Shown here: positions 1 through 64,000 of the stretch, piece by piece | Position numbering within the stretch: position 1 is the stretch's first letter | Layout of the letters: each line of letters opens with the position of its first letter | Virus record (IMG/VR): IMGVR_UViG_3300046665_000548 | Coordinates: 186,001 to 250,000 of that record | Length of the DNA stretch: 64,000 bases | Direction: 5' to 3' (one strand) | Translations under genes and position numbers: made by a program | Notes under the pieces: generated by a model | What the model was told of the DNA's origin: nothing | The model's input: the letters and a program-made list of their open reading frames with translations, nothing else | Database searches by the model: none

Positions 1-2
1 AG

Positions 3-833
3 CCACTTATCGAGGGGCTAACGACACGAAGCCTTGGCGGAATAGATAAGCTGCTCATGTTTGATTGGTCTTGGGGGCGGATCGTCAACGCGTATAAAGG
101 CGAGCAGCCGTTGCTCGGTACAAACAAACCAACGGTGATAACTGGCGGAAAACCAATCCCGCCATCGTTCATTGAGAGCTTGCTGATCAACGGGGCAGGA
201 GAAGTCAAAGTCGCTTATGGAATGACCGAAGCCCCGCCACCAGTGATAGTGAAGTCTGTGACCTCGGTCGAAGGTTACAGTCGTTCATTTCTGGGCCAAC
301 CCCTGGAAGGCTGGCGTACAATCGTCATGGCAAACGGATCGCTTCTCCTACGAGGAGACGGCATTGGTTTAGACAATCGGGGCAGGTCTTTGAGCGACCC
401 GCTTGGATGGTTTATGACCCCTGACTTGTGCTGGTTGGAGGGCGATGAGATACACATTCGATCCAGGCGAACGATCAATAAACGAAACGGTCAAACCGTA
501 TTCCTTGACGACATTATCGCTGAGATGTTTTTCAAGCCGCTCGATGTGCCTTTTGTAATCTGTCCGCTTCAAACGAAAGAGGACGAAGACCTCAAAATAT
601 GTGCGTTCACGGGTCGCAATCAAATTATGATCGATGGTGGACCCACGAACCTGGAAACGATCAACTCGATAATTCGCTCCACCATGATACCCGAGTACCA
701 GATCGACCATCTGTTTCTGATGGATGAGATACCCGATAACGGTCTAAAGCCAGATCACACAAAGCTACGAAAGATTGCGCTTCAGACCATTGCGGAACAG
801 GGAGAAAAAGGGGAATATCTGGTGAAGATTTAA
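3..833 (+). CDS. Adenylate-forming (ANL/AMP-binding family) enzyme, C-terminal part; 5' end outside window
   Basis: Frame is open from the window edge. It has a YGMTEA motif, GRSLSD..GWFMTPD (A7-like) and a C-terminal KPDHTKLR (A10 Lys-like). Confidence 0.55.
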   Translation, partial: PLIEGLTTRSLGGIDKLLMFDWSWGRIVNAYKGEQPLLGTNKPTVITGGKPIPPSFIESLLINGAGEVKVAYGMTEAPPPVIVKSVTSVEGYSRSFLGQPLEGWRTIVMANGSLLLRGDGIGLDNRGRSLSDPLGWFMTPDLCWLEGDEIHIRSRRTINKRNGQTVFLDDIIAEMFFKPLDVPFVICPLQTKEDEDLKICAFTGRNQIMIDGGPTNLETINSIIRSTMIPEYQIDHLFLMDEIPDNGLKPDHTKLRKIALQTIAEQGEKGEYLVKI

Positions 834-847
834 CGCCGGGGATTTAA

Positions 848-1135
848 ATGACTCTCAGTGAGATGGAAACACTCTTCGAGAAACACGACGGGGAATACGG
901 CAAATACGACCGTGTGATACCTAAGGCCAGCGGAAGGCCCGATCTCGATGCTTTCATACTCTTGAACACGCTCTGCCCCGGTAGTGGCGACATTATTTCA
1001 GCGGCAGAGCACGACGAATTCTGGATAAGCGTTGACCCTGCCGATTTCGCCAAGGTTGCCGACGAGGGTCACATCCTTACGCTAATCCGCTGCGGCGTCT
1101 TCTTGATAGATGATGGTTTTAAGATGAATGCCTAG
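848..1135 (+). CDS. Hypothetical phage protein
   Basis: 95-aa ORF in the same orientation as the preceding gene. Confidence 0.6.
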   Translation: MTLSEMETLFEKHDGEYGKYDRVIPKASGRPDLDAFILLNTLCPGSGDIISAAEHDEFWISVDPADFAKVADEGHILTLIRCGVFLIDDGFKMNA

Positions 1136-2012
1136 CGGCAGAGTCCATCGCAGTAAGCTGGGCCTGTTCACGTCGTTGGTCAGGTACGGTGCGCTGGAGT
1201 TCTGGATTGAAGATCACGATTTCCATCGATTCTTTCTCATCTGCATATTGGTAGACATCGTTGGTGGAAGTAAACACCACAAAATCGTACTTTCCGAACA
1301 CCGCATCGCTAATCTTCGGAAGAACGTCTTCGTAAGCTTCACCGATCTGCTCACCAAAAATAATTTGTATCAGAGCGGCGCTCTCATAAAGACCCTCGTA
1401 TGGGCTCATGCGTGCGAGAAGCTGGAAAAGTTGGATACGAAACTGGCTGATCTTGCGGCCCTTCTCGTAATCGCGATCCTTGGGGCCAAACTTTACTTTG
1501 TTCTTAAGCTCTGCCAGGAGCGCGGCATCATCGAAGCGAGTCGCGTTCTGTCGGACAGTCTGCTCCATTTGTGGGGACCAGTCGCTGCGAGATTTTTGAA
1601 GGCATGTGATGAGTGCGTTCAGCACATCATCACGAGACATCTTCTTGTTTGCCGTGGAAACGAGCGGCGATCCGTTGTCCCAATGATCGTAGTTCTCACC
1701 GCATCGCTTGAACGCGGCTTTCAAAGCGCGAAGAACTAGGCTGAAACCGGTGTTCTTCCACGAGGCGTCATTGATGCGCTTATATCGGCAGCCCTGGGGG
1801 ATAACAACGCGAAACACGTTCGGGCCAAACTGAGCCGCAAAGCGTGGATTGTTTGTCGCATACATTCCGTTACCGAGGGGATTCCAATACTGCTCGCCTT
1901 TGTCGGCCGCGTGCGGGTTGAACTTATCAAAGGCAGCACTCTTCGTGCCGTGATAAAAAACCCACTCTCTCTTATTGACCTCTTCGTCAATGACAATCTC
2001 GGAATAGCGCAT
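1119..2012 (-). CDS. ADP-ribosyltransferase-fold (YHGT...GxGxYxT) protein, putative capsid-packaged effector
   Basis: FYHGTKSAAFDKFN...LGNGMYATNNPRFAAQFG pattern and a late acidic EIVIFNPE strand; TAAATA 5 nt upstream of the ATG. Confidence 0.55.
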   Translation of the reverse strand: MRYSEIVIDEEVNKREWVFYHGTKSAAFDKFNPHAADKGEQYWNPLGNGMYATNNPRFAAQFGPNVFRVVIPQGCRYKRINDASWKNTGFSLVLRALKAAFKRCGENYDHWDNGSPLVSTANKKMSRDDVLNALITCLQKSRSDWSPQMEQTVRQNATRFDDAALLAELKNKVKFGPKDRDYEKGRKISQFRIQLFQLLARMSPYEGLYESAALIQIIFGEQIGEAYEDVLPKISDAVFGKYDFVVFTSTNDVYQYADEKESMEIVIFNPELQRTVPDQRREQAQLTAMDSAARHSS

Positions 2013-2020
2013 AGTCTTAT

Positions 2021-2428
2021 TTACTTCGGTTCTCTAAACATTTCTTCTGTAAATTCGAGCATATCATCGGGGTCTGGGTTAGGTAGAAACTTGAAGCCGT
2101 ACTTACCGTACCATTTTTCTAGAGAGTCTTGGTCAGGTGCGGTGGCAAATCTGGGATCATCGTCGTGATCGTATGATGATCTAGGAAGCAGAGATAACCT
2201 AATACCAAGTTCGTCCGCTAGACCGGTGAGAAGGCTGATCGCCTGCGTACCAGCGCCTTTTCCAAATTGATTTCCTGTCTTTACTTCCAACACAGTGATT
2301 TCGACATCTCGATCACTCTTTGGCAAAAGGCCGACATCCAGTTTGTTGAGCAAACCCAATTTGCTCAATCGCTCTCGCGCAATGGAAACATAACGACTGG
2401 CCTTCGACGCAACCTCGAAAATCTTCAT
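2021..2428 (-). CDS. GNAT-family acetyltransferase
   Basis: QFGKGAGTQAI (motif A, Q/RxxGxG) and LEKWYGKYGF (motif B); TAAATA 5 nt upstream. Confidence 0.65.
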   Translation of the reverse strand: MKIFEVASKASRYVSIARERLSKLGLLNKLDVGLLPKSDRDVEITVLEVKTGNQFGKGAGTQAISLLTGLADELGIRLSLLPRSSYDHDDDPRFATAPDQDSLEKWYGKYGFKFLPNPDPDDMLEFTEEMFREPK

Positions 2429-2433
2429 ATCGA

Positions 2434-2450
2434 TATTTAGCGGCTAAATA
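2434..2450. promoter_or_regulatory. Divergent pair of T4-like late promoters (TATTTAG-CGG-CTAAATA)
   Basis: Palindromic TAAATA boxes lie 5 and 6 nt from the two divergent ATGs (2428 and 2457). Confidence 0.7.
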
Positions 2451-2456
2451 ACCTTC

Positions 2457-2843
2457 ATGCGTTTGGATGAAATGTTTTTGCCAGAAGAAGGCCGTATCGT
2501 TAAGGGCGTCAACACGACCTGCGATGTCGGCCCTAACGAGATCGCCATTCAATCATCAAAATTCCGGCTCGGCGTAACCAAGAACGGCATTCCAATTCGC
2601 GTGTTCAATAAAACGCATCCTCGCGACATGCTAGTCAGCGAAGCTACGCTCCAGACCGAGGCGCTGGACATCACTACCCTGCATGACACGGCTACTCATA
2701 TCTTGGCGTTGATAAAGCAAGGCTGGACAGTCTCTGATGCAGTGCACGACGTGATGCAAGGGCTAAAGGGTAACTTCCCTAAAATGAAGGACCTGATCAC
2801 TGTCCTTCGTGGAATGGGCGTGATGGTGTCCAAGAGGAATTAA
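2457..2843 (+). CDS. Hypothetical late protein
   Basis: 128-aa ORF starting MRLDEMF, directly behind TAAATA. Confidence 0.65.
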   Translation: MRLDEMFLPEEGRIVKGVNTTCDVGPNEIAIQSSKFRLGVTKNGIPIRVFNKTHPRDMLVSEATLQTEALDITTLHDTATHILALIKQGWTVSDAVHDVMQGLKGNFPKMKDLITVLRGMGVMVSKRN

Positions 2844-3778
2844 TCCTCGCGTCCTTTACGCACGGCCAAATCGAGCGGGTTATTGCAAGTAGGCCGGGTA
2901 CAGATCACGCCTTCGGTTGGCTTCTCGAAATCTTCGTCTTGGATCGTACCAAGCTTGCCACCGACGCGACACCAGCCTCCCCTAATGGTTCCATCCTGGT
3001 CTACCACAAGCTGATCCACACCGATCCGGCAAGCCATACCCGTGAACGAGTTTCGCTTCTTCATGATGATATCGTACGAGTGATGGAAGGGCTCTATCGT
3101 CCCGTCGTCCTGCTCAATAAAATGGTCTGAGGTTTGGACAGTGGGAGCACTCATTGTGCTTTGAAACTTAGCCATCTGCGCTTCCGAGTAAGGCAGAAGA
3201 TGCTTCCTGGTTGTATGATCCTGGAAAAGTAACTGGATGTCCGTGTACAAATGCGGGTGCCGGGCACGAAATTCGTCTCGATAGGAGAAAATCTCATCGA
3301 AATTGCCGGGCGTTACCGCGAAGGACACCATGAGACCAACAAACTCCTGCTTGAGGAGCTTCGCAACGGCCTCCAGGTGGTCCTGGGACAGCTTACCGTG
3401 ATGATATGTCAGAGTGACGTGGCTGAGGTGCTGAGCGAGGCTCTTCCACCCTGCGAGGTCCAGAGAGCCGTTCGTCTTGATCTCGACAACAAAGCCATAA
3501 GACCGCATGTGTTCGCACAAGGCGGCCAGATCGCTATACTCAGTTGGCTCCCCGCCGACGAGTGAGACGCGGATCACGCGATTTGAATGTATCTTGTGGT
3601 GACGGTCGGCTATCCGATCAACAAAAAGCTTTGCCTTTCGGAGTTCAGGAAACGGATTAGTCCCAGTTCGAAAATGAGAGTGGCAGTAAGAACATCCGAA
3701 ATTGCAGGTATTCCCAAGGTTCCAGTCTACTGTAACCTCGAAAGCCTCTTCTCGTGATTTGGAATAGACACGTTTCAC
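2840..3778 (-). CDS. Radical SAM protein with C-terminal Cys-rich (SPASM/twitch-like) domain
   Basis: CNFGCSYC (CxxxCxxC), SLVGGEPT, and C-terminal CRIG...WC...C..C. The GTG start at 3778 is my estimate. Confidence 0.85.
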   Translation of the reverse strand: MKRVYSKSREEAFEVTVDWNLGNTCNFGCSYCHSHFRTGTNPFPELRKAKLFVDRIADRHHKIHSNRVIRVSLVGGEPTEYSDLAALCEHMRSYGFVVEIKTNGSLDLAGWKSLAQHLSHVTLTYHHGKLSQDHLEAVAKLLKQEFVGLMVSFAVTPGNFDEIFSYRDEFRARHPHLYTDIQLLFQDHTTRKHLLPYSEAQMAKFQSTMSAPTVQTSDHFIEQDDGTIEPFHHSYDIIMKKRNSFTGMACRIGVDQLVVDQDGTIRGGWCRVGGKLGTIQDEDFEKPTEGVICTRPTCNNPLDLAVRKGRED

Positions 3779-3791
3779 ATGTCTATTTACG

Positions 3792-4247
3792 TCAGGCTGC
3801 CAGAATATACTTACCGTAGAGCCCGACGAAATCCTTCCAGTTATGGACGGCTTTGGGGCTGAACACGACACGGTGAGTATTGAGGATTTCTCGCATGACA
3901 ACCACCGGAACCAATGCTTCGGGGGTGAAATGCAAGCGATCCAGGCCGAGTCTATCCGGGCCTTCGGAAAAAACAGCATGAATGCCCTGTATCATCAGGT
4001 CGTCACAGTCCATATCAACATCCATTCCGGAATACTGATCTAGAAGATACCTGATAAGTTCACAGATTTTACTGTTAAGAATCTGCTTTTGTTCTTCGGC
4101 TTTGCCGTGATCTTTGAATGCATGCCACGCTACGAGCACATCATTTGCTCGCGTCCGCGCCGTTTCATAGCCTATTTCAATGCTCACGGGCTCTAGCCCT
4201 CCCGCCAGACGCGGGCCGCATGTTCCATTGTGCATACCATAGTGCAT
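3792..4247 (-). CDS. Hypothetical protein (start uncertain)
   Basis: 151-aa ORF co-oriented with its neighbours. Confidence 0.5.
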   Translation of the reverse strand: MHYGMHNGTCGPRLAGGLEPVSIEIGYETARTRANDVLVAWHAFKDHGKAEEQKQILNSKICELIRYLLDQYSGMDVDMDCDDLMIQGIHAVFSEGPDRLGLDRLHFTPEALVPVVVMREILNTHRVVFSPKAVHNWKDFVGLYGKYILAA

Positions 4248-4376
4248 TCGTCAAGCCTAATGAGTCCAATTTTTCTATCCGACAACAACTCCTATATTCC
4301 GACATCGTTCCGCCAAATAGTAAAAAAGCCTCCGGGTTTCCCCGAAGGCTCTATATGGGGGACAAGTCAGAGCCGA

Positions 4377-5084
4377 TCAGCGTCCTGCCGTCGTCGCGCG
4401 ACGAACGACCGCTGGGGCCTGCCGGACGACCTGCACATTAGGTTCGAACGACGCAACGCCATCGTTACGAGCAGCACGCTGGCGCTGACGCTCCTGGGAC
4501 TCCTCGACCGGCCGCATGATGGCCTTGGTGAAAGCCGAAAACTCGCCGGTTCGATGATCCGCGTTCAAGTTCACGAACTTGTCTGCCTGACGACGGAGTT
4601 CATCGGCAATCATCGGAGACTGAACCTGACCGCCAGAGAGCGCCGAGACGACGGTGACCCGACGACCTTTGCGCTGGATGGCATCGACCAGAGACCGGAA
4701 ATCACCGTCGCCCGTGTAGAGAATGATCTCGTCCAGGTGAGGCGCGAGTTCGAGCGCGTCGATGGCAAGCTCGATGTCCATGTTGCCCTTGAGCTTGCGA
4801 CGACCCATGGAATCGGTGAATTCCTTGGTCGGCTTGGTCACAACGCTGTAGCCGTTGTAGTCGAGCCAGTCGATCAGAGGGCGAATAGATGCATATTCAT
4901 CATCTTCGCTCAGAGCCGTGTAGTAAAACACGCGAACGAGATTGCACTCTGCTTCGTAAAGACTACGCATTTTCTTGTAGTCGATGTCGAAGCCGCATGC
5001 CTTTGTGGTGGCGTAGAGATTGGCTCCGTCGATGAAAACCGCGACTCGGTCGCTGGGCTTCAATCCTGTAAGGGAAGAGGACAT
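4377..5084 (-). CDS. NYN-domain (LabA/DUF88, PIN-like) nuclease, host-like
   Basis: VFIDGANLY, GNMDIELAIDA, LYTGDGDF and IADELRRQAD motifs; AAGGAA RBS before ATG 5084. Confidence 0.9.
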   Translation of the reverse strand: MSSSLTGLKPSDRVAVFIDGANLYATTKACGFDIDYKKMRSLYEAECNLVRVFYYTALSEDDEYASIRPLIDWLDYNGYSVVTKPTKEFTDSMGRRKLKGNMDIELAIDALELAPHLDEIILYTGDGDFRSLVDAIQRKGRRVTVVSALSGGQVQSPMIADELRRQADKFVNLNADHRTGEFSAFTKAIMRPVEESQERQRQRAARNDGVASFEPNVQVVRQAPAVVRRATTAGR

Positions 5085-5317
5085 CGCTATTCCTTTTGGT
5101 CTAAAAGGTCTCACTTCGAAAAGCTACTCGTAGTTAAAATAAGCAGCGGGCTAAGGAGGGCCGTGAGACGGTAACTCCCCTAAGCTCCAGTGACTGAGTT
5201 TTCTCACAGGTCCCGAGAATGGTCAAGCCTAACTTCCAAACTAAATGCCGAAAAAATTAGGTTTGCCGATCACGATAGCGTATTCTGGATTTTAGCCTTA
5301 TTTGGTAACACCCTGAA

Positions 5318-5974
5318 ATGTATGACGTTTTCTTTCTAAGCTATGATGAACCGATGGCCACAAGCCACTGGAATATGATCAAACGCAACGTTCCGACTGC
5401 GCAATCTGTCGCAGGAATAGATGGTATTCACGAAGCGCATTTACAATGTGCAAAGCTTTGTAAAACATCACATTTTTTCGTTATTGATGCAGACAACGAA
5501 GTCCTTTCGTATGACTTTGGGTTCAAAATCCCCCGATGGGATTTGGATTTTGTGCATCTTTGGTACGCAAAAAATCCCCTCAATGGGCTCGAATACGGCT
5601 GGGGAGGAGTGAAACTGTTTCCAAAGCGGAAGGTCCTGGAGATGTCCTCCGGTTCCCTCGATATGACGACTAGCTTTTCTCTAAAGGTAATTCCGGAAGT
5701 TAAATCCCGAACCCATTTCAATTATGCCCCATTGGAAACCTGGAGATCGGCCTTCCGAGAATGCGTAAAGCTCTCGCTTTCCTCTGATCCGGAGGCGGCG
5801 GTGCGTCTGGAAACCTGGAAGACCAAGGCGGAGGGTCCCTATAGCTGGGAATGCCTAGGCGGAGCAGAAGCGGGATCGCAATACGCTATCGCCAATCAAA
5901 CCGACCCTGACGCCCTTCGAAAGATCAACGATTTTAAATGGCTTTCCGCCCAATTCGAGGAGTGGAAGCGATGA
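5318..5974 (+). CDS. GT-A-like glycosyltransferase paralog 1
   Basis: DVFFLSYDEP, GIHEAH, DADN (DxD), NPLNGLEYGWGGVKLF, SAFRECVKL. Confidence 0.6.
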   Translation: MYDVFFLSYDEPMATSHWNMIKRNVPTAQSVAGIDGIHEAHLQCAKLCKTSHFFVIDADNEVLSYDFGFKIPRWDLDFVHLWYAKNPLNGLEYGWGGVKLFPKRKVLEMSSGSLDMTTSFSLKVIPEVKSRTHFNYAPLETWRSAFRECVKLSLSSDPEAAVRLETWKTKAEGPYSWECLGGAEAGSQYAIANQTDPDALRKINDFKWLSAQFEEWKR

Positions 5975-6885
5975 AGCTGAGACTGCGCGACCTAGATGTT
6001 TTCTACATTTCATATGACGAGCCGGATTGCGATTTCACGCATCGCGAACTTGTTGAGCGAACTGGTAAGCAGGTGAAGCGGGTTCACGGCGTAAAGGGCT
6101 TCCATGCCGCTCATCGCAGATGCGCGGAGCTTAGCGAGACCAAGAGATTCGTCACCATTGATGGGGACAACATCGTGATGGACGACCTCTTCGATCAAGT
6201 GATTGATATCTCGCAAGGGGCCGACCTTGTGTTCAGCTTTCGAGCCCAAAACATTATCAACGGTCTCGAATACGGTAATGGCGGTGTCAAAGTGTGGCCT
6301 CGTGGATTAGTTCTCCAGGTGCCCACTCACGAACAGGGCTCGAACCCTAACGAGAACGATTTTTGCTGGCGATACCGATATATGCAAGTCGATCATCTCG
6401 GCTCCCAAGTGCACTGCAATTATAGTCCATATCAGGCATTTCGTGCCGGTTATCGCGAGGCGATCAAGCTCAGTCTGATTGAGGGTAAGAAACTCGCAAC
6501 GTGGAAAGCTACAGAGGCAGTCATAAACAAATGGAATTTGTCTCGTCTAAAAACTTGGTTGAGCACTGGGGCGGAAATTCAGAACGGGCTTTGGGCTATT
6601 CTTGGTGCGCGGCGAGGCTTCTACGATCTCTGGAATAATCAAGTTCAATTACAAGACATCAACGATTACGACTACATGAACATGTACTTCCATGCGACCG
6701 GATACAAAGATGAAGATGTCGAAAATAACATTATCGATATGTTTGACCCATTGTATACTATTGGAATGTACACTCGTTTACTCTCTCCAAAACTGAGTGT
6801 TTGGTTCAAGGACGTTTACGTGAATGCTCCTCGCTCCGGAATCATGAACCCTGTAGTTCCACCGGTAGAGTTCGATGATGTTTGA
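5971..6885 (+). CDS. GT-A-like glycosyltransferase paralog 2
   Basis: DVFYISYDEP, GFHAAH, DGDN, NGLEYGNGGVKVW, QAFRAGYRE; ATGA overlap with paralog 1 and GAGGAG RBS. Confidence 0.6.
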   Translation: MKLRLRDLDVFYISYDEPDCDFTHRELVERTGKQVKRVHGVKGFHAAHRRCAELSETKRFVTIDGDNIVMDDLFDQVIDISQGADLVFSFRAQNIINGLEYGNGGVKVWPRGLVLQVPTHEQGSNPNENDFCWRYRYMQVDHLGSQVHCNYSPYQAFRAGYREAIKLSLIEGKKLATWKATEAVINKWNLSRLKTWLSTGAEIQNGLWAILGARRGFYDLWNNQVQLQDINDYDYMNMYFHATGYKDEDVENNIIDMFDPLYTIGMYTRLLSPKLSVWFKDVYVNAPRSGIMNPVVPPVEFDDV

Positions 6886-7573
6886 TGTGTTTTTCATCTC
6901 CTACTATGAGAAAAATGCCAAAGAAAATCTGGAACGTTTGAGAGAGTTTGCTCCTCAGGCGAAGCACATTGAAAGCGTCAGAGGTATTCACGCTGCTCAC
7001 GAACGAGCGGCCCGACAAGCCACCACAGAACATTTCTTCACCGTGGATGCCGACAACTGGGTGCTCGACGGCTTCTCTTTTAACATCGATTTCACGCCGA
7101 TGAAAGAAGCAGTGTACGTTTGGCGTTGCCGAAATCCAGTGAACCAGTTGGTTTATGGATATGGAGCTATCAAGCTTTTCGACACAAACCAGATGAGGAA
7201 GATTGACCATGCGAGCGTAGACATGACCTCTTCTGCCAACCGCAACTACCACATAGTAGATGTCCTGGCGTCGGAAACACGTTTCAATATTTCGCAATTC
7301 GATGCGTGGCGTTCGGCCTTCAGAGAAACATGTAAGCTGGCGAGTGGTGCAATTGCCAATCAATCACCCGAGACCGTAAAGCGTCTAGATGCGTGGTGCT
7401 CGCATGGTCTTTGTGAGAACTTTGGGACTTGGGCTTTGGACGGAGCACGAGAAGGCCGAGAGTATGGTATCCTTCATGCCGGAAACGCAGAAGCACTGGC
7501 GAAAATAAACGATTTTGGATGGGTTAGGTCTCGTTACTACGCATTCTGCCAAACGTACCATCTAGAAGCATGA
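6875..7573 (+). CDS. GT-A-like glycosyltransferase paralog 3
   Basis: DVFFISYYE, GIHAAH, DADN, NQLVYGYGAIKLF, SAFRETCKL. Confidence 0.6.
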   Translation: MMFDVFFISYYEKNAKENLERLREFAPQAKHIESVRGIHAAHERAARQATTEHFFTVDADNWVLDGFSFNIDFTPMKEAVYVWRCRNPVNQLVYGYGAIKLFDTNQMRKIDHASVDMTSSANRNYHIVDVLASETRFNISQFDAWRSAFRETCKLASGAIANQSPETVKRLDAWCSHGLCENFGTWALDGAREGREYGILHAGNAEALAKINDFGWVRSRYYAFCQTYHLEA

Positions 7574-8220
7574 GAACTGCCAACGACGATCTCGCTCTGA
7601 TGCTGACCGATCTACAGCGCGCCGAACACAAGTTCCCTGGCTCGAATTGGAAAGACGCGCTCTCCTACGGTCAGCTTGCCAGTAAGACGTGGCTGATTGA
7701 AGAGCTAAGCGCGATTCGGCCCCAACTGGGTAATGTTTTCGTATTGGGTGGATGGGTAGGAACTCTCTCGATGCTCATGTTTTACGACGAGCGTCTTGAG
7801 ATCGAACGCATCCGTAGCTTCGATTTGGACCCCGCGTGTGAGAACGCGGCAGATATGTTGAACATCAGCCATCACTCGCGCTTCAAAGCGATCACGGCCA
7901 ATATTCAGACACTCGCCTTCGATCCATGTAAATTTGTCGCTCGATACGCAGACGGAACGATAGTTGAGCACGAAGAGACTCCGGATACGATCATCAACAC
8001 TTCCGGTGATCACATGGATACATCGTGGATTGAAAAAGTCCCATCCGGGAAGATGGTAGTCATCCAGAACAACAACTACGTAGAGTGCGACGAAACACAT
8101 ACTCATACAGTGACTAATCTGGACGAAATGGTATCTACACTACCGCTAAGCCGGATCATCTATCAAGGTGAGATGGTTTTCCCCCAGTATACGAGATATA
8201 TGGCAATAGGAATTCGATAA
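7570..8220 (+). CDS. Class I SAM-dependent methyltransferase
   Basis: VFVLGGWVG (motif I), IRSFDLDP (motif II), IINTSGDH; ATGA-coupled to the GT genes. Confidence 0.75.
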   Translation: MRTANDDLALMLTDLQRAEHKFPGSNWKDALSYGQLASKTWLIEELSAIRPQLGNVFVLGGWVGTLSMLMFYDERLEIERIRSFDLDPACENAADMLNISHHSRFKAITANIQTLAFDPCKFVARYADGTIVEHEETPDTIINTSGDHMDTSWIEKVPSGKMVVIQNNNYVECDETHTHTVTNLDEMVSTLPLSRIIYQGEMVFPQYTRYMAIGIR

Positions 8221-8256
8221 CAATACTATCTAATTTGTATTTTTATTGAAGGATTA

Positions 8257-8691
8257 TTGATGGTTGATACCACCATCTACCTACTTCCATATGCGCTCAT
8301 GACTGGAGTAGCTTGGCTGGCTTTCTATTGCGGTTATCGGATTGAGAAAAAGCCAAAGAACAAAGACGACGAGATCACTGCCGCTCCGGGTAATTGCTAT
8401 GCTGGTTATTTCGAGCAGTTGAAGGCGTTGAAGGCCAAGGACAGCCGTGAGATCGCTCTCTACACTCAGAGAGGTCAGTGGTACGACATGAATCAGGTTC
8501 TCACTATGGGCCTTGATATCGGTCGTGAGCTTACCGAACTGGGAATTCCTCTCCCGGAAGTCTCCCTATGGGATGACGGTAGACGCTTTCGATGGGTGTT
8601 CGAGGATGAAAAATCCGCATTCACCTTCAAGATGAAATTCTCAAGCGAGATCGTTGATCCGCCATATGAGGGATTCGTGACGGGGGAGTGA
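8257..8691 (+). CDS. Hypothetical protein with N-terminal TM helix and C-terminal F-x-x-E-x-x-A-x-x-F-K-(L/M) motif
   Basis: Hydrophobic residues 8-26; C-terminal WVFEDEKSAFTFKMKF. Confidence 0.6.
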   Translation: MMVDTTIYLLPYALMTGVAWLAFYCGYRIEKKPKNKDDEITAAPGNCYAGYFEQLKALKAKDSREIALYTQRGQWYDMNQVLTMGLDIGRELTELGIPLPEVSLWDDGRRFRWVFEDEKSAFTFKMKFSSEIVDPPYEGFVTGE

Positions 8692-8708
8692 GCCCCGTCA
8701 CGAATGTT

Positions 8709-9104
8709 TCAGTGTGCTTGCCGGATGTACGAGAATTCAAGCGTGTCGAGGAACGTCGAGTAAACCTGACAATCAGGGCCTACGCGGGGAGCCATACCCT
8801 GCATCACCACCCGAGTAGAGCCGGTGACGATTGGACCAGCCACGCGATATGGCGTCGGGCCGCAATCGCGTGAGAAAATGAACGCAGTTCCGACATACTG
8901 CGATCCTACAACTTGGCCTCGAAATACGATGTCACCAGACCCGGCTCCGGCAGCACGCATTCCGGTACGAGGTACCTCGTAGACGAACGCACGCTGGTTT
9001 CCGTCTGCGAGAAGCCGCATGATGGAGCCATTGTGGTCCCATAGTGAATCTGCATTGGCTGGAAACGCAGCAAGTGATAGAGCAATAGCAATTAGGTATT
9101 TCAT
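8709..9104 (-). CDS. Exported protein (signal peptide), alphaproteobacterial SLWDHNGS-type domain
   Basis: MKYLIAIALSLAAFPANA signal peptide; two Cys. Confidence 0.7.
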   Translation of the reverse strand: MKYLIAIALSLAAFPANADSLWDHNGSIMRLLADGNQRAFVYEVPRTGMRAAGAGSGDIVFRGQVVGSQYVGTAFIFSRDCGPTPYRVAGPIVTGSTRVVMQGMAPRVGPDCQVYSTFLDTLEFSYIRQAH

Positions 9105-9115
9105 TTCTTCTCCCG

Positions 9116-9730
9116 TTAACGACGTGCTTGTTGTTGACGCTTTTCTAGGCGCTCGACGGCGACCTGCCTAGCCTTCATGACAAGGCCAGCGATGTAGTCG
9201 TTGGCCTGCGCGCGGGTGTATCCCTGACGTTCGAGCGCGGCCACGCCGGAAGGCGTATATTGGGCACAACGCGCCAGAACAGCGTCGGGATTGTTCGTCG
9301 TATCCTCTAGGAGTGACCGATCCAGACAGTTGGACCAATCCACCGCCATGGACCCTAGAAGCCCCTTAGGGGACACGGGAGGGGCTGGGGGAGCCTGCTG
9401 GACAACAGGAGGCGGGACAGCAACCACATCCGACTCATATTCGTCATCCAGATACGGCGATGGTGCGCCATACTGCGGGATCATGTTGCGACGCCGCCAA
9501 TTGTCGTAGGTATTCTGCTGGGGTGCCGGATAATATCGCATCGGAGGGCCACCGTAATAGGATGGGCCGCCATAGGGGCGATATTGCACCGGAGCATAGG
9601 CGTTCTGTTGTGCAATCGCTCCCATCACATCCATGAACACGGAGAGGACCATCTGTCCATCTCGCGACCCAGCATTTGCGGGTTGAGCGATAAAGAAGAG
9701 TGCAGTAACAGCCCAGACAAAATTTCGCAT
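9116..9730 (-). CDS. Exported Pro/Tyr-rich hypothetical protein
   Basis: MRNFVWAVTALFFIAQPANA signal peptide; AGGAGG RBS; early promoter upstream. Confidence 0.7.
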   Translation of the reverse strand: MRNFVWAVTALFFIAQPANAGSRDGQMVLSVFMDVMGAIAQQNAYAPVQYRPYGGPSYYGGPPMRYYPAPQQNTYDNWRRRNMIPQYGAPSPYLDDEYESDVVAVPPPVVQQAPPAPPVSPKGLLGSMAVDWSNCLDRSLLEDTTNNPDAVLARCAQYTPSGVAALERQGYTRAQANDYIAGLVMKARQVAVERLEKRQQQARR

Positions 9731-9750
9731 AGGTTCCTCCTGAACTATCC

Positions 9751-9778
9751 AGGATAACCGTTTTTAGCTATTCGTCAA
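9751..9778 (-). promoter_or_regulatory. Early sigma70-type promoter TTGACG-N16-TATCCT (one of six copies)
   Basis: The same TTGACG-N16-TA(G/T)(T/C)(C/T)T layout occurs at 12804-12831, 26042-26069, 32741-32768, 39231-39258 and 40088-40115, all on the minus strand ahead of gene starts. Confidence 0.75.
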
Positions 9779-10125
9779 GCGTTTTTAACATCATTGCTGG
9801 AGAGTTGAGATATTGCTGCGATGCGAGATCGAAGAGCATCATCGCCATTGCGGTATGCCGGGGCGAGACCGATAACCGCATCGGCAATCTTTTGGAAATC
9901 CTGGATGGACGAAGCCCCTCTGCGAACAGCAACTCGGAAACTACGGTTCAAGATAGCAGAAATTGTTTTCTGCCCGACATCATCGCCGGGAAGCTGTTGC
10001 GCGATCTCGTTTTCGGCGGTGAGGGTAACCTCTTTAAGGCCGTTCACCGTTTCATGCGACGTGACGGCGGGCTGTTTGCCCGCCTTCAAGCCAGCAAGTG
10101 CTCTAAGGCGACTCAAGTCTTCCAT
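9775..10125 (-). CDS. Hypothetical late protein (LxRLRxLAGL N-terminus)
   Basis: TAAATA 8 nt upstream; MEDLSRLRALAGLK start. Confidence 0.65.
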   Translation of the reverse strand: MEDLSRLRALAGLKAGKQPAVTSHETVNGLKEVTLTAENEIAQQLPGDDVGQKTISAILNRSFRVAVRRGASSIQDFQKIADAVIGLAPAYRNGDDALRSRIAAISQLSSNDVKNA

Positions 10126-10136
10126 AACATCCGTAT

Positions 10137-10667
10137 TTATCTCGGACCTTGGACCGTCCTAAGAGCTTCAGCCTTTTTAATCAGAGCAATACGCAGTCGC
10201 TCATATTCTTCTCTTGCCATTTGAACTGGCGCTGTCGGAATGTCAGCGCTCCCAGCAGGTATCAAGCGTTCCGGATCGAATGGACGAGTAGCGACCTTTC
10301 CGTTCCCGTAGGTCACCGTTTCCGTTTTATTTTTTACGTCGTACGTGATGGAGGCAATATCGTCCGGCTTCAGGTCCGGAGGAATTGCACCAACTGAACT
10401 GCGAGCAATTGGGAGAGGCGTTTTCTCATCACCATCGCGTTCTTCTACCTCTTGTTTGTTACGTTTAGAGCCGCTAGCCTCGTGCTTTGCGAAGCGTCCG
10501 TGCACCCATCGGCCGTTGACGCGCTTTTTGGTAAAATATGACTTGGCATCGGCAGACGTAATGAGCCCCATATCACCGTAGATCGGCAGATTGGCGCAAA
10601 ACATAACGGCTAGCGAAAGAATGCCCGCCTGGATACAACGTGTAACCCGCATATGTAAAAACCTCAC
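10137..10667 (-). CDS. Membrane-anchored/exported hypothetical protein
   Basis: Hydrophobic N-terminal segment in a 176-aa ORF. Confidence 0.55.
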   Translation of the reverse strand: MRFLHMRVTRCIQAGILSLAVMFCANLPIYGDMGLITSADAKSYFTKKRVNGRWVHGRFAKHEASGSKRNKQEVEERDGDEKTPLPIARSSVGAIPPDLKPDDIASITYDVKNKTETVTYGNGKVATRPFDPERLIPAGSADIPTAPVQMAREEYERLRIALIKKAEALRTVQGPR

Positions 10668-10735
10668 TGGTGTTGCCAGCGAGGTTTTACTCGATTTGAA
10701 AACTAATTGGAAGCCAAACCGGCTAGGAGGCGTGA

Positions 10736-10879
10736 TTACTCGCCGCCGCCGCCGCCGCTGGTCTCGCCGCCCTTATCCTTGTCGTCGCCGGTTGACGGCT
10801 TGCCCTTAGGCACGTTCGAGTAATCCGGGTTCTGTTCGAAATCTTCGCCGTTTTCGCCGCCCTTGTTCTTATCAGACAT
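10736..10879 (-). CDS. 47-aa acidic Gly-rich small protein (not in ORF track)
   Basis: MSDKNKGGENGEDFEQNPDYSNVPKGKPSTGDDKDKGGETSGGGGGE*; AAGGGAG RBS and TAAATA at 10911-10916. Confidence 0.6.
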   Translation of the reverse strand: MSDKNKGGENGEDFEQNPDYSNVPKGKPSTGDDKDKGGETSGGGGGE

Positions 10880-10941
10880 ATTACACACTCCCTTGTTGGT
10901 GGTTACCGTATATTTATCCCGCCGATATGCGTTCTACGTAA

Positions 10942-11214
10942 CTAGTCAGCAAGTTTGATGGATACGATCTCCTGGCGCACAACTCCGGCAGGGTTCGGAA
11001 TATTCCAATAGAATAGAATTTCCGCCATGTCTTTGCGCAATGCTTCAAAGACAGTAGTTCCTCGTGTAGTATGACCGTCCGCCCATTGCTGCTCATAGTC
11101 TACTACGAAATTGTGAATCATCTTCTCGGCGGAAATGGCTTCGGCGTTCAACATCGAAAAGCTCCTCACAATGTGTATATTAAAGAAATACCTCGCAACT
11201 CGACCGTAGGTCAA
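10942..11214 (-). CDS. Hypothetical protein
   Basis: ORF track; start uncertain. Confidence 0.45.
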   Translation of the reverse strand: MTYGRVARYFFNIHIVRSFSMLNAEAISAEKMIHNFVVDYEQQWADGHTTRGTTVFEALRKDMAEILFYWNIPNPAGVVRQEIVSIKLAD

Positions 11215-11349
11215 AATGAAACCCGGTCTATCCGGGGCTGCGAGGGGGAAAAAATTTGGTAATCTGAAGGCGGGATATTTAGTCGAACTCCAATCGGTTT
11301 TAGGTAGGATAATTTGACGAGATTTCGGTGATTCGTTACGGTCAGATAT

Positions 11350-11893
11350 ATGGCAGACAGTATGCGCGAATACATCGAGAAATACGCACTGACACGAGCG
11401 CCAAAGGACAAGCCATTCAAGTTGGCTGCCGGTGGCGAGACCTCGTATTACGTCAACATGCGCAACGTGCCGTTGTGCGATGGTGACGCCTGTCGCCTTG
11501 TCGGATCAGGTCTCCGCACGCTCGTTCCGCACGGCGTCACATATGTTGGTGGAGTACCCACGGCTGGTTTGCTGCTGATCCCGCCTCTCCTGATGGCAGA
11601 TGGCAGAGGACACCTTGAAGGGGTTCTACGTTCGCAAGACTCAGAAGGATTACGGATTGGGCTTGCAGATCGAAGGTTACATTGGGCATGACGCTGGGGC
11701 TGCCTTGCTTGAAGACACAGTGACCACAGGCAAATCAATTCTTGAGGCAGCACTGGCGGTTCGCGCGGCTGGCTATGAGATCAACTATGCCTTGGCTCTT
11801 TTCGACCGTGAGGAAGGAGCAAAAGACAATCTGGCGCGAGAGGGAATCGAATTACGTTCCCTCTACAAAGCCAGCGATTTCAACCTATCGTGA
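11350..11893 (+). pseudogene. pyrE: Orotate phosphoribosyltransferase split by a 7-nt tandem duplication
   Basis: The N-half has FKLAAGGETSYYVNMR; the C-half has YVRKTQKDYG and LLEDTVTTGKSI (PRPP-binding). ATGGCAG is duplicated at 11593-11606, and removing one copy fuses the frames. Confidence 0.8.
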
Positions 11894-12235
11894 CGCGCGG
11901 ACGTAAGCTGGTTGCAAATTTCCGGACCACTCGACGTGCGGTGTTTTAGCGCGTCTTCCACCACTACTAATACGCCAAATCTTTGGACGACGATTGCCAC
12001 GCTCTGGAGTCGGCTGCCCCCAACGGCTGCGAACCAGTCCTTCTTCTTCGAGTTCATCGAGTTTCGAATATAGCCTCCAAAGCGAAATGCCTGGGGGCCA
12101 AACCTTCGCGATCCCGTAGTAGAAATCTAGAGACGTGCGCTCTGAACCTAGCGGGAGATCGGCCAAGATGAAGCTTTCAAGCTCCAAATCAGTCGGTATT
12201 CCTCGCCACTTACGATAAACGTCGAGTAGACCCAT
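11885..12235 (-). CDS. PadR-like winged-helix transcription regulator
   Basis: LYSKLDELEEEGLVRSRW...RRPKIWRIS. Confidence 0.7.
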   Translation of the reverse strand: MGLLDVYRKWRGIPTDLELESFILADLPLGSERTSLDFYYGIAKVWPPGISLWRLYSKLDELEEEGLVRSRWGQPTPERGNRRPKIWRISSGGRRAKTPHVEWSGNLQPAYVRASR

Positions 12236-12605
12236 TGGTCTCTGTTCCTAAGATTTGGATGGCCTTGTTTAAGCCACGAGCAGTGGGTTGGATCAGAGGC
12301 GTGCCACCGTTCGCATAGAGGGCTGCGCTAATGACATTCAGAACCCATTCGACTTGGGCCTCGTAGAGACGCCAGTACCAATAATCGGCACGGCGTTCAA
12401 CCCTAGCCCACTGGGTTCTCTCCGTCGCATACCGATGAATTGTCAGCAGTTGATCTGTCTGCTGTGCTCGACATGCCTCGAAGCCATCCAGAGCGCCTTC
12501 ACGCTTCATCGATTGATCAGGTCGAAGGTATTCCGTACGAACCTCGTCCTGACCATCATCGATGATTGCGTTCAGAAAATCCACGTATGGCATGCCGCTA
12601 GTCAT
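12210..12605 (-). CDS. Hypothetical protein
   Basis: 131-aa ORF in an early-promoter operon. Confidence 0.6.
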   Translation of the reverse strand: MTSGMPYVDFLNAIIDDGQDEVRTEYLRPDQSMKREGALDGFEACRAQQTDQLLTIHRYATERTQWARVERRADYWYWRLYEAQVEWVLNVISAALYANGGTPLIQPTARGLNKAIQILGTETNGSTRRLS

Positions 12606-12613
12606 GGGCGACC

Positions 12614-12781
12614 TCAGCGCAAGAAGGCGAAATCCATATTTCGCTTGCGACCTTCCTTCGCGGCCAGTTCGGCATAATCACGCCGCCCAGCAGACTTCTC
12701 TTTCTGATAGACGCCCTCGACCTGCTGATTCGTGCAGTTGGCAAGATAGCTATTGAACTCTTGGGTGTCATTTGCGGTCAT
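12614..12781 (-). CDS. Small hypothetical early protein
   Basis: GAGGA RBS; first gene after the early promoter at 12804-12831. Confidence 0.6.
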   Translation of the reverse strand: MTANDTQEFNSYLANCTNQQVEGVYQKEKSAGRRDYAELAAKEGRKRNMDFAFLR

Positions 12782-12920
12782 TGCGTCCTCATGTGTGAGC
12801 AGCAGACTATACTGAAAAAACAATTCGTCAAGCGTTTTTAGTCGGAGAAATCACCTAGAGGATAACTTCCCTAGTATTGCAATAAATACATTACACTTCT
12901 TTGGGAAAGGAATTTTAACT

Positions 12921-13751
12921 ATGGGCCGTGGATTACATCCTCGCTTGTTCAGTGCCTACACAGGCGCTAATAAGCAGCTTCGCGTCTCTTCCTGCTGGAT
13001 CGCAGGCGAGGGCAGCGCAAACACTACATCTTACATCGTTCGTCAGACCGGCGAGAGCACTTTCGTCGTGAAGAACACAGCAACCGGTAATACGGGCGCA
13101 GTTCGTCTTCAGGCAGCAAACGTCACAGCAGCCGGTCAGGCCGTCATCAACGTCGATCCTGTCGGCGCTGGTACAGGCGCAACCGTTACCGCTCGTATGC
13201 GCGCCAAGTCTGCTGTTGTTGTCAACGGCGGCACCTCTGGCTACGCAGTAGCCGACACCATCACCCTGGCTGGCGGCACCTCGACCACCGCTGCTATCCT
13301 CACGGTTGCGTCGGTTGACGGTAGCGGCAAGATTCTTACCGCAACGGTAAGCACCGCTGGTAGCTACTCCGTTCTTCCGGCAAACCCGGTAGCACAGGGC
13401 TCCAGGACTGGTACTGGTGTTGGTACCCCGACATTCACCGTGACTTGGGAAGTTCTGTCCTACACGGTTGGTGCTGGCGGTTCGGCATACGTCAACGCAG
13501 TCGCTGATATCTCCGGCGACGGCGGCGCAACCGCAACTGTCACTGTGACCACTGGAGCAGTTTCTGCGGTGGCTCCTGGTGATCGCGGAACGTTCACCAC
13601 GATCCCAACCGTCACGATCATCGGTTCGGCCGCGACAGAGCACGCAAAGCGCTTCTCTGGTCATCGCGTCGTCACGTTCGAAGGCAACGCTTATCCGTGG
13701 CACGAGGATGGTTCTTCTGGTGCAGGCGAAGCAGAGCTTCCCCTCCTCTAA
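12921..13751 (+). CDS. Virion structural protein (Gly/Thr/Ala/Val-rich beta protein)
   Basis: AATAAATA late promoter at 12883, AAAGGA RBS, low-complexity beta-type composition, own terminator. Confidence 0.65.
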   Translation: MGRGLHPRLFSAYTGANKQLRVSSCWIAGEGSANTTSYIVRQTGESTFVVKNTATGNTGAVRLQAANVTAAGQAVINVDPVGAGTGATVTARMRAKSAVVVNGGTSGYAVADTITLAGGTSTTAAILTVASVDGSGKILTATVSTAGSYSVLPANPVAQGSRTGTGVGTPTFTVTWEVLSYTVGAGGSAYVNAVADISGDGGATATVTVTTGAVSAVAPGDRGTFTTIPTVTIIGSAATEHAKRFSGHRVVTFEGNAYPWHEDGSSGAGEAELPLL

Positions 13752-13760
13752 CAATTCTAA

Positions 13761-14081
13761 TCAGGAAGGCGGCTTCGGAGCCGCCTTCTTTCTTTCTACT
13801 GTATCCCAACGCAGCTTCACGTAGATCGCATCTGTCTCAGACATAACAGTGACTTCTTTACCGAGTGTGTACCATCGAACATGCACTTGCCCGTCACCGA
13901 TCATATGACGCCCGCCAAATTGCTCGGTGCACCAGTCAACGAATTCGTCCCAATTCCGTGACGCATGATACGTCGCAGGCAAGAAGCAATGCCCCACTGT
14001 CGGGATGATTTCGTGAACGAGCACAAAATTCATTTCGATACCGATGTCAGCACTCCGAAAACATTTTTCAAAGGCGTCCAA
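13761..14081 (-). CDS. Small protein of the dispersed W..F..DA..FKLxW paralog family
   Basis: FVDWCTEQFGG...SETDAIYVKLRWD. Confidence 0.65.
   Translation of the reverse strand: MDAFEKCFRSADIGIEMNFVLVHEIIPTVGHCFLPATYHASRNWDEFVDWCTEQFGGRHMIGDGQVHVRWYTLGKEVTVMSETDAIYVKLRWDTVERKKAAPKPPS
13765..13796. terminator. Intrinsic terminator between convergent genes
   Basis: GAAGGCGGC-TTCGGA-GCCGCCTTC followed by a T-rich run. Confidence 0.85.
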
Positions 14082-14335
14082 CCGTTCACGAAACCTTTGT
14101 TGTTGGATATCTGAACCTGATCAGGCTTCACACCAGTAATGATGTGCAAATAATGCTTACCCTTCACCTTACAAAGAACGATTTGTCCAGTAATAAGAAC
14201 AGTAGTTCCTACAGGAACTACTGTGCAGAGTTCACCGCTCTTGATAAGAGGAACCATGGAATTGCCGCGCGGTCGAAAGCTAACTGTTTCTCCGGCGTTT
14301 AGCTTAGTGATGTGATGGGTTGCCCAGGTGCTCAT
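14030..14335 (-). CDS. Peptidase S24/S26-like protein
   Basis: SFRPRGNSMVPLIKSGE (catalytic Ser in GNSM); YLHII where the general base usually sits. Confidence 0.65.
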   Translation of the reverse strand: MSTWATHHITKLNAGETVSFRPRGNSMVPLIKSGELCTVVPVGTTVLITGQIVLCKVKGKHYLHIITGVKPDQVQISNNKGFVNGWTPLKNVFGVLTSVSK

Positions 14336-14577
14336 ATAAGCTCTTTAGCATCAAAACGACGGTAATTTCCAGTCGTGAATTGGTAGCGTGGTGCTGATTT
14401 AAATGAATAAATCGCATTTTGTTACGAAAAAATGAATTTCGATTAAATTTATCTGGTTGACCGGGGAACAAAACGCATTTAGTCGTTCGGAGGCCGGGAC
14501 CTAATCCCCTAAATCCTGACATGGCGGCTCATTAAGCCGAAAGGCGTCCATTCATTGCGGGGCAACAGGATTTTGTA

Positions 14578-16074
14578 ATGAGCCGATCAGCCCTGAGGGT
14601 ATTGCCCTCTCACAAACAATTTGTCCTGGCTCCTTCTTCACAAGCTCTCGGGACTAGCTTTTCGATTATGAAGACTCCGCATTCTAACCGCGCAGTGGAC
14701 CTCGCTAGCTCACAAGACGCCCCGTGGTTCGGTGATATCCTCGATGCTATCCCAGTCGCGGTCTGTAGGACCGACGCCAAGGGACGGCTAACCTATCTCA
14801 ACCAAGCTGCTGCTGATTTTGCCGGTATGGAGTCTAAATTAGGCGACACGCTTTGGAATGGTTTGCACAAAATTTACACCATGGCCGGTTTGCCTATTAC
14901 TCTTAAAAATTGCCCGATGGCAGTTTCTTTGAAGGAAGGAAGGGCGATACATGGGGCCGAAGCTCAATGCCAGCGCAAAGATGGCAGCCTGTTTCCTGTT
15001 CTCGTCTATTCAACGCCAATTTTCGACCGGCACGGGAAAGTTACTGGCGCGGTCCATATGCTTGTGGATGTCAGCGAACGTCATGCAACTTCCCGGTTTC
15101 TTACCCTTGCAGAGAAGCGTCTTCAGACAACGTATGATGTCGTGAGCGTTGGTATTGCCGAAACCGATGGGGCGGGACGTTTTTTGAACGCTAACCAGCG
15201 CGTCATAGACAACACCGGCCTTAGCCTAGATCAACTCAAAAACATGACGTTTTTCGATCTCTGTTCTCCCGAGGATCGCAACATCGAGCGTGAAAATTAC
15301 GAAAACCTGATCAAGGGCGACATCCTCAGCTACACTCTGGAAAGAAAGACCGCATTCACCCAAAATCTTTGGTTTCGGGTGACGACCAACGCGGTATGCG
15401 ATGACCACGGTCGGTTTATGTACGCGGTAAGGGTTTCGAGCGACATCACGAAACGCATGAAAGCAGAGGAAAAGCAGAGACTTCTGCTTAACGAATTGAA
15501 CCATCGTGTGAAAAACACTTTGGCGACGATTCAATCCATTGCGTTTCAGACCGCAAGAGCTACCACGGAACCAAAGGAATTCAAAAAAGCTTTCGAAGGA
15601 AGGCTTCTTGGCATCTCGCAAACTCACGATCTCCTCACGTCATCGGGATGGGAGGGGGCAACTCTGGCCGATGTGGTTCGAGCCGAGCTTATGCCATTTC
15701 ACGGCGAAGACACTCTGAGATGGGTCATGAGCGGGCCATCCGTAAATCTGGTTCCGGCATCGGTTGTTTCACTTGGTATGGTGATCCACGAACTAGCCAC
15801 CAACGCGATCAAATACGGCGCGCTGTCTGATGCGGACGGACAGGTGGACGTGACGTGGAATTTTACCAGAAAAGGACCAGAGGGGCGACGGCTGAAGCTT
15901 CGATGGATCGAGTTTGACGGCCCACCGGTCGTCAAGCCAACGCGCCAGGGCTTTGGTTCGAAGTTGTTTCGAAGCCTAGCTCGTCAACTTGATGCCAAGT
16001 TGGATGTCGAGTACGCACCGAGTGGAGTCCGTTGTTTGCTCGACATCCCGGTCGAGTCAATCACTGCGACCTAA
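14578..16074 (+). CDS. PAS-PAS-HWE histidine kinase (start may be downstream)
   Basis: ELNHRVKNTLA H-box, HELATNAIKYGALS N-box, RWIEFDGP (WxE) and GFGS G-box; two PAS/PAC domains. Confidence 0.92.
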   Translation: MSRSALRVLPSHKQFVLAPSSQALGTSFSIMKTPHSNRAVDLASSQDAPWFGDILDAIPVAVCRTDAKGRLTYLNQAAADFAGMESKLGDTLWNGLHKIYTMAGLPITLKNCPMAVSLKEGRAIHGAEAQCQRKDGSLFPVLVYSTPIFDRHGKVTGAVHMLVDVSERHATSRFLTLAEKRLQTTYDVVSVGIAETDGAGRFLNANQRVIDNTGLSLDQLKNMTFFDLCSPEDRNIERENYENLIKGDILSYTLERKTAFTQNLWFRVTTNAVCDDHGRFMYAVRVSSDITKRMKAEEKQRLLLNELNHRVKNTLATIQSIAFQTARATTEPKEFKKAFEGRLLGISQTHDLLTSSGWEGATLADVVRAELMPFHGEDTLRWVMSGPSVNLVPASVVSLGMVIHELATNAIKYGALSDADGQVDVTWNFTRKGPEGRRLKLRWIEFDGPPVVKPTRQGFGSKLFRSLARQLDAKLDVEYAPSGVRCLLDIPVESITAT

Positions 16075-16230
16075 CAGGGTGACCTCTCCAAATGCCCCGT
16101 GCGGATGATACGGGTCGTTTGGATCAAGGCTGCGCAAGCGAGCGATTTCAGCCGCTTGCTTTCGTATTTTCCAAACAGATACTCCCAACAAGACAAGAAG
16201 CACGATAGAAATTACATCTGAAATAGACAT

Positions 16231-16245
16231 TTAACTGTTCCTTAA
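16231..16245. promoter_or_regulatory. Putative CtrA-binding site
   Basis: TTAA-CTGTTCC-TTAA (TTAA-N7-TTAA) in an intergenic AT-rich stretch. Confidence 0.5.
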
Positions 16246-16292
16246 GGTTTCTGGATCATTGTGAAAATAGGAAGCATTTTAAGGAGTTTTTC

Positions 16293-16460
16293 ATGAGCCC
16301 GTATCTTCGTCGTCCCTGTGCTACGCCAGAGCAAGCACGTGATCGCTTGCTGCAAGAAGCAAAGTATTTGACCGAAGCGGGGCTCATGGATTTAGCAAAG
16401 GAAAGGCAGATCGACGCGGTTCGTCTCGAAAACTACATGAGACATTGCCCATCTGTTTGA
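16293..16460 (+). CDS. 55-aa small protein (not in ORF track)
   Basis: AAGGAG RBS; MSPYLRRPCATPEQARDRLLQEAKYL...; overlaps the 3' end of the convergent GNAT gene. Confidence 0.45.
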   Translation: MSPYLRRPCATPEQARDRLLQEAKYLTEAGLMDLAKERQIDAVRLENYMRHCPSV

Positions 16461-16896
16461 GAGCATAGGCGTTGGGTCCAAACTCAACCCCTTGATCGAA
16501 CCAATCAGAGGTCCTGCCAAAGCCCATTCTCTCGTAATATGGCATCGCGCTCTGACGCGGGATCGTCCAAAGGTTCGCACATTGGTGAGCGACGGCGCTG
16601 TTCTCTAGGGCGTTCATTAGAGCCCGCCCATACCCCCGGCCGGTAACTTGGGGATCGACCCACACACCACGGCTCCTGAACCATCCAGGGGCCGTTTGAA
16701 ACCCACTAATCACGCCAACGATTTCCTGGTTCTCTTCAGCGACGAAGAAGACCGGCTTATATTTGTAGATGTCCATGTCGTAGCCGCCGAGATAGGCCAT
16801 CGAACTTATAGGTTTGATTGGCGTCTCTCGGCCCGGCCACAGCTTGTCTCGCCAGAACGGCAAGACTGTATCAAAATCAGATTCGCGAACGATCAC
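16384..16896 (-). CDS. GNAT-family acetyltransferase
   Basis: RGVWVDPQVTGRGYGRAL and YYERMGF. Confidence 0.85.
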   Translation of the reverse strand: MIVRESDFDTVLPFWRDKLWPGRETPIKPISSMAYLGGYDMDIYKYKPVFFVAEENQEIVGVISGFQTAPGWFRSRGVWVDPQVTGRGYGRALMNALENSAVAHQCANLWTIPRQSAMPYYERMGFGRTSDWFDQGVEFGPNAYALKQMGNVSCSFRDEPRRSAFPLLNP

Positions 16897-17831
16897 TGAC
16901 TCTCGCCGGGGAGAGTCTTGCGGTACTGGACAAAACCAGAAAAGTTTCCGTGCAGTTCTCCGAGTACCCAGGCATTTTCGCCTTCAACGAATCTATCAGG
17001 GAATGCCTGATGCTCGGCCGGGGAGGCGTGCAGCGGGACCGCATCCAAAAGCCTATCGTACAAGCCTACGTCCTTCTCGAATGTAGTCTCCGCACCATCA
17101 TGAAGCTTGTAGCTGGTGCGCGCGCAACGGGCGACGCTGACCCGAATAAGAAGATCAGTGACATGATCGGCCACGTACGGGTTTATAGTCAGCGCGTAGG
17201 TTTGGTTTGCAACCGCCTCCCTAGCCGCAACAATGTCATCCTCTCGAACGTATGGTAGGTGCCACTGGTCATATTCGAGTTGATTGGGTACTGATTCTTG
17301 ATGAGCCGCATACATCGCATCAGCAAGAGCTTTGATTTCAGGCTGAGCGTCTTCGTGACGGCGTAGTGCGTAAAAGTTTGACCAGTTGGTCGAGGTAATA
17401 CACACGTTCATATGCATGAACGGTTCGAGAATACGGTTGACTATCTGCTTGTGATATCCAGCACCATCAAAAGCACGGGCTACCTCAACGGCCTTGTCTC
17501 TAGCACGAAGCCATGCTTCGAGATGTGTATAAGGTCCCTGTGAACATGCACAGGCAGAGTCGCCCGGAAGAAAGATTGCGGCGTCATGCTCTTCTTTCGC
17601 CTGCATCCCCGGAATGTTCTTTCCCCAATGAATTGGCATCGCTGGATCGAGAAGAACGTCTTCGACAACCTTTTTGACGGGGATTGCGCGAGAGCTTGAT
17701 GAGTTTCTGGAAAACACTCGATGAGTCATCAGTTCCCCATGTATAAAACGGGGATACCGAACCTGCATCGTCGTGATACGCTCACCCAAAGGGGAACGGC
17801 TGTCGCAAATTATCTTTGCTAAAATTGTCAT
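16893..17831 (-). CDS. thyX: FAD-dependent thymidylate synthase
   Basis: RFIHGELMTHRVFSRNSSSSRAIP (RHRxxSxxxxSxR-like), LRRHEDAQPEI, LHASPAEH. Confidence 0.9.
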   Translation of the reverse strand: MTILAKIICDSRSPLGERITTMQVRYPRFIHGELMTHRVFSRNSSSSRAIPVKKVVEDVLLDPAMPIHWGKNIPGMQAKEEHDAAIFLPGDSACACSQGPYTHLEAWLRARDKAVEVARAFDGAGYHKQIVNRILEPFMHMNVCITSTNWSNFYALRRHEDAQPEIKALADAMYAAHQESVPNQLEYDQWHLPYVREDDIVAAREAVANQTYALTINPYVADHVTDLLIRVSVARCARTSYKLHDGAETTFEKDVGLYDRLLDAVPLHASPAEHQAFPDRFVEGENAWVLGELHGNFSGFVQYRKTLPGESQ

Positions 17832-17877
17832 GAAATGTCCTGAATAAGAAATTGGTAATTGTAGTAGCGAAAGATAA

Positions 17878-18141
17878 TCAGCTAAATGCGCCGGTTTCTT
17901 TGAGGTAATCCTCTTCACCGGACATCTTCAAAAATGTGAGAAAGCGTTCCCACTCTGACTGAAGCGTTGGATTTTCGAGTATCTGCTTTTGGAGATCGTT
18001 ATAGAACCTAGCAGGCATCCTCAATCTTTCGATGTCGCGATACTGCTGATCTAATTTCTGTTGCAACTGAGCGTTATCCGCGCGAAGCTTTGAAATAAGC
18101 TCTGCCTGCTTTTCAATCATCATGTCGCTCTGGTCACGCAT
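17878..18141 (-). CDS. Coiled-coil hypothetical protein
   Basis: Heptad-rich 87-aa ORF. Confidence 0.6.
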   Translation of the reverse strand: MRDQSDMMIEKQAELISKLRADNAQLQQKLDQQYRDIERLRMPARFYNDLQKQILENPTLQSEWERFLTFLKMSGEEDYLKETGAFS

Positions 18142-18197
18142 GGCCGTCCCTCATCAATACTGATGGATGTGAGATTAACGAACCATACGTTCTAGGT

Positions 18198-18509
18198 CTA
18201 TTTCTTCGCCGCCATATTAAAGCGACGATTGACCTCATCGTAGATGTAGTTGACCTGAGTAGCGATAGCTTTGCGCATCTTCTTCACATTCAACACCACG
18301 CGTGCTTCAGCGATCTGATGAAGCTCGGGGTTCTTCAGCATCTCTTCAAGCTCTTTTCCTTTGACCAGCTTTGTCGTGCCTTGGAAGTCTGTGATCTTGG
18401 CCATCACAATATATTCCGGCGGCACTTCTTCGGGGTCAAGGCGGCTTATAATATCATCGAGAACGTCGGTAGGCGTCATGTCTGCTCCAGCGACAATATT
18501 TTCATTCAT
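18198..18509 (-). CDS. Hypothetical late protein
   Basis: TAAATA at 18512-18517 immediately before ATG 18509. Confidence 0.6.
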   Translation of the reverse strand: MNENIVAGADMTPTDVLDDIISRLDPEEVPPEYIVMAKITDFQGTTKLVKGKELEEMLKNPELHQIAEARVVLNVKKMRKAIATQVNYIYDEVNRRFNMAAKK

Positions 18510-18592
18510 GTTATTTACTCCAACCCATTGATCACATGGATGTTTAGTAAGCGCATAGAAAAGGGCGCGATATGCGCCCTTCGCTCCGCGAA

Positions 18593-18883
18593 TTAATCTT
18601 CGTCGGTCAGGCCGGATGAGCACAGCATCAGTGTAAGCTGATACATTTCCCAGGCTGATTTGACTGTGGGGTACGAATCTCGAAGACGTTTATCGGACGT
18701 GTTTTGCTTGATAAAATCCGCAATATCACCTCCGGTCAAAGTGTGCTCATTGATTGTGAGCGATCCACTGATTTGGAGATGGCCTTGAACGCGGAGGTCA
18801 CCCTTGCACGTCATACTACTGGCAGTAGGATTGATACAAAGCGTCCCGTTTCCCGTTACAAGAACGCTGCTACCGCCACTCAT
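18593..18883 (-). CDS. Hypothetical protein
   Basis: ATGA-coupled ORF. Confidence 0.55.
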   Translation of the reverse strand: MSGGSSVLVTGNGTLCINPTASSMTCKGDLRVQGHLQISGSLTINEHTLTGGDIADFIKQNTSDKRLRDSYPTVKSAWEMYQLTLMLCSSGLTDED

Positions 18884-19143
18884 CTAAAATCTTTCTTCAT
18901 GATCGTATCGCTATGCTCAAGAGCGGCGATAATCACGGCGGCAGCTTTTATGAGACTGGCTTCGAATGCAGCCTTGTCGGGGAAATTTCCACCACGACGA
19001 ACGTTTTCATTGAGATAGTGGGAAGCGATTGCCGCCCAATCATTCGGTGTATTACGGGCATCGAATTCAGAGCCCGGCAGATTGAACTGCCGGACCCGTT
19101 CTTCTCTAATCCGCTCTACGATCTCGTCGCGGCGGCTCGTCAT
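18880..19143 (-). CDS. Small all-alpha hypothetical protein
   Basis: 87-aa ORF in an operon. Confidence 0.55.
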   Translation of the reverse strand: MTSRRDEIVERIREERVRQFNLPGSEFDARNTPNDWAAIASHYLNENVRRGGNFPDKAAFEASLIKAAAVIIAALEHSDTIMKKDFR

Positions 19144-19148
19144 ATCCG

Positions 19149-19811
19149 TTAAGCCTTAGCCTTGGTGGAACGCTTCGCCTTCGGGCGAGTCGTTGCTGTC
19201 GTATTCGTAGCTACCGCTACTTCGACGTTTTCAGACTTGCGGCTGGCACGCTTTCCAAGCTCCGGCACGTACACTGCTGCCTGATCCTGCTTGCGATCAG
19301 CCTCAGCCATGAGAACCTGGGCTTGACTGCGCAAGTCTTCTGCCTGACGAATCAGATTCTGAGCAATTGCCTGCTTGTCATCAGAACTTGCTGCTGCCGC
19401 GTTGGCGACATGCGGATTGTACTTGTTGACTGAGTGGGCGTAGTCAGGAGTTGCCGGGGGCAGAACGCTGCCCATGTTTTCCAAAATCTGGCGGAGCGGG
19501 AACGGCATGTTCGGGCGAGGGGTCATCACGACCTGATCGACGTGAACTGCCGTCATATAACCCTGCGTGTGAAGGGCTTCCATGACGTTCTGGCCTGTGT
19601 CGGGGAGGAGGCGTCGTCCCAGCACGGTGGCGAGATCGCGTTCAGCTTGGCCTTCAGGGCTTTCCACAATATCCATGACGGCGTTGTGAAAGCGCTCGGG
19701 CAGATTGTCAGTGGAAACAACCAGAGAATGATCGTCCTTGCCTGGAATCTGCATGAATACTACCACTACCCGCTGATCGGTATTGGCAATCCGTCCAATA
19801 TGTTTCTTCAT
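19149..19811 (-). CDS. Large-phage hypothetical protein
   Basis: 220-aa ORF with a coiled-coil/basic C-terminus. Confidence 0.65.
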   Translation of the reverse strand: MKKHIGRIANTDQRVVVVFMQIPGKDDHSLVVSTDNLPERFHNAVMDIVESPEGQAERDLATVLGRRLLPDTGQNVMEALHTQGYMTAVHVDQVVMTPRPNMPFPLRQILENMGSVLPPATPDYAHSVNKYNPHVANAAAASSDDKQAIAQNLIRQAEDLRSQAQVLMAEADRKQDQAAVYVPELGKRASRKSENVEVAVATNTTATTRPKAKRSTKAKA

Positions 19812-19812
19812 A

Positions 19813-20076
19813 TTAGGACTTTACAGCGGTAGCTGCTGCGGCAGCACCTTCGGCGGACTGATTCTTCTGTGCATCTTCAGCAGCGCTGAGGAAGGTATTC
19901 AGACGATTGCGAACAGTAAGAACCTGCTCGATTGTCTGCCATCCTTTGAACGCACCCTGCTCGGCAGCAAAGTCGATGACCTTAACGGCATTCTGGATGT
20001 CAGTGAGAGAAAGCACGACCTGCTCGTCAGCAGTGGTTGCCTCAGGCGCTGCCGCGCCTTTCTTCTTAGTAGTCAT
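19813..20076 (-). CDS. Small T4-like-phage hypothetical protein
   Basis: LSLTDIQNAVKVIDFAAEQGAF core; AAGGAG RBS. Confidence 0.6.
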   Translation of the reverse strand: MTTKKKGAAAPEATTADEQVVLSLTDIQNAVKVIDFAAEQGAFKGWQTIEQVLTVRNRLNTFLSAAEDAQKNQSAEGAAAAATAVKS

Positions 20077-20207
20077 TCGAATTGAAACTCCTTGGTTTTT
20101 AAAGTAGTTGATCAATATATCGCATCAACTTTTGGCCAATAATTGAATTGTCGCATAGTAAAGCAGTAAAGCGCAAATAAAAAGGGACGCGATGTGCGTC
20201 CCTTTTC

Positions 20208-20837
20208 TTACTCTTCATTGAGGTCTCGAAGACCTAGCTTCTTCGCTAGACGCTCGGGCTCTGTTTCCAAGCTCGTATAGCCAAGCTCGCCTGATGGCGG
20301 GTTGATACGGATCAGATCATCCTGCCATCCAATGTACGCCTTCCAAGACTCATGAGGAATCGAGATCGGAAAGCTCCGGCACTTGTTGACCAACTCATGA
20401 TAGGTCGGCCGATACGGCTTAGTCTTCGGCTGAATGCGCGCGTCGTTGCCGCGCTTGAAGTTGCACGGTCCACAGCACGCGACAAAATTCAGGTAACCAG
20501 TGCCACCCTTCTTCGACTTGGGGATCACATGGTCCACAGTCAGCTTGCCTGCCGGAAATACCTTGCAGCAATACTGGCACGTGTAGAGGTCTCGAAGGTA
20601 CAACAAATCCTTCGAGTAACCGATCCCACGTCGGAACTTGACGTAATCCTTAAAGATGATGACGCTCGGTACCTTGTAGGAACGAGACGGGCTTTTAACC
20701 TCCCATCCCTCATAGGTGTGGAGCGGGCGCGCAGCATCCAGATAGACGGCCTTAATCGCATCCTGCCAGCTAAGCGAGCTTAGCGGGAGAATGCTGATCG
20801 GCTGCCAGTCGGCATTAAGCGCAAGAACGTGTCCCAT
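20208..20837 (-). CDS. HNH endonuclease
   Basis: RDLYTCQYC...TVDHVIPKSK.G...N.VACCGPCNFKRG. Confidence 0.9.
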   Translation of the reverse strand: MGHVLALNADWQPISILPLSSLSWQDAIKAVYLDAARPLHTYEGWEVKSPSRSYKVPSVIIFKDYVKFRRGIGYSKDLLYLRDLYTCQYCCKVFPAGKLTVDHVIPKSKKGGTGYLNFVACCGPCNFKRGNDARIQPKTKPYRPTYHELVNKCRSFPISIPHESWKAYIGWQDDLIRINPPSGELGYTSLETEPERLAKKLGLRDLNEE

Positions 20838-20884
20838 ACTCCACCTGTTTGGTTTCTATTCCTATTTAATGAACCAAATTTGGT

Positions 20885-22084
20885 TCAATACATGTTGAAG
20901 TTGGCGACTTTTAGTCCATCGCCGTCAATTCGTAAAGCCGCAGATGACAATCGGCCGCCTTTTCCGGAGCCCGTGTCGAGGAAGATCGTGTTACCGCCGT
21001 TGCTGTTGACGACCGTCATTGGCTTGGCTGTTGAACGAATGTCATGGCCAACGATGACAGTCATATCGGCAGGAACATTCTCCGTCCAAGTGTAACGACG
21101 TGCTGGGCGTTCTTCATTATAGTTCGCATCGAATTCTCCAAAGAGCGCCCAGGTTTCTAATTCTTTTGCAGTTGCCGATCCCGTCCAGAAACCTGGATGT
21201 ACCCCAGCGTGAGTGAAAAGAATGTTGCCGATCACTCGCCAATGACTTGACCTACTGACGAGACCTTTGAACCGCCCCTGCCAGCGCTTTCTGGCGGGCA
21301 ATCCCAATGATCCTAGGGCGTCCGTGGTGACCTTGTTGCCGTCGCTCAGTCGAACAGACGTGCGACCTCGCTCAATCTGATTGATCCATCTCATGATCTT
21401 TCGTTCATGATTACCAAGGATCATCTCACCCTGGCCGCGCATAACAACGCGATAGACCTCATCAGCGACTTCCAGCGTGTCGGAGCCGTAATCGATCACA
21501 TCACCCAGGAAGATCATGTAATGGTTTCGAGATCGAGCCCAGTCCAACGCGCTCAACAGAGATTGATACATCCCGTGAACGTCCCCAATGACGGTGATGC
21601 CATTCCAGTTCGCTTTGAGGCTTTCCAGATCGGGCTTTGTTTTGTCTACAAGCGACGGCTGATGAATTCTCCAGTCAATGACCTCGGCCAGTCCGTCGCC
21701 ACGAAGCAAGTCTTTTTCAGCCGCGTAGAAACGCTGCACGGATTGTTCGTCCGCTCCAGCAGGATCACAAAGGAAGTAGAAAACCGGAACACCAATATCG
21801 CTTCCCAATCGCGCGAGAGACATTCGGTCTTCCCGTCGAAGATTAGGAGCGTCAACAACAACGCGTTCGCCAAGATCAAGCTTCACCTGAATGCGGTGCC
21901 TGATCTCAGCGAAAACAATCGAATTGATTTCTGGTTTACTTTTCTCACCTACGAGATTGTAGGTCACATTGGCAGCACTAAGAATCTCGTAATCGGGGAA
22001 ATAACGAGCAAGTGTTTGCTCTCGATTTACTTGAGATGGACTTACCGCAATTACTAAAGAATGAGAAGGAACAACTTTTTGCAT
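20885..22084 (-). CDS. Polynucleotide kinase-phosphatase-like protein: degenerate AAA_33 kinase plus intact calcineurin-like phosphoesterase
   Basis: GDVHG, GDVIDYG, GNHE, THAG, VGHD and LDTG motifs; the P-loop reads VSPSQVNRE. Confidence 0.8.
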   Translation of the reverse strand: MQKVVPSHSLVIAVSPSQVNREQTLARYFPDYEILSAANVTYNLVGEKSKPEINSIVFAEIRHRIQVKLDLGERVVVDAPNLRREDRMSLARLGSDIGVPVFYFLCDPAGADEQSVQRFYAAEKDLLRGDGLAEVIDWRIHQPSLVDKTKPDLESLKANWNGITVIGDVHGMYQSLLSALDWARSRNHYMIFLGDVIDYGSDTLEVADEVYRVVMRGQGEMILGNHERKIMRWINQIERGRTSVRLSDGNKVTTDALGSLGLPARKRWQGRFKGLVSRSSHWRVIGNILFTHAGVHPGFWTGSATAKELETWALFGEFDANYNEERPARRYTWTENVPADMTVIVGHDIRSTAKPMTVVNSNGGNTIFLDTGSGKGGRLSSAALRIDGDGLKVANFNMY

Positions 22085-22313
22085 TATAGAACACTGTACT
22101 GAAAACTTGAATGTAACTTCAAGTTTATTGTGTTCTACTACTACGTCGCCTAATTCGACGGAGCCAAAATGGCAGCGAGACGGAGTACACTCATCTCGCT
22201 ACGCAGCACGGTGAGGATCGCGTTGGCTTGCTTGATCTCACCTTCCGAGCGCAACTCACCCTCAAGCTTCGTGAGGGCTGCGCGCGTCTTTGTAACCTGG
22301 GTATTCGCGTCGG

Positions 22314-23708
22314 TCATTGCTTCTCCATAACCTCACTCATTGCTTGCATATCGAGCGCCGCAATCGGCGTATCGCCAGAGTACGCAAGCTTTGCGAATAG
22401 TGCGTCATTTGCCGTTGGAACGGCCATTGCTATGCAATAGTTGTCTTTGGCGCGGCGAACCTTGAAACTTACATTCGAGGCAATTTCCTCGAACGCTTTG
22501 ATGTCGTCCGGGCTGAGTTCGCTCTCGTAGCTAATCCGCCATTCTTTATCGATTTTCGCACGAACGACGACCATGCCTTGATATTTGTCGAGTTCGCCGC
22601 GTTTCTCGATATCGTTGAACAGTTTCCGAACCGGAGAGCCGAATTGAACGGTGAGCGCACGAAGTTTCCACGTTCGCTTGTACCATTCCTGGAGATCGAT
22701 GGTCTCAACCTCCTGCTTCGCGAGTTTGTCGAACTTAACCGCTTCCCAGGTTTCGGGTAGGTCCATTGCCTTCGAGTCGCCAGCCCAATCGGGCCGATCC
22801 GTGCCGGGCATGTCTTGATAATATCCGGACCAACCGAGGATTGACTGCTTCACTCGCGCCATATCATCAAAACGCTTGGCCTTCATGAACTTGTCCGTCA
22901 TGGTGAGCTTTACATCGGTACCGTTCCACTCAAGCCACGGCGTAGTTTCCATGAACAGCCCGGTCGAGCGGTCACGCAGAACGTATTGGAACGTGGTCGG
23001 AATATTGACGGCTTCCACAAACGGTCCGAGTTGGTTGAACGGTAGCAGGAAGTTATCCCCGTCAGCCTCGCAGGGCACACAGAGGCCGTCGTACAACATC
23101 CACACGTAACCGTTTCTCATCGCCGCGAGCGGATGAGTGGCGTTCCTAACGCCTGGAATCACGTTCCCACGACTGAACTTGCCGGTGACTTTGATCTCGG
23201 TCCCGGCCGCGAGCTTCACGTAAGGTTGGGCGATGTATTCGAACACCCCTTTGGCCTCAAGGGCAGCTTCGAGGTCCTTCAAAGAGCCCGAGACGCCAGC
23301 CTTTGACCGCTTAGCATCGTGAAACTTTCGATGGGCTTCGCTCCATCGATCATCGTTTTCGTTATACGTGAACGCGACATCTTCGGTAAGACGCCAGATC
23401 GAGCCCTTCACCATCTGCTGTTGCTTAGTGATTGCGCGCTCTTTTTTCGGAGCCGACGCCTTGGCGGGCTCTTCGGCAGGAGTGACGTAGCCGATCAGAG
23501 TCCGCTTTCCGGACCATTCAACGTAGCGAAGATCATTGCCTGGAACTGCGCCGAGACGAGGCAAGTACGCCGAGTGAAGATCATGAATGTATTTGACCTT
23601 CACGACCTGATCACGAGACGCTGGCTTAGGGTCGTCAAACCCATACCCATCGTAAACAGGAGTGCCCTTCGGTACGCGCACGTATCCGCCAACAACGATC
23701 TCCGACAT
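22314..23708 (-). CDS. Hypothetical protein (464 aa)
   Basis: Long ORF with AAAGGA RBS; no motif recognised. Confidence 0.7.
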   Translation of the reverse strand: MSEIVVGGYVRVPKGTPVYDGYGFDDPKPASRDQVVKVKYIHDLHSAYLPRLGAVPGNDLRYVEWSGKRTLIGYVTPAEEPAKASAPKKERAITKQQQMVKGSIWRLTEDVAFTYNENDDRWSEAHRKFHDAKRSKAGVSGSLKDLEAALEAKGVFEYIAQPYVKLAAGTEIKVTGKFSRGNVIPGVRNATHPLAAMRNGYVWMLYDGLCVPCEADGDNFLLPFNQLGPFVEAVNIPTTFQYVLRDRSTGLFMETTPWLEWNGTDVKLTMTDKFMKAKRFDDMARVKQSILGWSGYYQDMPGTDRPDWAGDSKAMDLPETWEAVKFDKLAKQEVETIDLQEWYKRTWKLRALTVQFGSPVRKLFNDIEKRGELDKYQGMVVVRAKIDKEWRISYESELSPDDIKAFEEIASNVSFKVRRAKDNYCIAMAVPTANDALFAKLAYSGDTPIAALDMQAMSEVMEKQ

Positions 23709-24004
23709 GCCGTCTCTTCCTTTATAGGGCTGGCTCTGGCGCTTCGCGCCTCAAAACATCAACCAGCGATGAGTAATAGATACGAGGAACGCCGAAGCGC
23801 CCGTCAGCAAACGTCGAAGCACGCCAATCACGACCGGTACTCCAGACGGTTATGCCGCCCTTCGTGAACGTAGCGGGATTGTGCCAATGATCGTTTCGAA
23901 AAGACACTTCCCAACCAGCCGCCTCGGCGTCCGGTATCGCCAAGAGATCGTCGCGAATCTTCTTTTTCTCTTTGATCTCGTCAACTACATATCCGGGTAG
24001 CAAA

Positions 24005-24673
24005 TTAAGCGCACTCATTTTCTTCCTCCGTGAACAATCTTGGGCCATCCCCAAACAGAGCCCAGCGGTCATCATCCGCAATCACAACGGGACCCGGCAA
24101 TGTCGATTGACCGAATCTGCTAATCAGAAACCACCCAAACCGATCCTCGGGCTTCCCAATGGAACGCAGTGGCGGGGGCCTATCGCTTCCTCCCTGGAAT
24201 GGCGCACCTGACCAATAATGGTCATGGATATCGCCAATAAATCCGTCTGTGACGCAGATCGCCGTGATTGGCTCTTTCGCCCCGATCATATAATCCGACA
24301 CCGGGCGGATCAGCGTTCCTCCACCACCCTGGAGTTGGATGCGGACCGCTTGCTCGGGTGAACCAATGCGCTGAACGCTCCGAACATCGGCGTCAAACTG
24401 CATCACAGACATCAGCGCGTGTTGTCCGACCTTCTCAGTTATGTACTGAAAAATAAATTTGGTCACACCGAGTATATGCCGAACGGGCATTCCTCCACTG
24501 ACATCGAGAGCGACCACGTAATGGCGTTCCGCCGTCAGAGGACCAAGTTGGCCCAAGAGACCGGCAGCACTTGCCTTCCAGATCGGTTTGAGCCCGTCAC
24601 TATTCATTTCGGTTTGTTTCGCGAAAGCTTGAACTGCGCAGTCGGATCGCATTTCTGGAATACAGCGAGCCAT
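24005..24673 (-). CDS. vWA-like domain protein (DUF2201 C-terminal type); start uncertain
   Basis: VALDVSGGM (DxSxS-like), QFDADV, GGGGT, CVTDG. Confidence 0.65.
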   Translation of the reverse strand: MARCIPEMRSDCAVQAFAKQTEMNSDGLKPIWKASAAGLLGQLGPLTAERHYVVALDVSGGMPVRHILGVTKFIFQYITEKVGQHALMSVMQFDADVRSVQRIGSPEQAVRIQLQGGGGTLIRPVSDYMIGAKEPITAICVTDGFIGDIHDHYWSGAPFQGGSDRPPPLRSIGKPEDRFGWFLISRFGQSTLPGPVVIADDDRWALFGDGPRLFTEEENECA

Positions 24674-25537
24674 TGATTCGCTGTTTCGTCCAAGCAGGAT
24701 CGCTCATGCACCCAGTAGCCGGTGACTGCATTGAAACGCCAAACACTCAAGGCTTTCTTCATGAAGTCATCCAAAAGTAGAGATAAAGAAGTCCCACGAG
24801 GATAATAGGCAACATCATGTAGATGATCAATAGGGTTCGAGGCCCGCCTATTTTTTCCAAGAAGAGCCGCGTCACTTAAGGCCCGCGTGCATCTGCTTCC
24901 AGAACTCCTGAGCATTGCCGTGACAGCCGCAATAGATGAACAACGCACGCATTGCGTCTTCGACAGTCCTGAACCACGTTGCGCCGGGCATGATGTTGCA
25001 GAGACCATCCGTGACGACGAAGCCGTGCTTCACGAAACCATAGTTTCCGGTGCCGGTGGTACCAGCGTTGCGCATCCAGTAGCCGGGGCCGCTGCCGAAA
25101 TCACGCTTTGGAACGATCCGAAAACGAGCCATTTTTAGTACCTCTCTTCAAAACCGTACATGGTTTTTCGGGCTTCCTGACTGTCGGTTTCAACGAAGTC
25201 AGAACCATCGTTGTACGCGTATCCAAAGATCAACGGCTCCTTGCCGCTCGCGATCTTATCCGAGACGTTGCTAACCGTCAGGTCTGACATTCCAGCGAAA
25301 GCTAGCTTGATCGCGTCCGCGTGGTTTTCACCGACGAATACCTTTCGACGGAACGTGACGGCTTTCAACCTGCCTGCCGGGGACGCCATTAGTCGTCGCC
25401 GTCGTCATTGGCGGCGAACATTCCTGCAACAATCGCCCCGAGCACAAGCCCGACAAAGTATCCGTCTGAGGCGTGGGCCTGTACCATTAGGCCCCATGAG
25501 ATCGCGAAGGCGGCGAAAATGATTGCGTACTTCATGA

Positions 25538-26014
25538 TCAGCGCTCGTAACGGGCCATGCGCTTCATCGCGCGGCGCTCTGCGGCAGCTTCCTGGGCCAT
25601 CGTCGGCATCGGCATCGGGACGCTCTTGTCACCGAATTGCGAGGCCACGTCGTAAAGGCGGAACAGATATTCCTTGCCCTTCGGGTTCTTCGCCTTGATC
25701 GGAGTGGCATCGCGAGTCGGCGCGACGCCCGTGATCGTATAGATGGTATTGCCCTGACGGAACGACTTGCCGAACCATTCCTTCTTGTAGCCGATGATGT
25801 TGGCGTAATTCTCGAATTCTTCCTTCGCGCTGTCCTTCGCGGCCTTCTGATCCTTCACCACAGCCTTGATCTTGAAGGTGCATTCCGTCGTGCCGATGCT
25901 GCCACCGCTGTTGATGAACATGAGGCCGTGCTTTTGGGCGACCTCCTGGAGAGCAGCGAGAATGTCGGCCTGAACGGCGGTGGCGTTTTCACGGTCGAAC
26001 TTGGTGACAGTCAT
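25538..26014 (-). CDS. Hypothetical early protein
   Basis: GGAGAG RBS; follows the early promoter at 26042-26069. Confidence 0.65.
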   Translation of the reverse strand: MTVTKFDRENATAVQADILAALQEVAQKHGLMFINSGGSIGTTECTFKIKAVVKDQKAAKDSAKEEFENYANIIGYKKEWFGKSFRQGNTIYTITGVAPTRDATPIKAKNPKGKEYLFRLYDVASQFGDKSVPMPMPTMAQEAAAERRAMKRMARYER

Positions 26015-26065
26015 GTGGCTCTCCAGCGTTTCGATAGACACAACATACCACGATTCGACAATACG

Positions 26066-26953
26066 TCAAGCGTTGCGTTTCATCTGCTTGTATCGACGGT
26101 CGTAAAAATCGAGCTTCTGCTCGTCAAAATTGGCGTTGGACGCCCGCATCTTTCCGCCATCCAGGAATAGCTCTGTCGCCCGAGCACGGTCCATGAAGGT
26201 CGATGCTTTGTCATCGACCCTCGGCCCCCAACCGAGACGGAGCAGAAAATTCAGAATACCGTCCGGATCATAGCCACGATCACGGTAATCGAGCAGGCTA
26301 GCCGCGCCGTCGCGCTTTGCCATTTTCTTGTTGGCCTTGAAGATCAAACCAACGTGCGCAAATTTAGGAATGTCCAGCGGGTTATCCGAGGCGTGGTTCA
26401 GCGCGGAAAAGATCGCAACCTGCTTAGCGGTATTCGCGATATGGTCGGTGCCACGGATGATGAAATTCACCTCCAGGTCCCAATCATCAACGATAGACGC
26501 GAACTGATAGGTGGCCTGTCCTAGCTTATCGCCGCCGCGCACCAGACATAGCCGTCCGTCGATCTCCTCAACCGCTTTGTCGGAAACCTGAATGTCGCCA
26601 GCGATCTCATCGCGCCAAACACGAGGCATGAACGGCTGCCAAGACAGCATGATCGCCCCATTGTCGGCGGTCGTGGCAAAGCCAGCGTCAAGAAGACGCC
26701 TAGCATAGGCGCTGTAAATCGGACCGCGCTCAGACTGGCGCACGAAACGATCCCAGTCCAGCCCAAGCCATTTCAGACCGTCAAAGATCGGCTGCTCGAC
26801 CTCAACCATATTCCTGTCGGCATCGGTATCGTCCATTCGCAAAATGAACTGACCGCCCGAAGCCTTTGCGGCGAGCCAATTGAAATAAGCCGTACGGGCC
26901 GTCCCGATATGCATCATGCCGGTCGGTGATGGTGCAATGCGCGTCTTGTACAT
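26066..26953 (-). CDS. Truncated glutamyl-tRNA synthetase-like protein (catalytic core only)
   Basis: RIAPSPTG, HIGT (HIGH), LRMDDTD, IRGTDH, KMAKRDG (KMSKS-like). It ends at 295 aa with no anticodon-binding domains. Confidence 0.9.
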   Translation of the reverse strand: MYKTRIAPSPTGMMHIGTARTAYFNWLAAKASGGQFILRMDDTDADRNMVEVEQPIFDGLKWLGLDWDRFVRQSERGPIYSAYARRLLDAGFATTADNGAIMLSWQPFMPRVWRDEIAGDIQVSDKAVEEIDGRLCLVRGGDKLGQATYQFASIVDDWDLEVNFIIRGTDHIANTAKQVAIFSALNHASDNPLDIPKFAHVGLIFKANKKMAKRDGAASLLDYRDRGYDPDGILNFLLRLGWGPRVDDKASTFMDRARATELFLDGGKMRASNANFDEQKLDFYDRRYKQMKRNA

Positions 26954-27240
26954 GGTTTACCAAAGGTTCGATTAAGAGTCGGACAGAACGTAGTAGGTGC
27001 GTGGCCTCGTTCGCATGCGCCACACGAAGTGCAACCACACTACGCGCGGCCACCCACCGGTAAGTTTTGACCGATCCCATTCGGCAGGCCCGTACAACCG
27101 GACCGGCCGCCACGCGAACCATCTGTGATAGGTATCGTCAATCGTGCGCTCGAAGATCATTTCGCCACCTTTAGCGTTTGTAAGAACACAAGAAGTATAC
27201 TTCGTCAAGCACTTCTCTGTGAATTTTGACTTGTCCTAGT

Positions 27241-27923
27241 AAAGGATTCGATAGTGCATCACGAATACCATACATCCAGGAGTGTAAAGGGGTCACCTCC
27301 GCCCCACAACCGATATCCGGGACAGTATACGAGACCTTCTGAAACAATGAGGTCGCAGACCGGACTTATGAGGCAGGGTGTGCCACCGAGCCGAGCACGA
27401 TCCCACAGGGGATGTGAAAGCGGCTGCTCGTCGGAGTTTAGCTCCGAAAAAAGGCACCGTCAGTAAGAGGAGAATTGTGTCTTGATCCATTTGACACGTC
27501 TCCGCGTGCAGTATGTCTTCTCATGCAACTGCACGAGTTTGGAAAAATCCCATAACCGTTGATGCCGTAACGACACCGGAAGCACAAGGCGCGTATCTGT
27601 TCAAGGCTCGTCCACAGAACGCATAACCCTAAAGCTTCGATTGTAGGTGGTCGGGCAGAGAAAGGGCGATTATGAGTGGTCTAGGGTGACCGCCACTCGC
27701 TATGTAAAAATAGCTACTCGCTTCGAGAGATGATGAACTCAGGTACAGATCATTGTTGCTTTCTCTCCTCTATGTTCGCAAGAACGTAGGGGGGAGAAAG
27801 CGAATCAAATCTAGGTACAGGATTATTATAAGTGATAATAATCGTGTATGGGTGCTCATGCGAGCTTGCGAGCAATGAGTGCACAGGAACAGGGGTGGTG
27901 AGCGAAGCGAGTACACCCCTCGC
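27241..27923. other. Hairpin-dense non-coding region (candidate origin or ncRNA)
   Basis: No credible ORF; hairpins at 27758-27801, 27821-27843, 27852-27883 and 27891-27920. Confidence 0.4.
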
Positions 27924-27937
27924 TAAATATCCATCCT

Positions 27938-28489
27938 ATGCGAGGAAATATTATCGATCTGCTTCTAGCTGAAGCGAAACGCAAGCCAGCTATCAAGGCT
28001 CTGGTAGACAAAATTCATGAACTCACTGACGAAGACATTGCGAATGCGCAAGTCCCGTTGCCTTGGTATCGGCAAGCCCTTAAGGGTTTGAAGCAGCAGA
28101 GTTCATTGAAAGATTTTGCACGAGATGTGGACAAGCACATCATTCATGGTTCTGTGCCTAATCCTGATGGAGAAGTTTTCCAGTGGATAGGCGGAGAAGA
28201 CTTTCTCCCATCAGGTCCATTTGGGAGCCTGCTCCAGATTACCCACGGAAAGTTACTTTGGCTCCCCACCAGCGGAGGAGTGTGGTTTGAGACAAGCTTC
28301 TCGCCGTCTGTACATCCAAGCATTCGAATGAACAGCCGCAAGGTCTGTGATGCAAACAAGACCGAGTACATGGAGATGTACAAGCGAGTAACTTCGCGCA
28401 ATGCTCCACCGGATACTCCTGTCATTGAAATATCAAGATCAACACCGCAAAGTCCTCTTGCGGCATTGGGAGTTCGCATCTATCGTTGA
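27938..28489 (+). CDS. Hypothetical late protein
   Basis: TAAATA at 27924-27929; starts MRGNIIDLLLAE. Confidence 0.65.
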   Translation: MRGNIIDLLLAEAKRKPAIKALVDKIHELTDEDIANAQVPLPWYRQALKGLKQQSSLKDFARDVDKHIIHGSVPNPDGEVFQWIGGEDFLPSGPFGSLLQITHGKLLWLPTSGGVWFETSFSPSVHPSIRMNSRKVCDANKTEYMEMYKRVTSRNAPPDTPVIEISRSTPQSPLAALGVRIYR

Positions 28490-28492
28490 CGG

Positions 28493-29128
28493 ATGTGGAA
28501 AAGCATCGGTGAACGTGAATTCAAACTAGGCAACAGGTTCTTGCATTGGCTGCACGAGCAGGTAGCCGATAACGAAGACGACTGGCTCCCTAATCCAATC
28601 GACATCGCCAAGAGTGCCCCGTTTGTGGATGACGGCCAGGGCGAAGATGACATGGAAACCCTACTTGGGATCATGCTCTGGATCAGGACCGCCCGCGCCG
28701 CAGGATATTATGGCGGTAAGAACTGGATACCCAGTCCGTCAGACCTGAGCAAGAGCGCGCTATTCGAGCGAATTCGAAGTGGCGTAGTGCCTCTTCCTGA
28801 GCCGCCGCCGCTTGGCTTTGCCTGTCCGTGGTACGCCGTGGTAGAGGACCCAGGCCCGCATTACGGCTATGAGGTGGCCTTTCATTCTGACGGCGGTTGG
28901 ATGAAGGAATGGCGAAAAGAGAACGAGGTTTCTGTTTACTCAAACATCTACGAGATCGTAGAAACGATTGACGCGAAGCATTTCATCGTCAAAGACAAGA
29001 ACCACGATACATCGTATCGCTTCCATCTCTGGTACGACGCAGACTGGCAGCATCCGTCGAATAGTCCTCACATTCTCCATGGTGGCTGGTTCCTACAGAA
29101 CGCTGTATTTCATGGAAAGACACCGTGA
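28493..29128 (+). CDS. Hypothetical Trp-rich protein
   Basis: 211-aa ORF. Confidence 0.65.
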   Translation: MWKSIGEREFKLGNRFLHWLHEQVADNEDDWLPNPIDIAKSAPFVDDGQGEDDMETLLGIMLWIRTARAAGYYGGKNWIPSPSDLSKSALFERIRSGVVPLPEPPPLGFACPWYAVVEDPGPHYGYEVAFHSDGGWMKEWRKENEVSVYSNIYEIVETIDAKHFIVKDKNHDTSYRFHLWYDADWQHPSNSPHILHGGWFLQNAVFHGKTP

Positions 29129-29460
29129 GACCCGGCGCTAATCAACAAGCGTGGATTGATAAACATCCGTGGTGGATTGCAAAACAAACACCACGGGAGT
29201 TTCGATTCGAAGAACATCCATACTACGCCGAATGGAAATATGATTTCCTAATGGAAGGTTGTCAGAATCAGGTTGTCGATTGCAACAAGTGCCTGCCTGA
29301 TTATCGCGTCGAACACATGTGCCCGTGTCGATATTTCCAACTAGAAATAGTTCGTGATTGGCTCAAGAAGAATTGTCGCGGACAAGTTTATATCGTCGGT
29401 GAGCGCGTTTCGATGATGGATGACCGAGATGCGGTTGATTTCAAACTTCGCTGGTGCTGA
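29125..29460 (+). CDS. W..DA..FKLxW paralog family protein
   Basis: VRDWLKKNC...MDDRDAVDFKLRWC. Confidence 0.65.
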   Translation: MRPGANQQAWIDKHPWWIAKQTPREFRFEEHPYYAEWKYDFLMEGCQNQVVDCNKCLPDYRVEHMCPCRYFQLEIVRDWLKKNCRGQVYIVGERVSMMDDRDAVDFKLRWC

Positions 29461-29462
29461 AG

Positions 29463-30056
29463 CTATTTGTTGAAATACGCACGAACTGCTGCGAAATACT
29501 CACGAACTGCTGCGGTATGGAACGGGAAAGCCGTTTCAACTGGCTCGTGGATTACAGTGACTTCACTGATCTCATGATCGTGCGTGAATGCCCCCTCGTG
29601 TGTAATCTCTAAGAGAGATTTGCAGAAAAGCAAATTCACGCCTCCATCAGGCGTCGTCCGAACATCTGAGATCACAAGCCCTTCTGGAATGATATCCACG
29701 CCGGTCTCTTCTTTGACCTCTTTGCAAGCGGCCTGTTGCCACGTCAGAGGACGTTCCTGAAACCCTCCAGGGAGAGCGAGCTTTCCATAACCGTCTTTGA
29801 GAGCCCGTCTAACCATCAGCAGACCGCCGTTGCAGGGGACCAGCACGACGACCACGGTGGGTGTGTTATCGTATCGCGGCGATGCCGCTAGGCTGGCTTC
29901 CGCTGCCTCTACGTAATGTCTCCAAGCCGGTAGCGTGGCATCAGGAATCCACGCAGGAAGGTTCTCGAACAAAGGCTCATTCAGGTCTTTGTCGGGATGC
30001 ATTGTTCGGCAAATCGCCTTGGCAGATGCTTCAATTTCCGGAGATACTTTGTGCAT
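29463..30056 (-). CDS. NUDIX hydrolase
   Basis: ALPGGFQE...AACKEVKEETG Nudix box. Confidence 0.88.
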   Translation of the reverse strand: MHKVSPEIEASAKAICRTMHPDKDLNEPLFENLPAWIPDATLPAWRHYVEAAEASLAASPRYDNTPTVVVVLVPCNGGLLMVRRALKDGYGKLALPGGFQERPLTWQQAACKEVKEETGVDIIPEGLVISDVRTTPDGGVNLLFCKSLLEITHEGAFTHDHEISEVTVIHEPVETAFPFHTAAVREYFAAVRAYFNK

Positions 30057-30586
30057 TAAGATAGGTCCACTTTGATCCAGTTGCCTTTTTTATCCTGCTC
30101 TGAAAATAGTTTTCGCAACAGAATAGCCTTGTGAATCTCTTTGTAACGATGCGGGAGCATTTGCGCCATAGTCATGATCCAATCAGGCACGGAGTTATCG
30201 CGAAGGCTTTCAAGATAAAAATCTGTTGTGGCTGAGAATGTTACTTGCTGTAGCTTGGTGTCGAAGACGAGACCCGAGCGAATGGCCTTAACAGCTTCGC
30301 GCCCGTTATTTGTGAGACGGAATATCGCGTCCATCGTGGTATATTCTTTGTCCGCCCTACACTCGGTCGTGACTAGTTTGGCTCGCACCAATGGGTCGGT
30401 ATCGTAACCGCGTTTTCGCATATCAAAGATATCGCGTCGAGATTGGCGATCTTTGACCGATCTAACGTCCCATTCAAAACTATTGATTTCTGCGTAATGA
30501 ACCCTGGGCATGATTTTATGGCTACCGCCATTTTGATCAAGTCGAATTAGACTGGCCGCTAAATTTGATCCAGGGGTGACTAGCAT
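30056..30586 (-). CDS. Hypothetical protein
   Basis: ORF track; translationally coupled. Confidence 0.6.
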   Translation of the reverse strand: MLVTPGSNLAASLIRLDQNGGSHKIMPRVHYAEINSFEWDVRSVKDRQSRRDIFDMRKRGYDTDPLVRAKLVTTECRADKEYTTMDAIFRLTNNGREAVKAIRSGLVFDTKLQQVTFSATTDFYLESLRDNSVPDWIMTMAQMLPHRYKEIHKAILLRKLFSEQDKKGNWIKVDLS

Positions 30587-30812
30587 GGTTCATTTAATTT
30601 TAAGCTCGACGCCGAGCTTGGTATCAGGACCTCTATTGCCCATGACGTATTGTCGGTTGAGCGTAACAGGAAACCAACACGTAGAAGGTGACAGGCTACT
30701 AAGCTTCTTATAGCTTGCGTAATTCAACGACACAGTAGGATAGGCGTTATCACGCGCGCGAGTATTGGTACAGACTTGAAGCTTTATCTTCATCAGACCA
30801 TGATATCGAAAG

Positions 30813-31325
30813 TCAAACAGAATTTCCACTTTCTCGAAGCTTGCCGATGATCTTGTTGAACATAATCCTGGAACGATGCGTGAACAGGGCTACCTGTTCC
30901 TCATAGTCTCCGAAGCCTCCGTGAATTCGGCCGGGCTGAGTCATGACCTCTTGGACAAACCAGTTATCAAGCTCTTCTGCGCTCAGGTCATCGATACTTT
31001 TTACGATATCCCTCCAGGCAAACTGCATTTGCCTTTCTTCGGAAACGCCATCGACGGTGTGGCGATAGATACACGAAATTACCTGATAAAGAGCGGCCCT
31101 ATTCAATTCGCTCGTGGTCCATCGATCTTGGGCGTCCAACCATTCGATCCAAGGCATCACATGCGGATCGGAAAGTTGCGTAAGACTACCCAGTCGCCTA
31201 GATTCGAGCGACGGTTCGGAAACAGGCGCGCGATTTCGCCATGAAATGCCAGCGGCAGCCCTGAACATCAGGGCTACCCTTTCTTGGAATGGCATTAGCT
31301 TAAGTGGGCGCGTCGTGCGCGTCAT
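30813..31325 (-). CDS. Hypothetical protein
   Basis: ORF track. Confidence 0.6.
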   Translation of the reverse strand: MTRTTRPLKLMPFQERVALMFRAAAGISWRNRAPVSEPSLESRRLGSLTQLSDPHVMPWIEWLDAQDRWTTSELNRAALYQVISCIYRHTVDGVSEERQMQFAWRDIVKSIDDLSAEELDNWFVQEVMTQPGRIHGGFGDYEEQVALFTHRSRIMFNKIIGKLRESGNSV

Positions 31326-31777
31326 TAGTTTGCTCCCTGCGGCGCGAACACATGCTTTTCTGGTGGCTCGCGCTTGCGGATTTTAACGCAAAGAAACTGC
31401 ATCACGAGAATGCTCAGCAAATCTACTATGGCCATCATGTATCGCCCCTCAAAGAGACGAATAATAGTGATGACCAAAGAACAAACATTAAACCCGCGCC
31501 GCATAAAACTGACGTGCCATAGCTGCGCAGTATAATTGAAGACCTCGAAAAATCCGTTGGACTGGAGATAATGGTAGCGGGTCATGAAGCCGCCAATGAT
31601 GGCGAATAAACATAAACCAAACACACTGAGGTTCATGTCAAAAATAATGAATGTCGTAATCACCCACGCGGGAAACGCGATCATCGCCACCGTGATGCCG
31701 GTGCGATCCCAAATCCAAAGATAAGCGGAATTGAGATATGCGATGATCGCGTCGTCCATTTTTAGGATTGCGTCCAT
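31325..31777 (-). CDS. Multi-pass membrane hypothetical protein
   Basis: Three to four hydrophobic segments. Confidence 0.65.
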   Translation of the reverse strand: MDAILKMDDAIIAYLNSAYLWIWDRTGITVAMIAFPAWVITTFIIFDMNLSVFGLCLFAIIGGFMTRYHYLQSNGFFEVFNYTAQLWHVSFMRRGFNVCSLVITIIRLFEGRYMMAIVDLLSILVMQFLCVKIRKREPPEKHVFAPQGAN

Positions 31778-31780
31778 AGG

Positions 31781-32707
31781 TTAAGCGGCCATCTGCTGGA
31801 GATCGTCTCCGTCCTGCTCGCCGCCATCCTCCGTGGGCGCATCCTTGAGGGCGAGGCCACGGAGATAGTCTGCTGCCTTCTGTGCGGCGCTGGCGGCCCG
31901 CATAAAGGCCCGGTCGTCCTTTTCCAGCACGCCGATCCAGGTCTCGATGTATCCGGCGTGGCGGAGATCGCCGTCATAATCGAACTCGGCACAGAGGAAC
32001 GCGGAGGTCAGTTCGGCCACAAGCTCTTCCAGAGCATAGCCAGAATCACCGAACTTGTTCTTCAAGTCGCGGTCGAGCCGCTTCTTGTTGCCGGTCCAGT
32101 GACCAAGCTCGTGGAAAAGCGTCGCGTAATAGTGGTCGCGAGACTTGAACGCGCCATAGGCGGGCATACCAATATCATCGCGCTTGGTGCTGTACGAGGC
32201 CAGACCCTGATTTTCGCGGATTACCGCGCCGGTTGACTTGATGAAACCGTCAGCGAGTTCATCGCGCTCGGCCGTATTGAGCGGAGCCTTGCCGACGAAA
32301 AGCTTCTCGGGCAGGCCATCGCACTGCGCGATATTGAAGACCCGATAGCCCTTCACGACGAAGCGCTTTTCGTCTTCTTCGGTCGAAGTCTTGGCCTTCT
32401 TCACATAGGTCTTGGTGAACATGATCATGGTGGACTTTTCGCCCTTGCGGACGTGGCCGCCGAGCGAGACCGCCTGATCATAGGTGAGCCACATGGGGGT
32501 GACGAAACCGGCCGCTGCGGCAGCCATCCAGAGAAGCACAACGTTACCGCCCGAATAGGGACGACCGCTGACAGCATTTACCGGCTGGTGAGTGCCAGTA
32601 CCGGCCTCGCGCCACGGCTTCACCCACGGAGCAGCGCCGCTGCGCAGTTCGTCCAGAATGCGGTCGGTGATCGCCTTGTGAACATTGAACTTCTCGGTCT
32701 CGGCCAT
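31781..32707 (-). CDS. ardC: ArdC-family ssDNA-binding antirestriction protein (DUF1738 plus zincin-like domain)
   Basis: PWVKPW, NAVSGRPYSGGN, WLTYDQA..LGGHVRKGEK, FHELGHWTG, YALEELVAE; early promoter upstream. Confidence 0.9.
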   Translation of the reverse strand: MAETEKFNVHKAITDRILDELRSGAAPWVKPWREAGTGTHQPVNAVSGRPYSGGNVVLLWMAAAAAGFVTPMWLTYDQAVSLGGHVRKGEKSTMIMFTKTYVKKAKTSTEEDEKRFVVKGYRVFNIAQCDGLPEKLFVGKAPLNTAERDELADGFIKSTGAVIRENQGLASYSTKRDDIGMPAYGAFKSRDHYYATLFHELGHWTGNKKRLDRDLKNKFGDSGYALEELVAELTSAFLCAEFDYDGDLRHAGYIETWIGVLEKDDRAFMRAASAAQKAADYLRGLALKDAPTEDGGEQDGDDLQQMAA

Positions 32708-32771
32708 GCGTCGCTCCAGCGCTTGTGAATCGATGATCACAAACTACCAGAATTTGGACGTTCGTCAAGCC

Positions 32772-33026
32772 CTATTGGCTATAATCACTCACATTTAACG
32801 GGGTAATTACGCGAGGGAAAAACTTGACCACTGCCCAATCCGGGCAAAACCGGCGAGCAAGAGTCTCGTTACGGTTGCATTGAGGCGATCCGAAGCCCTT
32901 ACCATAGAACGTCAATCCCTTTTCGGGATGAACCACCCACCAACTATCAAGCCACTGATGAACCATAGAATGCCGTGAAGTTTCGATCTCATGCTCAGGC
33001 ATGAAATGATATTTTTCAATGTCCAT
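32772..33026 (-). CDS. Hypothetical protein directly downstream of the tRNA
   Basis: ATG 33026 lies just after the tRNA CCA end; the longer ORF call would overlap the tRNA. Confidence 0.55.
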   Translation of the reverse strand: MDIEKYHFMPEHEIETSRHSMVHQWLDSWWVVHPEKGLTFYGKGFGSPQCNRNETLARRFCPDWAVVKFFPRVITPLNVSDYSQ

Positions 33027-33039
33027 GTAAAACTCTGTG

Positions 33040-33116
33040 TGGTAGGCGCGGTGGGATTCGAACCCACGTGACCAGGATTTTAAGTCCCGTACGGTAACCA
33101 ACTACGTCACGCGCCC
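33040..33116 (-). tRNA. tRNA-Leu(TAA) with a short (class I) variable region
   Basis: GGGCGCG/CGCGCCT acceptor stem, CGGGA-CTTAAAA-TCCTG anticodon arm, 5-nt variable loop GTCAC, GTGGG-TTCGAAT-CCCAC T arm, ACCA. Confidence 0.85.
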
Positions 33117-33130
33117 AAAAAGAGATGGGG

Positions 33131-33179
33131 TCAGCGAGAGAGACGTAAGTGGCCGAGTGAGTTCATGAAATTATTTATA
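33131..33179 (-). promoter_or_regulatory. TATAAATA late promoter plus 11-codon leader ORF (MNSLGHLRLSR) before tRNA-Leu(TAA)
   Basis: Promoter at 33172-33179, ATG 33166, TGA 33131-33133; contains TTA and two CTC codons. Confidence 0.5.
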
Positions 33180-33181
33180 CA

Positions 33182-33490
33182 CTAACCAAACCACATACGG
33201 AAGAGAATTGCATCACGATCAGACGCAAATGAAACTCCACTGAAGTTGTAGGCCCACGTGTCGTTGCAGTTGTTGTTCAGCCAACGCCGAACCTCATTCT
33301 TTGCTCGACCTTGCTTTGCACTGGACCAATCGGGGTCAACATGGTGGGGCAAGTTCTGCTCCAACCATTCGTACATTTCACGCATGTGGTCTTTGCGCCA
33401 CTCGTCCGGCCAAGAATGCCACGTCTCGCAATGAAAATTGATTTCTTTTTTCTTCTGACGAACGTCGATGTATTTGAATGTGCTGGACAT
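33182..33490 (-). CDS. W..DA..F(R)xW paralog family protein
   Basis: VRRWLNNNC...SFASDRDAILFRMWFG. Confidence 0.65.
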   Translation of the reverse strand: MSSTFKYIDVRQKKKEINFHCETWHSWPDEWRKDHMREMYEWLEQNLPHHVDPDWSSAKQGRAKNEVRRWLNNNCNDTWAYNFSGVSFASDRDAILFRMWFG

Positions 33491-33534
33491 TAGGTATGTC
33501 TACTGGGTGTCGCGCGTAGAGTAAATACTGGACA

Positions 33535-36150
33535 ATGAAATTGTCCCTTTACCCCAACGCCACAAATCTAATCAGCGGAACTGTTGCAGGTGTGCAGGAG
33601 GGCGCGACCGTGCAGTATCCTCTGTCGCTGTTCATGTCCGCATCTACAGCGGTGGCAACTTTCGCGCCAATCGATTCTCCGACGTTTACGGGAACGGTTG
33701 CTGGTATCACGGCTGCAATGGTGGGTCTTGGCAACGTCAACAACACGTCCGATGCCAACAAGCCACCTTCGACTGCGGTGCAGAGCGCCCTCGATCTTAA
33801 GGCCCCCCTGGCATCTCCGGTGTTTAGCGGAAACGTTTCTGGTATCACGGCGGGCATGGTCGGTTTGCCGAACGTGGATAACACGGCAGACATCGACAAA
33901 CCAGTTTCGGCCGCCACACAGACTGCGCTTAACCTCAAGGCTCCTATTGCATCTCCAACCTTTACCGGGACCGTGTTCGGTATCACGGCGGACATGGTGG
34001 GTCTGGGTAATGTGGACAATACGCCAGATAACAGTAAGCCAGTATCAACATCTCAGCAGAACGCACTGAACCTAAAGGCCAATATAGCCTCACCGACATT
34101 CACCGGCACCGTGTCGGGCATTACGGCTGCAATGGTGGGTCTTGGCAACGTCAACAACACGTCCGATGCCAACAAGCCGATCTCGACGGCGACACAAAGC
34201 GCTCTCGATGCGCTCACGACTACTGTCACGACGACCATTCAAGCCTCATTAGACCTTAAGGCACCACTCGCCTCTCCGGCCTTCACTGGCACGGTAACGG
34301 GTATCACTGCGGCGATGGTTGGCCTTGGGAACGTCAACAACACCAGCGACGCGAGTAAGCCTGTTTCGACTGCAACGCAGACTGCGCTTAATCTAAAAGC
34401 GGATGTTGCTTCTCCGACGTTCAGCGGCACTGTGTCTGGCATTACGGCTGCAATGGTTGGCTTGGGTAATGTCAACAATACCACCGATGCAAACAAACCG
34501 GTTTCGACAGCGACTCAGACCGCGCTGGACCTCAAGGCCAATCTAGCCTCTCCGACTTTCACCGGAACTGTAGCAGGCATTACGGCAGCCATGGTCGGTT
34601 TGAGTAATGTGACTAACACGTCCGATGCTAATAAGCCTGTTTCTACAGCGCAACAGACAGCGCTTGATCTGAAAGCAAATCTGGCGTCTCCGACCTTTAC
34701 TGGAACTGTAGCGGGTATTACCGCGACAATGGTCGGTCTCGGCAACGTAAACAATACGAGTGATGCTAACAAGCCGGTTTCAACTGCACAGCAGACAGCG
34801 CTTGATCTAAAGGCAAATCTGGCTTCACCAACCTTCACCGGTACTGTCGCTGGCATCACTGCGGCCATGGTCGGACTTGGCAATGTCAACAATACATCAG
34901 ATGCCAACAAGCCGATCTCCACCGCAGAACAAACGGCCTTGAATCTGAAGGCTGATTTGGCCTCTCCGACATTTACTGGAACGGCGACCATACCAACCGC
35001 GACAATCACAAGTCGGGCGGCCATTGGCCCTAACTATACAGTCAATCAATATAGTGCGTTAATTAATGCTCGCGCGGTCGGCCCTGTATTCGAATTCGGC
35101 TCTACTAATACGGCCGGGTATGGTTCCGTACTAGGTTCGGAATCAACTTCTGGTATCCCGTATATAGCCTTCAACTCTGGGCCTGGAACAAACGCTAATA
35201 CCTATAAAACATTAGGACTTTCAGGTTCAGTTCTCCGAGCAGACAACTCTGGTGGTTTCACTTGGGGCAGTGTTGCTACTGCTAGCGCGGATAACCAAAC
35301 TCTGACATCACTGATGACTCTTAGCAGTGCCGGAGCACTTACCGTGACTGGTGCGGTCTACGGCACACTTTTTTACGATAAGGACAATACTGGTTACTAC
35401 GTAGACCCGGCGTCAACAAGCAACATGAATGCCATTACGGGTGCTGGTGTTATTCAAAGTAACGCTAGCGTACGAGCGCCAATTTTCTATGATTCCGCCA
35501 ACACGGGTTACTACGTCCAGCCGAGAGGCCAATCGCGAGTAAGCAGTTTCAATAAGGACGTGGGAGTTTGGAACTACTCATCGGAAGGTTATCAACGTAC
35601 GCTGTATAACAATGGCGACTCTACATCACATTCTGGCGGCAACGGCGGCACTTACAATCACACGTTCATGTATCATGGCGGACCCGCCCAGTGGCTTATG
35701 TATGCGACAAACTTCTACGCGGCTGGAAACATCATCGCATACTGGTCGGACAAACGCCTCAAGAAAAACCTTGATCCTCTTTCAGACTGGAGGACGATCA
35801 TTGATGGTGTCGCTGGTTATCGATTCGACTGGAACGAATGGGGCGAGAAAATCTATAAGCCTAATGAGGATGGCAAACGAGAAATCGGTCTCCTTGCACA
35901 AGATGTGCTCGCTGTATTTCCAGAAGCTGTTGTCATCCAGGAAATGCAATACAAGTCGCAAGGCGTGCCTCGTGATGACATCAACTACGATCCTGCCGAT
36001 CCATACAAAACAATTCTTTATGACAAATTCGTTCCTGTTTTGATAGAATCGTCAAAGGCTGCTCATGGAAAACTAGATGATCATGATGCCTTACTAAGAC
36101 AGATACTTGAACGCCTAGAAAGGATTGAAAATGGCAAACGTTCCGATTGA
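33535..36150 (+). CDS. Long tail fibre with 46-aa repeats and C-terminal intramolecular chaperone (peptidase S74)
   Basis: Nine full repeats plus a partial one; SDKRLKKN...GYRFDWN...IGLLAQDV chaperone motifs; TAAATA at 33522. Confidence 0.9.
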   Translation: MKLSLYPNATNLISGTVAGVQEGATVQYPLSLFMSASTAVATFAPIDSPTFTGTVAGITAAMVGLGNVNNTSDANKPPSTAVQSALDLKAPLASPVFSGNVSGITAGMVGLPNVDNTADIDKPVSAATQTALNLKAPIASPTFTGTVFGITADMVGLGNVDNTPDNSKPVSTSQQNALNLKANIASPTFTGTVSGITAAMVGLGNVNNTSDANKPISTATQSALDALTTTVTTTIQASLDLKAPLASPAFTGTVTGITAAMVGLGNVNNTSDASKPVSTATQTALNLKADVASPTFSGTVSGITAAMVGLGNVNNTTDANKPVSTATQTALDLKANLASPTFTGTVAGITAAMVGLSNVTNTSDANKPVSTAQQTALDLKANLASPTFTGTVAGITATMVGLGNVNNTSDANKPVSTAQQTALDLKANLASPTFTGTVAGITAAMVGLGNVNNTSDANKPISTAEQTALNLKADLASPTFTGTATIPTATITSRAAIGPNYTVNQYSALINARAVGPVFEFGSTNTAGYGSVLGSESTSGIPYIAFNSGPGTNANTYKTLGLSGSVLRADNSGGFTWGSVATASADNQTLTSLMTLSSAGALTVTGAVYGTLFYDKDNTGYYVDPASTSNMNAITGAGVIQSNASVRAPIFYDSANTGYYVQPRGQSRVSSFNKDVGVWNYSSEGYQRTLYNNGDSTSHSGGNGGTYNHTFMYHGGPAQWLMYATNFYAAGNIIAYWSDKRLKKNLDPLSDWRTIIDGVAGYRFDWNEWGEKIYKPNEDGKREIGLLAQDVLAVFPEAVVIQEMQYKSQGVPRDDINYDPADPYKTILYDKFVPVLIESSKAAHGKLDDHDALLRQILERLERIENGKRSD
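33673..34983 (+). repeat. Tandem ~138-nt (46-aa) coding repeats
   Basis: Unit ASPTFTGTVAGITAAMVGLGNVNNTSDANKPVSTAQQTALDLKANL. Confidence 0.9.
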
Positions 36151-36505
36151 TCAGACATTCAGCATTGATCCGGCTGTTGAAGAAATTGTCATTCCGCCTG
36201 AAGCGGTGTTCGTCATTGATATCACTCGCCTACAGATGTCAGCCGCCGACCCGACTGTGATCGAGAATGTCATCTGGGAAATGAAGATGACCTATGGCCA
36301 GTACAAGGGTACAGTCAACGGAGCAGTAAAATTGGGATCACCCAACCCGGATAACTTCATCCCTGTTGCTGACCTTACAAAGACGCAAGTTATTGAATGG
36401 GTCGAAGCTCAAGAAAACATGCAAGAGATGAAAGAACGCATGGTTCAAGCTATGAATGAAAGGCTCCGAGTCATCATCGAACGACCAGTCTTCAAGCCAG
36501 AGTAA
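36131..36505 (+). CDS. Tail-fibre-associated small protein
   Basis: Overlaps the fibre 3' end; NFIPVADLTKTQVIEWV motif typical of fibre-adjacent genes. Confidence 0.65.
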   Translation: MANVPIDQTFSIDPAVEEIVIPPEAVFVIDITRLQMSAADPTVIENVIWEMKMTYGQYKGTVNGAVKLGSPNPDNFIPVADLTKTQVIEWVEAQENMQEMKERMVQAMNERLRVIIERPVFKPE

Positions 36506-36584
36506 TTCGAATATTGGCGATCACGAAGCGAATTGTTATCGTTCATTTTTAGAGGACTTATTAGTGAACTCACAAGAACAACCA

Positions 36585-36755
36585 ATGAAAATTGATGCTG
36601 AATTTCGCATCAAGATGATAATCGGTGAGCAGACGTTCCAGATTCAAATGATGATGGATAAGATCGCAGAGCTTACCGCAGAAAATGAAGCACTCAAGGC
36701 TGCTATGGCCGAAACGAGTGTCGCGACGAAATCGGCAGGTCTGGATTTACGCTAG
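36585..36755 (+). CDS. Small coiled-coil protein
   Basis: ATG 36585; DKIAELTAENEALKAA. Confidence 0.55.
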   Translation: MKIDAEFRIKMIIGEQTFQIQMMMDKIAELTAENEALKAAMAETSVATKSAGLDLR

Positions 36756-36967
36756 CGCTTACGTGAGGCAGGCGGCGGAGACATTGGTTTCCATTCGCCC
36801 GCCACCTTGCTCCAAGCAAGCCGCGCGTTTCTCTCGCCTACCTCAAATGGCCCAGCGACCCCGCATAGGCAAACCATTCTGGTCCCGCGCAGGATCGTAT
36901 AGTTGGGTTCTGGTGTACGCCCGCAAGCCGGACAGCCGTTTATTGCAGTCAATGGTTGCCAGCCCAT
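36752..36967 (-). CDS. Lar-like zinc-ribbon protein
   Basis: GCPACG...CLCGVAGP...ARLAW. Confidence 0.45.
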   Translation of the reverse strand: MGWQPLTAINGCPACGRTPEPNYTILRGTRMVCLCGVAGPFEVGERNARLAWSKVAGEWKPMSPPPASRKR

Positions 36968-36973
36968 AATCCC

Positions 36974-37369
36974 TCAGCCATTTGTCAGGAAACCTACCGT
37001 TTCCAGATTCTTCATATTCTGGCCGAAGGTAGCAACGCCGATCTCCGTCAGTTTTTGTGTGGCCTCTGCTCGGCCATGAAGACAAACCCACAAAGAGAAC
37101 GGTGCGTGCTGACCATCTGCGTAACGCACCTCAATTCCGTGAGGCCGAAACTCTCTTGGAACCGCAATTAGATACACCGGGAGATCGAGCCGCCGCAAGT
37201 CTCGTTCGCACTGAACGAAGTCCTTAGCCAATCCTTCATTGATCATCTTCATGAAGGTAAGCGTGATCACACCAACATCGTTGGCATCGACGGCGAGCTT
37301 TATTCGCTCATCACGTTCAGGATGATCAACGCCAGATGGAGGCTCGGAATAATACGCGAGATAATCCAT
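36974..37369 (-). CDS. Hypothetical protein
   Basis: ORF track. Confidence 0.6.
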   Translation of the reverse strand: MDYLAYYSEPPSGVDHPERDERIKLAVDANDVGVITLTFMKMINEGLAKDFVQCERDLRRLDLPVYLIAVPREFRPHGIEVRYADGQHAPFSLWVCLHGRAEATQKLTEIGVATFGQNMKNLETVGFLTNG

Positions 37370-38055
37370 TAGAATGGTTCCGTGAGAATAGTGATTCCAT
37401 CGCGGCCTTCCTGCTCATAAGCAGGTGTTTGTAAACGCGACATCGACAAAGCACCCGACAGGTCGGACGCCTCTGGCTCTGGATCACCAAAGACCCAAGC
37501 GGTAAGCTTGCGGTAATCGTGCGCACAGAAGCGATAATTTGCAATCACAATATGCGCGTCCAGCGCGGCATGGCGCAAATAGGGCTGCTTCGTGAAATCA
37601 ATGACGGCGATACGAGAAATCGTTCCAGGCGTGATCGTGCCCAAATAGGAACACGTTCCGAGAACCTTCAAGCTGTCTTCATAGGACCACCGCTGCTCCA
37701 GCAGAAGATCGCGATAATGCTCCACACGCTGCTTTGGAGTGTAATGGGCAGGGAGGTCATCCTTGCGTCTCCCAAGCTGTTCTAGGGCATCCTCGTCCGC
37801 ATTGAACCAATCCTCCACGAGAAGATCGTGATCAATCTCAACTACCACTCCAACGTGGCGGTGCCGCTTGGCCGTGAGAGACGCTACGGCGGCGAAATAG
37901 ACCGGATATGCATCGGTCAGGTAGACCGCATCGGGACAGCTTTGTGGGGCATCGTCGGTCCAGTGACCACCGCGCTTTTTCCGTTCACGCGGCTCGATAC
38001 CCCGTTTGAGGATCAAGTCCAACGCGGCTCTGGCTGTGCCGTGATAAAGCTTCAT
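37369..38055 (-). CDS. ADP-ribosyltransferase-fold protein
   Basis: KLYHGT...ILKRGIEP...AVYLTD...VVVEID. Confidence 0.55.
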   Translation of the reverse strand: MKLYHGTARAALDLILKRGIEPRERKKRGGHWTDDAPQSCPDAVYLTDAYPVYFAAVASLTAKRHRHVGVVVEIDHDLLVEDWFNADEDALEQLGRRKDDLPAHYTPKQRVEHYRDLLLEQRWSYEDSLKVLGTCSYLGTITPGTISRIAVIDFTKQPYLRHAALDAHIVIANYRFCAHDYRKLTAWVFGDPEPEASDLSGALSMSRLQTPAYEQEGRDGITILTEPF

Positions 38056-38303
38056 CGTTGAGGGTATCTCTCAGCGAGGGAATCGAAGATGTCTAGCATC
38101 TCAGCCTCGAAGAAAGTCTCCAAGAAAACAGCCACATCTTCCGTGCCGTTGTACCCGGCAAGAAAGCGGTCGTATCTACCAGAGCGTGGCAAAACATAGA
38201 TTTGCGAGCCCCGACCCTTGAGCAGATAGATTGGCTCTTCGCCGTCTTTATCCGTCCGCTCAACGATGATTGATCCCTGGTAGATGACTGTGTGCATGTA
38301 TCC

Positions 38304-38870
38304 TCAGGTGTAGACGATCATAGCGAGTCGCAGACTGCGACGAATGAGTTCGTTGTGGTCCGCGAACAGCGTCATCGCGTCAATCTCGGTAGGGGTCTTC
38401 CAGGTTACGGCAGCGGCGTCGTCAGCCGCCTCGACGGTCACCGTCGCGTCAGGATAAACTCGGAGATCGAACAGGAAGCAGTGCGAAACGATTCGCGCAC
38501 GAGGGTCGCGCTCGGGAGCGTCACCGATAACCGTGACGCCACGTTGCGCAGCCTTGATGAGATCATCCGAGGGATGACCCTTCGGCTCACTCGTCTCGAC
38601 TCGCAGCTTGGTCTCTTCATCAAGCTCGCGCACGGCGCAGCCGAGAGCCGACTCGTCGTCGTAGTTCATGAAGCCACCCGGAAGAGCCCACATGCCTTCG
38701 CCGGGCCACTTGGCGCGCTGGACGAGCAGAATTTCAGGCTCGAAGGTCAGGGACTTGTCGCCATCGACAGCGGGAAGGCGATGTCGAACCACCACGGAAT
38801 CGCCGGTCAGAAACGGCCCTTTGCCATATTTCCGATGATAGTCGGCAACGCGAGGGTCAAGCTCAGTCAT
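38304..38870 (-). CDS. NUDIX hydrolase, ADP-ribose pyrophosphatase (NadM-Nudix/NrtR-like)
   Basis: WALPGGFM...CAVRELDEET, PERDPRARIVS, ADDAAAV.W, LFADH. Confidence 0.85.
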   Translation of the reverse strand: MTELDPRVADYHRKYGKGPFLTGDSVVVRHRLPAVDGDKSLTFEPEILLVQRAKWPGEGMWALPGGFMNYDDESALGCAVRELDEETKLRVETSEPKGHPSDDLIKAAQRGVTVIGDAPERDPRARIVSHCFLFDLRVYPDATVTVEAADDAAAVTWKTPTEIDAMTLFADHNELIRRSLRLAMIVYT

Positions 38871-39264
38871 TATTTACTTCCTCTGTTTAAATCAAAAATC
38901 CACTGAACGAAACGACCGCGATAGCCGCGACCACTGCGGCTACAAGCAGCAATGTTGCGTTGGTTGCCGGTGAATTCCACCAATCACGCAATTTCTTCAT
39001 GACAAGATCGCCTGATGCTTGATCGCGCTCAGCTTCGGTAACACGTCCGTGCTGAGATACGCGTAATCGTTGTCCGGACCCTGAAACTTGGGGGACAGAA
39101 AGTAAAGCTGCTGCTCGGTGATCAGCGCCTGGATGGCGGCAAGCTGCGCCTTGAGTTCGGCGTTCTCGGTCTCAAGACGGTGGATGTAGTTATTGTCGCC
39201 CTTGGCCATGCGAATCTCCGTGATAGCCATAGACTACCACGGATAATTCTTTCGTCAACTGTTT

Positions 39265-39837
39265 TTACAGCAATCCACGAAAAGTCAGGCTGATTCGCGG
39301 CTTCGCCTCGAAATCCGCCTTCGGGATACGATGCTGGTGCGTATCCTGCATTCCTGCACGCATCAGGGCGAGCGATCCCGATTCGAGCATCAGCGTTTCG
39401 ACCGGGCCAAATTCACCCTTGTCGCCCTTGCCAGTGCTCTTGCGCAGAACTTTACGGAACTGAATGTTCCGCCCCTGCCCGACCGTGAGGATAGCGATAG
39501 GCAGCGAGTGATCGATACCCGGATCATCATCCTCGTGCCAGCCAAGCCAATCGCGCTTTCCTTCGTAGCCATTCAGAAAACAGCCACTGAAAAATCCGTG
39601 CCCGCCAGCCTTGAGCCGGTCGCGAGCAACGTCGATCAGGACATGCGAGGGACGCGGATGATACGTACGCTCACCTGCGCCGCGCCCATACGTGTACGAG
39701 CGACCAAGCGTGTTGGTCCAATACTCGCGACGCGGCGCGTCGGGTCGCTGCTCCCAATCTAGTTCTCCCCACAAGCGGGTGAACCATGCATCGGGGTGTT
39801 CAGCAAATCCGGGTATGTATGTGACCGGAGCATCCAT
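39265..39837 (-). CDS. alkB: AlkB-family 2OG-Fe(II) dioxygenase
   Basis: LNGY...WHEDDD (HxD), HRIPK, RISLTFR. Confidence 0.9.
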   Translation of the reverse strand: MDAPVTYIPGFAEHPDAWFTRLWGELDWEQRPDAPRREYWTNTLGRSYTYGRGAGERTYHPRPSHVLIDVARDRLKAGGHGFFSGCFLNGYEGKRDWLGWHEDDDPGIDHSLPIAILTVGQGRNIQFRKVLRKSTGKGDKGEFGPVETLMLESGSLALMRAGMQDTHQHRIPKADFEAKPRISLTFRGLL

Positions 39838-39861
39838 CGTCGTTGTCCTATGTTAAAAGCA

Positions 39862-40085
39862 GAAAAGGCCACCCGAAGGCAGCCTTCTCCGGACGAAATG
39901 AGTCGCGCTGAACTAAGCCGTAGCTGTTTCAACCACTCAAACTAACTCTCGCTTCGAGCCAGCAGGCTGTTTTACAAGGGAGCCCACCCCTCCATTCACA
40001 TTCTCAGTTTTAAGCCGAAGGTAGGTTTTTCAAAAAAGTACCGAGAGACTTACATCTGAGTTCTCCGTGATTGTTTCTGTTAGAT
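39862..40085 (-). ncRNA. Structured non-coding leader/sRNA upstream of alkB
   Basis: Own early promoter (40088-40115), H-type pseudoknot at 39962-39993, terminal intrinsic terminator at 39862-39889. Confidence 0.4.
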
Positions 40086-40184
40086 TAAACATACCACGAA
40101 TCAGAAGAACGTCAAGCAGTTTTATACGAGACGGTTCTGTTTTATTGCGGCCTCGACAAAACTACTGAATATAGTGGACGCAAT

Positions 40185-41441
40185 TTAAGAGACGCCACGC
40201 CTGACAACATAACTCGGTTCAGTCACGCCAAGGCGCGCATCACCCCGTTGATGATCATCGATCCAGCGAATCATGCGTTCGCAGCGTTCGCAGAAGCCAA
40301 CGCCGTCTTCCATAATCAACGGAACATGGCGACACACGTATGGAAGTTTGTTGCCATACTCAATGACCCGATAGTGACCTCGAACCTGATGGAGAGCCCT
40401 TTGCGCGTGCGTGGCCGCTTTATCGAGGCTGCGCGAGACAGTCTTGACCGCCTTGCTTTTCGGAACGTTGATCTTCACCACCGAATGGTCGAAATATTTC
40501 AGACGATGCGCCCCAACTGTTCGCTCGCCCTTCCGACCTTTTACGTCGCGCACGGTTGTGGGAGCATCATTCATGCTGCCTAGCAAACAAATCAGATATC
40601 TCAGAACTCCGGCGCGCTCCTGCATATCGCTGGAGACGAGCTTCATAAAGGTCCCGCGCTTTTTCGGATCGGAATAATGTGATTCCCAAAGCGGTTCAGG
40701 AACAGCGGCTACCTTGAACTGTGCCCAAGCTGGTGGAACTGCGCGAACCTGATCAGAAGACAGTTCTCCATCTGGCTCGTAAATTCCGACGAGCGCAAAC
40801 TCCGGGTCTAACATGGTGTCAACCAACTTATCCCCGACGACGATTTGACCACGCAACGGAACTGCGCCGTCGATCAAAGAATAGGTCGGTGATTTGAGAA
40901 TAGTCGAGCCCGTAACCTGTCGGAACGATGTCCCCTCGGGATCGAAGACCATAACAGAAGGAGACGGGACAATCTCGGCCTCACTCCAGGCATCGTCTGA
41001 CCCATCCCAGGTCGATTCTGGTTCTTTGTTGAGGTAAACAAATTCGGTCGCAATCCAGCGAGTGCTGTCGGGCTCGCGCTGCAAGAGATAGCCCGCTCGC
41101 GGACTTACTTGTGAAGGATCAAACGGATTCTGGAGAGTGCTCATGGCTTCGAACTCTCGCACCTTTACGTGCAAATCTAGTTCAAGCCAGATGCTATCAT
41201 AAGGGAGACGAGCCAATACTGCCCATGTACCAATCTTCTGCCTCTCATGAGCCAAATGGCATGTGAGACGCACCATGTCGTCGTCAACGACAAACCGCCG
41301 AGCACGTCGCAACGCTTCGCGATATCTGCGAAGATTGAACTGGAAGGTCGGATTGTTCTTCGAACCCTTCCAGCCCTTGAAAAGAAATCGGTGCACGTCA
41401 TCCATCATAGGGAAGAGCGCGTCGGTGGTTTCTTGCGACAT
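40185..41441 (-). CDS. Hypothetical protein (HQVRGHYR motif)
   Basis: 418-aa ORF. Confidence 0.7.
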   Translation of the reverse strand: MSQETTDALFPMMDDVHRFLFKGWKGSKNNPTFQFNLRRYREALRRARRFVVDDDMVRLTCHLAHERQKIGTWAVLARLPYDSIWLELDLHVKVREFEAMSTLQNPFDPSQVSPRAGYLLQREPDSTRWIATEFVYLNKEPESTWDGSDDAWSEAEIVPSPSVMVFDPEGTSFRQVTGSTILKSPTYSLIDGAVPLRGQIVVGDKLVDTMLDPEFALVGIYEPDGELSSDQVRAVPPAWAQFKVAAVPEPLWESHYSDPKKRGTFMKLVSSDMQERAGVLRYLICLLGSMNDAPTTVRDVKGRKGERTVGAHRLKYFDHSVVKINVPKSKAVKTVSRSLDKAATHAQRALHQVRGHYRVIEYGNKLPYVCRHVPLIMEDGVGFCERCERMIRWIDDHQRGDARLGVTEPSYVVRRGVS

Positions 41442-41845
41442 CAGTGCACCAAATGACTTTTGAGCGTTAAACGGCGCAGATCAGACCGTCGTTCTGCGCG
41501 CCCGCGATGATGTCCTCGGCATAACGATGCTCGATACAGACACTATCGCCCATCATCATAGCATCTTCGGGGATATTTTCATCCACCCATTCCTGCCCAG
41601 CCGGGCTTGCGGGCGTCATCTTCACGATAGAGCCATGGTTTTCGAAGCGAAGATCGGTCATTGTGTCCTCCGTTGTCCGTCTGTCCACGCAAAATGCCAG
41701 AAATCGTAAATCTGTCAAGCATTAAGCACAGTTTTGGTCAGTCTACAGTAATTTTTTGGTAAACCGGTCTTGACCGAGAAGTGTTCCTGACGTAGAGAAC
41801 ACAAGTCAACATTTGAGTGACACCACGCAGGATTAGGAGAGAAGA

Positions 41846-43447
41846 GTGGATCAACTGAGCCCATTTCGTGAAATCGACTGGCAAAAAGAAGATGTTCAGG
41901 TGGAGCGCGCTGGTAAGCGCATCATCCTTCCGGGCGAGCCCGGCGAGATGCCTATCGATGATGCTATCAATGCGCTTCATCGAGTCAAAACCGACGAAGA
42001 GCAGCAGTTCAACGTTCACGAGGTGATCGACGCACATCCGGTCGATGCCATTGTGTCTTTCGTCGCTGCAATGCGTTCGATCTATGGATGGGCATCGGCA
42101 GTCCCGACCCCCGGTTTCTTCGGCCCCCGTCCGCCGCAGATGATCTCCATCAAGACCGGCCCCGACGCAGACGACGTGATCCAGGTGCCGTGGGGCAGCT
42201 TCAAGCTCCCGAATGTCGAGAACCTGATTCAGGTCGCGAACCAAGAGCATGAAGGACGCCCAGTCCTCATCATCCACGGAACGGTGCGCAAGAAAGAGCG
42301 CGGTGTTTTGCTCGAACTGGCCAAGCTCACCCGTGAATTCTTGAAGACTCATTCGATCTTCAAGGGCAAGGCATTCACCATTCCAGTGGATGAAGACGGC
42401 GACCTCGAAGTGATGGAGCCGCCGACCTTCATGGACGTAGCCAGCGCGAAGCGCGATCAGCTTCTGCTGAACGATGAGGTGATCCGGCAGGTCGAGACCT
42501 CGCTGTGGGGACCGATCCAGCATACCGCCCTTTGCCGTCAGCATCAGATTCCGCTGAAGCGTGGTGTTCTGCTTGAAGGCCCGTACGGCTGCGGCAAGTC
42601 TCTGACTGCCTCGATCACGGCCAAGCTCGCTCAGGACAACGGCTGGACCTTCGTCAACCTCGACAAGGTGCAGGGTCTCAAAGCGGCACTGGAATTCGCA
42701 GTGCGCTATCAGCCCGCCGTGGTCTTCGCGGAAGATATCGACCGCATCATGGAAGAGCGCGACGAAGAAGCGAACGATCTGATCAATACCATCGATGGCG
42801 TTCTGTCGAAGAATGCCGAAGTCATGGTGGTGCTGACGACGAACCACGTCGAGAAGATTCAGCCCGTCATGCTGCGCCCCGGTCGTCTGGATGCGGTCAT
42901 TCGTATTCCGGCTCCGGATGCGGCGACGGTCGAGAAGCTGGTTCATTTCTACGGGCGCAACCTGATCGACAAGGACTCCGATCTGTCCAGCGTTGGTAAG
43001 GAACTCGAAGGTCAGATTCCGGCAACCATTCGGGAAGTGGTCGAGCGTTCGAAGCTGGCGATGGTCGTTCGCGGCGAGACGAGTGTTTCGGGTGAAGCAC
43101 TGCTCGTTACTGCTCAGGGCATGACCCAGCATCTGGCCCTGCTCAACGCGCCAGTCGAAGAGAAGACCGATGCTGACCGTCTGTGGGATGCTCTCGGAAG
43201 CCTCATCGGCGGCCAGACCGGCAGCGGCCAGACTCCGCAACAGCTAGCAAACGCTGTGACGAACACGGTGTCAAATGCCACTGTGCAGACCGCGCGCAAG
43301 ATCGACCGCGCGGTGGACTCCATCGGTCAAGTTGCGATGGGCGGAGCCGCTGCGGTGGTCGAGCGCGTTGATCAGGCGGAGAAGCGTCTCGGCGCGAAGA
43401 TTGCCGATCCCGCGCCGAAGAAGAAGAGCGCCGCATTCGACCGCTAA
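41846..43447 (+). CDS. AAA+ ATPase (single module, chaperone-like)
   Basis: GPYGCGKS Walker A, VFAEDID Walker B, TTNH sensor 1, LRPGRLD arginine finger. Confidence 0.92.
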   Translation: MDQLSPFREIDWQKEDVQVERAGKRIILPGEPGEMPIDDAINALHRVKTDEEQQFNVHEVIDAHPVDAIVSFVAAMRSIYGWASAVPTPGFFGPRPPQMISIKTGPDADDVIQVPWGSFKLPNVENLIQVANQEHEGRPVLIIHGTVRKKERGVLLELAKLTREFLKTHSIFKGKAFTIPVDEDGDLEVMEPPTFMDVASAKRDQLLLNDEVIRQVETSLWGPIQHTALCRQHQIPLKRGVLLEGPYGCGKSLTASITAKLAQDNGWTFVNLDKVQGLKAALEFAVRYQPAVVFAEDIDRIMEERDEEANDLINTIDGVLSKNAEVMVVLTTNHVEKIQPVMLRPGRLDAVIRIPAPDAATVEKLVHFYGRNLIDKDSDLSSVGKELEGQIPATIREVVERSKLAMVVRGETSVSGEALLVTAQGMTQHLALLNAPVEEKTDADRLWDALGSLIGGQTGSGQTPQQLANAVTNTVSNATVQTARKIDRAVDSIGQVAMGGAAAVVERVDQAEKRLGAKIADPAPKKKSAAFDR

Positions 43448-43460
43448 GAACGAGAATGAG

Positions 43461-43486
43461 AACGGCGGCTTCGGCCGCCGTTTTTC
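43461..43486 (+). terminator. Intrinsic terminator
   Basis: AACGGCGGC-TTCG-GCCGCCGTT plus T run. Confidence 0.9.
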
Positions 43487-43653
43487 GTTTGACAGAAAGG
43501 TAGAGCGCCATGGCTATCAGTAAAACTGAAGAGAAATTGAAAGAATTTCAACAGGCATTGAAAGACACTGGTGTAATCGCCCCTTGGCGAGCAGAATCCA
43601 TAGCTAACTTGCTCAAAGAATACGTCGATTTGAGACTGCAAGAGGAAAAGTGA

Positions 43654-44022
43654 ATGTCCGTTCGTTCAGCAACCGGTCACGACAAAATCATTGGGCAGAA
43701 GATCAGAGCCCGCCGTCTCATCGAAAAGATGTCCCAGGAGACGTTGGGAGAAAAGATCGGCGTATCCTTTCAGCAAGTGCAGAAATATGAGAAGGGCACG
43801 AATCGCGTCAGCTACTCCAGGCTGGTGCAGATTGCAGACACGTTAAACGAAGGCGTTTCGTTCTTCACCGAGGATACCAGCACGGTCAGTGAAGAAGGCC
43901 GCGCGATCCAGGAGGCAATGGCCCAGCCTGACGTTCAAAAAATTGCGCTCAGTGTTATGAGGATGACGCCTGTGATGAGAAAGGCGATCCTCGACTTCGT
44001 GAAGACACTCGAAGCCAGTTGA
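43654..44022 (+). CDS. XRE-family HTH regulator (alphaproteobacterial type)
   Basis: MSQETLGEKIGVSFQQVQKYEKGTNRVS. Confidence 0.92.
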   Translation: MSVRSATGHDKIIGQKIRARRLIEKMSQETLGEKIGVSFQQVQKYEKGTNRVSYSRLVQIADTLNEGVSFFTEDTSTVSEEGRAIQEAMAQPDVQKIALSVMRMTPVMRKAILDFVKTLEAS

Positions 44023-44376
44023 GGAGTGTGCGGTGAAAGAAGCCGACGAAATAACGCTGTTGCGTGAAGCGTTGAAGAATATGCTCGGACGAATTGAGAT
44101 CATGAAATTGAACTCGCCATTCGGCGGTGATCCTCAATCCGAAGACGAACGTATTGCGCTTTGCTTGTCGGAGAACCGTTTTCCTTACCCGCCTTACGGA
44201 GAACTCAAGAAATTTGAGTTAGAAGATTTCCGGCAGGCGTATGCGGAATTTGAAAAAAGGGGACGCACGTGAACCGGATAGCAAAGCTGTTTTTGATCTA
44301 TTTCGGAATTGCGGTCATATCAGCAGTGACGTTCTTGATCGGCTACGAAATCCACGTAATTCTTCATCTCTGATAG

Positions 44377-44591
44377 TGGTGGAGGCGACGGGATTCGAAC
44401 CCGCGACGCAGCCAGCACCCAAGCATTACCAAGGGCTGAAATTGGGTTTAGAACAGCGTTTCGCCGTATACCATTCACCATAGCACACGGCTGTATCGAA
44501 ACGTCCCCGCTTCCATTTAACTAGCTGCCAGTTTTACCTGGACCGGCATCCTGTTCTCCGGTGCTCTGCCGAGCGCTGAGCATTCGCCCCC
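44377..44591 (-). ncRNA. ssrA: Compact one-piece tmRNA (215 nt)
   Basis: GGGGGCG/CGCCTCC-ACCA acceptor with G3:U70, T arm GCGGG-TTCGAAT-CCCGT, helix 2 AGCACC/GGTGCT, PK1-like ATGCCGG..GTAAAACTGGCA, and an H5-like hairpin at 44463-44491 with TGA in the loop. Confidence 0.8.
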
Positions 44592-44612
44592 TAAGGGTTT
44601 ATTTGCGTATTC

Positions 44613-44687
44613 TGGAGGTTGAGGTGGGGATCGAACCCACTCGTGGAGGTTTTGCAGACCTCAGCGTTCCCATTTCGCCACTCAACC
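44613..44687 (-). tRNA. tRNA-Cys(GCA)
   Basis: GGTTGAG/CTCAACC, GAGGT-CTGCAAA-ACCTC, U73, CCA. Confidence 0.95.
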
Positions 44688-44688
44688 G

Positions 44689-44764
44689 TCAACGCGACAG
44701 GATTCGAACCTGTGATCCCCAGTCTCCCGAACTGGTAGGGACGGCCAGACTCCCCTACGCGCTG
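44689..44764 (-). tRNA. Atypical tRNA-Pro(GGG) (C33, A37, G38; no encoded CCA)
   Basis: CAGCGCG/CGCGTTG, A73, CCAGT-TCGGGAG-ACTGG, ACAGG-TTCGAAT-CCTGT. Confidence 0.75.
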
Positions 44765-44772
44765 TAACTCAA

Positions 44773-44979
44773 TTAGTCTAGCTTGAACCGCTCTGCGACA
44801 GGCAGACGGCGATAGCGCTCGATAACTCCGCTATAGAATTTGATAGCTTCGAGCGCGATCTCTCTGACTTCAACTAGGCTGTCGGCTTCGACGCAAAAGT
44901 AAGGCGAACTACTCGACATAGCCACCCAACGGCCCGGTTCGTATTCTCTGACGGTGACCGTCACGATGTTATCCGTCAT
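44773..44979 (-). CDS. HicB-like antitoxin-fold small protein inside the tRNA array
   Basis: VTVREYEPGRWVAMS...FCVEADSLVEVREIALEAIKFY resembles the HicB N-terminal domain; GAAGGGG RBS. Confidence 0.5.
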   Translation of the reverse strand: MTDNIVTVTVREYEPGRWVAMSSSSPYFCVEADSLVEVREIALEAIKFYSGVIERYRRLPVAERFKLD

Positions 44980-45000
44980 GACGGTCCCCTTCAAAACCTA

Positions 45001-45077
45001 TGGAGTCGGCGGCAGGACTTGAACCTGCATACTCCGGGTTTGCAACCCGGCTGACTAGCCATTCTCAACACGCCGAC
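45001..45077 (-). tRNA. tRNA-Cys(GCA), second copy
   Basis: GTCGGCG/CGCCGAC, CCGGG-TTGCAAA-CCCGG, U73, CCA. Confidence 0.92.
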
Positions 45078-45078
45078 G

Positions 45079-45153
45079 TGGTGACGGAACCTGGGATCGA
45101 ACCAGGGACATGCGCCGTATGAAAGCGCCGCTCTACCGCTGAGCTATACCGCC
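45079..45153 (-). tRNA. tRNA-Met(CAT), elongator-type (Ile2 not excluded)
   Basis: GGCGGTA/TTCCGTC, GCGCT-TTCATAC-GGCGC, ACCA. Confidence 0.88.
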
Positions 45154-45160
45154 GAAAGCA

Positions 45161-45246
45161 TTGTTCGTGACCCACCGGACTACTCAAAGGACCGGGAGGC
45201 TGTCCTTGTCCATATGAGAGTTTGCCTCCCGATGGGTCTCGAACAA
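45161..45246 (-). ncRNA. Unassigned structured element within the tRNA array
   Basis: Nested stems TTGTTCG/CGAACAA, GACCCA/TGGGTC and CGGGAGGC/GCCTCCCG. Confidence 0.35.
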
Positions 45247-45261
45247 CGCTCTATTAACTTG

Positions 45262-45338
45262 TGGTCAGGGTGGCAGGCTACGACCCTGCGATTTCCTCTT
45301 CCCGAAAGAGGCGGATTACCAGACTTTCCCACACCCTG
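45262..45338 (-). tRNA. tRNA-Pro(CGG) with non-canonical T loop (GTCGTAG)
   Basis: CAGGGTG/CACCCTG, CCTCT-TTCGGGA-AGAGG, ACCA. Confidence 0.9.
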
Positions 45339-45352
45339 TAACTCTGTATGCT

Positions 45353-45438
45353 TGGTGCGGCCAAGAGGACTCGAACCTCCACTCTTTTTGGGAACTACCA
45401 CCTCAAGGTAGCGCGTCTACCAGTTCCGCCATGGCCGC
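45353..45438 (-). tRNA. tRNA-Leu(GAG)
   Basis: GCGGCCA/TGGCCGC, CTACC-TTGAGGT-GGTAG, long variable arm, ACCA. Confidence 0.95.
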
Positions 45439-45462
45439 ATTCGTGGTGTTAGATGTGCTCTG

Positions 45463-45537
45463 TCAGGCGTCTCGGATTCGAACCGAGGATACTCCTGTAC
45501 CCAAAACAGGCGGATTACCAGACTTTCCCAACGCCTG
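45463..45537 (-). tRNA. tRNA-Pro(TGG) embedded in a 16-bp acceptor-stem extension
   Basis: CAGGCGT/ACGCCTG, CCTGT-TTTGGGT-ACAGG; no CCA at the normal position; flanks pair (45448-45463 with 45538-45553). Confidence 0.9.
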
Positions 45538-45590
45538 ACAGAACACATCTAACGCACGCGACTAGAGTAATCTCTTGCTCCAGTCAGTAT

Positions 45591-45678
45591 TGGTGGGCGG
45601 AGTAGGACTCGAACCTACGTAGGTTTTGAAGCCGGGAGGTTTACAGCCTCCGCCGATTGCCGCTCCGGTCACCCGCCC
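45591..45678 (-). tRNA. tRNA-Tyr(GTA)
   Basis: GGGCGGG/TCCGCCC, GGAGG-CTGTAAA-CCTCC, long variable arm, ACCA. Confidence 0.95.
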
Positions 45679-45740
45679 ATGGAAGACGATCTCCGACTGT
45701 CCGCAGACAGTTCATCAATCGTCATCACTAAACTTTAGAC

Positions 45741-45776
45741 AAAGAAAAACCCCGGTCAGATTTCTCTGCCGGGGCT
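45741..45776 (-). terminator. Attenuator terminator upstream of the tRNA array
   Basis: AGCCCCGG-CAGA-GAAA-TCTG-A-CCGGGGT followed by TTTTCTTT. Confidence 0.9.
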
Positions 45777-45800
45777 CTTCTGCTTTCGGGTTCTGCTCGC

Positions 45801-45887
45801 TTACACCACCAAGATGCGCGCGACCAGCCCGAGGGCAGAAAGCCCCCTGGTGGGATAGCACGGCATTGGGTAAAGAGCGTTGAACAT
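45801..45887 (-). CDS. Attenuator leader peptide MFNALYPMPCYPTRGLSALGLVARILVV (not in ORF track)
   Basis: GAGGAAG RBS; codons 5-12 match the downstream tRNAs; codons 14-20 can pair with the terminator 5' arm. Confidence 0.8.
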   Translation of the reverse strand: MFNALYPMPCYPTRGLSALGLVARILVV

Positions 45888-45931
45888 CGAATTCTTCCTC
45901 TGACGCGTCCGGTTGGACCGTCTGACAGTTT

Positions 45932-45939
45932 TATTTATA
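45932..45939 (-). promoter_or_regulatory. T4-type late promoter TATAAATA driving the leader and tRNA array
   Basis: Exact T4 late consensus 45 nt upstream of the leader ATG. Confidence 0.75.
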
Positions 45940-45969
45940 TAACCAGACTGATTCGAGTGTCAACAACTT

Positions 45970-46245
45970 TTATTGGGAAAGTCGTTGGATATCTTTTTCA
46001 AGACCAGCCATGACATTTGCAAGCCGTTCACGATGCTTTTCCAGTATGGCGAGCATGCCCGTTTCGGACTTTGGCTTGCGCCGAGCAGCGCGACCCTCCT
46101 CGGACATCGGCTTCTTGACCTTCTTCAAGATACGCTGTCCGCTCGCGTCTTTCTCTTTTGACTTGTAATACCGGTCTCCAGTCTCCGGGTCCTGGTAATA
46201 GCCTTTGTACTGGCCAGTCATGATTTCAAGCATTGTCTTGTGCAT
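45970..46245 (-). CDS. Basic hypothetical protein
   Basis: 91-aa ORF with GGAGGG RBS. Confidence 0.6.
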   Translation of the reverse strand: MHKTMLEIMTGQYKGYYQDPETGDRYYKSKEKDASGQRILKKVKKPMSEEGRAARRKPKSETGMLAILEKHRERLANVMAGLEKDIQRLSQ

Positions 46246-46376
46246 CGGATTTACCCTCCAAAAAGTAACTTACCTTCGCATGGGGTAAAATTGCCGTCAA
46301 TGGCTTTGTTGTATTGAAAATTATGGTATTTTAGTTCGCGTAAACGCGGTATGACAGGGCAAAGGAAAGGCCATAT

Positions 46377-47873
46377 ATGTCCATTGATGATCTTTTGAAG
46401 CACTTCGAGATTTCGTATCCCACGTCCGAAGCAACGCTGCAAAGCGTATCCCCGATATGGGGCGGGGCGATTACCAGCGTCGAAGAGACGAACATGGAAC
46501 AGTTCGTCACCATCATGGAAGATGCCCAGACCGCGTACGAGCAGTGGCGGAACGTCCCGGCTCCTCGTCGGGGCGAACTGATCCGTATCTTTGGAAATCT
46601 CCTTCGAGAGAACAAAGAACAGCTTGGAATGCTCGTCACCGTCGAGAGCGGCAAGATCGTCTCGGAAGGTCTCGGTGAGGTTCAGGAAATGATCGACATC
46701 TGCGATTTCGCGGTTGGTCTCTCGCGGCAGCTATATGGGCTGACCATCGCGACCGAGCGCCGCGACCATCGCATGATGGAGACGTGGCACCCAATGGGCG
46801 TGGTCGGGATCATCTCGGCCTTCAATTTCCCGGTCGCTGTATGGGCCTGGAACGCCGCCCTGGCGCTTGTTTGCGGAAACGCGTGTGTATGGAAGCCTTC
46901 CGAGAAGACCCCTCTCACGGCCCTCGCTACGCAGCGATTATTCCTTCAGGCGTGTGAGCAGTTCGGATCGGATGCTCCGGTTGGCCTATCCGGGCTGATC
47001 ATTGGTGATCATGCAATCGGTAAGCATCTCGTGACGCATCGTCATACGAAAGTCATTTCAGCAACCGGTTCGACTCGGATGGGTAGGCAGGTTGCTGCGG
47101 CAGCGTCGGGTGATTTCAAACGCACCATTCTGGAGCTTGGCGGCAACAACGCGGCGATTGTCTCGATGGCCGCCGATCTTGATCTTGCCATTCGTGGTAT
47201 CGCGTTTGCTGCCATGGGAACGGCTGGACAGCGCTGCACGACGCTTCGTAGGCTCTTTGTGGATGTGACCGTCTATACGCCGTTCCTAGAGCGCTTGAAG
47301 GCAGCCTATTCGAGCGTGAAGATTGGCGACCCTCGCGAGCCCGACACGCTCATTGGCCCGCTGATCGACAGGAATGCCTTCGGAATGATGCAGATGGCTC
47401 TGGAGCAAGCTCGCAGCGAAGGCGGGACCGTTCATGGTGGCGAAGAAGTGGAGGTTACCGGCCGCGCTGGTATCTACGTCAGACCGGCTCTGGTTGAGAT
47501 GCCGGGACAAACTCCCATCATGCTTCGGGAGACCTTCGCGCCTATTCTGTACGTCACCGCGTATAGGTATTTGGAAGATGCCATTCAGATGAATAACGCG
47601 GCCGAACACGGCTTGTCGTCTTCGATCTTCACGAATGACTTGCGTGAGGCCGAACTGTTTCTATCCGCTGCCGGTTCGGATTGCGGCATCGCCAACGTCA
47701 ACATCGGTCCATCTGGCGCAGAGATCGGCGGCGCATTCGGCGGTGAGAAGGATACCGGAGGAGGTCGCGAGTCTGGTTCTGATGCGTGGAAGGCGTACAT
47801 GCGTCGCGCCACGAACACTATCAACTATGGCAGTGATCTCCCGCTAGCCCAGGGCGTCAAGTTCACAGTATAG
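46377..47873 (+). CDS. Aldehyde dehydrogenase family 7 (alpha-aminoadipic semialdehyde/P6C dehydrogenase-like)
   Basis: ISAFNFPVAVW, LELGGNN, GTAGQRCT, ETFAPI, GAEIGGAFGGEKDTGGGRESGSD. Confidence 0.92.
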   Translation: MSIDDLLKHFEISYPTSEATLQSVSPIWGGAITSVEETNMEQFVTIMEDAQTAYEQWRNVPAPRRGELIRIFGNLLRENKEQLGMLVTVESGKIVSEGLGEVQEMIDICDFAVGLSRQLYGLTIATERRDHRMMETWHPMGVVGIISAFNFPVAVWAWNAALALVCGNACVWKPSEKTPLTALATQRLFLQACEQFGSDAPVGLSGLIIGDHAIGKHLVTHRHTKVISATGSTRMGRQVAAAASGDFKRTILELGGNNAAIVSMAADLDLAIRGIAFAAMGTAGQRCTTLRRLFVDVTVYTPFLERLKAAYSSVKIGDPREPDTLIGPLIDRNAFGMMQMALEQARSEGGTVHGGEEVEVTGRAGIYVRPALVEMPGQTPIMLRETFAPILYVTAYRYLEDAIQMNNAAEHGLSSSIFTNDLREAELFLSAAGSDCGIANVNIGPSGAEIGGAFGGEKDTGGGRESGSDAWKAYMRRATNTINYGSDLPLAQGVKFTV

Positions 47874-47882
47874 TATAGTAAC

Positions 47883-47966
47883 GCGGGCGTGCCGGAACCG
47901 GTAGACGGAAGGGACTTAAAATCCCTCGCCTCGTGCGTGCGGGTTCGAGTCCCGCCGCCCGCACCA
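47883..47966 (+). tRNA. tRNA-Leu(TAA), canonical class II
   Basis: GCGGGCG/CGCCCGC, AGGGA-CTTAAAA-TCCCT, variable arm, ACCA. Confidence 0.95.
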
Positions 47967-47976
47967 CTAGGTAGGA

Positions 47977-48591
47977 ATGATCATGCGTGATTTCGATGAG
48001 ATAGCGGAAGGTGTTTACGTTAGACGCGAATACACGCCAGAGCAGATCAAGAAGCTCACCACGCGGCCGAACAAAATGATCAATGATGCGATTGAGAAAT
48101 CTCGCGAGCGCATGAAAGAGGACATGGGACGGTTTGGAAAGAATGGTTTGAAGAAACGGAGCGCATGGCAGTTCGAACAGCCTGCGTCTCGCACCGTTCC
48201 GCTTCGATATATCCCGGACAAATTGGCTTGGGCATATGCGGAAGCAGAGCTTCCGTTTATTCTTTTCATCGATGCTGAAAAATGCTCCTCCCCTGAGATG
48301 TTTGACTGGTGTGCGGAACAGTTCGGTGAACCGTTGCTAAGCGAGCAGCGACCAGTCGATTATCGATCCAGGAGACGTGACAGAGATTATCTTCAAGGCA
48401 AGATTGCCACGACGGATCAAACACGCAATTGCAGGAGAATGTACCGGACCGCTGATGGTGGTGGTCAATGGCTCGGTTGGATATCACTCAATCCGGCAGT
48501 AACGTCAGCGTTCATACTACCTCAGCGCGGCACTTACTGGTTTTTCCGAACAGAGACACAGCGTATTGCTTTTAAGTTGCGTTGGTATTAA
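47977..48591 (+). CDS. W..FKLxW paralog family protein
   Basis: EMFDWCAEQFG...WFFRTETQRIAFKLRWY. Confidence 0.65.
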   Translation: MIMRDFDEIAEGVYVRREYTPEQIKKLTTRPNKMINDAIEKSRERMKEDMGRFGKNGLKKRSAWQFEQPASRTVPLRYIPDKLAWAYAEAELPFILFIDAEKCSSPEMFDWCAEQFGEPLLSEQRPVDYRSRRRDRDYLQGKIATTDQTRNCRRMYRTADGGGQWLGWISLNPAVTSAFILPQRGTYWFFRTETQRIAFKLRWY

Positions 48592-49018
48592 GTAACTGCG
48601 TGGGTTCAGTCTCATCTATCAAGGTCCAGACTGACGTTAGGCGTTCGTGCGTGAGCGATGTTCGCCTGGACCATTAAAAGCAAACGGTGAACGTAGCTCA
48701 CGGGGCGTTCATCTACTCGGAGACGCGGGGCGAGGCGGATGCCGTTCGGAGCCCGGCCGGGGGCGAGAAGCGTAAGGGAAGAGCGATTGGTGATTATATA
48801 AGCCGTCGCTCTTCCTCTTCTTGTTTCCTAAGACCAGAACCTACATACCTCACAACGACAATCAGGACTGTGCTCGTCCATTAGTTCGTTTTGGACCTTC
48901 GAGTCATGCATCGCCGCTAGTCCGAACTGCCGAAGCAGTTCGATGACGTTTGCTTTCGCATTGTCCTGAGTAACGGCCATCACGATCTTCTCGGCTGTCT
49001 CAACAAGCATGGATCACC

Positions 49019-50179
49019 TTAGAAATAATTTTCGCCTTCATAGCCGTTGGCGGTCTTAAACGTGCCGTGAAAGCCAAACCAACTAATCTGATCAGTCGGT
49101 TGAATTTCATGTGTCGCGTGTTCGTCGCGACCCCATAAGCTATAGCTGTTTCTACTGCGGGAAAGGATGTGATCGAGCTTATTGTGCTCGGTCAAACTTT
49201 TGATGTGAAGGAGGCTAAGATGCGCTGGTTTGTTGTGGTAAATGGTCCTGGAGTATAGCCCCCACGTCTCGCCCATCTGTCCGATGATGCAGCCATAATT
49301 ATTAATGGCGGCCATGGCTTCTGAGAGACTGCCAAACGGCTTGAGAGCGTATGAAAACTCAGGAGCCGCCGCTGATACAGCGACGCATGTGATGTAGCCA
49401 GAACCTTCGATTTGCGCGCCGTTCTTGCACGCATCGTTGATGTATTTTTCCGCATCAGCAGGAGTGATCGCTTCTCCGGCAGTGATCTCGCTGATCTTAG
49501 GGGACGAGACCGCGACGAACACTGTCTTGTTGTCCTTACCCTGGGTTTCGATGATGAAACTCTTTTTTGTGGCGGTAAGGAAGCTGCGTGTCTGATAGGT
49601 TTCTTTTTTGATCAAGAACATGTTGCCGAGGTATCGACCTTCGACACCGTTGTGCATGATCACGCGATCACCGCCCTTAACGTCTTTCAGGCTAACCTTC
49701 TTCGAAACGCGCTCGGTGTTAGCGGATGCCGCCTTATAGGCTTCACTTGAAATCGGCAGGAGAATGTTGTCCGCGCCCAGACGACCCCAGGTACACTTTT
49801 CGAGGATTTCACCATTCTCGACAGTCGTGCAGGCGAGGATCGAAGCAAGGTTCGGGCTGGTGATCTCAAGCTCGAAACCACGTGGGTCTTCGATGCGCCA
49901 CTTGACGTTGCCCTGGCCCCATCCGCTGTAATTGTGCCGGATGTTACGGCCTAGCTTGAAGCCGCTGAGCGGCTTGTTTTCGAATGACTGTGCGGGAATC
50001 TTGTTTTTATTGCCGCCACCAGCCCACGAATCGACCGTAGACTTGCGCTTTACCGCTGCTGCGTCGTCACCATCTGGAGTCATAAAGCCGAGAGGTATCT
50101 CGTCGTCACCACGCTTGTTGAAGCCCACGTAATGCTGAGCGGGTATCTTGATCGACTTGTTATCGCCTGAGATAGACAT
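49019..50179 (-). CDS. Jumbo-phage-type hypothetical protein
   Basis: 386-aa ORF; WRIEDPRGFELEI motif; GGGGAA RBS. Confidence 0.7.
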   Translation of the reverse strand: MSISGDNKSIKIPAQHYVGFNKRGDDEIPLGFMTPDGDDAAAVKRKSTVDSWAGGGNKNKIPAQSFENKPLSGFKLGRNIRHNYSGWGQGNVKWRIEDPRGFELEITSPNLASILACTTVENGEILEKCTWGRLGADNILLPISSEAYKAASANTERVSKKVSLKDVKGGDRVIMHNGVEGRYLGNMFLIKKETYQTRSFLTATKKSFIIETQGKDNKTVFVAVSSPKISEITAGEAITPADAEKYINDACKNGAQIEGSGYITCVAVSAAAPEFSYALKPFGSLSEAMAAINNYGCIIGQMGETWGLYSRTIYHNKPAHLSLLHIKSLTEHNKLDHILSRSRNSYSLWGRDEHATHEIQPTDQISWFGFHGTFKTANGYEGENYF

Positions 50180-50752
50180 ACAGTAATTCCCCTATTTGCG
50201 GGATGATGTCTATACTATCCAGAAGCAAGTTTCAAATACAGAGCGTAGTTTTCTTCAAGGTTCTTGATCGCTTCGAGGTACGGTTTTGCAGCCTCGATCA
50301 TGGCGGCTTTCTTTGCCTCGTTCATCTCATCTTTGAGTTCTTGAATTTGAACAAGCATCTCTTGAAGAGATTCGTTCTCCGCGACAGCAGCAAATTCACT
50401 GTTGCCGTGATGGCGCGAGATTTCCGCTCGCGCTCTTCTCAGTGCATCGCCGTTAGACATGATGGTCACAAGTCTCTTAGTGGCTTCCAAACCGCGTCTG
50501 GTATCAGGCGTTCCGTGCCGTCTTTGGCCACACATTTATGCCCATAATTGGTGACGGCATCCCATCCACGGCTTGCACAGAACTCGTTATGAATTTTTTC
50601 CCTCAGCGCTGAATGCTTATTGGCCGAAGGGATCGCCAAGAATAGGGTAAACACTAGAGCGACCGCCAGAGCGACCCCTGCCCATATTAACGGAGTAGAG
50701 AGTTTGTAGCTCACGCCGGTCTTAACCACTACTGTTTCTCTTTCTGTAGGCA

Positions 50753-51368
50753 TCACGCCCCCATAGCAAGCATTAGTCGATCCACGCCGACCGCCCATCC
50801 TACACCTTCCTGGTAAGTTCCGCCACCAGCAACTTGCTTTTGAGCGCCTAAACTTTCCACGGCGGCTTCGAAACCGTCCTCGACATAGTAGGATAGACCT
50901 CGTTTTACCGAATCGCTCCAAGTATAGGCCATGCCAAGCTTATCCAAGCAAAGTCGCAAAAGTTGTTTTGCTTGATCTGATTCGGCCGAACCAAGCATCT
51001 CGATGCCGAACTGGGTGAATTCGCGGTAGCGGCCCTTCTGGGGGCGCTCGTAGCGGTAGCAGCGCTGCACATAGAAGACGTTGCGGGTCTTCATGCGCTT
51101 GGACCAATCGTCCCGCCACGTCTCCTGAACGAGCCCGGTAACTTCAGGAATCAGGCACACGTTGCGTTCGCCCTTATCCTGGAAACGCCACATCATCTGG
51201 GAATTCTCGGCCCCGACTTTTTCATCAAAGGTGGCGCTCTCCCAAATGCTTGGGACAATAATTTCCTCGAATTCAGCGTCGATGAAGACACTCCCGAAGA
51301 GTATTGACAACCTTATTGTAGAGCCGGGCCTCGTCGCCGGACAAAATTCGTGTTCCTCTTAACATCAT
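50753..51368 (-). CDS. Minimal histidyl-tRNA synthetase-like catalytic core, interrupted by a +1 frameshift near 51299-51293
   Basis: Frame 1: MMLRGTRILSGDEARLYNKVVNTLR (stop at 51273). Frame 2: VFIDAEFEEIIVP (motif 1), YRYERPQKGRYREFTQ (motif 2), RGLSYY, GGG.Y, GWAVGVDRL (motif 3). No insertion or anticodon domain. Confidence 0.8.
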
Positions 51369-51414
51369 ATTCTCCATTCAGTTGCAATTTTGTGTTTTCG
51401 TGGTATTTTTAGGC

Positions 51415-51780
51415 ATGGAACCTGACGAGGAAGATGGCAAAGGATTGGCCCTGCAAGTCATAGCGGGTCGTGATTCAATCTCCATCCACGCGTCTGCTTA
51501 TGAATCCAACTTTTGGCTTCCGCATCAAGATGACTCAGCTTGGTCGATGGTTCTGTGCCCGGTCGGTAACATTCCAGGCCATTATCGAGTAGAGCCTGAC
51601 GACGCATATATCGAACTCGACGGCCATCCTCGTTATCTTCACGCGTCTCGATGCATCGCTCGTCTCCAGGTTCAATTTCCGAGGCTAACTCGCCGCTTTG
51701 ACGGAGAGAACAGGCTCTACATCGAAATCCACAACGAAGACCTTCTCCACTTTCGAATGTTTTGGGAGATGATCGACTAG
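51415..51780 (+). CDS. Hypothetical protein, distant member of the C-terminal FxxxW family
   Basis: Ends EDLLHFRMFWEMID. Confidence 0.55.
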   Translation: MEPDEEDGKGLALQVIAGRDSISIHASAYESNFWLPHQDDSAWSMVLCPVGNIPGHYRVEPDDAYIELDGHPRYLHASRCIARLQVQFPRLTRRFDGENRLYIEIHNEDLLHFRMFWEMID

Positions 51781-51824
51781 CGGTTGGTAATCACGTTGTC
51801 TTGGAACATATTGGTTCCTTTTAT

Positions 51825-51900
51825 TGGTACCAGTTGGGAGAATCGAACTCACCGTATTCCGATCCACAGTCGGACGCTACTACCATTGAGCTAAACTGGC
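51825..51900 (-). tRNA. tRNA-His(GTG), alphaproteobacterial type (no G-1, G1:U72, A73)
   Basis: GCCAGTT/AACTGGT-A-CCA; TCCGA-CTGTGGA-TCGGA; T at position -1. Confidence 0.92.
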
Positions 51901-51911
51901 ATATGTATGTG

Positions 51912-51987
51912 TGGGGTGACTAACGGGTACCGCCCCCGCTTAAACCGCTTCACAGGCGGTCCTCTGATCTTACCGAGTCTAGTCACC
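51912..51987 (-). tRNA. tRNA-His(GTG), canonical G-1:C73 type, with atypical D and T loops
   Basis: G-GTGACTA/TAGTCAC-C-CCA; ACCGC-CTGTGAA-GCGGT; T loop GGCGGTA. Confidence 0.8.
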
Positions 51988-51988
51988 A

Positions 51989-52022
51989 TAGAAAAAGCCC
52001 CCGATCTTGCGACCGAGGGCTT
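51989..52022 (-). terminator. Attenuator terminator upstream of the tRNA-His pair
   Basis: AAGCCCTCGGTC-GCAA-GATCGGGGGCTT followed by TTTCT. Confidence 0.9.
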
Positions 52023-52049
52023 CGAAAACTCAACCGATGAAGACGCGCG

Positions 52050-52130
52050 TTATCGCATCACGGTTGGCCGAAGCCCCGAGGTATGATGCGAATGCTGGTG
52101 CGAGAAGTTCTTCATGATGGGGTATTTATA
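52050..52130 (-). promoter_or_regulatory. Late promoter plus His-rich leader peptide MKNFSHQHSHHTSGLRPTVMR
   Basis: TATAAATA at 52123-52130, ATG 52115; in frame with the tail of ORF 52050-52637; antiterminator pairing with the terminator arm. Confidence 0.8.
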
Positions 52131-52637
52131 CTTGTGGTTTGTGTCATCGTCAAGTTGTTTTTCCAATATGAAGGAATGGGTGGTTTCCTTCAGCAGTTCA
52201 GCCACGCCATTTGCGGCCGAAACCATCTCAGCGTGTCGGTCGCCGGGGATTTTCCCCTCCAAACTATTCGCGGTGCCGTGCAACCAGGATAGCGCGGTTG
52301 GATAATTGATGTCGAAATTCGGAGCCATTTTCTCGTCAATTCCCTCGTCGGAAATCTGAGCGAGCGGATAGATGCTCCTGATCATGTATGAGGCGATGTA
52401 TTCGAACAGCCACCACTGAATATCACCCCTGGGATGCTTCCATTCAAGCTTCCTCGGAGAGATGCGCCAAAACCAAAAAGTTTCGTCTTCTGGCGTCAGA
52501 ACGCTGATCCCGTTGTCGCCGTAAAGCTCGATGCGCAAGCAACCATCGAACCGTGATGCGTTGACCTCACGCAGTTTTTCCACGCACAGATTGAGATCGA
52601 TGTTTTTCTTGAAGGAAACGAATGCGCAATTACCCAT
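52050..52637 (-). CDS. Hypothetical protein whose last 21 codons double as the His leader
   Basis: ORF track. Confidence 0.6.
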   Translation of the reverse strand: MGNCAFVSFKKNIDLNLCVEKLREVNASRFDGCLRIELYGDNGISVLTPEDETFWFWRISPRKLEWKHPRGDIQWWLFEYIASYMIRSIYPLAQISDEGIDEKMAPNFDINYPTALSWLHGTANSLEGKIPGDRHAEMVSAANGVAELLKETTHSFILEKQLDDDTNHKYKYPIMKNFSHQHSHHTSGLRPTVMR

Positions 52638-52883
52638 CTATGCTAATCTCCCCATCCCGCCCGATTGCATGCGCTGTTGAAGCGGCGTGAGTGGCTTTTT
52701 GCGCTGCCCCCTGGTTTTCCTGCCATGTTCGAAGAACGCCCTCGCGGTTTCGCGCACCTTCTCATCTTGGATATGGGCAACCGATTGCCATACCGACCGA
52801 TAAGGTGCCGGGCGTTGACGGTTAGGAGTTTTATCCTTCGCATAGGCTTTCCACGAAGGTCTGCGACGAGCTTTTCTTGCCAT
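52638..52883 (-). CDS. Small basic protein
   Basis: Arg/Lys-rich 81-aa ORF. Confidence 0.55.
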   Translation of the reverse strand: MARKARRRPSWKAYAKDKTPNRQRPAPYRSVWQSVAHIQDEKVRETARAFFEHGRKTRGQRKKPLTPLQQRMQSGGMGRLA

Positions 52884-52970
52884 TTCGGCCTCTTGGTTCG
52901 GTCTAGACTGTATCAGGTAGTCGGCTATTGCTCAAGCGTTTGCCCTTAATATCATTGGGTAAATAGAGCC

Positions 52971-54353
52971 ATGCGCCAGTTCATCACCCTTATTGAAAAA
53001 TTGCTTACGAATACTGGGATTACCCGGAATCCCTATCGTATTTCAACTCGTCTACCGACCGGCAAGACAGCGACCGAAAATCCCTTCGATCATGCGCTGA
53101 CAGTTGATGTGGATTCCGCCAAGAAAGACCCCAAGTCCTTTGAGCACAACGTAAACCTTGTGAAGGGATACGCCGCGATCCCGCATGATCTCCATGGCGG
53201 AAGCCATGAAGAGGTAGCAGACCACTTTATCAATCACGTCAAAGATAATCTGCTTTGGCTCCATGACAAAATGCCAGAAGCGGTTCGTGAACGCGCCCGC
53301 AAATGGTATGACGGCGCGAATAAGCTGACCGAAGAACGAGCGCGCGAGTACGGTCTTCCTCACAGCACTACTGCTGCGGTGTACGCCGCTCTATCTCCGC
53401 AGAAGGCATGGCATGAAAATGTTGCTCTTGGTGATCGCGTCCTTGAAGCATTCCTGCGTAAGCAGAAGTCTGGTTGGACCGATGCCATGGAGGCGGTCGC
53501 GCAACGCATTTGGATGAACGACCGCAATCGTCCGATCCATATGGCGATTAAAGACAAGAAACTGTCCCAGCTTGAGGATATCGATCACATTGCGGCTTGG
53601 ATTCGTACCTATGATGAAGCGCACAATCCGAACTCATATCAGACAGTTGAGCCAGAAGGCCGTCTAGGACGCCCCTATACGAACCGTGATGCTTACGGAC
53701 ATGGCACAAAGAACCCAGAGGCACATGCATCGGTGCGCTGGGGCTCTCTGGCGGAAATCGGAAAGGCTGTTGCAGCGATCAATGCAGGCGACGATCTGGA
53801 AAAGATTTCAGAATTGATGGGTGAGCGCCATAAGGTTCGTAATTTCTACAACAATATTGTCGATCCGAACGGCCAGCACGGCGATGTGACGATTGATACG
53901 CACGCGGTCGCGGGTGGCCTTCTTCATCCCCTCGGCGGAAACACGACTGAGGTTGCGCATAACTTCAAGAACTCTCTTCCGGCCGGTCACAAAGATTCGG
54001 ATACTTTCGTGGCAGCGAAGGGCTCTGTTATTAACGGCGTGAAGGGCACATATCCGCTCTATGCGGACGCGTACCGCCGCGCTGCTAAAGAACGTAATCT
54101 TTTGGCACGCGAGATGCAGTCTATTACTTGGGAAGCCGCCAAGGGGTTGTTCAACGGCAAGGGTAATGGCAAGGCTAAACATCTTGCGCAAATCAAGTCT
54201 CTGTGGCAGCAATACCAATCAGGCAAGATGAGCGCTCATGATGTTCGAGAGAAAATTCACGACTTGTCTGGTGGCATTGCGATGCCTGATTGGGCATCAG
54301 ATCAGGCCGGAAAACCATCTGCTGCGCCAGTAGACTTGGGAGGAAAAAAATGA
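52971..54353 (+). CDS. Late protein with putative HhH DNA-glycosylase-like (polyvalent-protein) domain
   Basis: WYDGA, AALSPQKAW, KVRNFYNNI, VTIDTH, MQSITW pattern; TAAATA 5 nt upstream; starts MRQFITLIE. Confidence 0.5.
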   Translation: MRQFITLIEKLLTNTGITRNPYRISTRLPTGKTATENPFDHALTVDVDSAKKDPKSFEHNVNLVKGYAAIPHDLHGGSHEEVADHFINHVKDNLLWLHDKMPEAVRERARKWYDGANKLTEERAREYGLPHSTTAAVYAALSPQKAWHENVALGDRVLEAFLRKQKSGWTDAMEAVAQRIWMNDRNRPIHMAIKDKKLSQLEDIDHIAAWIRTYDEAHNPNSYQTVEPEGRLGRPYTNRDAYGHGTKNPEAHASVRWGSLAEIGKAVAAINAGDDLEKISELMGERHKVRNFYNNIVDPNGQHGDVTIDTHAVAGGLLHPLGGNTTEVAHNFKNSLPAGHKDSDTFVAAKGSVINGVKGTYPLYADAYRRAAKERNLLAREMQSITWEAAKGLFNGKGNGKAKHLAQIKSLWQQYQSGKMSAHDVREKIHDLSGGIAMPDWASDQAGKPSAAPVDLGGKK

Positions 54354-54577
54354 CCGACGAAGTAAAGTTCACTGACGACGAGATCAACGCCGATCCTATC
54401 CTATTTGGTTTACATCGCGATGGGATTCCGCTCACTCGCGAAAACTACATTATCCGAAACTGGGGCATGCTGCCGGTGGATTGGGACGCCGAATCCGAAG
54501 ACGCACTTCCTGAGAAGTTTCAAAACTGGGATCAGTTCGAAAAACCCGCTCCTTCCGTTCCTCCTGCTCGTCGGTAA
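54350..54577 (+). CDS. Small acidic protein coupled to the preceding gene
   Basis: ATGA overlap; MTDEVKF...TRENYI...WDAESE. Confidence 0.6.
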   Translation: MTDEVKFTDDEINADPILFGLHRDGIPLTRENYIIRNWGMLPVDWDAESEDALPEKFQNWDQFEKPAPSVPPARR

Positions 54578-54921
54578 GAACGAAGCTTGTTTACATCTTC
54601 CGCCCGGTGCCAGCCTATGTCGCTTTGGGAAAGCCCCAGTTCAGTAACGATATGGCTGACCAGGAAGGTGGAGTTCTCCAACGATCTTTTGCCCGGTCTA
54701 TTAGATACCATTGGGAAATAGATCGAACACGTTTTTGCGGGGAAACCAACATACGTGCGTACCGAGAACAAGAAACCATGCAACTCTAATTCGACTGCTT
54801 CGTAATGGCTCAATTGATCTTCATCTGTGTACGTGGAAAACCCTAGAGCTTTCACTTCTATGTTCAAGACCGCCGCTGGCTCAGCATTATCCCACAGACG
54901 ATTATTAGATACTTTCAGCAC
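54532..54921 (-). CDS. Hypothetical protein
   Basis: ORF track. Confidence 0.5.
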   Translation of the reverse strand: MLKVSNNRLWDNAEPAAVLNIEVKALGFSTYTDEDQLSHYEAVELELHGFLFSVRTYVGFPAKTCSIYFPMVSNRPGKRSLENSTFLVSHIVTELGLSQSDIGWHRAEDVNKLRSYRRAGGTEGAGFSN

Positions 54922-54956
54922 GATAAATACTCACAAATCCTTTGGGAGACCCTTTA

Positions 54957-55415
54957 ATGACTATTACCGTTTCACCGACTACTGAACAAGTAGCAAATTC
55001 ATGGGCAGCAAGCCACAGCTTGGTTCGTCCAAACTGCACGCTTTTCCCGTCGCAAAACGCCGTAGACAACCGCACCTACGTTGCGAATGCGGAATTGGCC
55101 GAGAACCCCGCAATCACCTATCTTAAGGCCGAGCTTGATGGACAGATCGCCGCCGTTGTGATGGGCTACGAGAGCGAGCCAGATGTGTATCGGGTACGAG
55201 TTCTGCGTATCGCACAAACTGACTTGTGGATTGATCTGGGCGAAGCTCTGGTTAGTGCCATGATCGCCCAAGCACAACTTGAGGGATGCACATCTATTTG
55301 GGCCACCGTGGTCCCCGAGCGCCTTCCGATTTGGGTCGATCTCGATTTTGACGTTGGTGAGTATATCGCCGCATCGGAGACCTACAAGGTCAGCCGACTA
55401 GTTCCCACCACCTAA
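54957..55415 (+). CDS. GNAT-fold-like late protein
   Basis: TAAATA at 54924 and GGGAG RBS; beta/alpha pattern like GNAT but no clear acetyl-CoA motif. Confidence 0.45.
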   Translation: MTITVSPTTEQVANSWAASHSLVRPNCTLFPSQNAVDNRTYVANAELAENPAITYLKAELDGQIAAVVMGYESEPDVYRVRVLRIAQTDLWIDLGEALVSAMIAQAQLEGCTSIWATVVPERLPIWVDLDFDVGEYIAASETYKVSRLVPTT

Positions 55416-55442
55416 CAAAAACGCCCCATTAGGGGCGTTTTT

Positions 55443-55733
55443 TTATTGGAAGCCAGCAAGCTTGAAGAGGATAGCTTTATTCTCTTCTTTGAAGGCGTAG
55501 ATCGATCCCGGCTGGCCAGGATAGTGCGTCCAACTCCAATCGATAGAATAGTGCCCGACCTTCTCGTTCAACCACTCTTCAATTTCCGGCGTTATCTTGT
55601 CGTCAGAAAGGTGCCAATGCTCCAACTTATCGTTGAAACCTATAAGCTCATACGCCAACCATAGGCACCATCTTTGGGTCATCTGGCCGGTAATGCGTTG
55701 AACGATGATTGGGAGGGATAGGACGCTAGACAA
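55443..55733 (-). CDS. W..A..FKL paralog family protein
   Basis: EIEEWLNEKVG...YAFKEENKAILFKLAGFQ. Confidence 0.6.
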   Translation of the reverse strand: MSSVLSLPIIVQRITGQMTQRWCLWLAYELIGFNDKLEHWHLSDDKITPEIEEWLNEKVGHYSIDWSWTHYPGQPGSIYAFKEENKAILFKLAGFQ

Positions 55734-56010
55734 GGAATTAACCCTTCTCGTTGTCCATCGACGGACTGTCCTGCGTGTTTTGTTTTTTCATAGCGGTTTC
55801 ACACCTACCAACTCCAGCACTGGCCCGTTCGGAAAGTTCCGAGGCATTTCGGCACGGCTTTTCGATATCTTGTCCACAAAATTTACACTGCATTGCCGTC
55901 TCCTTTTCTGAGTCGCGAGCCTATCAAGAAACTATGTCGCATTCAACGGCATCGTGGGTTCCACCACTTAACGCTAAATAATCGATGCCTAACTAGGAGG
56001 TAAATTTATT

Positions 56011-57228
56011 ATGGTCACTACAGTTCCGGTAGTTCTCCCGTATGATGGGAAGTCTCTTCTACAATTCAATGCATTTCGTATCGTAAACAATTCCAGGATT
56101 GCTTCTCCTGCTCAGTTACTGAACCCTACAATCGCGGTTACCAAGGGAGTGAGTAACGTCAACTCCACGATTATTACTCCCGCGACAACAACCCTCCCCT
56201 CTATTCTTCCAACAGACAGTCGTATGCGCGTTGGTTCCGCTGGATCGCTAACCAATTTCGGTAACGGTTTCTATGGTCCGATTTACATTACCGAAGCTGG
56301 TGCCACTGCCACCGATGGCTGGTCTCTGATTTTTGAAACGGATGCGGAAGCTGTTGACGTTTGTATAAGAGAGGCACCAGGAACAAAGGTTCGTGTTCGA
56401 ATTGAAAGCCAATACTGGGTCTCGCTGTCCGACCTAGATGTTTCCGGTGACGGTTCCACAAGCACGTACGTCAAATACGATTTTGGTACAGGTAACGGTA
56501 AACCACGTCGTTGGGAAATTTGTTTCTCTGGCCCCACCCAGATTCGGGGCCTGAACGCGGGTCTGAGCACAGGCGGTTCAACGATCTCTAACAACCCATT
56601 CCGTTGCTGGAGCCCGGCGACCGGTCTTAGCACTCGTCTGATGGTCTGGGGCGATGATCTCGCTTACGGTATGGGAGCTAGCTCGATCCGCAATGGCTTC
56701 GCGTACCTGCTCGGTGAGGCTCTAGGAAGTCTAACTCCCACGCCTAGTGGTGTTTTGGGCCAGGGGCATCTCACAACCAGCGCTGGCGGCCTTGCCGCAG
56801 GTGATCGTGTTGTCGATGTCGAGCGTTTTCCTACTCTCGATATTTTGGTTGACACTTATGGTCTCTACGACCGTGGTCAAAACATCACTGATCTTCAGAA
56901 TGCTGTAACTCAGCATACTGCCGGTCTTCGTGCCGCGCTACCCAACGCGTTCATCTTCAAGATGCCTATGACGATGCCGGGTCTCTCTCTTCCGGCCGAC
57001 CGCCTCAACGCTATCATGAACGGGTTCAACAACGCTGCCGATCCAGACAGAATGGTATTTTTCGATCCGTCCACCACCCCTACGATTGGAAACGTGTTCT
57101 TTACGTCAACTAACACAACCATGTATTTCAATAGCAACGGTATTCATCTGAATGACCGTGGTCATGCGTATCTGGCTCGCCGTGTCTCGCAATTGATCTT
57201 GCGAAACCTTCGAACTTGGCAAGGCTAA
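56011..57228 (+). CDS. Virion protein with degenerate SGNH/GDSL hydrolase domain
   Basis: VWGDDLAYG (block I), GLYD (block III), NGIHLNDRGH (block V); TAAATA at 55975 and AGGAGG RBS. Confidence 0.7.
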   Translation: MVTTVPVVLPYDGKSLLQFNAFRIVNNSRIASPAQLLNPTIAVTKGVSNVNSTIITPATTTLPSILPTDSRMRVGSAGSLTNFGNGFYGPIYITEAGATATDGWSLIFETDAEAVDVCIREAPGTKVRVRIESQYWVSLSDLDVSGDGSTSTYVKYDFGTGNGKPRRWEICFSGPTQIRGLNAGLSTGGSTISNNPFRCWSPATGLSTRLMVWGDDLAYGMGASSIRNGFAYLLGEALGSLTPTPSGVLGQGHLTTSAGGLAAGDRVVDVERFPTLDILVDTYGLYDRGQNITDLQNAVTQHTAGLRAALPNAFIFKMPMTMPGLSLPADRLNAIMNGFNNAADPDRMVFFDPSTTPTIGNVFFTSTNTTMYFNSNGIHLNDRGHAYLARRVSQLILRNLRTWQG

Positions 57229-57280
57229 GGCGATCTCAATCAAACAAAAGAAGGGCACCCGAAAGGTGCCCTTTTTTACT

Positions 57281-57592
57281 TCAGAATTGAAATCGAAGAC
57301 CAATACCAACGCCCTTATCGATGAAACCGCCAGCGCCGTCTCGGTCGATGATGAAATAGTTGTACAACTCTGGACCACGCCGAAACTGATACAGTTTGTT
57401 CTCGTACCTGTCATTGTCATCTAGAGGATAAACGTTTCTGTCATCATCCAGATCGTCTCCATCAGTATTGGCGCGACTAATATCGAGAGCCGAATTATCG
57501 TCGTGGCGGCTTTTGGGCGGGGTAGATTTGGCAGTGTTCTTTGCCAATGCAGGGCTTGCCGCTAGCAATGCGATAATCAAATACTTCAACAT
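57281..57592 (-). CDS. Exported protein ending in an aromatic beta-signal-like strand
   Basis: Signal peptide MLKYLIIALLAASPALA; C-terminal GVGIGLRFQF. Confidence 0.6.
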   Translation of the reverse strand: MLKYLIIALLAASPALAKNTAKSTPPKSRHDDNSALDISRANTDGDDLDDDRNVYPLDDNDRYENKLYQFRRGPELYNYFIIDRDGAGGFIDKGVGIGLRFQF

Positions 57593-58067
57593 AGACTAAT
57601 TATAGCTGAAACGATTGTCCGCAATCAGCTTAATATTGGAAAACGATACGTCGTTCGGTACTAATAAAGGCATGAACAAGTATCTGACTCTATTCTTCAA
57701 CCTGACGGCTGGTGGTTTCATCTACCTTCTGGCCTCCGTGATGTTCTCAATCGAACTTACGTGGAGCTTGGTCGGTTTTATTATCGTCACTCAAATCGGG
57801 TGCAACATTGCGGATGCGCTCTTCCCTATAGACGGAAAAAAATAACGTGTTGAAAATTTTTATCGTTACTTACATTGCCGGATCGCTTTTTTCTGCCGCA
57901 CCAGTATCAACTGACTTTTCCGCGTGCGAAGAGCACGCTGCGAAGTGGAATGGCTTCTTCCAAACACATGAAGATTTCAAACAACTCGAAGCCAAGTGCG
58001 AGATGCATGAGCAATCCCCAACGAAGCACAATGAGTGGTATCAGCAGTCACCGATGAGACAAGACTG

Positions 58068-58388
58068 ATGACAACGCCAGACTACCCGTTCACAACAGAC
58101 GGCTGTTCCGGTGGCATGACATGGCTATGGAAAGTTCTGTTCAGGAATGATCCACCATGGAATGATCTATGCGTCGAGCATGACCGTGCTTATTGGGCTG
58201 GTGGATCGGCAAAACAGCGATGGGACGCTGACACCGCATTGATGATCGGAGTGGCTGGCCGGGGATACCCGGCATGGGCTATGCTAATGTGGCTCAGTGT
58301 CCGCCTTGGCGGACACCCATTGCTTCCTCTTCCTTGGCGATGGGCCTACGGATTCAAATATCCGCGAGGCTATTCGCCCTCTCCGTAA
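58068..58388 (+). CDS. Small protein with prokaryotic PLA2-like CxxHD motif
   Basis: TTDGCSGG...LCVEHDRAYW...ADTAL. Confidence 0.5.
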   Translation: MTTPDYPFTTDGCSGGMTWLWKVLFRNDPPWNDLCVEHDRAYWAGGSAKQRWDADTALMIGVAGRGYPAWAMLMWLSVRLGGHPLLPLPWRWAYGFKYPRGYSPSP

Positions 58389-59310
58389 ACTATAGCGCCG
58401 CGAGCTTCGCCGCGAAGAACGATCTCGGCGCATTTGATGCAAACCGCACCGTGACCTGGGCCACCGCTGCTGTCGATGGTTGTGCCGCATAGACTGCACG
58501 TGATGAGCGCCGCAGTAGCGAACGTCGGCCCGTCTGAATCCGGAATGGTGACGCGCTTCAATTCATAATATTCGAGTGGCATTACTGGCTCCCACAGTGA
58601 CAGCGATCTTTGGTGCAGTACGGCTTATGACCGTTCCCAGCGGGCTCGCTAGGGCTCTTTGGTTCTAGCTTATCAGCGAGCCTTCGGAAAGCGTCTCCTA
58701 TGCTTGTTGAAGACGAGCACGAGCTTGCTGTGTCGCGAAGAGCCTCAATTAGTCTTTTTGTATCCATTTGCTAACCTCTGCCGGAAAATTTCTGTCCGTC
58801 AGATATCACAAACCCACTCGGATCAACATAGACCTCGCCGTCCCGGCATAGGTCGTCATTCACCGTTATTGTTCGCGGTCCACTGACGTAGATTTGGTGA
58901 GCCACGAGAAACGCGTCAATGGCCGTAGCCACCTCGTCGCCCGACAGTTCAATGGTCACTCCAGGGCCGTACTCGGTCTTCCCTAGACCGCGCTTCACCA
59001 CAGGCATGATTGATTCCTAGTAATTGAACGAGCGGTGCTCATTTAACTGCGATTCCCAGTCCATCGAGACCTTATAGACCTCCATGAGCTTCGTCATGTT
59101 CGGGCCGTTGTTCTCGGCCGCGCGCTTGTGAACGTCTTCTCCGGGCATCACGCGCACTGGATAGTCAGACCAATCATAAGTGTCGCAGACCACTAACAGG
59201 TGACTAGCGCCCGTTGTTTTGGCTTCCTGGAGCCATCGTTGAATGTCTTCTCTGGTGGTTGGCATTTGTCCCTCCAAATGAAAAAGGCCGGAGTTTCCCC
59301 CGGCCTCTCT

Positions 59311-60705
59311 TTACTTGTCGCTGGCCTCATGAGCCGCGATGAACTTGATCACGTTCTCGGACCATCCGTCGATGTGAACCCACTTCGGCTTGTAGCCGAT
59401 GCCGTTCTTCTCGGTGGAGATGTTGATCAGGTAGTTGCGCTTCCCGAAGGCGTCCGCCTTGTCAGGCTTGTTCAACGGGTTGGTATCGCAATCCTGCTCG
59501 TCCGTGATAACGATCACACGATCCGCATTCTTCTCGGCCTTCGCAATCTGCTCCATGCACTGCACGAGGAAGATTCCCCCGCCACCCTGGGCGCTTGCAG
59601 CCTTGCGGATCGCATCAACCATCGCCATACCCTGGCGAGCAGGGATCAAACGAGTGTCATGGATGCGACGGCTATCCGAACCAGCCGTGGCGTAAACCAC
59701 CGGCTCTTCCGAAACACCAGACACGAAGGCAGACAAAGCCGCAGCCGTATCGAGACGGGTCAGTTCGGACTTGCGCGAGAGCATCGCGCCCATCGAACCC
59801 GACACGTCAACCACCAGAACAGTCTTGCCCGGCAGCTTCTCGATATCGGCAAGCGCACCCATCAGTGCCTGATCAAGCTCACGCTCGAACTTGGGCGCAT
59901 GACGAGCCGCCGTGATGAAGCGGAACGGGAGTACGCGGCCAGCACCCTTGCGGGCAGTGATCGCTTCCTTGATCAGCTTCGCATCGACCTTCTCCTGCTC
60001 CATCTTGCGGAGGTTCCGCAGAAGAGCGAGATAGCCAAGCTTGCCATCGGTCAGAAGACGCTCGAAAGTGTCCTTCTTGTCCGCACCGGCCGTGAGATTT
60101 GCCTCCCAAGTATCCGGGGTAGCCATCTTGTCAGCGACAAGACGCTCCCACAGGGCGCGCTGATCGACCGACTTCGGCTTCGGATGCACGAGGAAATACA
60201 CGTCGCGAAGCGTGATCGCGTTGTCGCGATTGTACTTGGCAAGCTGGTACTCATCGAACTTGAGGAACGCCTTGCGGAGGCCCTTACGCATCGCGTGAGA
60301 CATGACCTTCTTGAGCTTGTCCACACCAACGCCACGCTGCTTCGCATGGATCGCCAGCAATTCGGCAAGCTCGTCGGCACGCGTCACGACATTCGCAATC
60401 GTATCTGCGACGATTGCTCCCTTGTGCTGGGTCGCGAGGATCGAGCACAGGAGAAGCGAGACGTGTCGGAGGTTCTGCTCGTGGCGAGCCTCGATAGCGA
60501 TCTCGGCCAGGGTCTCCGGCTTCACACCATTCGCAAGCTCTACAATGCGGTCGTAGACGGACTTGCCGTCCACATAGAACGCATCCTCCCACAGGAGACA
60601 GGTCATGACGGTGCGACGCAGATTCCCCTCAACAGTCGTCTTGACCGCTTGAGCACCACCAGCCGTGAAAATCGGAGACGGCTTCTTCGCAACATTTGTT
60701 CGCAT
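59311..60705 (-). CDS. Ro60/Rsr-like TROVE plus vWA RNA-binding protein
   Basis: EARHEQNLR, RADELAE, AKYNR...LRDV.FLVHPKP, TWE, LGYLALLRNLR, VLPFRF, VDVSGSM (MIDAS), VITDEQ; GGAGGT RBS. Confidence 0.9.
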   Translation of the reverse strand: MRTNVAKKPSPIFTAGGAQAVKTTVEGNLRRTVMTCLLWEDAFYVDGKSVYDRIVELANGVKPETLAEIAIEARHEQNLRHVSLLLCSILATQHKGAIVADTIANVVTRADELAELLAIHAKQRGVGVDKLKKVMSHAMRKGLRKAFLKFDEYQLAKYNRDNAITLRDVYFLVHPKPKSVDQRALWERLVADKMATPDTWEANLTAGADKKDTFERLLTDGKLGYLALLRNLRKMEQEKVDAKLIKEAITARKGAGRVLPFRFITAARHAPKFERELDQALMGALADIEKLPGKTVLVVDVSGSMGAMLSRKSELTRLDTAAALSAFVSGVSEEPVVYATAGSDSRRIHDTRLIPARQGMAMVDAIRKAASAQGGGGIFLVQCMEQIAKAEKNADRVIVITDEQDCDTNPLNKPDKADAFGKRNYLINISTEKNGIGYKPKWVHIDGWSENVIKFIAAHEASDK

Positions 60706-60725
60706 GACATATACCTCCATCAGAT

Positions 60726-60752
60726 GCAAAAGCGGCCCCCTTGGACCGCTTT
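60726..60752 (-). terminator. Intrinsic terminator between the Y RNAs and the Ro60 RBS
   Basis: AAAGCGGTCC-AAGG-GGGCCGCTTT-T. Confidence 0.75.
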
Positions 60753-60763
60753 AGTAGAACTGG

Positions 60764-60894
60764 TAGAAAACGGAATTAGCCGAACCGGGTAACACCCCAC
60801 CCTAGAGTGAGGCTGTTGGCTTCGACGCCAACTCTGTCGGGGTTAAAACCCTAACATTCATCCTAAGTAACCCTGCTCTACGTCACGTTTTCTA
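60764..60894 (-). ncRNA. Y-RNA-like RNA A (long, degenerate tRNA-like module)
   Basis: Conserved core TGACGTA-GAGCAGGGT-TACTT...ACCCGGTTC-GGCTAATTC closed by TAGAAAACG/CGTTTTCTA. Confidence 0.8.
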
Positions 60895-60896
60895 GT

Positions 60897-60982
60897 GTAT
60901 TCGGAATTAGGCGGGAACGGTTATGGCCAGAGGCCATTCGTTATTTGACAAGCGAAGTAACCGCGCCCTACGTCACGAACAC
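60897..60982 (-). ncRNA. Y-RNA-like RNA B (short)
   Basis: Same core with a covarying stem GGGCGCGGT/ACCGTTCCC; promoter ATTGAC-N18-CTATAA at 60990-61019. Confidence 0.8.
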
Positions 60983-61035
60983 AATACACTTATAGCTGGA
61001 ACAATCCCGCCGCGTCAATACCAAATTACGAAAAA

Positions 61036-61305
61036 TTAAGCAACGATCTCGCCGCAATCCGAAGGATCGAGCGGGTTGATCATGACTGGATAATGCTTGG
61101 GCGACTGGGCGGCACGGACACACGGGGTCAGCCTGCCATTGGTGCTGCACCAGCCGGTATCGATCACGACCATATCTTCGATTGGATTGTCCTTGTTGCC
61201 GAACGGATGCTTGGAGAAATCCACCTTGATGCGCTGGCCGGGAGAGTAGGCGGTAACCGAACTGTGAAGCGGGTTCTTCTTCGACGCCTTTTGAAACCGG
61301 ACCAT
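61036..61305 (-). CDS. Hypothetical protein between the Y-RNA cassettes
   Basis: AAGGGAG RBS before MVRFQKASKK. Confidence 0.5.
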   Translation of the reverse strand: MVRFQKASKKNPLHSSVTAYSPGQRIKVDFSKHPFGNKDNPIEDMVVIDTGWCSTNGRLTPCVRAAQSPKHYPVMINPLDPSDCGEIVA

Positions 61306-61357
61306 GCAAATCTCCCTTGCTGACAACGATCTCAATCTACCACAAATTGATGATCTG

Positions 61358-61597
61358 TCAAGCACGTTTACCGAGGAAAACACGCGCGAAACGCGCGGCA
61401 TGGCGAATCAAAAGAGCAGGTTGATACCGGAACGTCGGTCCGCTCCTATTCTTGATGATCAAACGACCATTCGGATTGATCGCGTAGTCTGCGTGTTGCA
61501 ATGCAATTGGACGCTGCTTGTCATCGAGCGCTTGTGCAATAACCTCTTGGACGAACAGGATATTGCCGGATTTGTCATAGCAACGACGATACAACAT
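61358..61597 (-). CDS. Hypothetical protein between the Y-RNA cassettes
   Basis: AGGAG RBS. Confidence 0.55.
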   Translation of the reverse strand: MLYRRCYDKSGNILFVQEVIAQALDDKQRPIALQHADYAINPNGRLIIKNRSGPTFRYQPALLIRHAARFARVFLGKRA

Positions 61598-61611
61598 CGA
61601 AATCTCCTAAT

Positions 61612-61643
61612 GAAAAAGGCGGCCCCTCTTGCGAAGAACCGCC
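61612..61643 (-). terminator. Intrinsic terminator after Y RNA C
   Basis: GGCGG-TTCTT-CGC-AAGAG-GGG-CCGCC followed by TTTTT. Confidence 0.8.
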
Positions 61644-61661
61644 CTAATCAGGGTGCTTAAG

Positions 61662-61800
61662 TGGAAGACGGAATTAGGCGAACCGGGTCAGCTAGCGCTC
61701 TACCGCTGAGCTACCTAAACCTTGCGGCCTAGGGTTGGATTCGAACCAACGACCTCTCGTTTATCATACGAAGTAACCCTGCTCTACGTCACGTCTTCCA
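61662..61800 (-). ncRNA. YrlA-type Y RNA C (circularly permuted tRNA mimic)
   Basis: Order: T arm GTTGG-TTCGAAT-CCAAC, closed acceptor-like hairpin CCTAGGCC-GCAA-GGTTTAGG, D arm TAGCTCAGCGGTAGAGC, inside the shared core and TGGAAGACG/CGTCTTCCA. Confidence 0.88.
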
Positions 61801-61802
61801 TT

Positions 61803-61874
61803 GTACCGAGAATTAGGCTCGGACGGTCTTTTTAGCATTCAAAGCGAAGTAACCGCTCGATACGTCATCGGTAC
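61803..61874 (-). ncRNA. Y-RNA-like RNA D (minimal, 72 nt)
   Basis: GTACCGA/TCGGTAC closing stem, TCGAGCGGT/ACCGTCCGA inner stem, same conserved loops. Confidence 0.8.
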
Positions 61875-61881
61875 CGCGTCG

Positions 61882-61910
61882 ATATAGTCGAAGCACGCGA
61901 GACCGTCAAG
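61882..61910 (-). promoter_or_regulatory. Rhizobial-type sigma70 promoter CTTGAC-N17-CTATAT
   Basis: Exact match to the Sinorhizobium RpoD consensus; predicted TSS coincides with the 5' end of RNA D. Confidence 0.8.
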
Positions 61911-61926
61911 ACCAAATACGAAAATA

Positions 61927-62214
61927 TTAGCCCCAGGCTAGCTTGAACGAAATGGCGTCGCGATGATCCGCAAACCAGAATTTCAGCATGTTTTCTTGGA
62001 AAAAGGGGTGCATCGTTCGAGTTTCTTGGATGACGTGTTTGCTCACGAACACAGGAGGTTTGGTCCCGGTCTCGAAAAACCAATCGATCAACTCGGAGTC
62101 GAGCTTGCAGTGAACCTCCCGCTGTAGACCGTCGCCGCATCCGAAAGAGACGATGTTCTCTTCCATGACATGGGGGAAATCTTTATACGGAATTTCGACT
62201 ACGAGTTCGTGCAT
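61927..62214 (-). CDS. W..DA..FKLxW paralog family protein
   Basis: ELIDWFFETG...FWFADHRDAISFKLAWG. Confidence 0.65.
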   Translation of the reverse strand: MHELVVEIPYKDFPHVMEENIVSFGCGDGLQREVHCKLDSELIDWFFETGTKPPVFVSKHVIQETRTMHPFFQENMLKFWFADHRDAISFKLAWG

Positions 62215-62227
62215 GACCTTGGATTGT

Positions 62228-62317
62228 TGGCGGAGCAGGAGGGATTCGAACCCTCGGTACGGTTACCCGTACAACACCTTTCCAGGGTGTCACAATCGGC
62301 CACTCTGTCACCGCTCC
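62228..62317 (-). tRNA. tRNA-Ser(GGA)
   Basis: GGAGCGG/CTGCTCC, ACACC-CTGGAAA-GGTGT, long variable arm, GCCA. Confidence 0.95.
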
Positions 62318-62541
62318 ATATGCATTCATTTAGCTTGGCATTTTGGTGAATGCAATTTTCTTAACCCCGCTTACCTATCAGCGAGAAGGGCAACGGCGTT
62401 GTTCAATCTTTTGTCGCAACTGGTGAACGAGCGCATGTTGTGCGCACAACTCAGGCTCAGTCGAGTCCCACCCATATTTGGTAATCATTTTCGACAGCTT
62501 AGTAAGCTCGTTTCTCAGTTTGTCTTCATCTGTCATCTTGA

Positions 62542-63843
62542 TCACGCAATGAGTTGATTTCTGGCGGCAGGATCGCTTAAGAAAATCGGTTCGCCAAGTA
62601 AGTTTTCTTCGGCCTCCGAGAGACCTTGAACACGCCAATCACGACCAGACGTGAAAATCGCTTTGGTTAGCGGCATCGGCGGCAAATATTCACCTAAAGA
62701 GTCGAAGATCAGATTCGCCACGACAGGTCGAATATCACGAAGGCGAGCTTCCCGTTCAGGCCGTTCGAGGTTTACGTAACCGTGCTCGGAAAGGTGCGCG
62801 ATGATCCCGGCCTCAAGACTTCCCATCTTCTGCTTCTTTTGCGGCAGATACGGAACAAGCCACTCCTGCTCGTACGCGATGGGCGCAACCGAATAGGCGT
62901 TGCCGGTCTTGAGGATTTCGTCTTCCTCGTTTGCTTTGATGTGCAGGATGATGCTCGACACGTGATCCATCAACGGCACACCCGGCGTGTAGATGCACAG
63001 GTTGCACAGATGAATATCATCTTGTTTTGTAAAGACTGAAAGTTTAGCCCCACCATGCGAGGACAGAATTTTTCCTGTCTTCTCGATCTCGTATGTACAG
63101 TGCTTGCCTTCGATCCTAATCTTGTCACCGCTCAGGAACAGACGAGTGGTCGCCTTGCCGAGTAATTTTTCGCTCATCGCCACTGAACGACGAACCACCT
63201 TTCGATCCTGTTTGATCTGCTGGCGAATATAAGCGGACGCCTTTTCTACGTCTTGCTCTCGATAGGCCAAATCATTTGCGCCCGGCTCAGCGCCCAGGCT
63301 GCGACGAAGCTCATCAAGCGCGACAACTTGGTTCTGCCGACGACTCTCATAAAGATCGTTCGAAATCTTGAGCGCACGATCCAGACCGGGCACGGAATAG
63401 CCCTCCAGATCGTTATAGGCGCGCACACAGCCGCGTTTGAGAACGCTGAGGCTGTTCCATAGCCCGAAGCGCTGATCGACCTTACGGAGCGCCGCATCGG
63501 TCACCTCGGTCAAACCGAAATCGACTATCGATGACGAGATATGGCGAATAATCTCTTCGACTTGCGAGCCGGTCGATTCATAGACGGCTCGCGACGCAGC
63601 GAGGCGTTCTTCTGGCTTCTCCGCGCGCCACTTAACTAAACGCTCTTCGCAATACAGACCCATATCGGCAAGCGTGTGTATGTGCGCGCGGTGTTTCTTC
63701 CGCCGCCTACCCTCGGGATAGCCGTCGATGTACTGGTTCACGTCCTCCGCATGATACATGAAGTACCAATGCGTGTCGTTCGCGATGTGCAAGCACTCGA
63801 CGGAACAGTCTAGGAAATATTGGATATCCGGTGCTGCTGGCAT
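62542..63843 (-). CDS. Hypothetical protein (433 aa)
   Basis: Long ORF, TGATG-coupled to an upstream ORF that runs off the window. Confidence 0.7.
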   Translation of the reverse strand: MPAAPDIQYFLDCSVECLHIANDTHWYFMYHAEDVNQYIDGYPEGRRRKKHRAHIHTLADMGLYCEERLVKWRAEKPEERLAASRAVYESTGSQVEEIIRHISSSIVDFGLTEVTDAALRKVDQRFGLWNSLSVLKRGCVRAYNDLEGYSVPGLDRALKISNDLYESRRQNQVVALDELRRSLGAEPGANDLAYREQDVEKASAYIRQQIKQDRKVVRRSVAMSEKLLGKATTRLFLSGDKIRIEGKHCTYEIEKTGKILSSHGGAKLSVFTKQDDIHLCNLCIYTPGVPLMDHVSSIILHIKANEEDEILKTGNAYSVAPIAYEQEWLVPYLPQKKQKMGSLEAGIIAHLSEHGYVNLERPEREARLRDIRPVVANLIFDSLGEYLPPMPLTKAIFTSGRDWRVQGLSEAEENLLGEPIFLSDPAARNQLIA

Positions 63844-64000
63844 CAGCCGCCCTTAAACTGCTGAACCCCAACGGACGAGCCCGAGGCGGCCTCGTTCGCG
63901 CTCGCCGCTAAATGCGTCGTAACGTGAACCTCGTCCGTATCGCGGCGAGAGAACTCGATCTTGCCAGACTCAAAGAGCTTCTGAATATCATGATCAGCAA

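What the first reader, a model, noticed from the sequence alone, without database searches (positions are those of the whole stretch)
44377..45939. Codon-matched attenuator controlling a phage tRNA array: the leader codons match the array's anticodons
Seen on the minus strand, in order: late promoter TATAAATA (45932-45939), GAGGAAG RBS, a 28-aa leader (45887-45801), a strong terminator (45741-45776), then tRNAs Tyr-GTA, Pro-TGG, Leu-GAG, Pro-CGG, Met-CAT, Cys-GCA, Pro-GGG, Cys-GCA and tmRNA. Leader codons 5-12 are CTT TAC CCA ATG CCG TGC TAT CCC (L Y P M P C Y P). Each of these eight consecutive codons is read by a tRNA of the array, every tRNA species in the array is represented, and the three Pro codons each match one of the three Pro isoacceptors. 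The next codons (GGGGCT-TTCTGC-CC-TCGGG, 45846-45828) can form a ~17-bp stem with CCCGA-AA-GCAGAA-G-AGCCCC (45790-45771), which sequesters the terminator 5' arm. Established: this is the architecture of his/trp/thr/pheST ribosome-mediated attenuators. Inference: the phage senses shortage of any of these charged tRNAs (host anticodon nucleases, tRNA-modifying toxins or starvation) through ribosome stalling and switches on exactly those replacement tRNAs. I know of no description of leader-peptide attenuation of phage tRNA operons, but have not been able to search.
Basis: partly seen in the sequence, partly recalled or inferred. Interest (0 to 1): 0.97.

Follow-up and report, generated by a model that had tools for sequence, protein, structure and literature searches.

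The report
Codon-matched attenuators controlling phage tRNA genes
A giant phage puts each of its tRNA gene clusters behind a tiny test gene whose codons list exactly the tRNAs encoded downstream, apparently making more of them only when ribosomes stall for lack of them. The same design turns up in the classic Caulobacter phage phiCbK and in an unrelated 735-kb phage, and I found no published description of it.

Summary

- **The element.** On the minus strand lie a TTGACA-N18-TATAAATA promoter, a Shine-Dalgarno site, a 28-codon ORF and a -28 kcal/mol terminator. They precede tRNAs Tyr, Pro-UGG, Leu-GAG, Pro-CGG, Met, Cys, Pro-GGG and Cys.
- **The codon match.** Codons 5-12 (LYPMPCYP) are all read by the array, and every tRNA species is represented. 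This is the only such run of 6 or more in all six frames of the 64 kb.
- **The switch.** A 17-bp antiterminator competes with the terminator. Modelled ribosomes leave it free only while they sit at or before codon 11-12.
- **Conservation.** The leader is conserved in two relatives, with all seven degenerate core codons identical.
- **Paralogous cassettes.** The same phage carries three more: His codons before tRNA-His plus a HisRS-like gene; eight Ser codons covering all four isoacceptors before four tRNA-Ser; LLQQLQL before Gln/Leu tRNAs. The leader-by-array match matrix is diagonal (8, 4, 6, 7 against 2 or less).
- **Other lineages.** phiCbK-like phages and the 735-kb phage LR756501 have analogous leaders. 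T4-like, T5-like and Ralstonia phages do not.

This is leader-peptide attenuation, a known mechanism, applied to tRNA supply. In vivo proof and the physiological trigger are missing.

The parts
45958..45963 (-). -35 box TTGACA of the array-leader promoter
   Evidence: Read. Conserved in L009 and L015 while the flanks diverge.
45932..45939 (-). TATAAATA (-10 region), 18 nt after TTGACA
   Evidence: Only 3 copies in the 64 kb (0.65 expected). All are on the minus strand and all lie directly 5' of tRNA genes.
45894..45900 (-). Shine-Dalgarno GAGGAAG, 6 nt before the ATG
   Evidence: The AGGA core is kept in L009 and L015 although the 5' UTR is otherwise about 40% identical.
45801..45887 (-). Leader ORF, 28 codons plus stop
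   Evidence: Same length, frame and stop position in L009 and L015.
45852..45875 (-). Regulatory codons 5-12: CTT TAC CCA ATG CCG TGC TAT CCC, one or two for every tRNA species of the array
   Evidence: Unique 8/8 run in the window. Species coverage shown. Nucleotide-identical in three genomes, whereas 56-60% of conserved residues in flanking genes changed codon.
45795..45878 (-). Region 1:2 hairpin (anti-antiterminator): the regulatory codons pair with the 3' end of the leader ORF
   Evidence: Minimum-free-energy fold of the full leader, -85.8 kcal/mol, z = -5.2. 90.6% of cells paired in three genomes against 33-57% in slid controls.
45828..45846 (-). Antiterminator 5' strand (region 2), leader codons 15-20
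   Evidence: 17 standard pairs with 45790-45771. 98% paired in three genomes.
45771..45790 (-). Antiterminator 3' strand (region 3); overlaps the terminator 5' arm
45738..45781 (-). Intrinsic terminator: 17-pair hairpin plus UUUUUCUUUG
   Evidence: -27.9 kcal/mol, z = -5.7. 98% paired in three genomes; every change keeps pairing.
45682..45722 (-). Conserved stem-loop between the terminator and tRNA-Tyr; function unknown, possibly a processing site
   Evidence: 39 of 41 nt identical in L009, amid unalignable flanks; also present in L015.
44613..45678 (-). Regulated tRNA array: Tyr-GTA, Pro-TGG, Leu-GAG, Pro-CGG, Met-CAT, Cys-GCA, a 68-aa ORF (44979-44773), Pro-GGG, Cys-GCA
   Evidence: ARAGORN; Rfam tRNA hits. 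Same array in L009.
44377..44591 (-). tmRNA-like RNA at the end of the array (sub-threshold)
   Evidence: Rfam RF00023, 31.9 bits against a gathering score of 47, E = 3.5e-10. Not called by ARAGORN. About 73% identical to a stretch in Brevundimonas phages.
51990..52153 (-). Second cassette. TTGACG-N17-TATAAATA; near-leaderless 21-codon leader MKNFSHQHSHHTSGLRPTVMR* (52115-52050; His codons 52100-52083); terminator 52023-51994
   Evidence: Conserved with 4-5 His codons in L015 and L016.
51825..51900 (-). tRNA-His-GTG, controlled by the His leader
50753..51310 (-). HisRS-like fragment gene downstream of tRNA-His, probably in the same operon
   Evidence: Pfam tRNA-synt_His, 2e-15. Same arrangement in L016 and L015.

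Best explanation
The element is a ribosome-mediated (leader-peptide) transcription attenuator placed in front of a phage tRNA operon.

**Proposed mechanism.**
1. A strong sigma-70-like promoter starts a transcript whose first 28 codons are translated.
2. Codons 5-12 form a list with one or two codons for every tRNA species encoded downstream. The three proline isoacceptors are told apart by CCA, CCG and CCC.
3. If any of these aminoacyl-tRNAs is scarce, the ribosome lingers on this stretch. That keeps the region 1:2 hairpin open and leaves codons 15-20 free to pair with the 5' arm of the terminator. RNA polymerase then reads through into the tRNA genes.
4. If decoding is fast, the ribosome covers codons 15-20 as the terminator emerges. 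The terminator hairpin forms and transcription stops.

**Net effect.** This is negative feedback that matches the supply of exactly these tRNAs to translational demand.

**Scope.** The cassette is one of at least four paralogous ones in this 608-kb phage (array, His, Ser, Gln/Leu). Analogous cassettes exist in phiCbK-like phages and in the 735-kb phage LR756501.

**Shown versus inferred.** Shown: the anatomy, the codon matching, conservation, and the alternative structures with their dependence on modelled ribosome position. Inferred: translation of the leader, regulated termination in vivo, the sign of the feedback, and the trigger.
For: **1. Codon match beyond chance.** The 8/8 run is unique in 96,458 windows. 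Binomial probability is 4.3e-7, with a further 0.02 for covering all seven species.

**2. Internal replication with covariation.** Four cassettes in one contig give leader-by-array scores of 8, 4, 6 and 7 on the diagonal and 2 or less off it, with tails of 4e-7, 2.5e-5, 1.4e-6 and 1e-6.
- The Ser leader uses AGC, TCA, TCG and TCT/TCC for Ser-GCT, Ser-TGA, Ser-CGA and Ser-GGA.
- The Gln/Leu leader uses CTA, CTC, CAG, CAA, CTG, CAA and CTT for Leu-TAG, Leu-GAG, Leu-CAG, Gln-CTG and Gln-TTG.

**3. Conservation.**
- The array leader is kept in L009 and L015, whose flanking proteins are 81-84% identical. The ATG, frame, length and stop are the same.
- The 41-nt core is identical, while only 40-44% of conserved residues in flanking genes keep their codon.
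- The His leader is kept in three genomes. There CAC/CAT interchange is tolerated, as expected for a single tRNA-His.

**4. Structure.**
- Terminator at -27.9 kcal/mol; leader fold z = -5.2.
- Terminator, antiterminator and 1:2 hairpin are 98%, 98% and 91% paired across genomes, against 33-65% in slid controls.

**5. Geometry.** In 13 leaders from three lineages, the terminator 5' arm is sequestered (0.6-1.0) while the modelled A-site is at or before the regulatory codons. It drops (0.0-0.5) just after the last one.

**6. Independent lineages.**
- phiCbK, Rogue, BL10, RB23, Colossus, CcrPW and the Brevundimonas phages have such leaders.
- Phe appears in the leader core of every phage with a canonical tRNA-Phe in the array (BL10 also has it, but only a non-canonical GAA tRNA-like sequence was found there). 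Asn appears where only tRNA-Asn is present.
- LR756501 has three cassettes.

**7. Negative controls.** T4-like, T5-like and Ralstonia phage tRNA regions show no signal.
Against: - There are no expression, Term-seq or ribosome-profiling data, so translation of the leader and conditional termination are inferred.
- In truncated naked transcripts the antiterminator is already the equilibrium structure (P of about 0.75-0.93). Termination therefore depends on kinetics and on ribosome masking, which I could not simulate.
- Each tRNA is represented by only one or two codons, so sensitivity to a single tRNA may be low compared with hisL or pheL.
- Host tRNAs also read these codons, so it is unclear when stalling would occur.
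- There are no double compensatory base changes; only three sequences are available per cassette.
- The identity of tRNA-CAT (elongator Met or lysidine-Ile) is not established.
- In phage Rogue the long Pro/Lys/Leu leader keeps Ser codons although no tRNA-Ser was found in its array.
- Arg codons occur in phiCbK-type leaders that have no Arg tRNA in the array.
Confidence: 0.8

Rival explanations
1. Defence-sensing version. The attenuators are alarm switches that turn on replacement tRNAs when host anticodon nucleases, tRNA-modifying toxins or phage-induced degradation deplete specific tRNAs. On this view they are not a routine supply-and-demand homeostat. The mechanism is the same; only the trigger differs.
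For: The architecture senses any loss of decodable tRNA. Cassettes cover Tyr, His, Asn and Asp tRNAs. From general knowledge, not tested here, these are targets of known anticodon nucleases. Literature on phage tRNAs countering tRNA-targeting defences exists, but nothing linking it to attenuation was found.
Against: Cassettes cover nearly every tRNA cluster examined, including Ser, Leu, Gln, Val and Ile, rather than a defence-specific subset. The phage's codon usage (GC3 0.58, with heavy use of CTT, TAT, CAT and CCA) fits demand-driven supplementation. No defence or nuclease gene is linked to any cassette.
Confidence: 0.25
2. The leader is translated and its codon content matters, but the read-out is not intrinsic-terminator attenuation. 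Alternatives include Rho-dependent polarity, control of RNase processing or stability of the precursor, or translation-coupled folding of the first tRNA.
For: A conserved stem-loop of unknown role lies between the terminator and tRNA-Tyr. The tRNA-Leu-TAA gene at 33116-33040 has the same promoter and a leaderless mini-ORF with one TTA codon, but no recognisable terminator. Protein genes sit between leader and tRNAs in some cassettes.
Against: Every convincing cassette (13 leaders) has a strong hairpin plus U-run immediately after the leader. Each also has a leader segment identical or nearly identical to the terminator's 3' arm, which is the hallmark of antitermination.
Confidence: 0.1
3. The short ORF encodes a functional micro-protein; its C-terminal half is hydrophobic. 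The resemblance to the tRNA set is incidental.
For: The C-terminal GLSALGLVARILVV stretch is hydrophobic. The peptide is conserved in three genomes.
Against: Paralogous leaders have unrelated peptides whose only common property is matching their own downstream tRNAs. Core codons are conserved at synonymous sites. Substitutions in the C-terminal half are non-conservative (L to T or M, V to M), yet the RNA pairing is kept.
Confidence: 0.03
4. Chance: an ORF-like stretch upstream of a tRNA array happens to contain array-cognate codons.
Against: The probability is about 1e-4 or lower for this locus alone. The pattern is replicated in three further cassettes of the same contig, in two relatives and in two other phage lineages. 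Three control phages are negative.
Confidence: 0.01

Closest known systems
Amino-acid operon leader-peptide attenuators of enterobacteria (trpL, hisL, pheL, leuL; established textbook mechanism)
   Same: A short translated leader with a cluster of regulatory codons. Alternative 1:2, 2:3 and 3:4 hairpins. An intrinsic terminator. Ribosome position decides between antiterminator and terminator.
   Different: The regulated genes are tRNAs, sometimes with a synthetase fragment or ribosomal protein bL12, and not biosynthetic enzymes. Regulatory codons are chosen per tRNA species, down to isoacceptors, rather than being one amino acid repeated. There is no sequence or covariance-model similarity to the Rfam leader families. 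The element is encoded by a phage.
Multivalent attenuators (thrL with Thr and Ile codons; ilvL with Leu, Val and Ile codons)
   Same: One leader integrates shortage of several different aminoacyl-tRNAs.
   Different: Those leaders sense amino acids of one pathway, each with many repeats. Here five to seven unrelated tRNA species are listed once or twice each, mirroring the gene content of the array.
pheST attenuator (pheM leader) of E. coli
   Same: Leader-peptide attenuation controls a component of the translation apparatus rather than a biosynthetic pathway. It is closest in logic to the His cassette, which also precedes a HisRS-like gene.
   Different: It regulates a synthetase, not tRNA genes. 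In E. coli K-12, pheV has only a promoter and no leader.
T-box riboswitches
   Same: They sense the charging state of a specific tRNA through a codon-like specifier, and control a downstream terminator in front of translation-related genes.
   Different: A T-box binds uncharged tRNA directly, without translation. No T-box hit or T-box motif is found here. Here the sensor is a translating ribosome.
Phage tRNA arrays as codon-usage compensation or counter-defence (general literature; the phiCbK genome paper PMC3556154)
   Same: The same objects: large phage tRNA clusters thought to support late translation.
   Different: That literature treats the arrays as constitutively or temporally expressed cargo. 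The phiCbK paper annotates the terminators and reports no RNA elements other than tRNAs, and it never mentions a leader or attenuation.

Membership tests
Ribosome-mediated (leader-peptide) transcription attenuator | Promoter-proximal short ORF with a start codon and a ribosome-binding site (or a leaderless start) | tested here: met
   Array leader: SD GAGGAAG plus ATG 45887, 28 codons, conserved in three genomes. His, Ser and Gln/Leu leaders start 5-8 nt after TATAAATA, so they are near-leaderless.
Ribosome-mediated (leader-peptide) transcription attenuator | Cluster of regulatory codons cognate to what the operon supplies | tested here: met
   8/8, 4/8, 6/8 and 7/8 codons match the leader's own array, against 2 or fewer for other arrays. 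The window-wide scan finds the array run only once.
Ribosome-mediated (leader-peptide) transcription attenuator | Intrinsic terminator between the leader and the regulated genes | tested here: met
   Hairpins of -16 to -31 kcal/mol followed by U-runs in all 13 leaders.
Ribosome-mediated (leader-peptide) transcription attenuator | Mutually exclusive antiterminator, whose availability depends on where the ribosome stands relative to the regulatory codons | tested here: met
   17-bp helix 45846-45828 with 45790-45771. Constrained folding shows it available with the A-site at codon 11 or earlier, and lost by codons 16-20. The same switch point, at the end of the regulatory run, appears in 13 leaders. 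This is computational only.
Ribosome-mediated (leader-peptide) transcription attenuator | Region 1:2 (pause or anti-antiterminator) hairpin involving the regulatory codons | tested here: inconclusive
   It is present in the minimum-free-energy fold and 91% conserved. However, the antiterminator is more stable at equilibrium in truncated transcripts. Pausing and folding kinetics were not testable.
Ribosome-mediated (leader-peptide) transcription attenuator | Read-through increases in vivo when the cognate charged tRNA is limiting | not testable with these tools
   Needs Term-seq, reporter assays or in vitro coupled transcription-translation.
Rfam leader families (His_leader, Trp_leader, Thr_leader, Leu_leader and others) | Match to the family covariance model | tested here: not met
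   No leader family was reported at E of 1 or below over 43000-48500, or at E of 0.1 or below over L019 1-9000. The element works like these families but is not a homologous member.
T-box riboswitch | Specifier loop plus the conserved T-box sequence; match to RF00230 | tested here: not met
   No hit.
T4-type late promoter | TATAAATA at -10 with no -35 element, used with a phage gp55-like sigma factor | tested here: inconclusive
   TATAAATA is present, but always 16-18 nt downstream of TTGAC(A/G) in the six array and His promoters of the clade and in the Ser promoter; the Gln/Leu promoter carries ATAAATA, and the third window copy (33179) has no TTGAC box. This fits a host sigma-70-type promoter. 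Sigma-factor usage cannot be tested here.
tmRNA | Score at or above the Rfam gathering threshold; tRNA-like domain plus a tag reading frame | tested here: inconclusive
   RF00023 at 31.9 bits, below the 47-bit threshold. Only 215 nt align to a 374-position model. ARAGORN finds neither a tmRNA nor a tag peptide.

The most novel reading that the evidence does not exclude
tRNA-rich phages of several unrelated lineages run a previously unrecognised 'tRNA-stat'. Each tRNA operon is preceded by a leader ORF that lists, codon by codon and isoacceptor by isoacceptor, the tRNAs encoded behind an attenuator. The phage thus measures the cell's decoding capacity with a ribosome and transcribes exactly the tRNAs that are limiting. 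In some cassettes a synthetase fragment or ribosomal protein bL12 is co-transcribed. The cassettes can be read as a map from leader codons to the functional decoding specificity of unusual phage tRNAs.
Probability: 0.75. Interest if true: 0.95.

Novelty: new variant of a known kind. Interest (0 to 1): 0.9.

Why it matters
**A new kind of target.**
- To my knowledge, no tRNA operon has been shown to be controlled by leader-peptide attenuation. How phages regulate their often very large tRNA sets is essentially unknown.
- If this holds, it is a direct feedback loop on tRNA supply with isoacceptor resolution.
- The design was either invented repeatedly or is very old in large phages.

**Practical uses.**
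- The leader is a built-in annotation of which codons each odd-looking phage tRNA is meant to read. That includes non-canonical tRNAs that tRNA finders miss.
- It reveals operon structure in giant-phage genomes.
- It provides compact, programmable 'codon-capacity sensors' for synthetic biology.

**It is testable now.** The same design is present in phiCbK, which infects the model organism Caulobacter crescentus. Standard reporter fusions, Term-seq and ribosome profiling would test the hypothesis. They could also decide whether the signal is translational demand or attack on tRNAs by host defences.

Tried and rejected
**Searches that found nothing useful**
- Exact and wobble-degenerate leader patterns in IMG/VR returned only the source contig.
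- Two pattern scans of the JGI metagenome collection found nothing. The clade is sparsely sampled.
- More distant ATPase relatives (72-68% identical; L011, L012, L014) and IMG/VR aldehyde-dehydrogenase relatives (54%; L002-L004) have no tRNA array nearby.
- Ten full-text literature searches, plus the phiCbK genome paper, found no description of attenuated tRNA operons.

**Leads tested and dropped**
- Rfam gives no leader, T-box or other cis-regulatory family on the leaders.
- I recalled that E. coli tRNA-Phe genes might carry an attenuator. I checked pheV in K-12 and found only a promoter and no leader.

**tRNA genes without a convincing cassette**
- The single tRNA genes Leu-TAA (47883, directly after the aldehyde-dehydrogenase gene) and Ser-GGA (62228) show no leader.
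- Leu-TAA at 33040 has the promoter and a mini-ORF but no terminator, so I did not count it.

**Limits of the tests**
- Covariation analysis found only one-sided, pairing-preserving changes. With three sequences it cannot prove the helices.
- My generic scan loses power for very large arrays, such as the 19-tRNA cluster of phiCbK. Those leaders were found by homology instead.

- Two contig look-ups failed because the mechanical ORF start differed from the called gene.


Full report
**Source and context.** The window is part of a 607,744-bp viral contig, IMGVR_UViG_3300046665_000548; window position x equals contig position 186000 + x. It encodes phage tail-fibre proteins and an AAA ATPase of a phage-only family. 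Its aldehyde dehydrogenase is closest, among named cellular proteins, to those of Caulobacterales at 66-70%. A tmRNA-like stretch resembles Brevundimonas phages. A Caulobacterales-like host is therefore plausible but not shown.

**Checking the observation.**
- ARAGORN confirms the eight minus-strand tRNAs in the order given. Rfam confirms seven of them as tRNA and matches Tyr only to tRNA-Sec below threshold.
- The 28-codon ORF 45887-45801 has a GAGGAAG Shine-Dalgarno site. Codons 5-12 are CTT TAC CCA ATG CCG TGC TAT CCC.
- Under standard wobble rules the array reads 11 codons. A run of eight such codons is the only run of six or more in all six frames of the 64 kb.
- About 0.05 runs of eight are expected window-wide, and about 1e-4 in the roughly 250 nt upstream of the array.
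- With the phage's in-frame codon usage the set frequency is 0.16, so p^8 is 4e-7. The chance that eight in-set codons cover all seven tRNA species is a further 0.02.
- Two corrections apply. TATAAATA sits 18 nt after a perfect TTGACA, so the promoter looks sigma-70-like. The 'tmRNA' is a sub-threshold Rfam hit that ARAGORN does not call.

**Structure.**
- The terminator (45781-45743 plus its U-run) folds at -27.9 kcal/mol, z = -5.7.
- The whole leader folds at -85.8 kcal/mol, z = -5.2. In that fold the regulatory codons pair with the 3' end of the ORF (region 1:2), and the terminator also forms.
- I masked the mRNA covered by a ribosome and folded the transcript as it exists before the terminator's 3' arm is made. 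The antiterminator probability is 0.875 or more with the A-site at codons 3-11. It is 0.5-0.66 at codon 12, 0.16 at codon 16 and 0 at codon 20. The last position at which a stalled ribosome permits antitermination is therefore the end of the matched run.
- Caveat: the naked truncated RNA also prefers the antiterminator at equilibrium. Termination must therefore rely on folding order and on ribosome masking, which I could not simulate.

**Relatives.**
- Protein searches found two contigs with ATPase or aldehyde dehydrogenase 81-84% identical.
- L009 (JGI 3300066659) carries the same eight-tRNA array. Its leader has the same promoter, SD core, ATG, length and stop.
- L015 (Logan SRR13312979) has the same leader in front of a differently sequenced tRNA-Tyr and a tRNA-Pro-TGG before the contig ends.
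- The 5' UTR and codons 3-4 have diverged, but a 41-nt block including codons 5-12 is identical.
- In two flanking protein genes only 40-44% of residues conserved in all three genomes keep the same codon. All seven degenerate core codons do; about 0.002 is expected if only the peptide were selected.
- Terminator, antiterminator and 1:2 hairpin remain 98%, 98% and 91% paired, against 33-65% for slid controls. Changes are only one-sided and pairing-preserving, so there is no proof by compensation.

**Replication inside the same phage.** TATAAATA occurs only three times in the window, always on the minus strand and directly 5' of tRNA genes.
- **His cassette (52130).** It has a TTGACG box and a near-leaderless 21-codon ORF, MKNFSHQHSHHTSGLRPTVMR*. 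A 12-bp terminator follows, with an antiterminator segment that pairs with its 5' arm. Then come tRNA-His and a HisRS-like fragment gene. The cassette is conserved in L015 (MNMFTHHHTHH...) and L016 (MKTFSHQHSHH...), each before two tRNA-His genes and the HisRS-like gene. CAC and CAT interchange there, as expected when one tRNA reads both.
- **Ser cassette (just beyond the window end; L019 166-345, contig 259,678-259,499).** The leader is MTHFFSQSSSSSSASGVPGSVMR*. Its eight Ser codons are AGC x2, TCA x2, TCG x2, TCT and TCC. A terminator and two small genes follow, then tRNA-Ser-TGA, -GCT, -CGA and -GGA, so all four isoacceptors are represented.
- **Gln/Leu cassette (L019 6527-6690).** The leader is MFKNLLQQLQLTNEGQPRVQ*, with CTA CTC CAG CAA CTG CAA CTT. 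It precedes Gln-CTG x2, Leu-GAG, Leu-CAG, Leu-TAG and Gln-TTG x2, and again every species is represented.
- **Cross-test.** Scoring codons 5-12 of each leader against each tRNA set gives 8, 4, 6 and 7 on the diagonal and 2 or less elsewhere. The binomial tails are 4e-7, 2.5e-5, 1.4e-6 and 1e-6.
- **Geometry.** The same ribosome-position dependence of antitermination holds for all of them.

**Other lineages.** A generic scan takes tRNA clusters, derives their codon sets, and scores the best eight-codon window upstream against a whole-locus background. It recovered all four cassettes and flagged one in Brevundimonas phage Kabachok.
- **phiCbK-like phages.** Homology search shows the Kabachok leader throughout the group, 45 records including phiCbK itself.
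  - Each has a TTGAC box and a roughly 31-codon ORF whose core lists Val, Ile, Gln and Asn or Phe codons.
  - A leader segment, CGG GCG GGC C, is identical to the 3' arm of a -30 kcal/mol terminator.
  - The Val/Ile/Gln... array follows.
  - The core has Phe in all phages whose array holds a canonical tRNA-Phe (phiCbK, Rogue, RB23), and also in BL10, where I found only a non-canonical GAA tRNA-like sequence. It has Asn where only tRNA-Asn is present (Colossus, CcrPW and the Brevundimonas phages).
  - Colossus, with two Arg-ACG genes, has extra CGC and CGA codons.
  - A second, 45-codon leader (phiCbK gp335) made almost only of Ser, Ala, Leu, Thr, Pro, Lys and His precedes the Pro/Lys/Leu/Ala/Ser array.
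  - Imperfections: Rogue keeps Ser codons without a detected tRNA-Ser, and Arg codons occur without Arg tRNAs.
- **LR756501 (unrelated, AT-rich, 735 kb).** Three cassettes share a promoter-like motif.
  - The first has core YNDYCIND and precedes a bL12-like gene and an Ile/Cys/Asp/Asn/Tyr array.
  - The second uses CTA, CTT, CTG, TTA, CTC and TTG and precedes Leu-TAG, Leu-GAG, Leu-CAA and Leu-TAA.
  - The third has core SKHSKHFSSSSKWF and precedes Trp/His/Phe/Lys/Ser tRNAs.
  - In each, the last leader codons are identical to the terminator's 3' arm, and the switch point falls right after the regulatory run.
- **Controls.** T4-like, T5-like and Ralstonia jumbo-phage tRNA regions gave no signal.

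**Mechanism.** The best explanation is classical ribosome-mediated attenuation used as feedback on tRNA supply. Slow decoding of any listed codon keeps the ribosome upstream, the antiterminator forms, and the tRNA genes are transcribed. Fast decoding lets the ribosome cover the antiterminator strand, and the terminator forms.
- Shown: the anatomy, the matching, the conservation, and the alternative structures with their dependence on modelled ribosome position.
- Inferred: translation of the leader, conditional termination, and the physiological trigger.
- The phage's codon usage (GC3 0.58; CTT, TAT, CAT, CCA and CCT are frequent) fits a demand-driven homeostat.

**Comparison with known systems.** The element works like the trp, his, phe and thr leaders, and most like the multivalent thr and ilv leaders and the pheST leader. 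It matches no Rfam leader family or T-box. The regulated genes are tRNAs. In E. coli K-12, pheV has no such leader. Ten full-text searches and the phiCbK genome paper gave no description of attenuated tRNA operons; that paper annotates the terminators and states that no RNA elements other than tRNAs were found. The library holds open-access papers only, so an earlier description cannot be excluded.

**Verdict.** It is a new variant of a known mechanism, with a new class of target and a new isoacceptor-resolved sensor design. It is present in an experimentally tractable model phage. Confidence is about 0.95 that the codon matching is functional, and about 0.8 that it acts by stall-dependent antitermination.

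Noticed in passing
window 51990-52153 (-), with tRNA-His 51900-51825 and ORF 51310-50753: A second attenuator: a His-rich, near-leaderless leader before tRNA-His and a HisRS-like fragment. In the window a 195-aa mechanical ORF (52637-52050) runs in frame into the leader, because a stop codon present in L015 (TAG just before TTGACG) is absent here.
   Followed up: yes
L019 166-345 and 6527-6690 (+); contig 259,678-259,499 and 253,317-253,154, 3-10 kb beyond the window end: Ser cassette (all four Ser isoacceptor codon classes, then four tRNA-Ser) and Gln/Leu cassette (LLQQLQL, then Gln x4 and Leu x3). Protein genes, including a DUF433 gene, lie between leader and tRNAs.
   Followed up: yes
window 33117-33179 (-): The third TATAAATA in the window is followed after 5 nt by the mini-ORF MNSLGHLRLSR*, which has one TTA codon, and then directly by tRNA-Leu-TAA. 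No terminator is recognisable and no TTGAC box is obvious. It may be a degenerate or different kind of control.
   Followed up: partly
window 45682-45722 (-): A stem-loop between the attenuator terminator and tRNA-Tyr is 39/41 identical in L009 and is also kept in L015, although the surrounding spacer differs by insertions of 60 nt or more. It may be a processing or second regulatory site.
   Followed up: no
window 44377-44591 (-): A tmRNA-like RNA ends the array. It is below the Rfam threshold and has no tag ORF by ARAGORN. It is conserved in L009 and about 73% identical to a stretch inside the tRNA regions of Brevundimonas phages.
   Followed up: partly
window 44773-44979 (-): A 68-aa ORF sits inside the array between Cys-GCA and Pro-GGG. 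It has no family hit and is absent from the otherwise identical array of L009.
   Followed up: no
window 59311-60729 (-), and L019 6217-6520 (+): A TROVE (Ro60-like) gene is present. Further on, a TTGACG promoter is followed by about 280 nt of GC-rich, hairpin-rich non-coding sequence that ends in a terminator just before the Gln/Leu cassette. It has no Rfam hit and could be a Y-RNA-like or other structured RNA.
   Followed up: partly
window 46377-47873 (+): An aldehyde dehydrogenase gene, 66-70% identical to Caulobacterales enzymes that sources name L-piperidine-6-carboxylate dehydrogenase, sits between the tRNA loci. It is immediately followed by tRNA-Leu-TAA. It looks like an auxiliary metabolic gene.
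   Followed up: no
L021 3150-3270, L022 3160-3390, L007 11600-11800, L026 3140-3355: In phiCbK-like phages the stretch between the leader terminator and the first annotated tRNA holds three features. There is a conserved SD plus a 5-codon mini-ORF (MTGGD or MNNGG in four of the five phages read; phiCbK lacks the ATG). There are also two unannotated, non-canonical tRNA-like sequences with GTA (Tyr) and GAA (Phe) anticodon loops. The leaders contain Tyr and Phe codons, which may correspond to them.
   Followed up: partly
L030 7960-8330 (-) (LR756501.1, about 187,960-188,330): A ribosomal protein bL12 (L7/L12)-like gene lies between the codon-matched leader/terminator and the tRNA array of the 735-kb phage. 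It would therefore be co-regulated with the tRNAs.
   Followed up: no
L010 4156-4886 (-): In a relative, the same TTGA-N-TATAAATA promoter type precedes a small ORF and an RF-1-domain gene (peptidyl-tRNA hydrolase or ArfB-like). This promoter class may mark translation-related genes generally.
   Followed up: no

Follow-up and report, generated by a model that had tools for sequence, protein, structure and literature searches.

A previously undescribed family of approximately 215-nt alanine-type tRNA-like RNAs in the tRNA arrays of jumbo phages

Introduction

To our knowledge, among the large RNAs of bacteria and phages, tmRNA is the only established class whose tRNA-like domain (TLD) accepts alanine. 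The jakobid mitochondrial tmRNA that lacks an mRNA-like domain is a precedent for an alanine-accepting TLD RNA without a tag message. A second precedent is the tRNA cluster of phage T4, in which stable non-tRNA RNAs of unknown function are co-processed from the tRNA operon.

The DNA analysed here, referred to as the window, is a stretch of 64,000 nt corresponding to bases 186001-250000 of a 607,744-bp IMG/VR virus record that is rated complete. It contains, at 44377-44591 on the minus strand, a 215-nt element located in the tRNA cluster of a giant phage. An earlier note on this DNA had taken the element for a one-piece tmRNA whose tag lacks the Ala-Ala degron.

Comparison of the element with the one-piece tmRNA (SsrA; RF00023) revealed a G3:U70 acceptor, a T arm, an encoded CCA and a UCGRC-like D-loop word to be common to both; a long-range helix by the T arm that closes a large body may be a further common feature, and tRNA-like processing would also be shared. 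In contrast to the one-piece tmRNA, which is approximately 350 nt long, the element possesses a true D stem of 4 bp as well as an anticodon-arm-like hairpin, and has neither PK1-4 nor a conserved resume codon, tag and stop. The two-piece alphaproteobacterial tmRNA has the same kind of acceptor and T arm, the phiCbK copy having an identical GGGGGCG/CGCCUCC stem. It is carried by the same phages, and the TLD-proximal helix of the source phage copy uses GGAAC/GUUCU. The element differs from it in being one continuous RNA with the standard gene order and no ANDN...LAA tag. Like the class II tRNAs (Leu, Ser, Tyr, Sec), the element has four core arms and one more that branches off between the anticodon stem and the T stem, but this additional arm is a six-helix domain of ~133 nt rather than a hairpin of 3-7 bp. 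It shares its D-stem sequence and G3:U70 with tRNA-Ala, whereas its anticodon-like loop is 11-12 nt long and holds no alanine anticodon. The jakobid RNAs are much shorter than the element and have no internal domain.

Results

Genomic location of the element

The element was the final gene in a run of tRNA genes and began 21 nt past tRNA-Cys. Close reading of the flanks in three lineages placed the neighbouring tRNAs 5-21 nt from the element. ARAGORN analysis of the window revealed 12 tRNAs and no tmRNA. The element locus was blank in the GenBank records, with no annotation; in the Brevundimonas phages the element occupied an unannotated gap between two tRNA-Ser genes. Consensus scans for promoter and terminator signals at the element locus returned nothing above shuffled sequences, and no RNA run containing the locus was found.

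Two genes of the window (44688-44764 and 45262-45338, minus strand) were called by ARAGORN as tRNA-Pro (GGG and CGG), and both were below the Rfam tRNA gathering score. The first of these directly abutted tRNA-Cys (44613-44687), with no spacer, and its anticodon fell at position 37, which is unusual. Immediately downstream of the tRNAs were a 533-aa ORF encoding an AAA/STAND-type ATPase (41846-43447, plus strand) and a 122-aa Cro/C1-type HTH protein (43654-44022, plus strand). The window also encoded an aldehyde dehydrogenase (46377-47873, plus strand; Pfam PF00171, 422.9 bits), the closest phage match of which was 53.7% identical and was found in the 636-kb uncultured phage LR756504.1, itself without the tRNA-like RNA. 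Elsewhere in the same phage and outside the window (G000:C1:1944-2020 and 4091-4256), ARAGORN called two adjacent tRNAs with a CUA anticodon (amber-suppressor type, labelled Pyl) and one tRNA with the four-base anticodon GGAA. These tRNAs could be relevant to stop-codon reassignment or recoding in the source phage.

Homologues and covariation

A blastn search detected the element in seven of seven Brevundimonas pondensis jumbo phages (Dolichocephalovirinae), the matches covering 91% of its length with 72-73% identity. Pattern scans identified further homologues in a 543-kb IMG/VR phage (L140) and on two metagenome contigs (L296 and L323). The family comprised eight sequences from five lineages that shared 56-80% identity with one another, the window copy being the most divergent. 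Homologues scored 175-250 bits against a covariance model of the family, and the best matches outside the family were phage tRNA-Ala genes (34.6 bits).

No more members were found in scans of further viral contigs. No copy turned up when 185,579 genomes of bacteria and archaea were scanned, the bacterial genome scan giving 21 chance matches, and a search of phiCbK and the uncultured ~600-kb phages LR756504 and LR756511 with the family model found none. The IMG/VR pattern scan with GAGCACCGNNGAACAG gave only chance matches among the matches listed, the scan with CGGTCCNGGTAAANCNGG gave nothing but chance matches, and a scan with the 3' TLD end returned ordinary tmRNAs and tRNAs but no family members. 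Searching Rfam with three lineages, at the gathering scores and at E-values up to 10, yielded only sub-threshold matches to the TLD and left the inner domain unmatched. Additionally, no description of the element was found in the literature on phage tmRNA variants and unusual tRNA-like RNAs. The element family is a previously undescribed group of ~215-nt alanine-type tRNA-like RNAs in tRNA arrays, and its carriers are jumbo or huge phages of Caulobacterales-type hosts.

The structure was obtained by applying RNAalifold to a MAFFT alignment, followed by re-alignment with the covariance model built from it. The consensus contained 58 pairs in 10 helices, with 95.7% of cells forming standard pairs and compensatory changes on both sides at 24 pairs; none of 500 column shuffles reached any of the five measures. 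In a slid control, in which the 3' partners were moved by 1-3 columns, pairing was 36-50% and there were no more than six compensatory pairs. The fold of the window element had a z-score of -3.38. The element is real and not a chance fold. Its longest invariant words were GGGGGCG, ACCG, GAAC, GUUCUAAACC, GGUAAUGC, GGGUUCGAAUCCC and CGCCUCCACCA. From the 10-helix structure it follows that the molecule consists of a complete tRNA-like core plus a domain of ~133 nt at the place of the variable arm.

The tRNA-like core

The features of the core were as follows, in 5' to 3' order of the RNA:

44585-44591, minus strand: 5' strand of the acceptor stem, GGGGGCG, with G3 of G3:U70; pairs with 44381-44387, seven of seven pairs invariant in eight homologues
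44563-44581, minus strand: D arm, with a 4-bp stem (GCUC/GAGC) that covaries and an 11-nt loop containing UCGGCA
44542-44562, minus strand: anticodon-arm-like hairpin (ACL), with a 5-bp stem (ACCGG/CCGGU) that shows covariation and an 11-nt loop, AGAACAGGAUG, containing invariant GAAC
44388-44404, minus strand: T arm, GCGGG-UUCGAAU-CCCGU; the loop and three pairs are invariant and one pair covaries (G-C to C-G)
44377-44387, minus strand: 3' strand of the acceptor stem, CGCCUCC (with U70), discriminator A and encoded CCA; invariant CGCCUCCACCA in eight of eight sequences

The core is complete, with a 7-bp acceptor containing G3:U70, a D arm, the ACL, a T arm and an encoded CCA. The acceptor (G3:U70, ACCA), which the earlier note described as alanylatable, and the T arm were recovered here, the acceptor stem as GGGGGCG/CGCCUCC, and are invariant in the eight homologues. 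The D stem read GCCU/AGGC in L140 and GCCC/GGGU in L296, with double changes at two pairs and 100% of cells paired. The ACL directly followed the D stem; 95% of its cells were paired and it showed one compensatory change, a G-C pair in the window being U-A in the other seven sequences. Its loop was 11-12 nt long across the family and contained no conserved NGC.

As a tRNA-Ala gene, the element would have to be reconciled with a length of 215 nt as against 73-95 nt for a cloverleaf; it was also without a 7-nt NGC anticodon loop and gave no ARAGORN tRNA call. A 7-nt anticodon sub-loop within the ACL (AACAGRR) was considered and dropped, as it was incompatible with L296 and L323. An ancestral alanine anticodon in the J2/3 joiner (GGC or CGC before AA) is unproven; the U33 context occurred only in L296 and was absent in the window.

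The inner domain

A multi-helix domain of ~133 nt (HP2, H2, P3, P4, P5 and HP3) emerges at the variable-arm position. It was made up of the following features:

44528-44541, minus strand: HP2, a plain hairpin, CCAG-GUAAAA-CUGG; an A-U pair in the window is G-C elsewhere, 100% paired
44523-44527, minus strand: 5' strand of the long-range helix H2, CAGCU; pairs with 44409-44413, with double changes at five of five pairs
44516-44522, minus strand: J2/3, a single-stranded joiner, AGUUAAA, just 5' of GAA at 44511-44513; RGCAA in the other four lineages
44507-44515, minus strand: 5' strand of P3, UGGAA..GG; pairs with 44437-44446, with double changes at five of eight pairs and 96.8% of cells paired
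44495-44505, minus strand: P4, a small hairpin, GACG-UUU-CGAU; 87.5% of cells pair, with one compensatory pair, and its pairing is weakest in the window copy
44463-44491, minus strand: P5, a hairpin of 11-12 bp with UGA in or next to the loop; five of nine pairs show double changes
44445-44454, minus strand: invariant GUUCUAAACC (eight of eight sequences), in which CC is part of P3 and GUUCU is complementary to GGAAC/AGAAC of the ACL loop
44417-44436, minus strand: HP3, a hairpin with the invariant hexaloop GUAAUG (GGUAAUGC); three of seven pairs show double changes, and there are two U-U mismatches in the window
44409-44413, minus strand: 3' strand of H2, GGCUG, which ends 3-4 nt before the T arm

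The long-range H2 closed the internal body beside the T arm with 5 bp, all of which covaried, and its 5' strand was parted from the D arm by two hairpins. The earlier note had placed a different helix 2 here (AGCACC/GGUGCU). That helix forms in full in the window alone; six of the eight sequences break two of its six pairs. It also clashes with the D stem and with HP3, for each of which there is covariation support. The region read as a PK1-like knot likewise resolved into two adjacent plain hairpins with covariation support. The H5-like hairpin of that note is real: it is the covarying P5. Its loop sequence and stop codon were not conserved. The earlier note saw little room for PK2-4, and the element indeed has none to offer them.

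The complementarity between the ACL loop and GUUCU extended over 7 bp in the window and held in 97.5% of cells. Both words are invariant, and this putative pairing is therefore beyond the reach of a covariation test.

Comparison with tmRNA models

ARAGORN gave no call on the element, even at half the normal threshold, and relaxed runs gave inconsistent pseudo-calls. The element scored 31.9 bits against the Rfam tmRNA model RF00023, for which the gathering score is 47; only the two ends aligned and 269 central positions were skipped. The ARAGORN/Infernal check proposed for the tmRNA assignment consequently gave neither a consistent ARAGORN call nor an Rfam score above the cut-off. The homologues scored 22-31.7 bits against the same model, and ordinary tRNAs of the source genome scored up to 26.5 bits. 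In the 543-kb relative, the element reached 28.4 bits and was surpassed by a plain tRNA at 36.4 bits. As ordinary tRNAs score similarly, the RF00023 score signals tRNA-like ends and nothing further. Against the permuted tmRNA model RF04321 (cut-off 47), the window element gave a partial match of 11.4 bits, and the family gave 11-26 bits over the 3' TLD alone.

Analysis of the proposed tag

In the window, the frame from GAA (44513) to UGA (44477-44475) reads EAGTFRYSRVLW*, as the earlier note had it, and in the GGA register no stop codon precedes the 3' end. The GAA register was not preserved in the family: the Brevundimonas phages stop after five codons, L140 and L323 never stop, and in L296 the frame has UGA at the equivalent place. 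A GCA in the joiner before P3 was present in four lineages and absent in the window. The frame from this GCA stops at the UAA of GUUCUAAACC in the Brevundimonas phages and L323 (...AHAF) and at the UAA of the GUAAUG loop in L140 (...SPW), and has no stop before the 3' end in L296. No frame with a stop was common to all five lineages.

The spacings between conserved blocks differed by one or two bases, and the indels were not multiples of three. Inspected by eye, the J2/3-to-P5 block had two reading frames that appeared about equally conserved at the amino acid level, and the conserved blocks showed no codon-position pattern. This pattern fits a constraint on nucleotides and structure rather than on coding, as judged by the frame comparison by eye across the five lineages. 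No frame was singled out and the proposed EAGTFRYSRVLW tag is not supported in the five lineages. Without a conserved tag, the product would receive at most Ala or a lineage-specific extension and no conserved degron. A 'DRPxG' peptide resemblance was also considered and set aside, as it was accounted for by nucleotide conservation in P4 and P5. Taken as a whole, the analysis did not support a one-piece tmRNA carrying the tag (A)EAGTFRYSRVLW, as the frame and stop are unconserved, a D stem and ACL are present and the detectors were negative.

Canonical tmRNAs in the same phages

The source phage encodes a canonical permuted two-piece tmRNA (L352; G000:C1:576377-576796) that scored 102.5 bits against RF04321 and has the tag ANDNVAVSEYALAA (ARAGORN) with an ALAA degron. 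The statement in the earlier note that tmRNA of the host type is two-piece agrees with this. Permuted tmRNAs above the Rfam cut-off, each at 57 bits, were also found in Gurke (L353; ON529850.1, 153844-154189, minus strand) and Kabachok (L354; ON529852.1, 194435-194690, minus strand). By eye, the Gurke and Kabachok tags end in ...NDNFAAGERVLLAA, with an LLAA end. ARAGORN missed both of these tmRNAs, and the published description of the Brevundimonas phages reports that ARAGORN found no tmRNA (PMC10070969). Phage-encoded tmRNAs are already known (PMC7162821, PMC9004378).

The phage phiCbK has a two-piece tmRNA and no element, and the 543-kb phage has the element and no tmRNA above the cut-off. 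As the co-occurrence of tmRNA and element varies among phages, the element is neither a substitute for tmRNA nor strictly linked to it. The helix adjoining the TLD in the L352 tmRNA consists of CAGGAAC and GUUCUUG. It thus includes GGAAC and GUUCU, two words that do not vary in the 215-nt RNA. This sharing may be coincidence, as different words are found in the canonical tmRNAs of Gurke and phiCbK.

Partner proteins and neighbouring genes

No SmpB gene was found in the source phage genome. Outside the window, the source genome contains a 293-aa AlaRS-like frame and a 204-aa RF-1-type frame (G000:C1:29056-29742 and 528362-528637). The former partially matched the catalytic domain of AlaRS (PF01411, 50.9 bits) and the latter an RF-1/peptidyl-tRNA hydrolase domain (PF00472, 81.8 bits); both were found only in the source genome. 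Among the element-bearing phages, the SmpB, AlaRS and RF-1 families did not co-occur with the element, and no conserved ORF or protein neighboured it.

Discussion

Proposed function

That the RNA is alanylated can reasonably be inferred from its invariant acceptor/T-arm module. Selection for alanylation is suggested because G3:U70, the acceptor and CCA stay constant across lineages in which the internal helices change freely with compensation, and because a mere handle for RNase P would not require a wobble at this position. Any alanyl-RNA whose acceptor and T arm are canonical is a substrate of EF-Tu and the ribosome. On the basis of the conserved alanine identity, we put at roughly 40% the probability that the element is a non-canonical alanyl donor on the ribosome, with a role in rescue or recoding beside canonical tmRNA. 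The element would be transcribed together with the neighbouring tRNAs, excised by RNase P with 3' trimming and alanylated by AlaRS, and it would bind EF-Tu. The alanyl-RNA would then act on the ribosome, complementing the phage's own tmRNA in rescue or recoding. The D stem and the hairpin stacked on it probably mimic the tRNA arm that is replaced by SmpB, so that use of SmpB in the manner of tmRNA is unlikely; the ACL would take the place that SmpB fills in tmRNA.

Some points argue against a ribosomal role. The ACL loop of 11-12 nt is unusable as an anticodon loop, the ribosome might not accommodate a domain of ~133 nt in place of the variable arm, and no conserved partner protein was found, SmpB being absent and the AlaRS and RF-1 genes being in the source genome only.

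A more specific version of ribosome rescue, which we consider improbable, is that of a self-contained, SmpB-independent RNA with a tag of zero length. The ACL would present its invariant GAA (in GGAAC) pre-paired in cis with UUC (in GUUCUAAACC), the alanyl-RNA would enter the empty A site bringing its own codon-anticodon helix, and after peptidyl transfer and translocation a release factor would read the adjacent invariant UAA. If this were true, stalled chains would be freed with one extra alanine and no degron, and the RNA would be a second, tag-free arm beside the degron-adding two-piece tmRNA.

The element represents a second, structurally distinct class of large RNA with an alanine-type TLD, with a full tRNA core and a conserved ~133-nt domain, beside canonical tmRNA. 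Its coexistence with tmRNA suggests a form of phage handling of translation or tRNA biology that has not been described. As seven of the carriers are cultured Brevundimonas pondensis phages, the element is directly testable. It also shows that annotation with ARAGORN and Rfam leaves structured RNA genes in phage tRNA arrays unlabelled, ARAGORN additionally missing the two-piece tmRNAs of the Brevundimonas phages.

Alternative explanations

The element may instead be a decoy or sponge, that is, an abundant alanine-type mimic that titrates a host factor for the acceptor/T-arm modules of tRNA-Ala or tmRNA and has no role in peptide bond formation. The factor could be a toxin or defence nuclease that attacks tRNA, an enzyme of processing or modification, AlaRS or SmpB. 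The invariant acceptor, T arm and loops (GAAC, GUUCUAAACC, GGUAAUGC) would fit protein-binding sites, the element contains no conserved ORF, its anticodon-like loop is unusable for decoding and the source phage already holds a working-looking tmRNA. Against this, no candidate target was identified, a strict G3:U70 wobble and an encoded CCA are not obviously needed for a decoy, and a SmpB sponge would strike the phage's own tmRNA. We regard a decoy as unlikely, while still giving it appreciable weight.

Considerably less probable is that the RNA donates alanine to a non-ribosomal aminoacyl-tRNA-dependent transferase, for instance in modification of the cell envelope or of protein N-termini, with the extra domain serving as a specificity handle for a phage enzyme. 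The combination of a conserved alanine identity with an anticodon loop unfit for decoding would suit such a donor, and huge phages are rich in unknown genes, but no conserved gene adjoins the element. We know of no phage precedent for an RNA of this kind.

The possibility that the element is a miniature, SmpB-dependent one-piece tmRNA that resumes at GAA (44513) and adds (A)EAGTFRYSRVLW with no Ala-Ala degron is very unlikely. A TLD is present, the long-range helix beside the T arm may enclose the body in the manner of tmRNA helix 2, an A/U-rich run, UAGUUAAAU, lies ahead of the frame in the window with a stop at a hairpin loop, and L296 has the same-register frame with UGA at the equivalent place. 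However, the frame is unconserved, with the five-codon stop in the Brevundimonas phages and none in L140 or L323, and there is no codon-position pattern, two frames being about equally conserved by eye. In addition, the SmpB site is taken by the D stem and anticodon-like arm, PK1 is absent, the scores are below the Rfam and ARAGORN thresholds and the same genome carries a canonical tmRNA.

The idea that the element is a tRNA-Ala gene with an intron or insertion that is removed to yield an ordinary tRNA draws on the tRNA genes of the 543-kb phage, which carry insertions of 37-40 nt and one longer (a 220-nt intron according to ARAGORN), and on the resemblance of the D arm and next bases (GCUC...GAGCACC) to phage tRNA-Ala, but it is the least credible of all, as a loop of 11-12 nt that lacks an NGC anticodon would persist once the ~133-nt domain was deleted, the insert is shorter than a group I intron can be and matched no intron family at E-values up to 10 (three lineages), the inserted domain is itself under strong structural selection, and the phages already own normal tRNA-Ala genes.

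The unusual tRNA genes of the 543-kb phage (G001) were located at C1:79176-79289, 80138-80252, 100629-100786 and 116637-116828 (L368, L371 and L377). In some of its tRNA genes, the 37-40-nt insertions were hairpins in the anticodon region with the common sequence AAGCCUAU.AGGCG...UAGGCUU. Two longer tRNA-like genes measured 192 nt and 158 nt by RNA models and were assigned introns of 220 nt and 307 nt by ARAGORN.

What the first reader, a model, noticed from the sequence alone, without database searches (positions are those of the whole stretch)
45444..45553. tRNA-Pro(UGG) with a 23-bp acceptor helix ending in a displaced ACCA
Seen: the 16 nt 5' of the tRNA (GTTAGATGTGTTCTGT) pair fully, with one G:U, to the 16 nt 3' of position 72 (ACAGAGCACATCTAAC). 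These are followed by ACCA, while the normal CCA position is not encoded. No other tRNA here has this. Inference: a latched precursor that delays RNase P/RNase Z processing, an elongated tRNA-like decoy carrying its own NCCA end, or a substrate for the anticodon-blind synthetases.
Basis: partly seen in the sequence, partly recalled or inferred. Interest (0 to 1): 0.6.

Follow-up and report, generated by a model that had tools for sequence, protein, structure and literature searches.

The report
Phage proline tRNA with clamped ends
A normal-looking proline tRNA gene in a 608-kb phage has 16 bases on each side that pair and lengthen its end helix; its closest relative lacks this, so it is most likely a recent copying accident.

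Summary
On the minus strand, tRNA-Pro(UGG) (45537-45463) is flanked by two 16-nt arms (45553-45538 and 45463-45448). They pair with one G:U and run straight on from the acceptor stem, giving a 23-bp helix. CCA is missing at positions 74-76, and ACCA follows the helix (45447-45444).

This is far beyond chance. None of 133,600 shuffled leader/trailer pairs reached 11 bp, and 16 bp is the longest of about 1,200 tRNAs examined.

It is not conserved. The closest relative found (L014, neighbouring proteins 83-84% identical) has the same tRNA order but an ordinary tRNA-Pro(UGG) with ACCA at 73-76 and no extension. A second relative (L020) has the L014-type leader.

Best reading: a young inverted duplication of the leader, made by template switching primed on the acceptor-stem hairpin, which pushed the gene's own A73-CCA 16 nt downstream. 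The transcript would be clamped, so RNase P and 3' trimming should be hindered. Release would need a double-strand cut such as RNase III, then CCA re-addition.

No result supports the decoy or synthetase-substrate ideas. Three other phage tRNAs carry 11-13 bp clamps, all without CCA at 74-76 and none followed by NCCA.

The parts
45538..45553 (-). 5' arm of the extension (leader positions -16 to -1), GTTAGATGTGTTCTGT
   Evidence: (I1). It is unique in the window apart from its partner arm.
45464..45537 (-). tRNA-Pro(UGG) body, positions 1-72: acceptor CAGGCGT/ACGCCTG, anticodon loop UUUGGGU, canonical T loop
   Evidence: ARAGORN; Rfam tRNA 53.5 bits. It is 73% identical to the L014 orthologue.
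45448..45463 (-). 3' arm of the extension, ACAGAGCACATCTAAC. Its first A sits at the discriminator position. It is probably an inverted copy of the leader inserted after G72.
   Evidence: It has no counterpart in L014.
45444..45447 (-). ACCA directly after the 23-bp helix; most likely the gene's original A73-CCA76, displaced 16 nt
   Evidence: Sequence. Five of the other 11 tRNAs in the window end in ACCAC, like this one. The other clamped tRNAs found lack NCCA after the clamp.
45439..45443 (-). CGAAT spacer, the 5' leader of the next tRNA (CTAAT in L014)
45353..45438 (-). tRNA-Leu(GAG) with encoded CCA. RNase P cleavage at its 5' end would define the 3' end of the clamped precursor.
   Evidence: 90% identical to the L014 orthologue
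45591..45678 (-). tRNA-Tyr(GUA) with encoded CCA, the first gene of the cluster; the 53-nt spacer to tRNA-Pro(UGG) includes the 5' arm
44377..45678 (-). The whole co-oriented RNA cluster: Tyr, Pro(UGG), Leu(GAG), Pro(CGG), long hairpin RNA, Met, Cys, small ORF, Pro(GGG), Cys, tmRNA-like RNA. The tRNA order is the same in L014.

Best explanation
This is a genuine tRNA-Pro(UGG) gene in the tRNA operon of a 608-kb phage, probably of a Caulobacterales-like alphaproteobacterium. Its 3' flank recently gained a 16-nt inverted copy of its own 5' leader. The likely event is a replication template switch. The nascent strand's acceptor 3' half snapped back onto the acceptor 5' half, the polymerase copied the leader for 16 nt, and synthesis then resumed on the proper template. 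That places a reverse complement of the leader exactly after G72, keeps the new helix in perfect register with the acceptor stem, and pushes the original A73-CCA 16 nt downstream, where ACCA is now seen. Because leader position -1 is T, the first inserted base is A, so the discriminator identity is kept. In the transcript, the 16-bp leader:trailer duplex stacks on the acceptor stem to give 23 bp. This clamps both ends: RNase P cannot reach the +1 site without unwinding, and 3' exonucleases stop at the duplex. Mature tRNA can then arise only if a double-strand-specific endonuclease (RNase III, present in nearly all bacteria) or a helicase-assisted pathway opens the clamp, followed by RNase P, 3' trimming to A73 and CCA addition. 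Shown: the anatomy, its non-random nature, its absence from the nearest relative, and the intact tRNA body. Inferred: the template-switch origin, the processing block and the RNase III route.
For: 1) The structure is real and not chance.
2) It is lineage-specific. L014 is syntenic: its AAA ATPase is 84% and its aldehyde dehydrogenase 83% identical, and it has the same eight tRNAs in the same order. There, tRNA-Pro(UGG) ends in ACCA at 73-76 and has no extension, only a 5-bp TGTGT/ACACA pairing beyond CCA. L020, a third relative with aldehyde dehydrogenase 84% identical, has the L014-type leader and D arm.
3) The arms are young. There is one transition in 32 nt of arm, whereas the same spacers are only about 45-50% identical between the window and L014.
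4) The arms occur nowhere else in the window, so they are not a dispersed repeat.
5) The helix abuts the acceptor stem with no unpaired base, and ACCA follows directly, as snap-back priming predicts. ACCAC is the commonest tRNA 3' end plus trailer in this genome (5 of the other 11 tRNAs).
6) Template switching is a documented way to make perfect stems in one event (PMC8794818).
7) The tRNA body is intact: 53.5 bits, U33, G37, C1:G72.
8) Extended leader:trailer pairing inhibits RNase P (PMC9433436; PMC8457004). RNase III is the enzyme that cuts leader:trailer stems around rRNAs (PMC6582327, abstract).
Against: Only one complete relative, plus the 5' half of a second, could be examined, so the polarity (gain here versus loss elsewhere) rests on few genomes. 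The tRNA body itself differs greatly from the L014 orthologue (73% identity, with a D arm like the window's own Pro(CGG)). The whole gene with its flanks may therefore have been imported or converted rather than mutated in place. The distance from position 73 to tRNA-Leu is 24 nt in both genomes. That fits a same-length replacement of the trailer as well as an insertion, and under replacement the ACCA would be coincidence (about 1 in 64). Similar clamps of 11-13 bp recur in three unrelated phage tRNA arrays, which could mean selection rather than accident. No expression or processing data exist.
Confidence: 0.55

Rival explanations
1. Adaptive processing stem. The leader:trailer duplex is selected as an rRNA-like RNase III site, or as a timing latch, that controls when or how much tRNA-Pro(UGG) is released from the polycistronic transcript.
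For: 23 bp of continuous duplex meets the size of a bacterial RNase III substrate (established knowledge; PMC6582327 abstract). The one mismatch is a G:U on the tRNA-sense strand. Clamps of 11-13 bp recur in three unrelated phage tRNA arrays, always on tRNAs without CCA at 74-76. None of at least 9 bp was seen in 303 cellular tRNAs. The same operon holds another long-stem RNA that is conserved with compensatory changes.
Against: It is absent from the nearest relative, which has a canonical gene at the same position. There is no covariation to test. Frequency is very low: 1 in 668 in a random phage sample. A single G:U is as likely on either strand. No RNase III gene was seen among the window ORFs scanned, although only 64 of 608 kb was available.
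Confidence: 0.2
2. Imported cassette. The whole tRNA-Pro(UGG) gene with its inverted-repeat flanks replaced the ancestral gene by recombination with another phage, so the clamp arose elsewhere.
For: The body is only 73% identical to the L014 orthologue, while the flanking Tyr and Leu are 93% and 90% identical. The D arm is of the GGGAAAGTCTGGTAATCC type seen in many unrelated phage tRNA-Pro genes and in the window's own Pro(CGG).
Against: No donor was found. The 3' half of the tRNA matches only this contig in IMG/VR. None of the other loci sharing the D-arm 22-mer carries the extension on its tRNA-Pro. Pro(CGG) and Met are just as diverged (72%, 65%) without any clamp. The leader still shares CTCTA..GTC..TGTGT with the relatives' leaders.
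Confidence: 0.12
3. Functional elongated tRNA-like RNA. RNase P and 3' exonucleases treat the 23-bp helix plus ACCA as a hairpin substrate and produce a stable RNA of about 110 nt that acts as a decoy or is used by the phage's truncated synthetase-like proteins.
For: ACCA sits exactly at the end of the helix and is mostly unpaired in the predicted fold. Bacterial RNase P is known to cleave hairpin substrates carrying 3' RCCA (established knowledge, not tested here). The window encodes GluRS-core-only and HisRS-core-fragment ORFs.
Against: It is not conserved in L014. The three other clamped tRNAs have no NCCA after the clamp. The body keeps every feature of a working tRNA-Pro rather than a degenerate mimic. 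The helix end (G:C, then ACCA) is not a HisRS-type G-1:C73 end. The ACCA is explained by displacement of the original 3' end.
Confidence: 0.05
4. DNA-level element or artefact: an invertible segment, a miniature transposon with terminal inverted repeats, a protein-binding palindrome, or an assembly error.
For: A 23-bp inverted repeat with a 60-bp spacer is formally an inverton-like or cruciform-capable site.
Against: The repeat is in exact register with the acceptor stem, which a DNA-level site has no reason to respect. The arms occur nowhere else in the window. No target-site duplication is visible. The feature lies in the interior of a 607,744-bp contig, whose two independently fetched pieces are identical to the window.
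Confidence: 0.03

Closest known systems
Leader:trailer extensions of the acceptor stem in pre-tRNAs and tRNA-like precursors (yeast and human pre-tRNAs; MALAT1-mascRNA; E. coli leader:RCCA pairing)
   Same: The 5' leader pairs with the 3' trailer and prolongs the acceptor helix, and the pairing modulates RNase P (PMC8457004, PMC9433436).
   Different: The known cases are short (2 to about 10 bp) and usually have a bulge or mismatch at -1/+1 that RNase P needs. Here there are 16 contiguous pairs with no bulge, the discriminator position is paired, the normal CCA is displaced, and the setting is a phage of bacteria.
RNase III processing stems flanking 16S and 23S rRNA
   Same: A long duplex formed by the sequences on either side of a stable RNA within a polycistronic transcript (PMC6582327, abstract).
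   Different: rRNA stems are conserved and covary, whereas this one is absent from the nearest relative. It encloses a 75-nt tRNA and stacks directly on its own terminal helix. No cleavage has been mapped.
Template-switch (quasi-palindrome) mutations that create or perfect hairpins
   Same: Near-perfect reverse-complement arms appear next to an existing inverted repeat in a single lineage (PMC8794818).
   Different: That work described rRNA and microRNA stems. An acceptor-stem-primed event in a tRNA gene that displaces the CCA was not found in the literature searches made here.
CCA-less phage tRNA genes (phage T4 tRNA-Pro and tRNA-Ser; recalled from established knowledge, not tested here)
   Same: A phage tRNA in a polycistronic cluster lacks encoded CCA at 74-76 and so depends on 3' trimming and the CCA-adding enzyme. 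The window's Pro(GGG)-Cys pair, with no spacer, is the closer analogue.
   Different: T4 precursors have no long leader:trailer duplex.
Archaeal bulge-helix-bulge leader:trailer helices (split or permuted tRNAs, rRNA)
   Same: Leader and trailer pair around a stable RNA.
   Different: There are no 3-nt bulges, the helix is continuous, and the context is a bacterial-type phage. This is not a member.

Membership tests
Bacterial-type tRNA-Pro(UGG) gene | Cloverleaf scoring above the tRNA covariance-model threshold | tested here: met
   Rfam RF00005 53.5 bits against a gathering score of 29; ARAGORN tRNA-Pro(tgg)
Bacterial-type tRNA-Pro(UGG) gene | Anticodon UGG in a 7-nt loop with U33 and G37; C1:G72 and A at the discriminator position (bacterial ProRS identity elements, from established knowledge) | tested here: met
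   Read directly from the sequence: loop UUUGGGU, C1...G72, then A
Bacterial-type tRNA-Pro(UGG) gene | Production of a mature, chargeable tRNA of about 76 nt | not testable with these tools
   Needs RNA data or in vitro processing and aminoacylation
RNase III processing stem | About 20 bp or more of continuous duplex formed by leader and trailer | tested here: met
   16 + 7 = 23 bp
RNase III processing stem | Conservation or covariation of the stem among relatives | tested here: not met
   Absent in L014; the L020 leader is of the L014 type
RNase III processing stem | Staggered double-strand cleavage mapped in the stem | not testable with these tools
   Experimental
Template-switch-generated inverted repeat | Near-perfect reverse-complement arms next to a pre-existing inverted repeat, absent from sister lineages | tested here: met
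   15 Watson-Crick pairs + 1 G:U abutting the acceptor stem; absent in L014 and in the 5' side of L020
Template-switch-generated inverted repeat | Ancestral sequence that identifies source and target and fixes the switch points | tested here: inconclusive
   The flanks of L014 are only about 45-50% identical to the window's. Both insertion (which explains the ACCA) and same-length replacement (24 nt in both genomes) fit.
tRNA-like decoy or tRNA-like 3' structure with its own NCCA | Single-stranded NCCA at the end of the terminal helix | tested here: inconclusive
   ACCA is present and mostly unpaired in the MFE fold. It is absent after the clamp in the three analogous cases, and the chance of NCCA at that spot is about 1 in 64.
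tRNA-like decoy or tRNA-like 3' structure with its own NCCA | Conservation as an elongated species in relatives | tested here: not met
   L014 has a canonical gene
Archaeal bulge-helix-bulge splice/processing motif | Two 3-nt bulges separated by a 4-bp helix | tested here: not met
   Continuous helix, no bulges
Mobile element or inverton bounded by terminal inverted repeats | Further copies of the arms, a target-site duplication, or both orientations | tested here: not met
   The arms are unique in the window at up to 3 mismatches. No direct repeat flanks them. Orientation variants could not be tested.

The most novel reading that the evidence does not exclude
Clamped tRNA genes without CCA at 74-76 may be a rare but recurrent and selected class in phage tRNA arrays (16 bp here; 13, 13 and 11 bp in three unrelated arrays). 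In this class, release of the tRNA would be gated by a double-strand RNA cut. In this particular case, the host's own RNase P and 3' exonucleases might also trim the precursor to a discrete, stable tRNA-like RNA of about 110 nt with a 23-bp terminal helix and a genuine ACCA end.
Probability: 0.12. Interest if true: 0.65.

Novelty: new variant of a known kind. Interest (0 to 1): 0.3.

Why it matters
If the main reading is right, this is a clean natural example of how one replication slip on the acceptor-stem hairpin can remodel a tRNA gene. It clamps both ends of the precursor and moves the CCA. It is also a ready-made substrate for asking how far bacterial RNase P, RNase III, 3' exonucleases and the CCA-adding enzyme can rescue such a precursor. 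It warns annotators that a high-scoring tRNA call says nothing about whether the precursor can be matured. If the clamps turn out to be selected, they would be a new way for phages to gate the supply of one tRNA. On present evidence it is a lineage-specific oddity, not a new system.

Tried and rejected
1) Relatives by DNA pattern. The D-arm 22-mer in IMG/VR found the source contig plus two unrelated phages. In JGI metagenomes it found eight unrelated tRNA arrays. A tRNA-Tyr 23-mer found one unrelated AT-rich phage. The 3' half of the tRNA found only the source contig. None carries the same extension.
2) Relatives by protein. IMG/VR holds no relative of the AAA ATPase. Of the relatives found in the large protein collection, only L014 and L020 were useful. 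L015 ends before the cluster. L016, L017, L143 and L144/L145 are not syntenic for the tRNAs. The small ORFs around the cluster have no homologue in the relatives, so they could not serve as anchors.
3) Relatives of the other clamped tRNAs, to look for covariation. None were found in IMG/VR or GenBank phages.
4) Rfam at E<=1 over 43500-48500 gave nothing but tRNAs and a sub-threshold tmRNA hit; no Y-RNA-like or other family covers the site.
5) GenBank phages have only weak similarity to this region, limited to the tmRNA-like RNA and single tRNAs of Brevundimonas jumbo phages and T4-like phages. Twenty tRNAs of the Brevundimonas phage Kabachok show no extension.
6) The promoter/terminator scan found nothing relevant; the helix is not followed by a T run.
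7) Rejected readings: bulge-helix-bulge motif (no bulges), dispersed repeat or operator (arms unique), and the short ORFs starting MCSVRR on both strands (by-products of the inverted repeat).
8) Protein structure and complex prediction were not used, because no claim here rests on them.

Full report
WHAT IS THERE

The finding lies on the minus strand, inside a co-oriented cluster of eight tRNA genes: Tyr, Pro(UGG), Leu(GAG), Pro(CGG), Met, Cys, Pro(GGG), Cys. The cluster also holds a long hairpin RNA, a small ORF and a tmRNA-like RNA.

ARAGORN calls tRNA-Pro(tgg) at 45462-45537, and Rfam's tRNA model scores 53.5 bits against a threshold of 29. Read 5'->3', the parts are:
- a 16-nt leader arm (45553-45538);
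- the tRNA, with acceptor CAGGCGT/ACGCCTG;
- a 16-nt trailer arm (45463-45448), whose first A occupies the discriminator position;
- ACCA (45447-45444);
- CGAAT;
- tRNA-Leu.

All 16 arm positions pair, 15 as Watson-Crick pairs and one as G:U at -6:78. They run on from the acceptor stem without any bulge, giving 23 bp. Positions 74-76 read CAG. The one qualifier is that tRNA-Pro(GGG) also lacks CCA, because it abuts tRNA-Cys with no spacer.

IS IT MORE THAN CHANCE?

I measured how far leader and trailer continue the acceptor helix in every tRNA I could fetch.
- The other 11 tRNAs of the window: at most 1 contiguous extra pair.
- 668 tRNAs from 106 randomly hit IMG/VR loci: at most 3 contiguous pairs.
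- 303 tRNAs from 108 bacterial and archaeal genome loci: at most 3 contiguous pairs, and at most 8 with one mismatch allowed.
- 133,600 shuffled leader/trailer pairings: a maximum of 10.

Sixteen pairs is therefore not chance. The arms occur nowhere else in the window, even with three mismatches allowed.

CONTEXT

The window is part of IMG/VR contig IMGVR_UViG_3300046665_000548, which is 607,744 bp long. Two independently fetched pieces of that contig are identical to the window. Gene content fits a very large phage of an alphaproteobacterium:
- a tail-fibre chaperone domain, ArdC, ThyX and an HWE histidine kinase;
- an aldehyde dehydrogenase whose named cellular homologues, 65-70% identical, include Caulobacter, Asticcacaulis and Phenylobacterium;
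- weak DNA similarity to Brevundimonas jumbo phages.

RELATIVES

The AAA ATPase 2 kb away has an 84% identical homologue on a 203,940-bp JGI contig (L014). L014 is syntenic and carries the same eight tRNAs in the same order.

At the orthologous position, L014 has a canonical tRNA-Pro(UGG): acceptor CGGAGCG/CGTTCCG, ACCA at 73-76, and no extension. The only leader:trailer pairing is a 5-bp TGTGT/ACACA helix beyond the CCA.

A third relative (L020, aldehyde dehydrogenase 84% identical) has a contig that begins inside tRNA-Pro(UGG). Its leader and D arm are of the L014 type, not the window type. The clamp is therefore confined to the window's lineage.

By contrast, the 22-bp-stem hairpin RNA between Pro(CGG) and Met is conserved in L014. 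It shows two compensatory pair changes and a paired insertion. Selected structures in this operon are thus visible at this evolutionary distance.

ORIGIN

The arms differ by one transition in 32 nt, while the same spacers are only about 45-50% identical between the window and L014. The repeat is therefore much younger than the split of the two phages.

Template switching during replication is a documented way to create perfect stems in one step (PMC8794818). A tRNA gene offers a ready primer. The 3' acceptor strand can snap back on the 5' acceptor strand, and the polymerase then copies the leader. That model makes three predictions, all of which match the sequence:
- the inverted copy begins exactly after G72;
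- it is in perfect register with the acceptor stem;
- the original A73-CCA reappears right after the copy.

ACCAC, the motif found here, is also the commonest tRNA 3' end plus trailer in this genome (5 of the other 11 tRNAs). Because leader position -1 is T, the first inserted base is A, so the discriminator identity is kept.

Two caveats apply.
- The distance from position 73 to tRNA-Leu is 24 nt in both genomes. That equally fits a same-length overwrite of the trailer, in which case the ACCA would be coincidence (about 1 in 64).
- The tRNA body is only 73% identical to the L014 orthologue, and its D arm resembles the window's own Pro(CGG). Conversion or import of the gene together with its flanks cannot be excluded. 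However, Pro(CGG) at 72% and Met at 65% are as diverged without any clamp, and no donor was found.

CONSEQUENCE

The leader:trailer duplex alone is predicted at about -32 kcal/mol. Bacterial RNase P loses efficiency with as few as two leader:RCCA pairs and must unwind them (PMC9433436). Continuous coaxial extensions without a -1 bulge impair RNase P (PMC8457004).

RNase P cleavage at tRNA-Leu would leave a 9-nt tail (ACCACGAAU) beyond the duplex, and exonucleases would stop near the helix. The most likely route to a mature tRNA has four steps:
- a double-strand cut, by RNase III (the enzyme that cuts leader:trailer stems around rRNAs; PMC6582327);
- 5' cleavage by RNase P;
- 3' trimming;
- CCA addition.

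All of this is inference, because no RNA data exist. The intact body suggests that the gene has not decayed, but it may simply be too young to show decay.

An elongated RNA with a real ACCA end is conceivable, because bacterial RNase P does cleave hairpins with 3' RCCA (established knowledge, not tested here). Three points count against a selected function:
- the feature is not conserved in L014;
- the body is a complete tRNA rather than a mimic;
- none of the three analogous clamps is followed by NCCA.

The 'anticodon-blind synthetases' are a GluRS catalytic-domain-only ORF (26066-26953) and a HisRS core fragment (50753-51310). No result links them to this RNA, and the helix end is not a HisRS-type G-1:C73 end.

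RECURRENCE

While looking for relatives I found three other clamped tRNAs in unrelated phage arrays:
- L009 tRNA-Asn, 13 perfect pairs;
- L007 tRNA-Tyr, 13 pairs with one mismatch;
- L093 tRNA-Asn, 11 pairs after a -1:73 mismatch.

All lack CCA at 74-76, although most of their neighbours encode it. None of at least 9 bp was seen in 303 cellular tRNAs. In the random phage sample the rate was 1 in 668. I could find no relatives of these three to test for covariation. This recurrence keeps open a modest possibility that such clamps are selected, but it is equally what a recurrent hairpin-primed mutation would give.

VERDICT

The feature is a lineage-specific clamp on an otherwise ordinary phage tRNA-Pro(UGG) gene. 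It is best explained as a recent inverted duplication of the leader that displaced the gene's own CCA. The 'latched precursor' reading is mechanically plausible but not shown to be a selected function. The decoy and synthetase readings are unsupported. It is an extreme variant of known leader:trailer pairing, of moderate-to-low interest unless a large census shows that such clamps are maintained.

Noticed in passing
window 45157-45250 (minus strand); L014 about 14840-14935: An RNA hairpin of about 94 nt with a 22-bp outer stem lies between tRNA-Pro(CGG) and tRNA-Met, ending 3 nt before tRNA-Met. It is conserved in L014 with two compensatory pair changes (A-U to G-C, U-A to C-G) and a paired C/G insertion. 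No Rfam family matches it. It is probably a stable small RNA of the tRNA operon.
   Followed up: partly
window 44377-44591 (minus strand); L014 about 14240-14450: A tmRNA-like RNA closes the cluster. It runs from 5' GGGGCGA to a tRNA-like 3' end with TCGCCTCCACCA. Rfam tmRNA scores 31.9 bits, below the gathering score of 47, at E = 3e-10. ARAGORN does not call it. It is conserved in L014 and about 73% identical to an unannotated stretch of Brevundimonas jumbo phages. No convincing tag reading frame was worked out.
   Followed up: partly
window 44688-44764 / 44613-44687 (minus strand); L014 14584-14660 / 14509-14583: tRNA-Pro(GGG) lacks CCA and abuts tRNA-Cys with no spacer, which implies a dimeric precursor. 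The arrangement is conserved in L014.
   Followed up: partly
window 44765-45000 (minus strand), ORF 44773-44979: A 236-nt stretch with a 68-aa ORF (no Pfam hit) and an 18-nt imperfect hairpin sits between tRNA-Cys and tRNA-Pro(GGG). L014 has only 13 nt there, and the ORF has no homologue in the relatives.
   Followed up: partly
window 45682-45722 (minus strand); L014 15459-15500; L020 about 275-316: A 41-nt element upstream of tRNA-Tyr is almost identical in all three phages. It contains the dyad ACTGT-N6-ACAGT and may be a promoter or operator of the tRNA operon. It lies 3 nt from tRNA-Tyr in the window and about 60 nt from it in the relatives. No sigma-70-like promoter was detected.
   Followed up: no
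L009 2517-2599 (+); L007 5730-5811 (-); L093 332-407 (-): Three other phage tRNAs (Asn, Tyr, Asn) lack CCA at 74-76 and have leader:trailer duplexes of 13, 13 (one mismatch) and 11 bp continuing the acceptor stem. None is followed by NCCA. No relatives were found to test conservation.
   Followed up: partly
L006 6223-6296 (identical in L010 1334-1407): tRNA-Pro(UGG) sits in an array where no tRNA encodes CCA at 74-76. Its leader (CTCTCCCCTCTC) and trailer (GAGAGGAGAG) pair at a distance, across a small trailer hairpin. This is a looser form of leader:trailer pairing.
   Followed up: no
window 26066-26953 (-), 50753-51310 (-), tRNA-His 51825-51900; L020 7028-7471: There are two truncated synthetase-like ORFs: a GluRS catalytic domain only (295 aa, like the GluQ-RS architecture) and a HisRS core fragment (185 aa). 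The HisRS fragment lies near tRNA-His and is conserved as a short ORF (147 aa) beside two tRNA-His genes in L020.
   Followed up: partly
window 20885-22084 (-) and 22314-23708 (-): An ORF with a P-loop kinase (AAA_33) and a calcineurin-like phosphoesterase domain, an architecture reminiscent of polynucleotide kinase-phosphatase RNA-repair enzymes. Next to it is a 464-aa ORF with no Pfam hit.
   Followed up: no
window 45417-45548 (-) and 45453-45605 (+): Two short ORFs on opposite strands both begin MCSVRR. This is a by-product of the inverted repeat, not a pair of genes.
   Followed up: yes
L016 9027-9409: A more distant relative (AAA ATPase 72% identical) carries a permuted, two-piece tmRNA just upstream of the ATPase gene. 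ARAGORN reads the tag as VNDNVAPSAVRLAA. It has no tRNA cluster within 10 kb of the ATPase gene.
   Followed up: no
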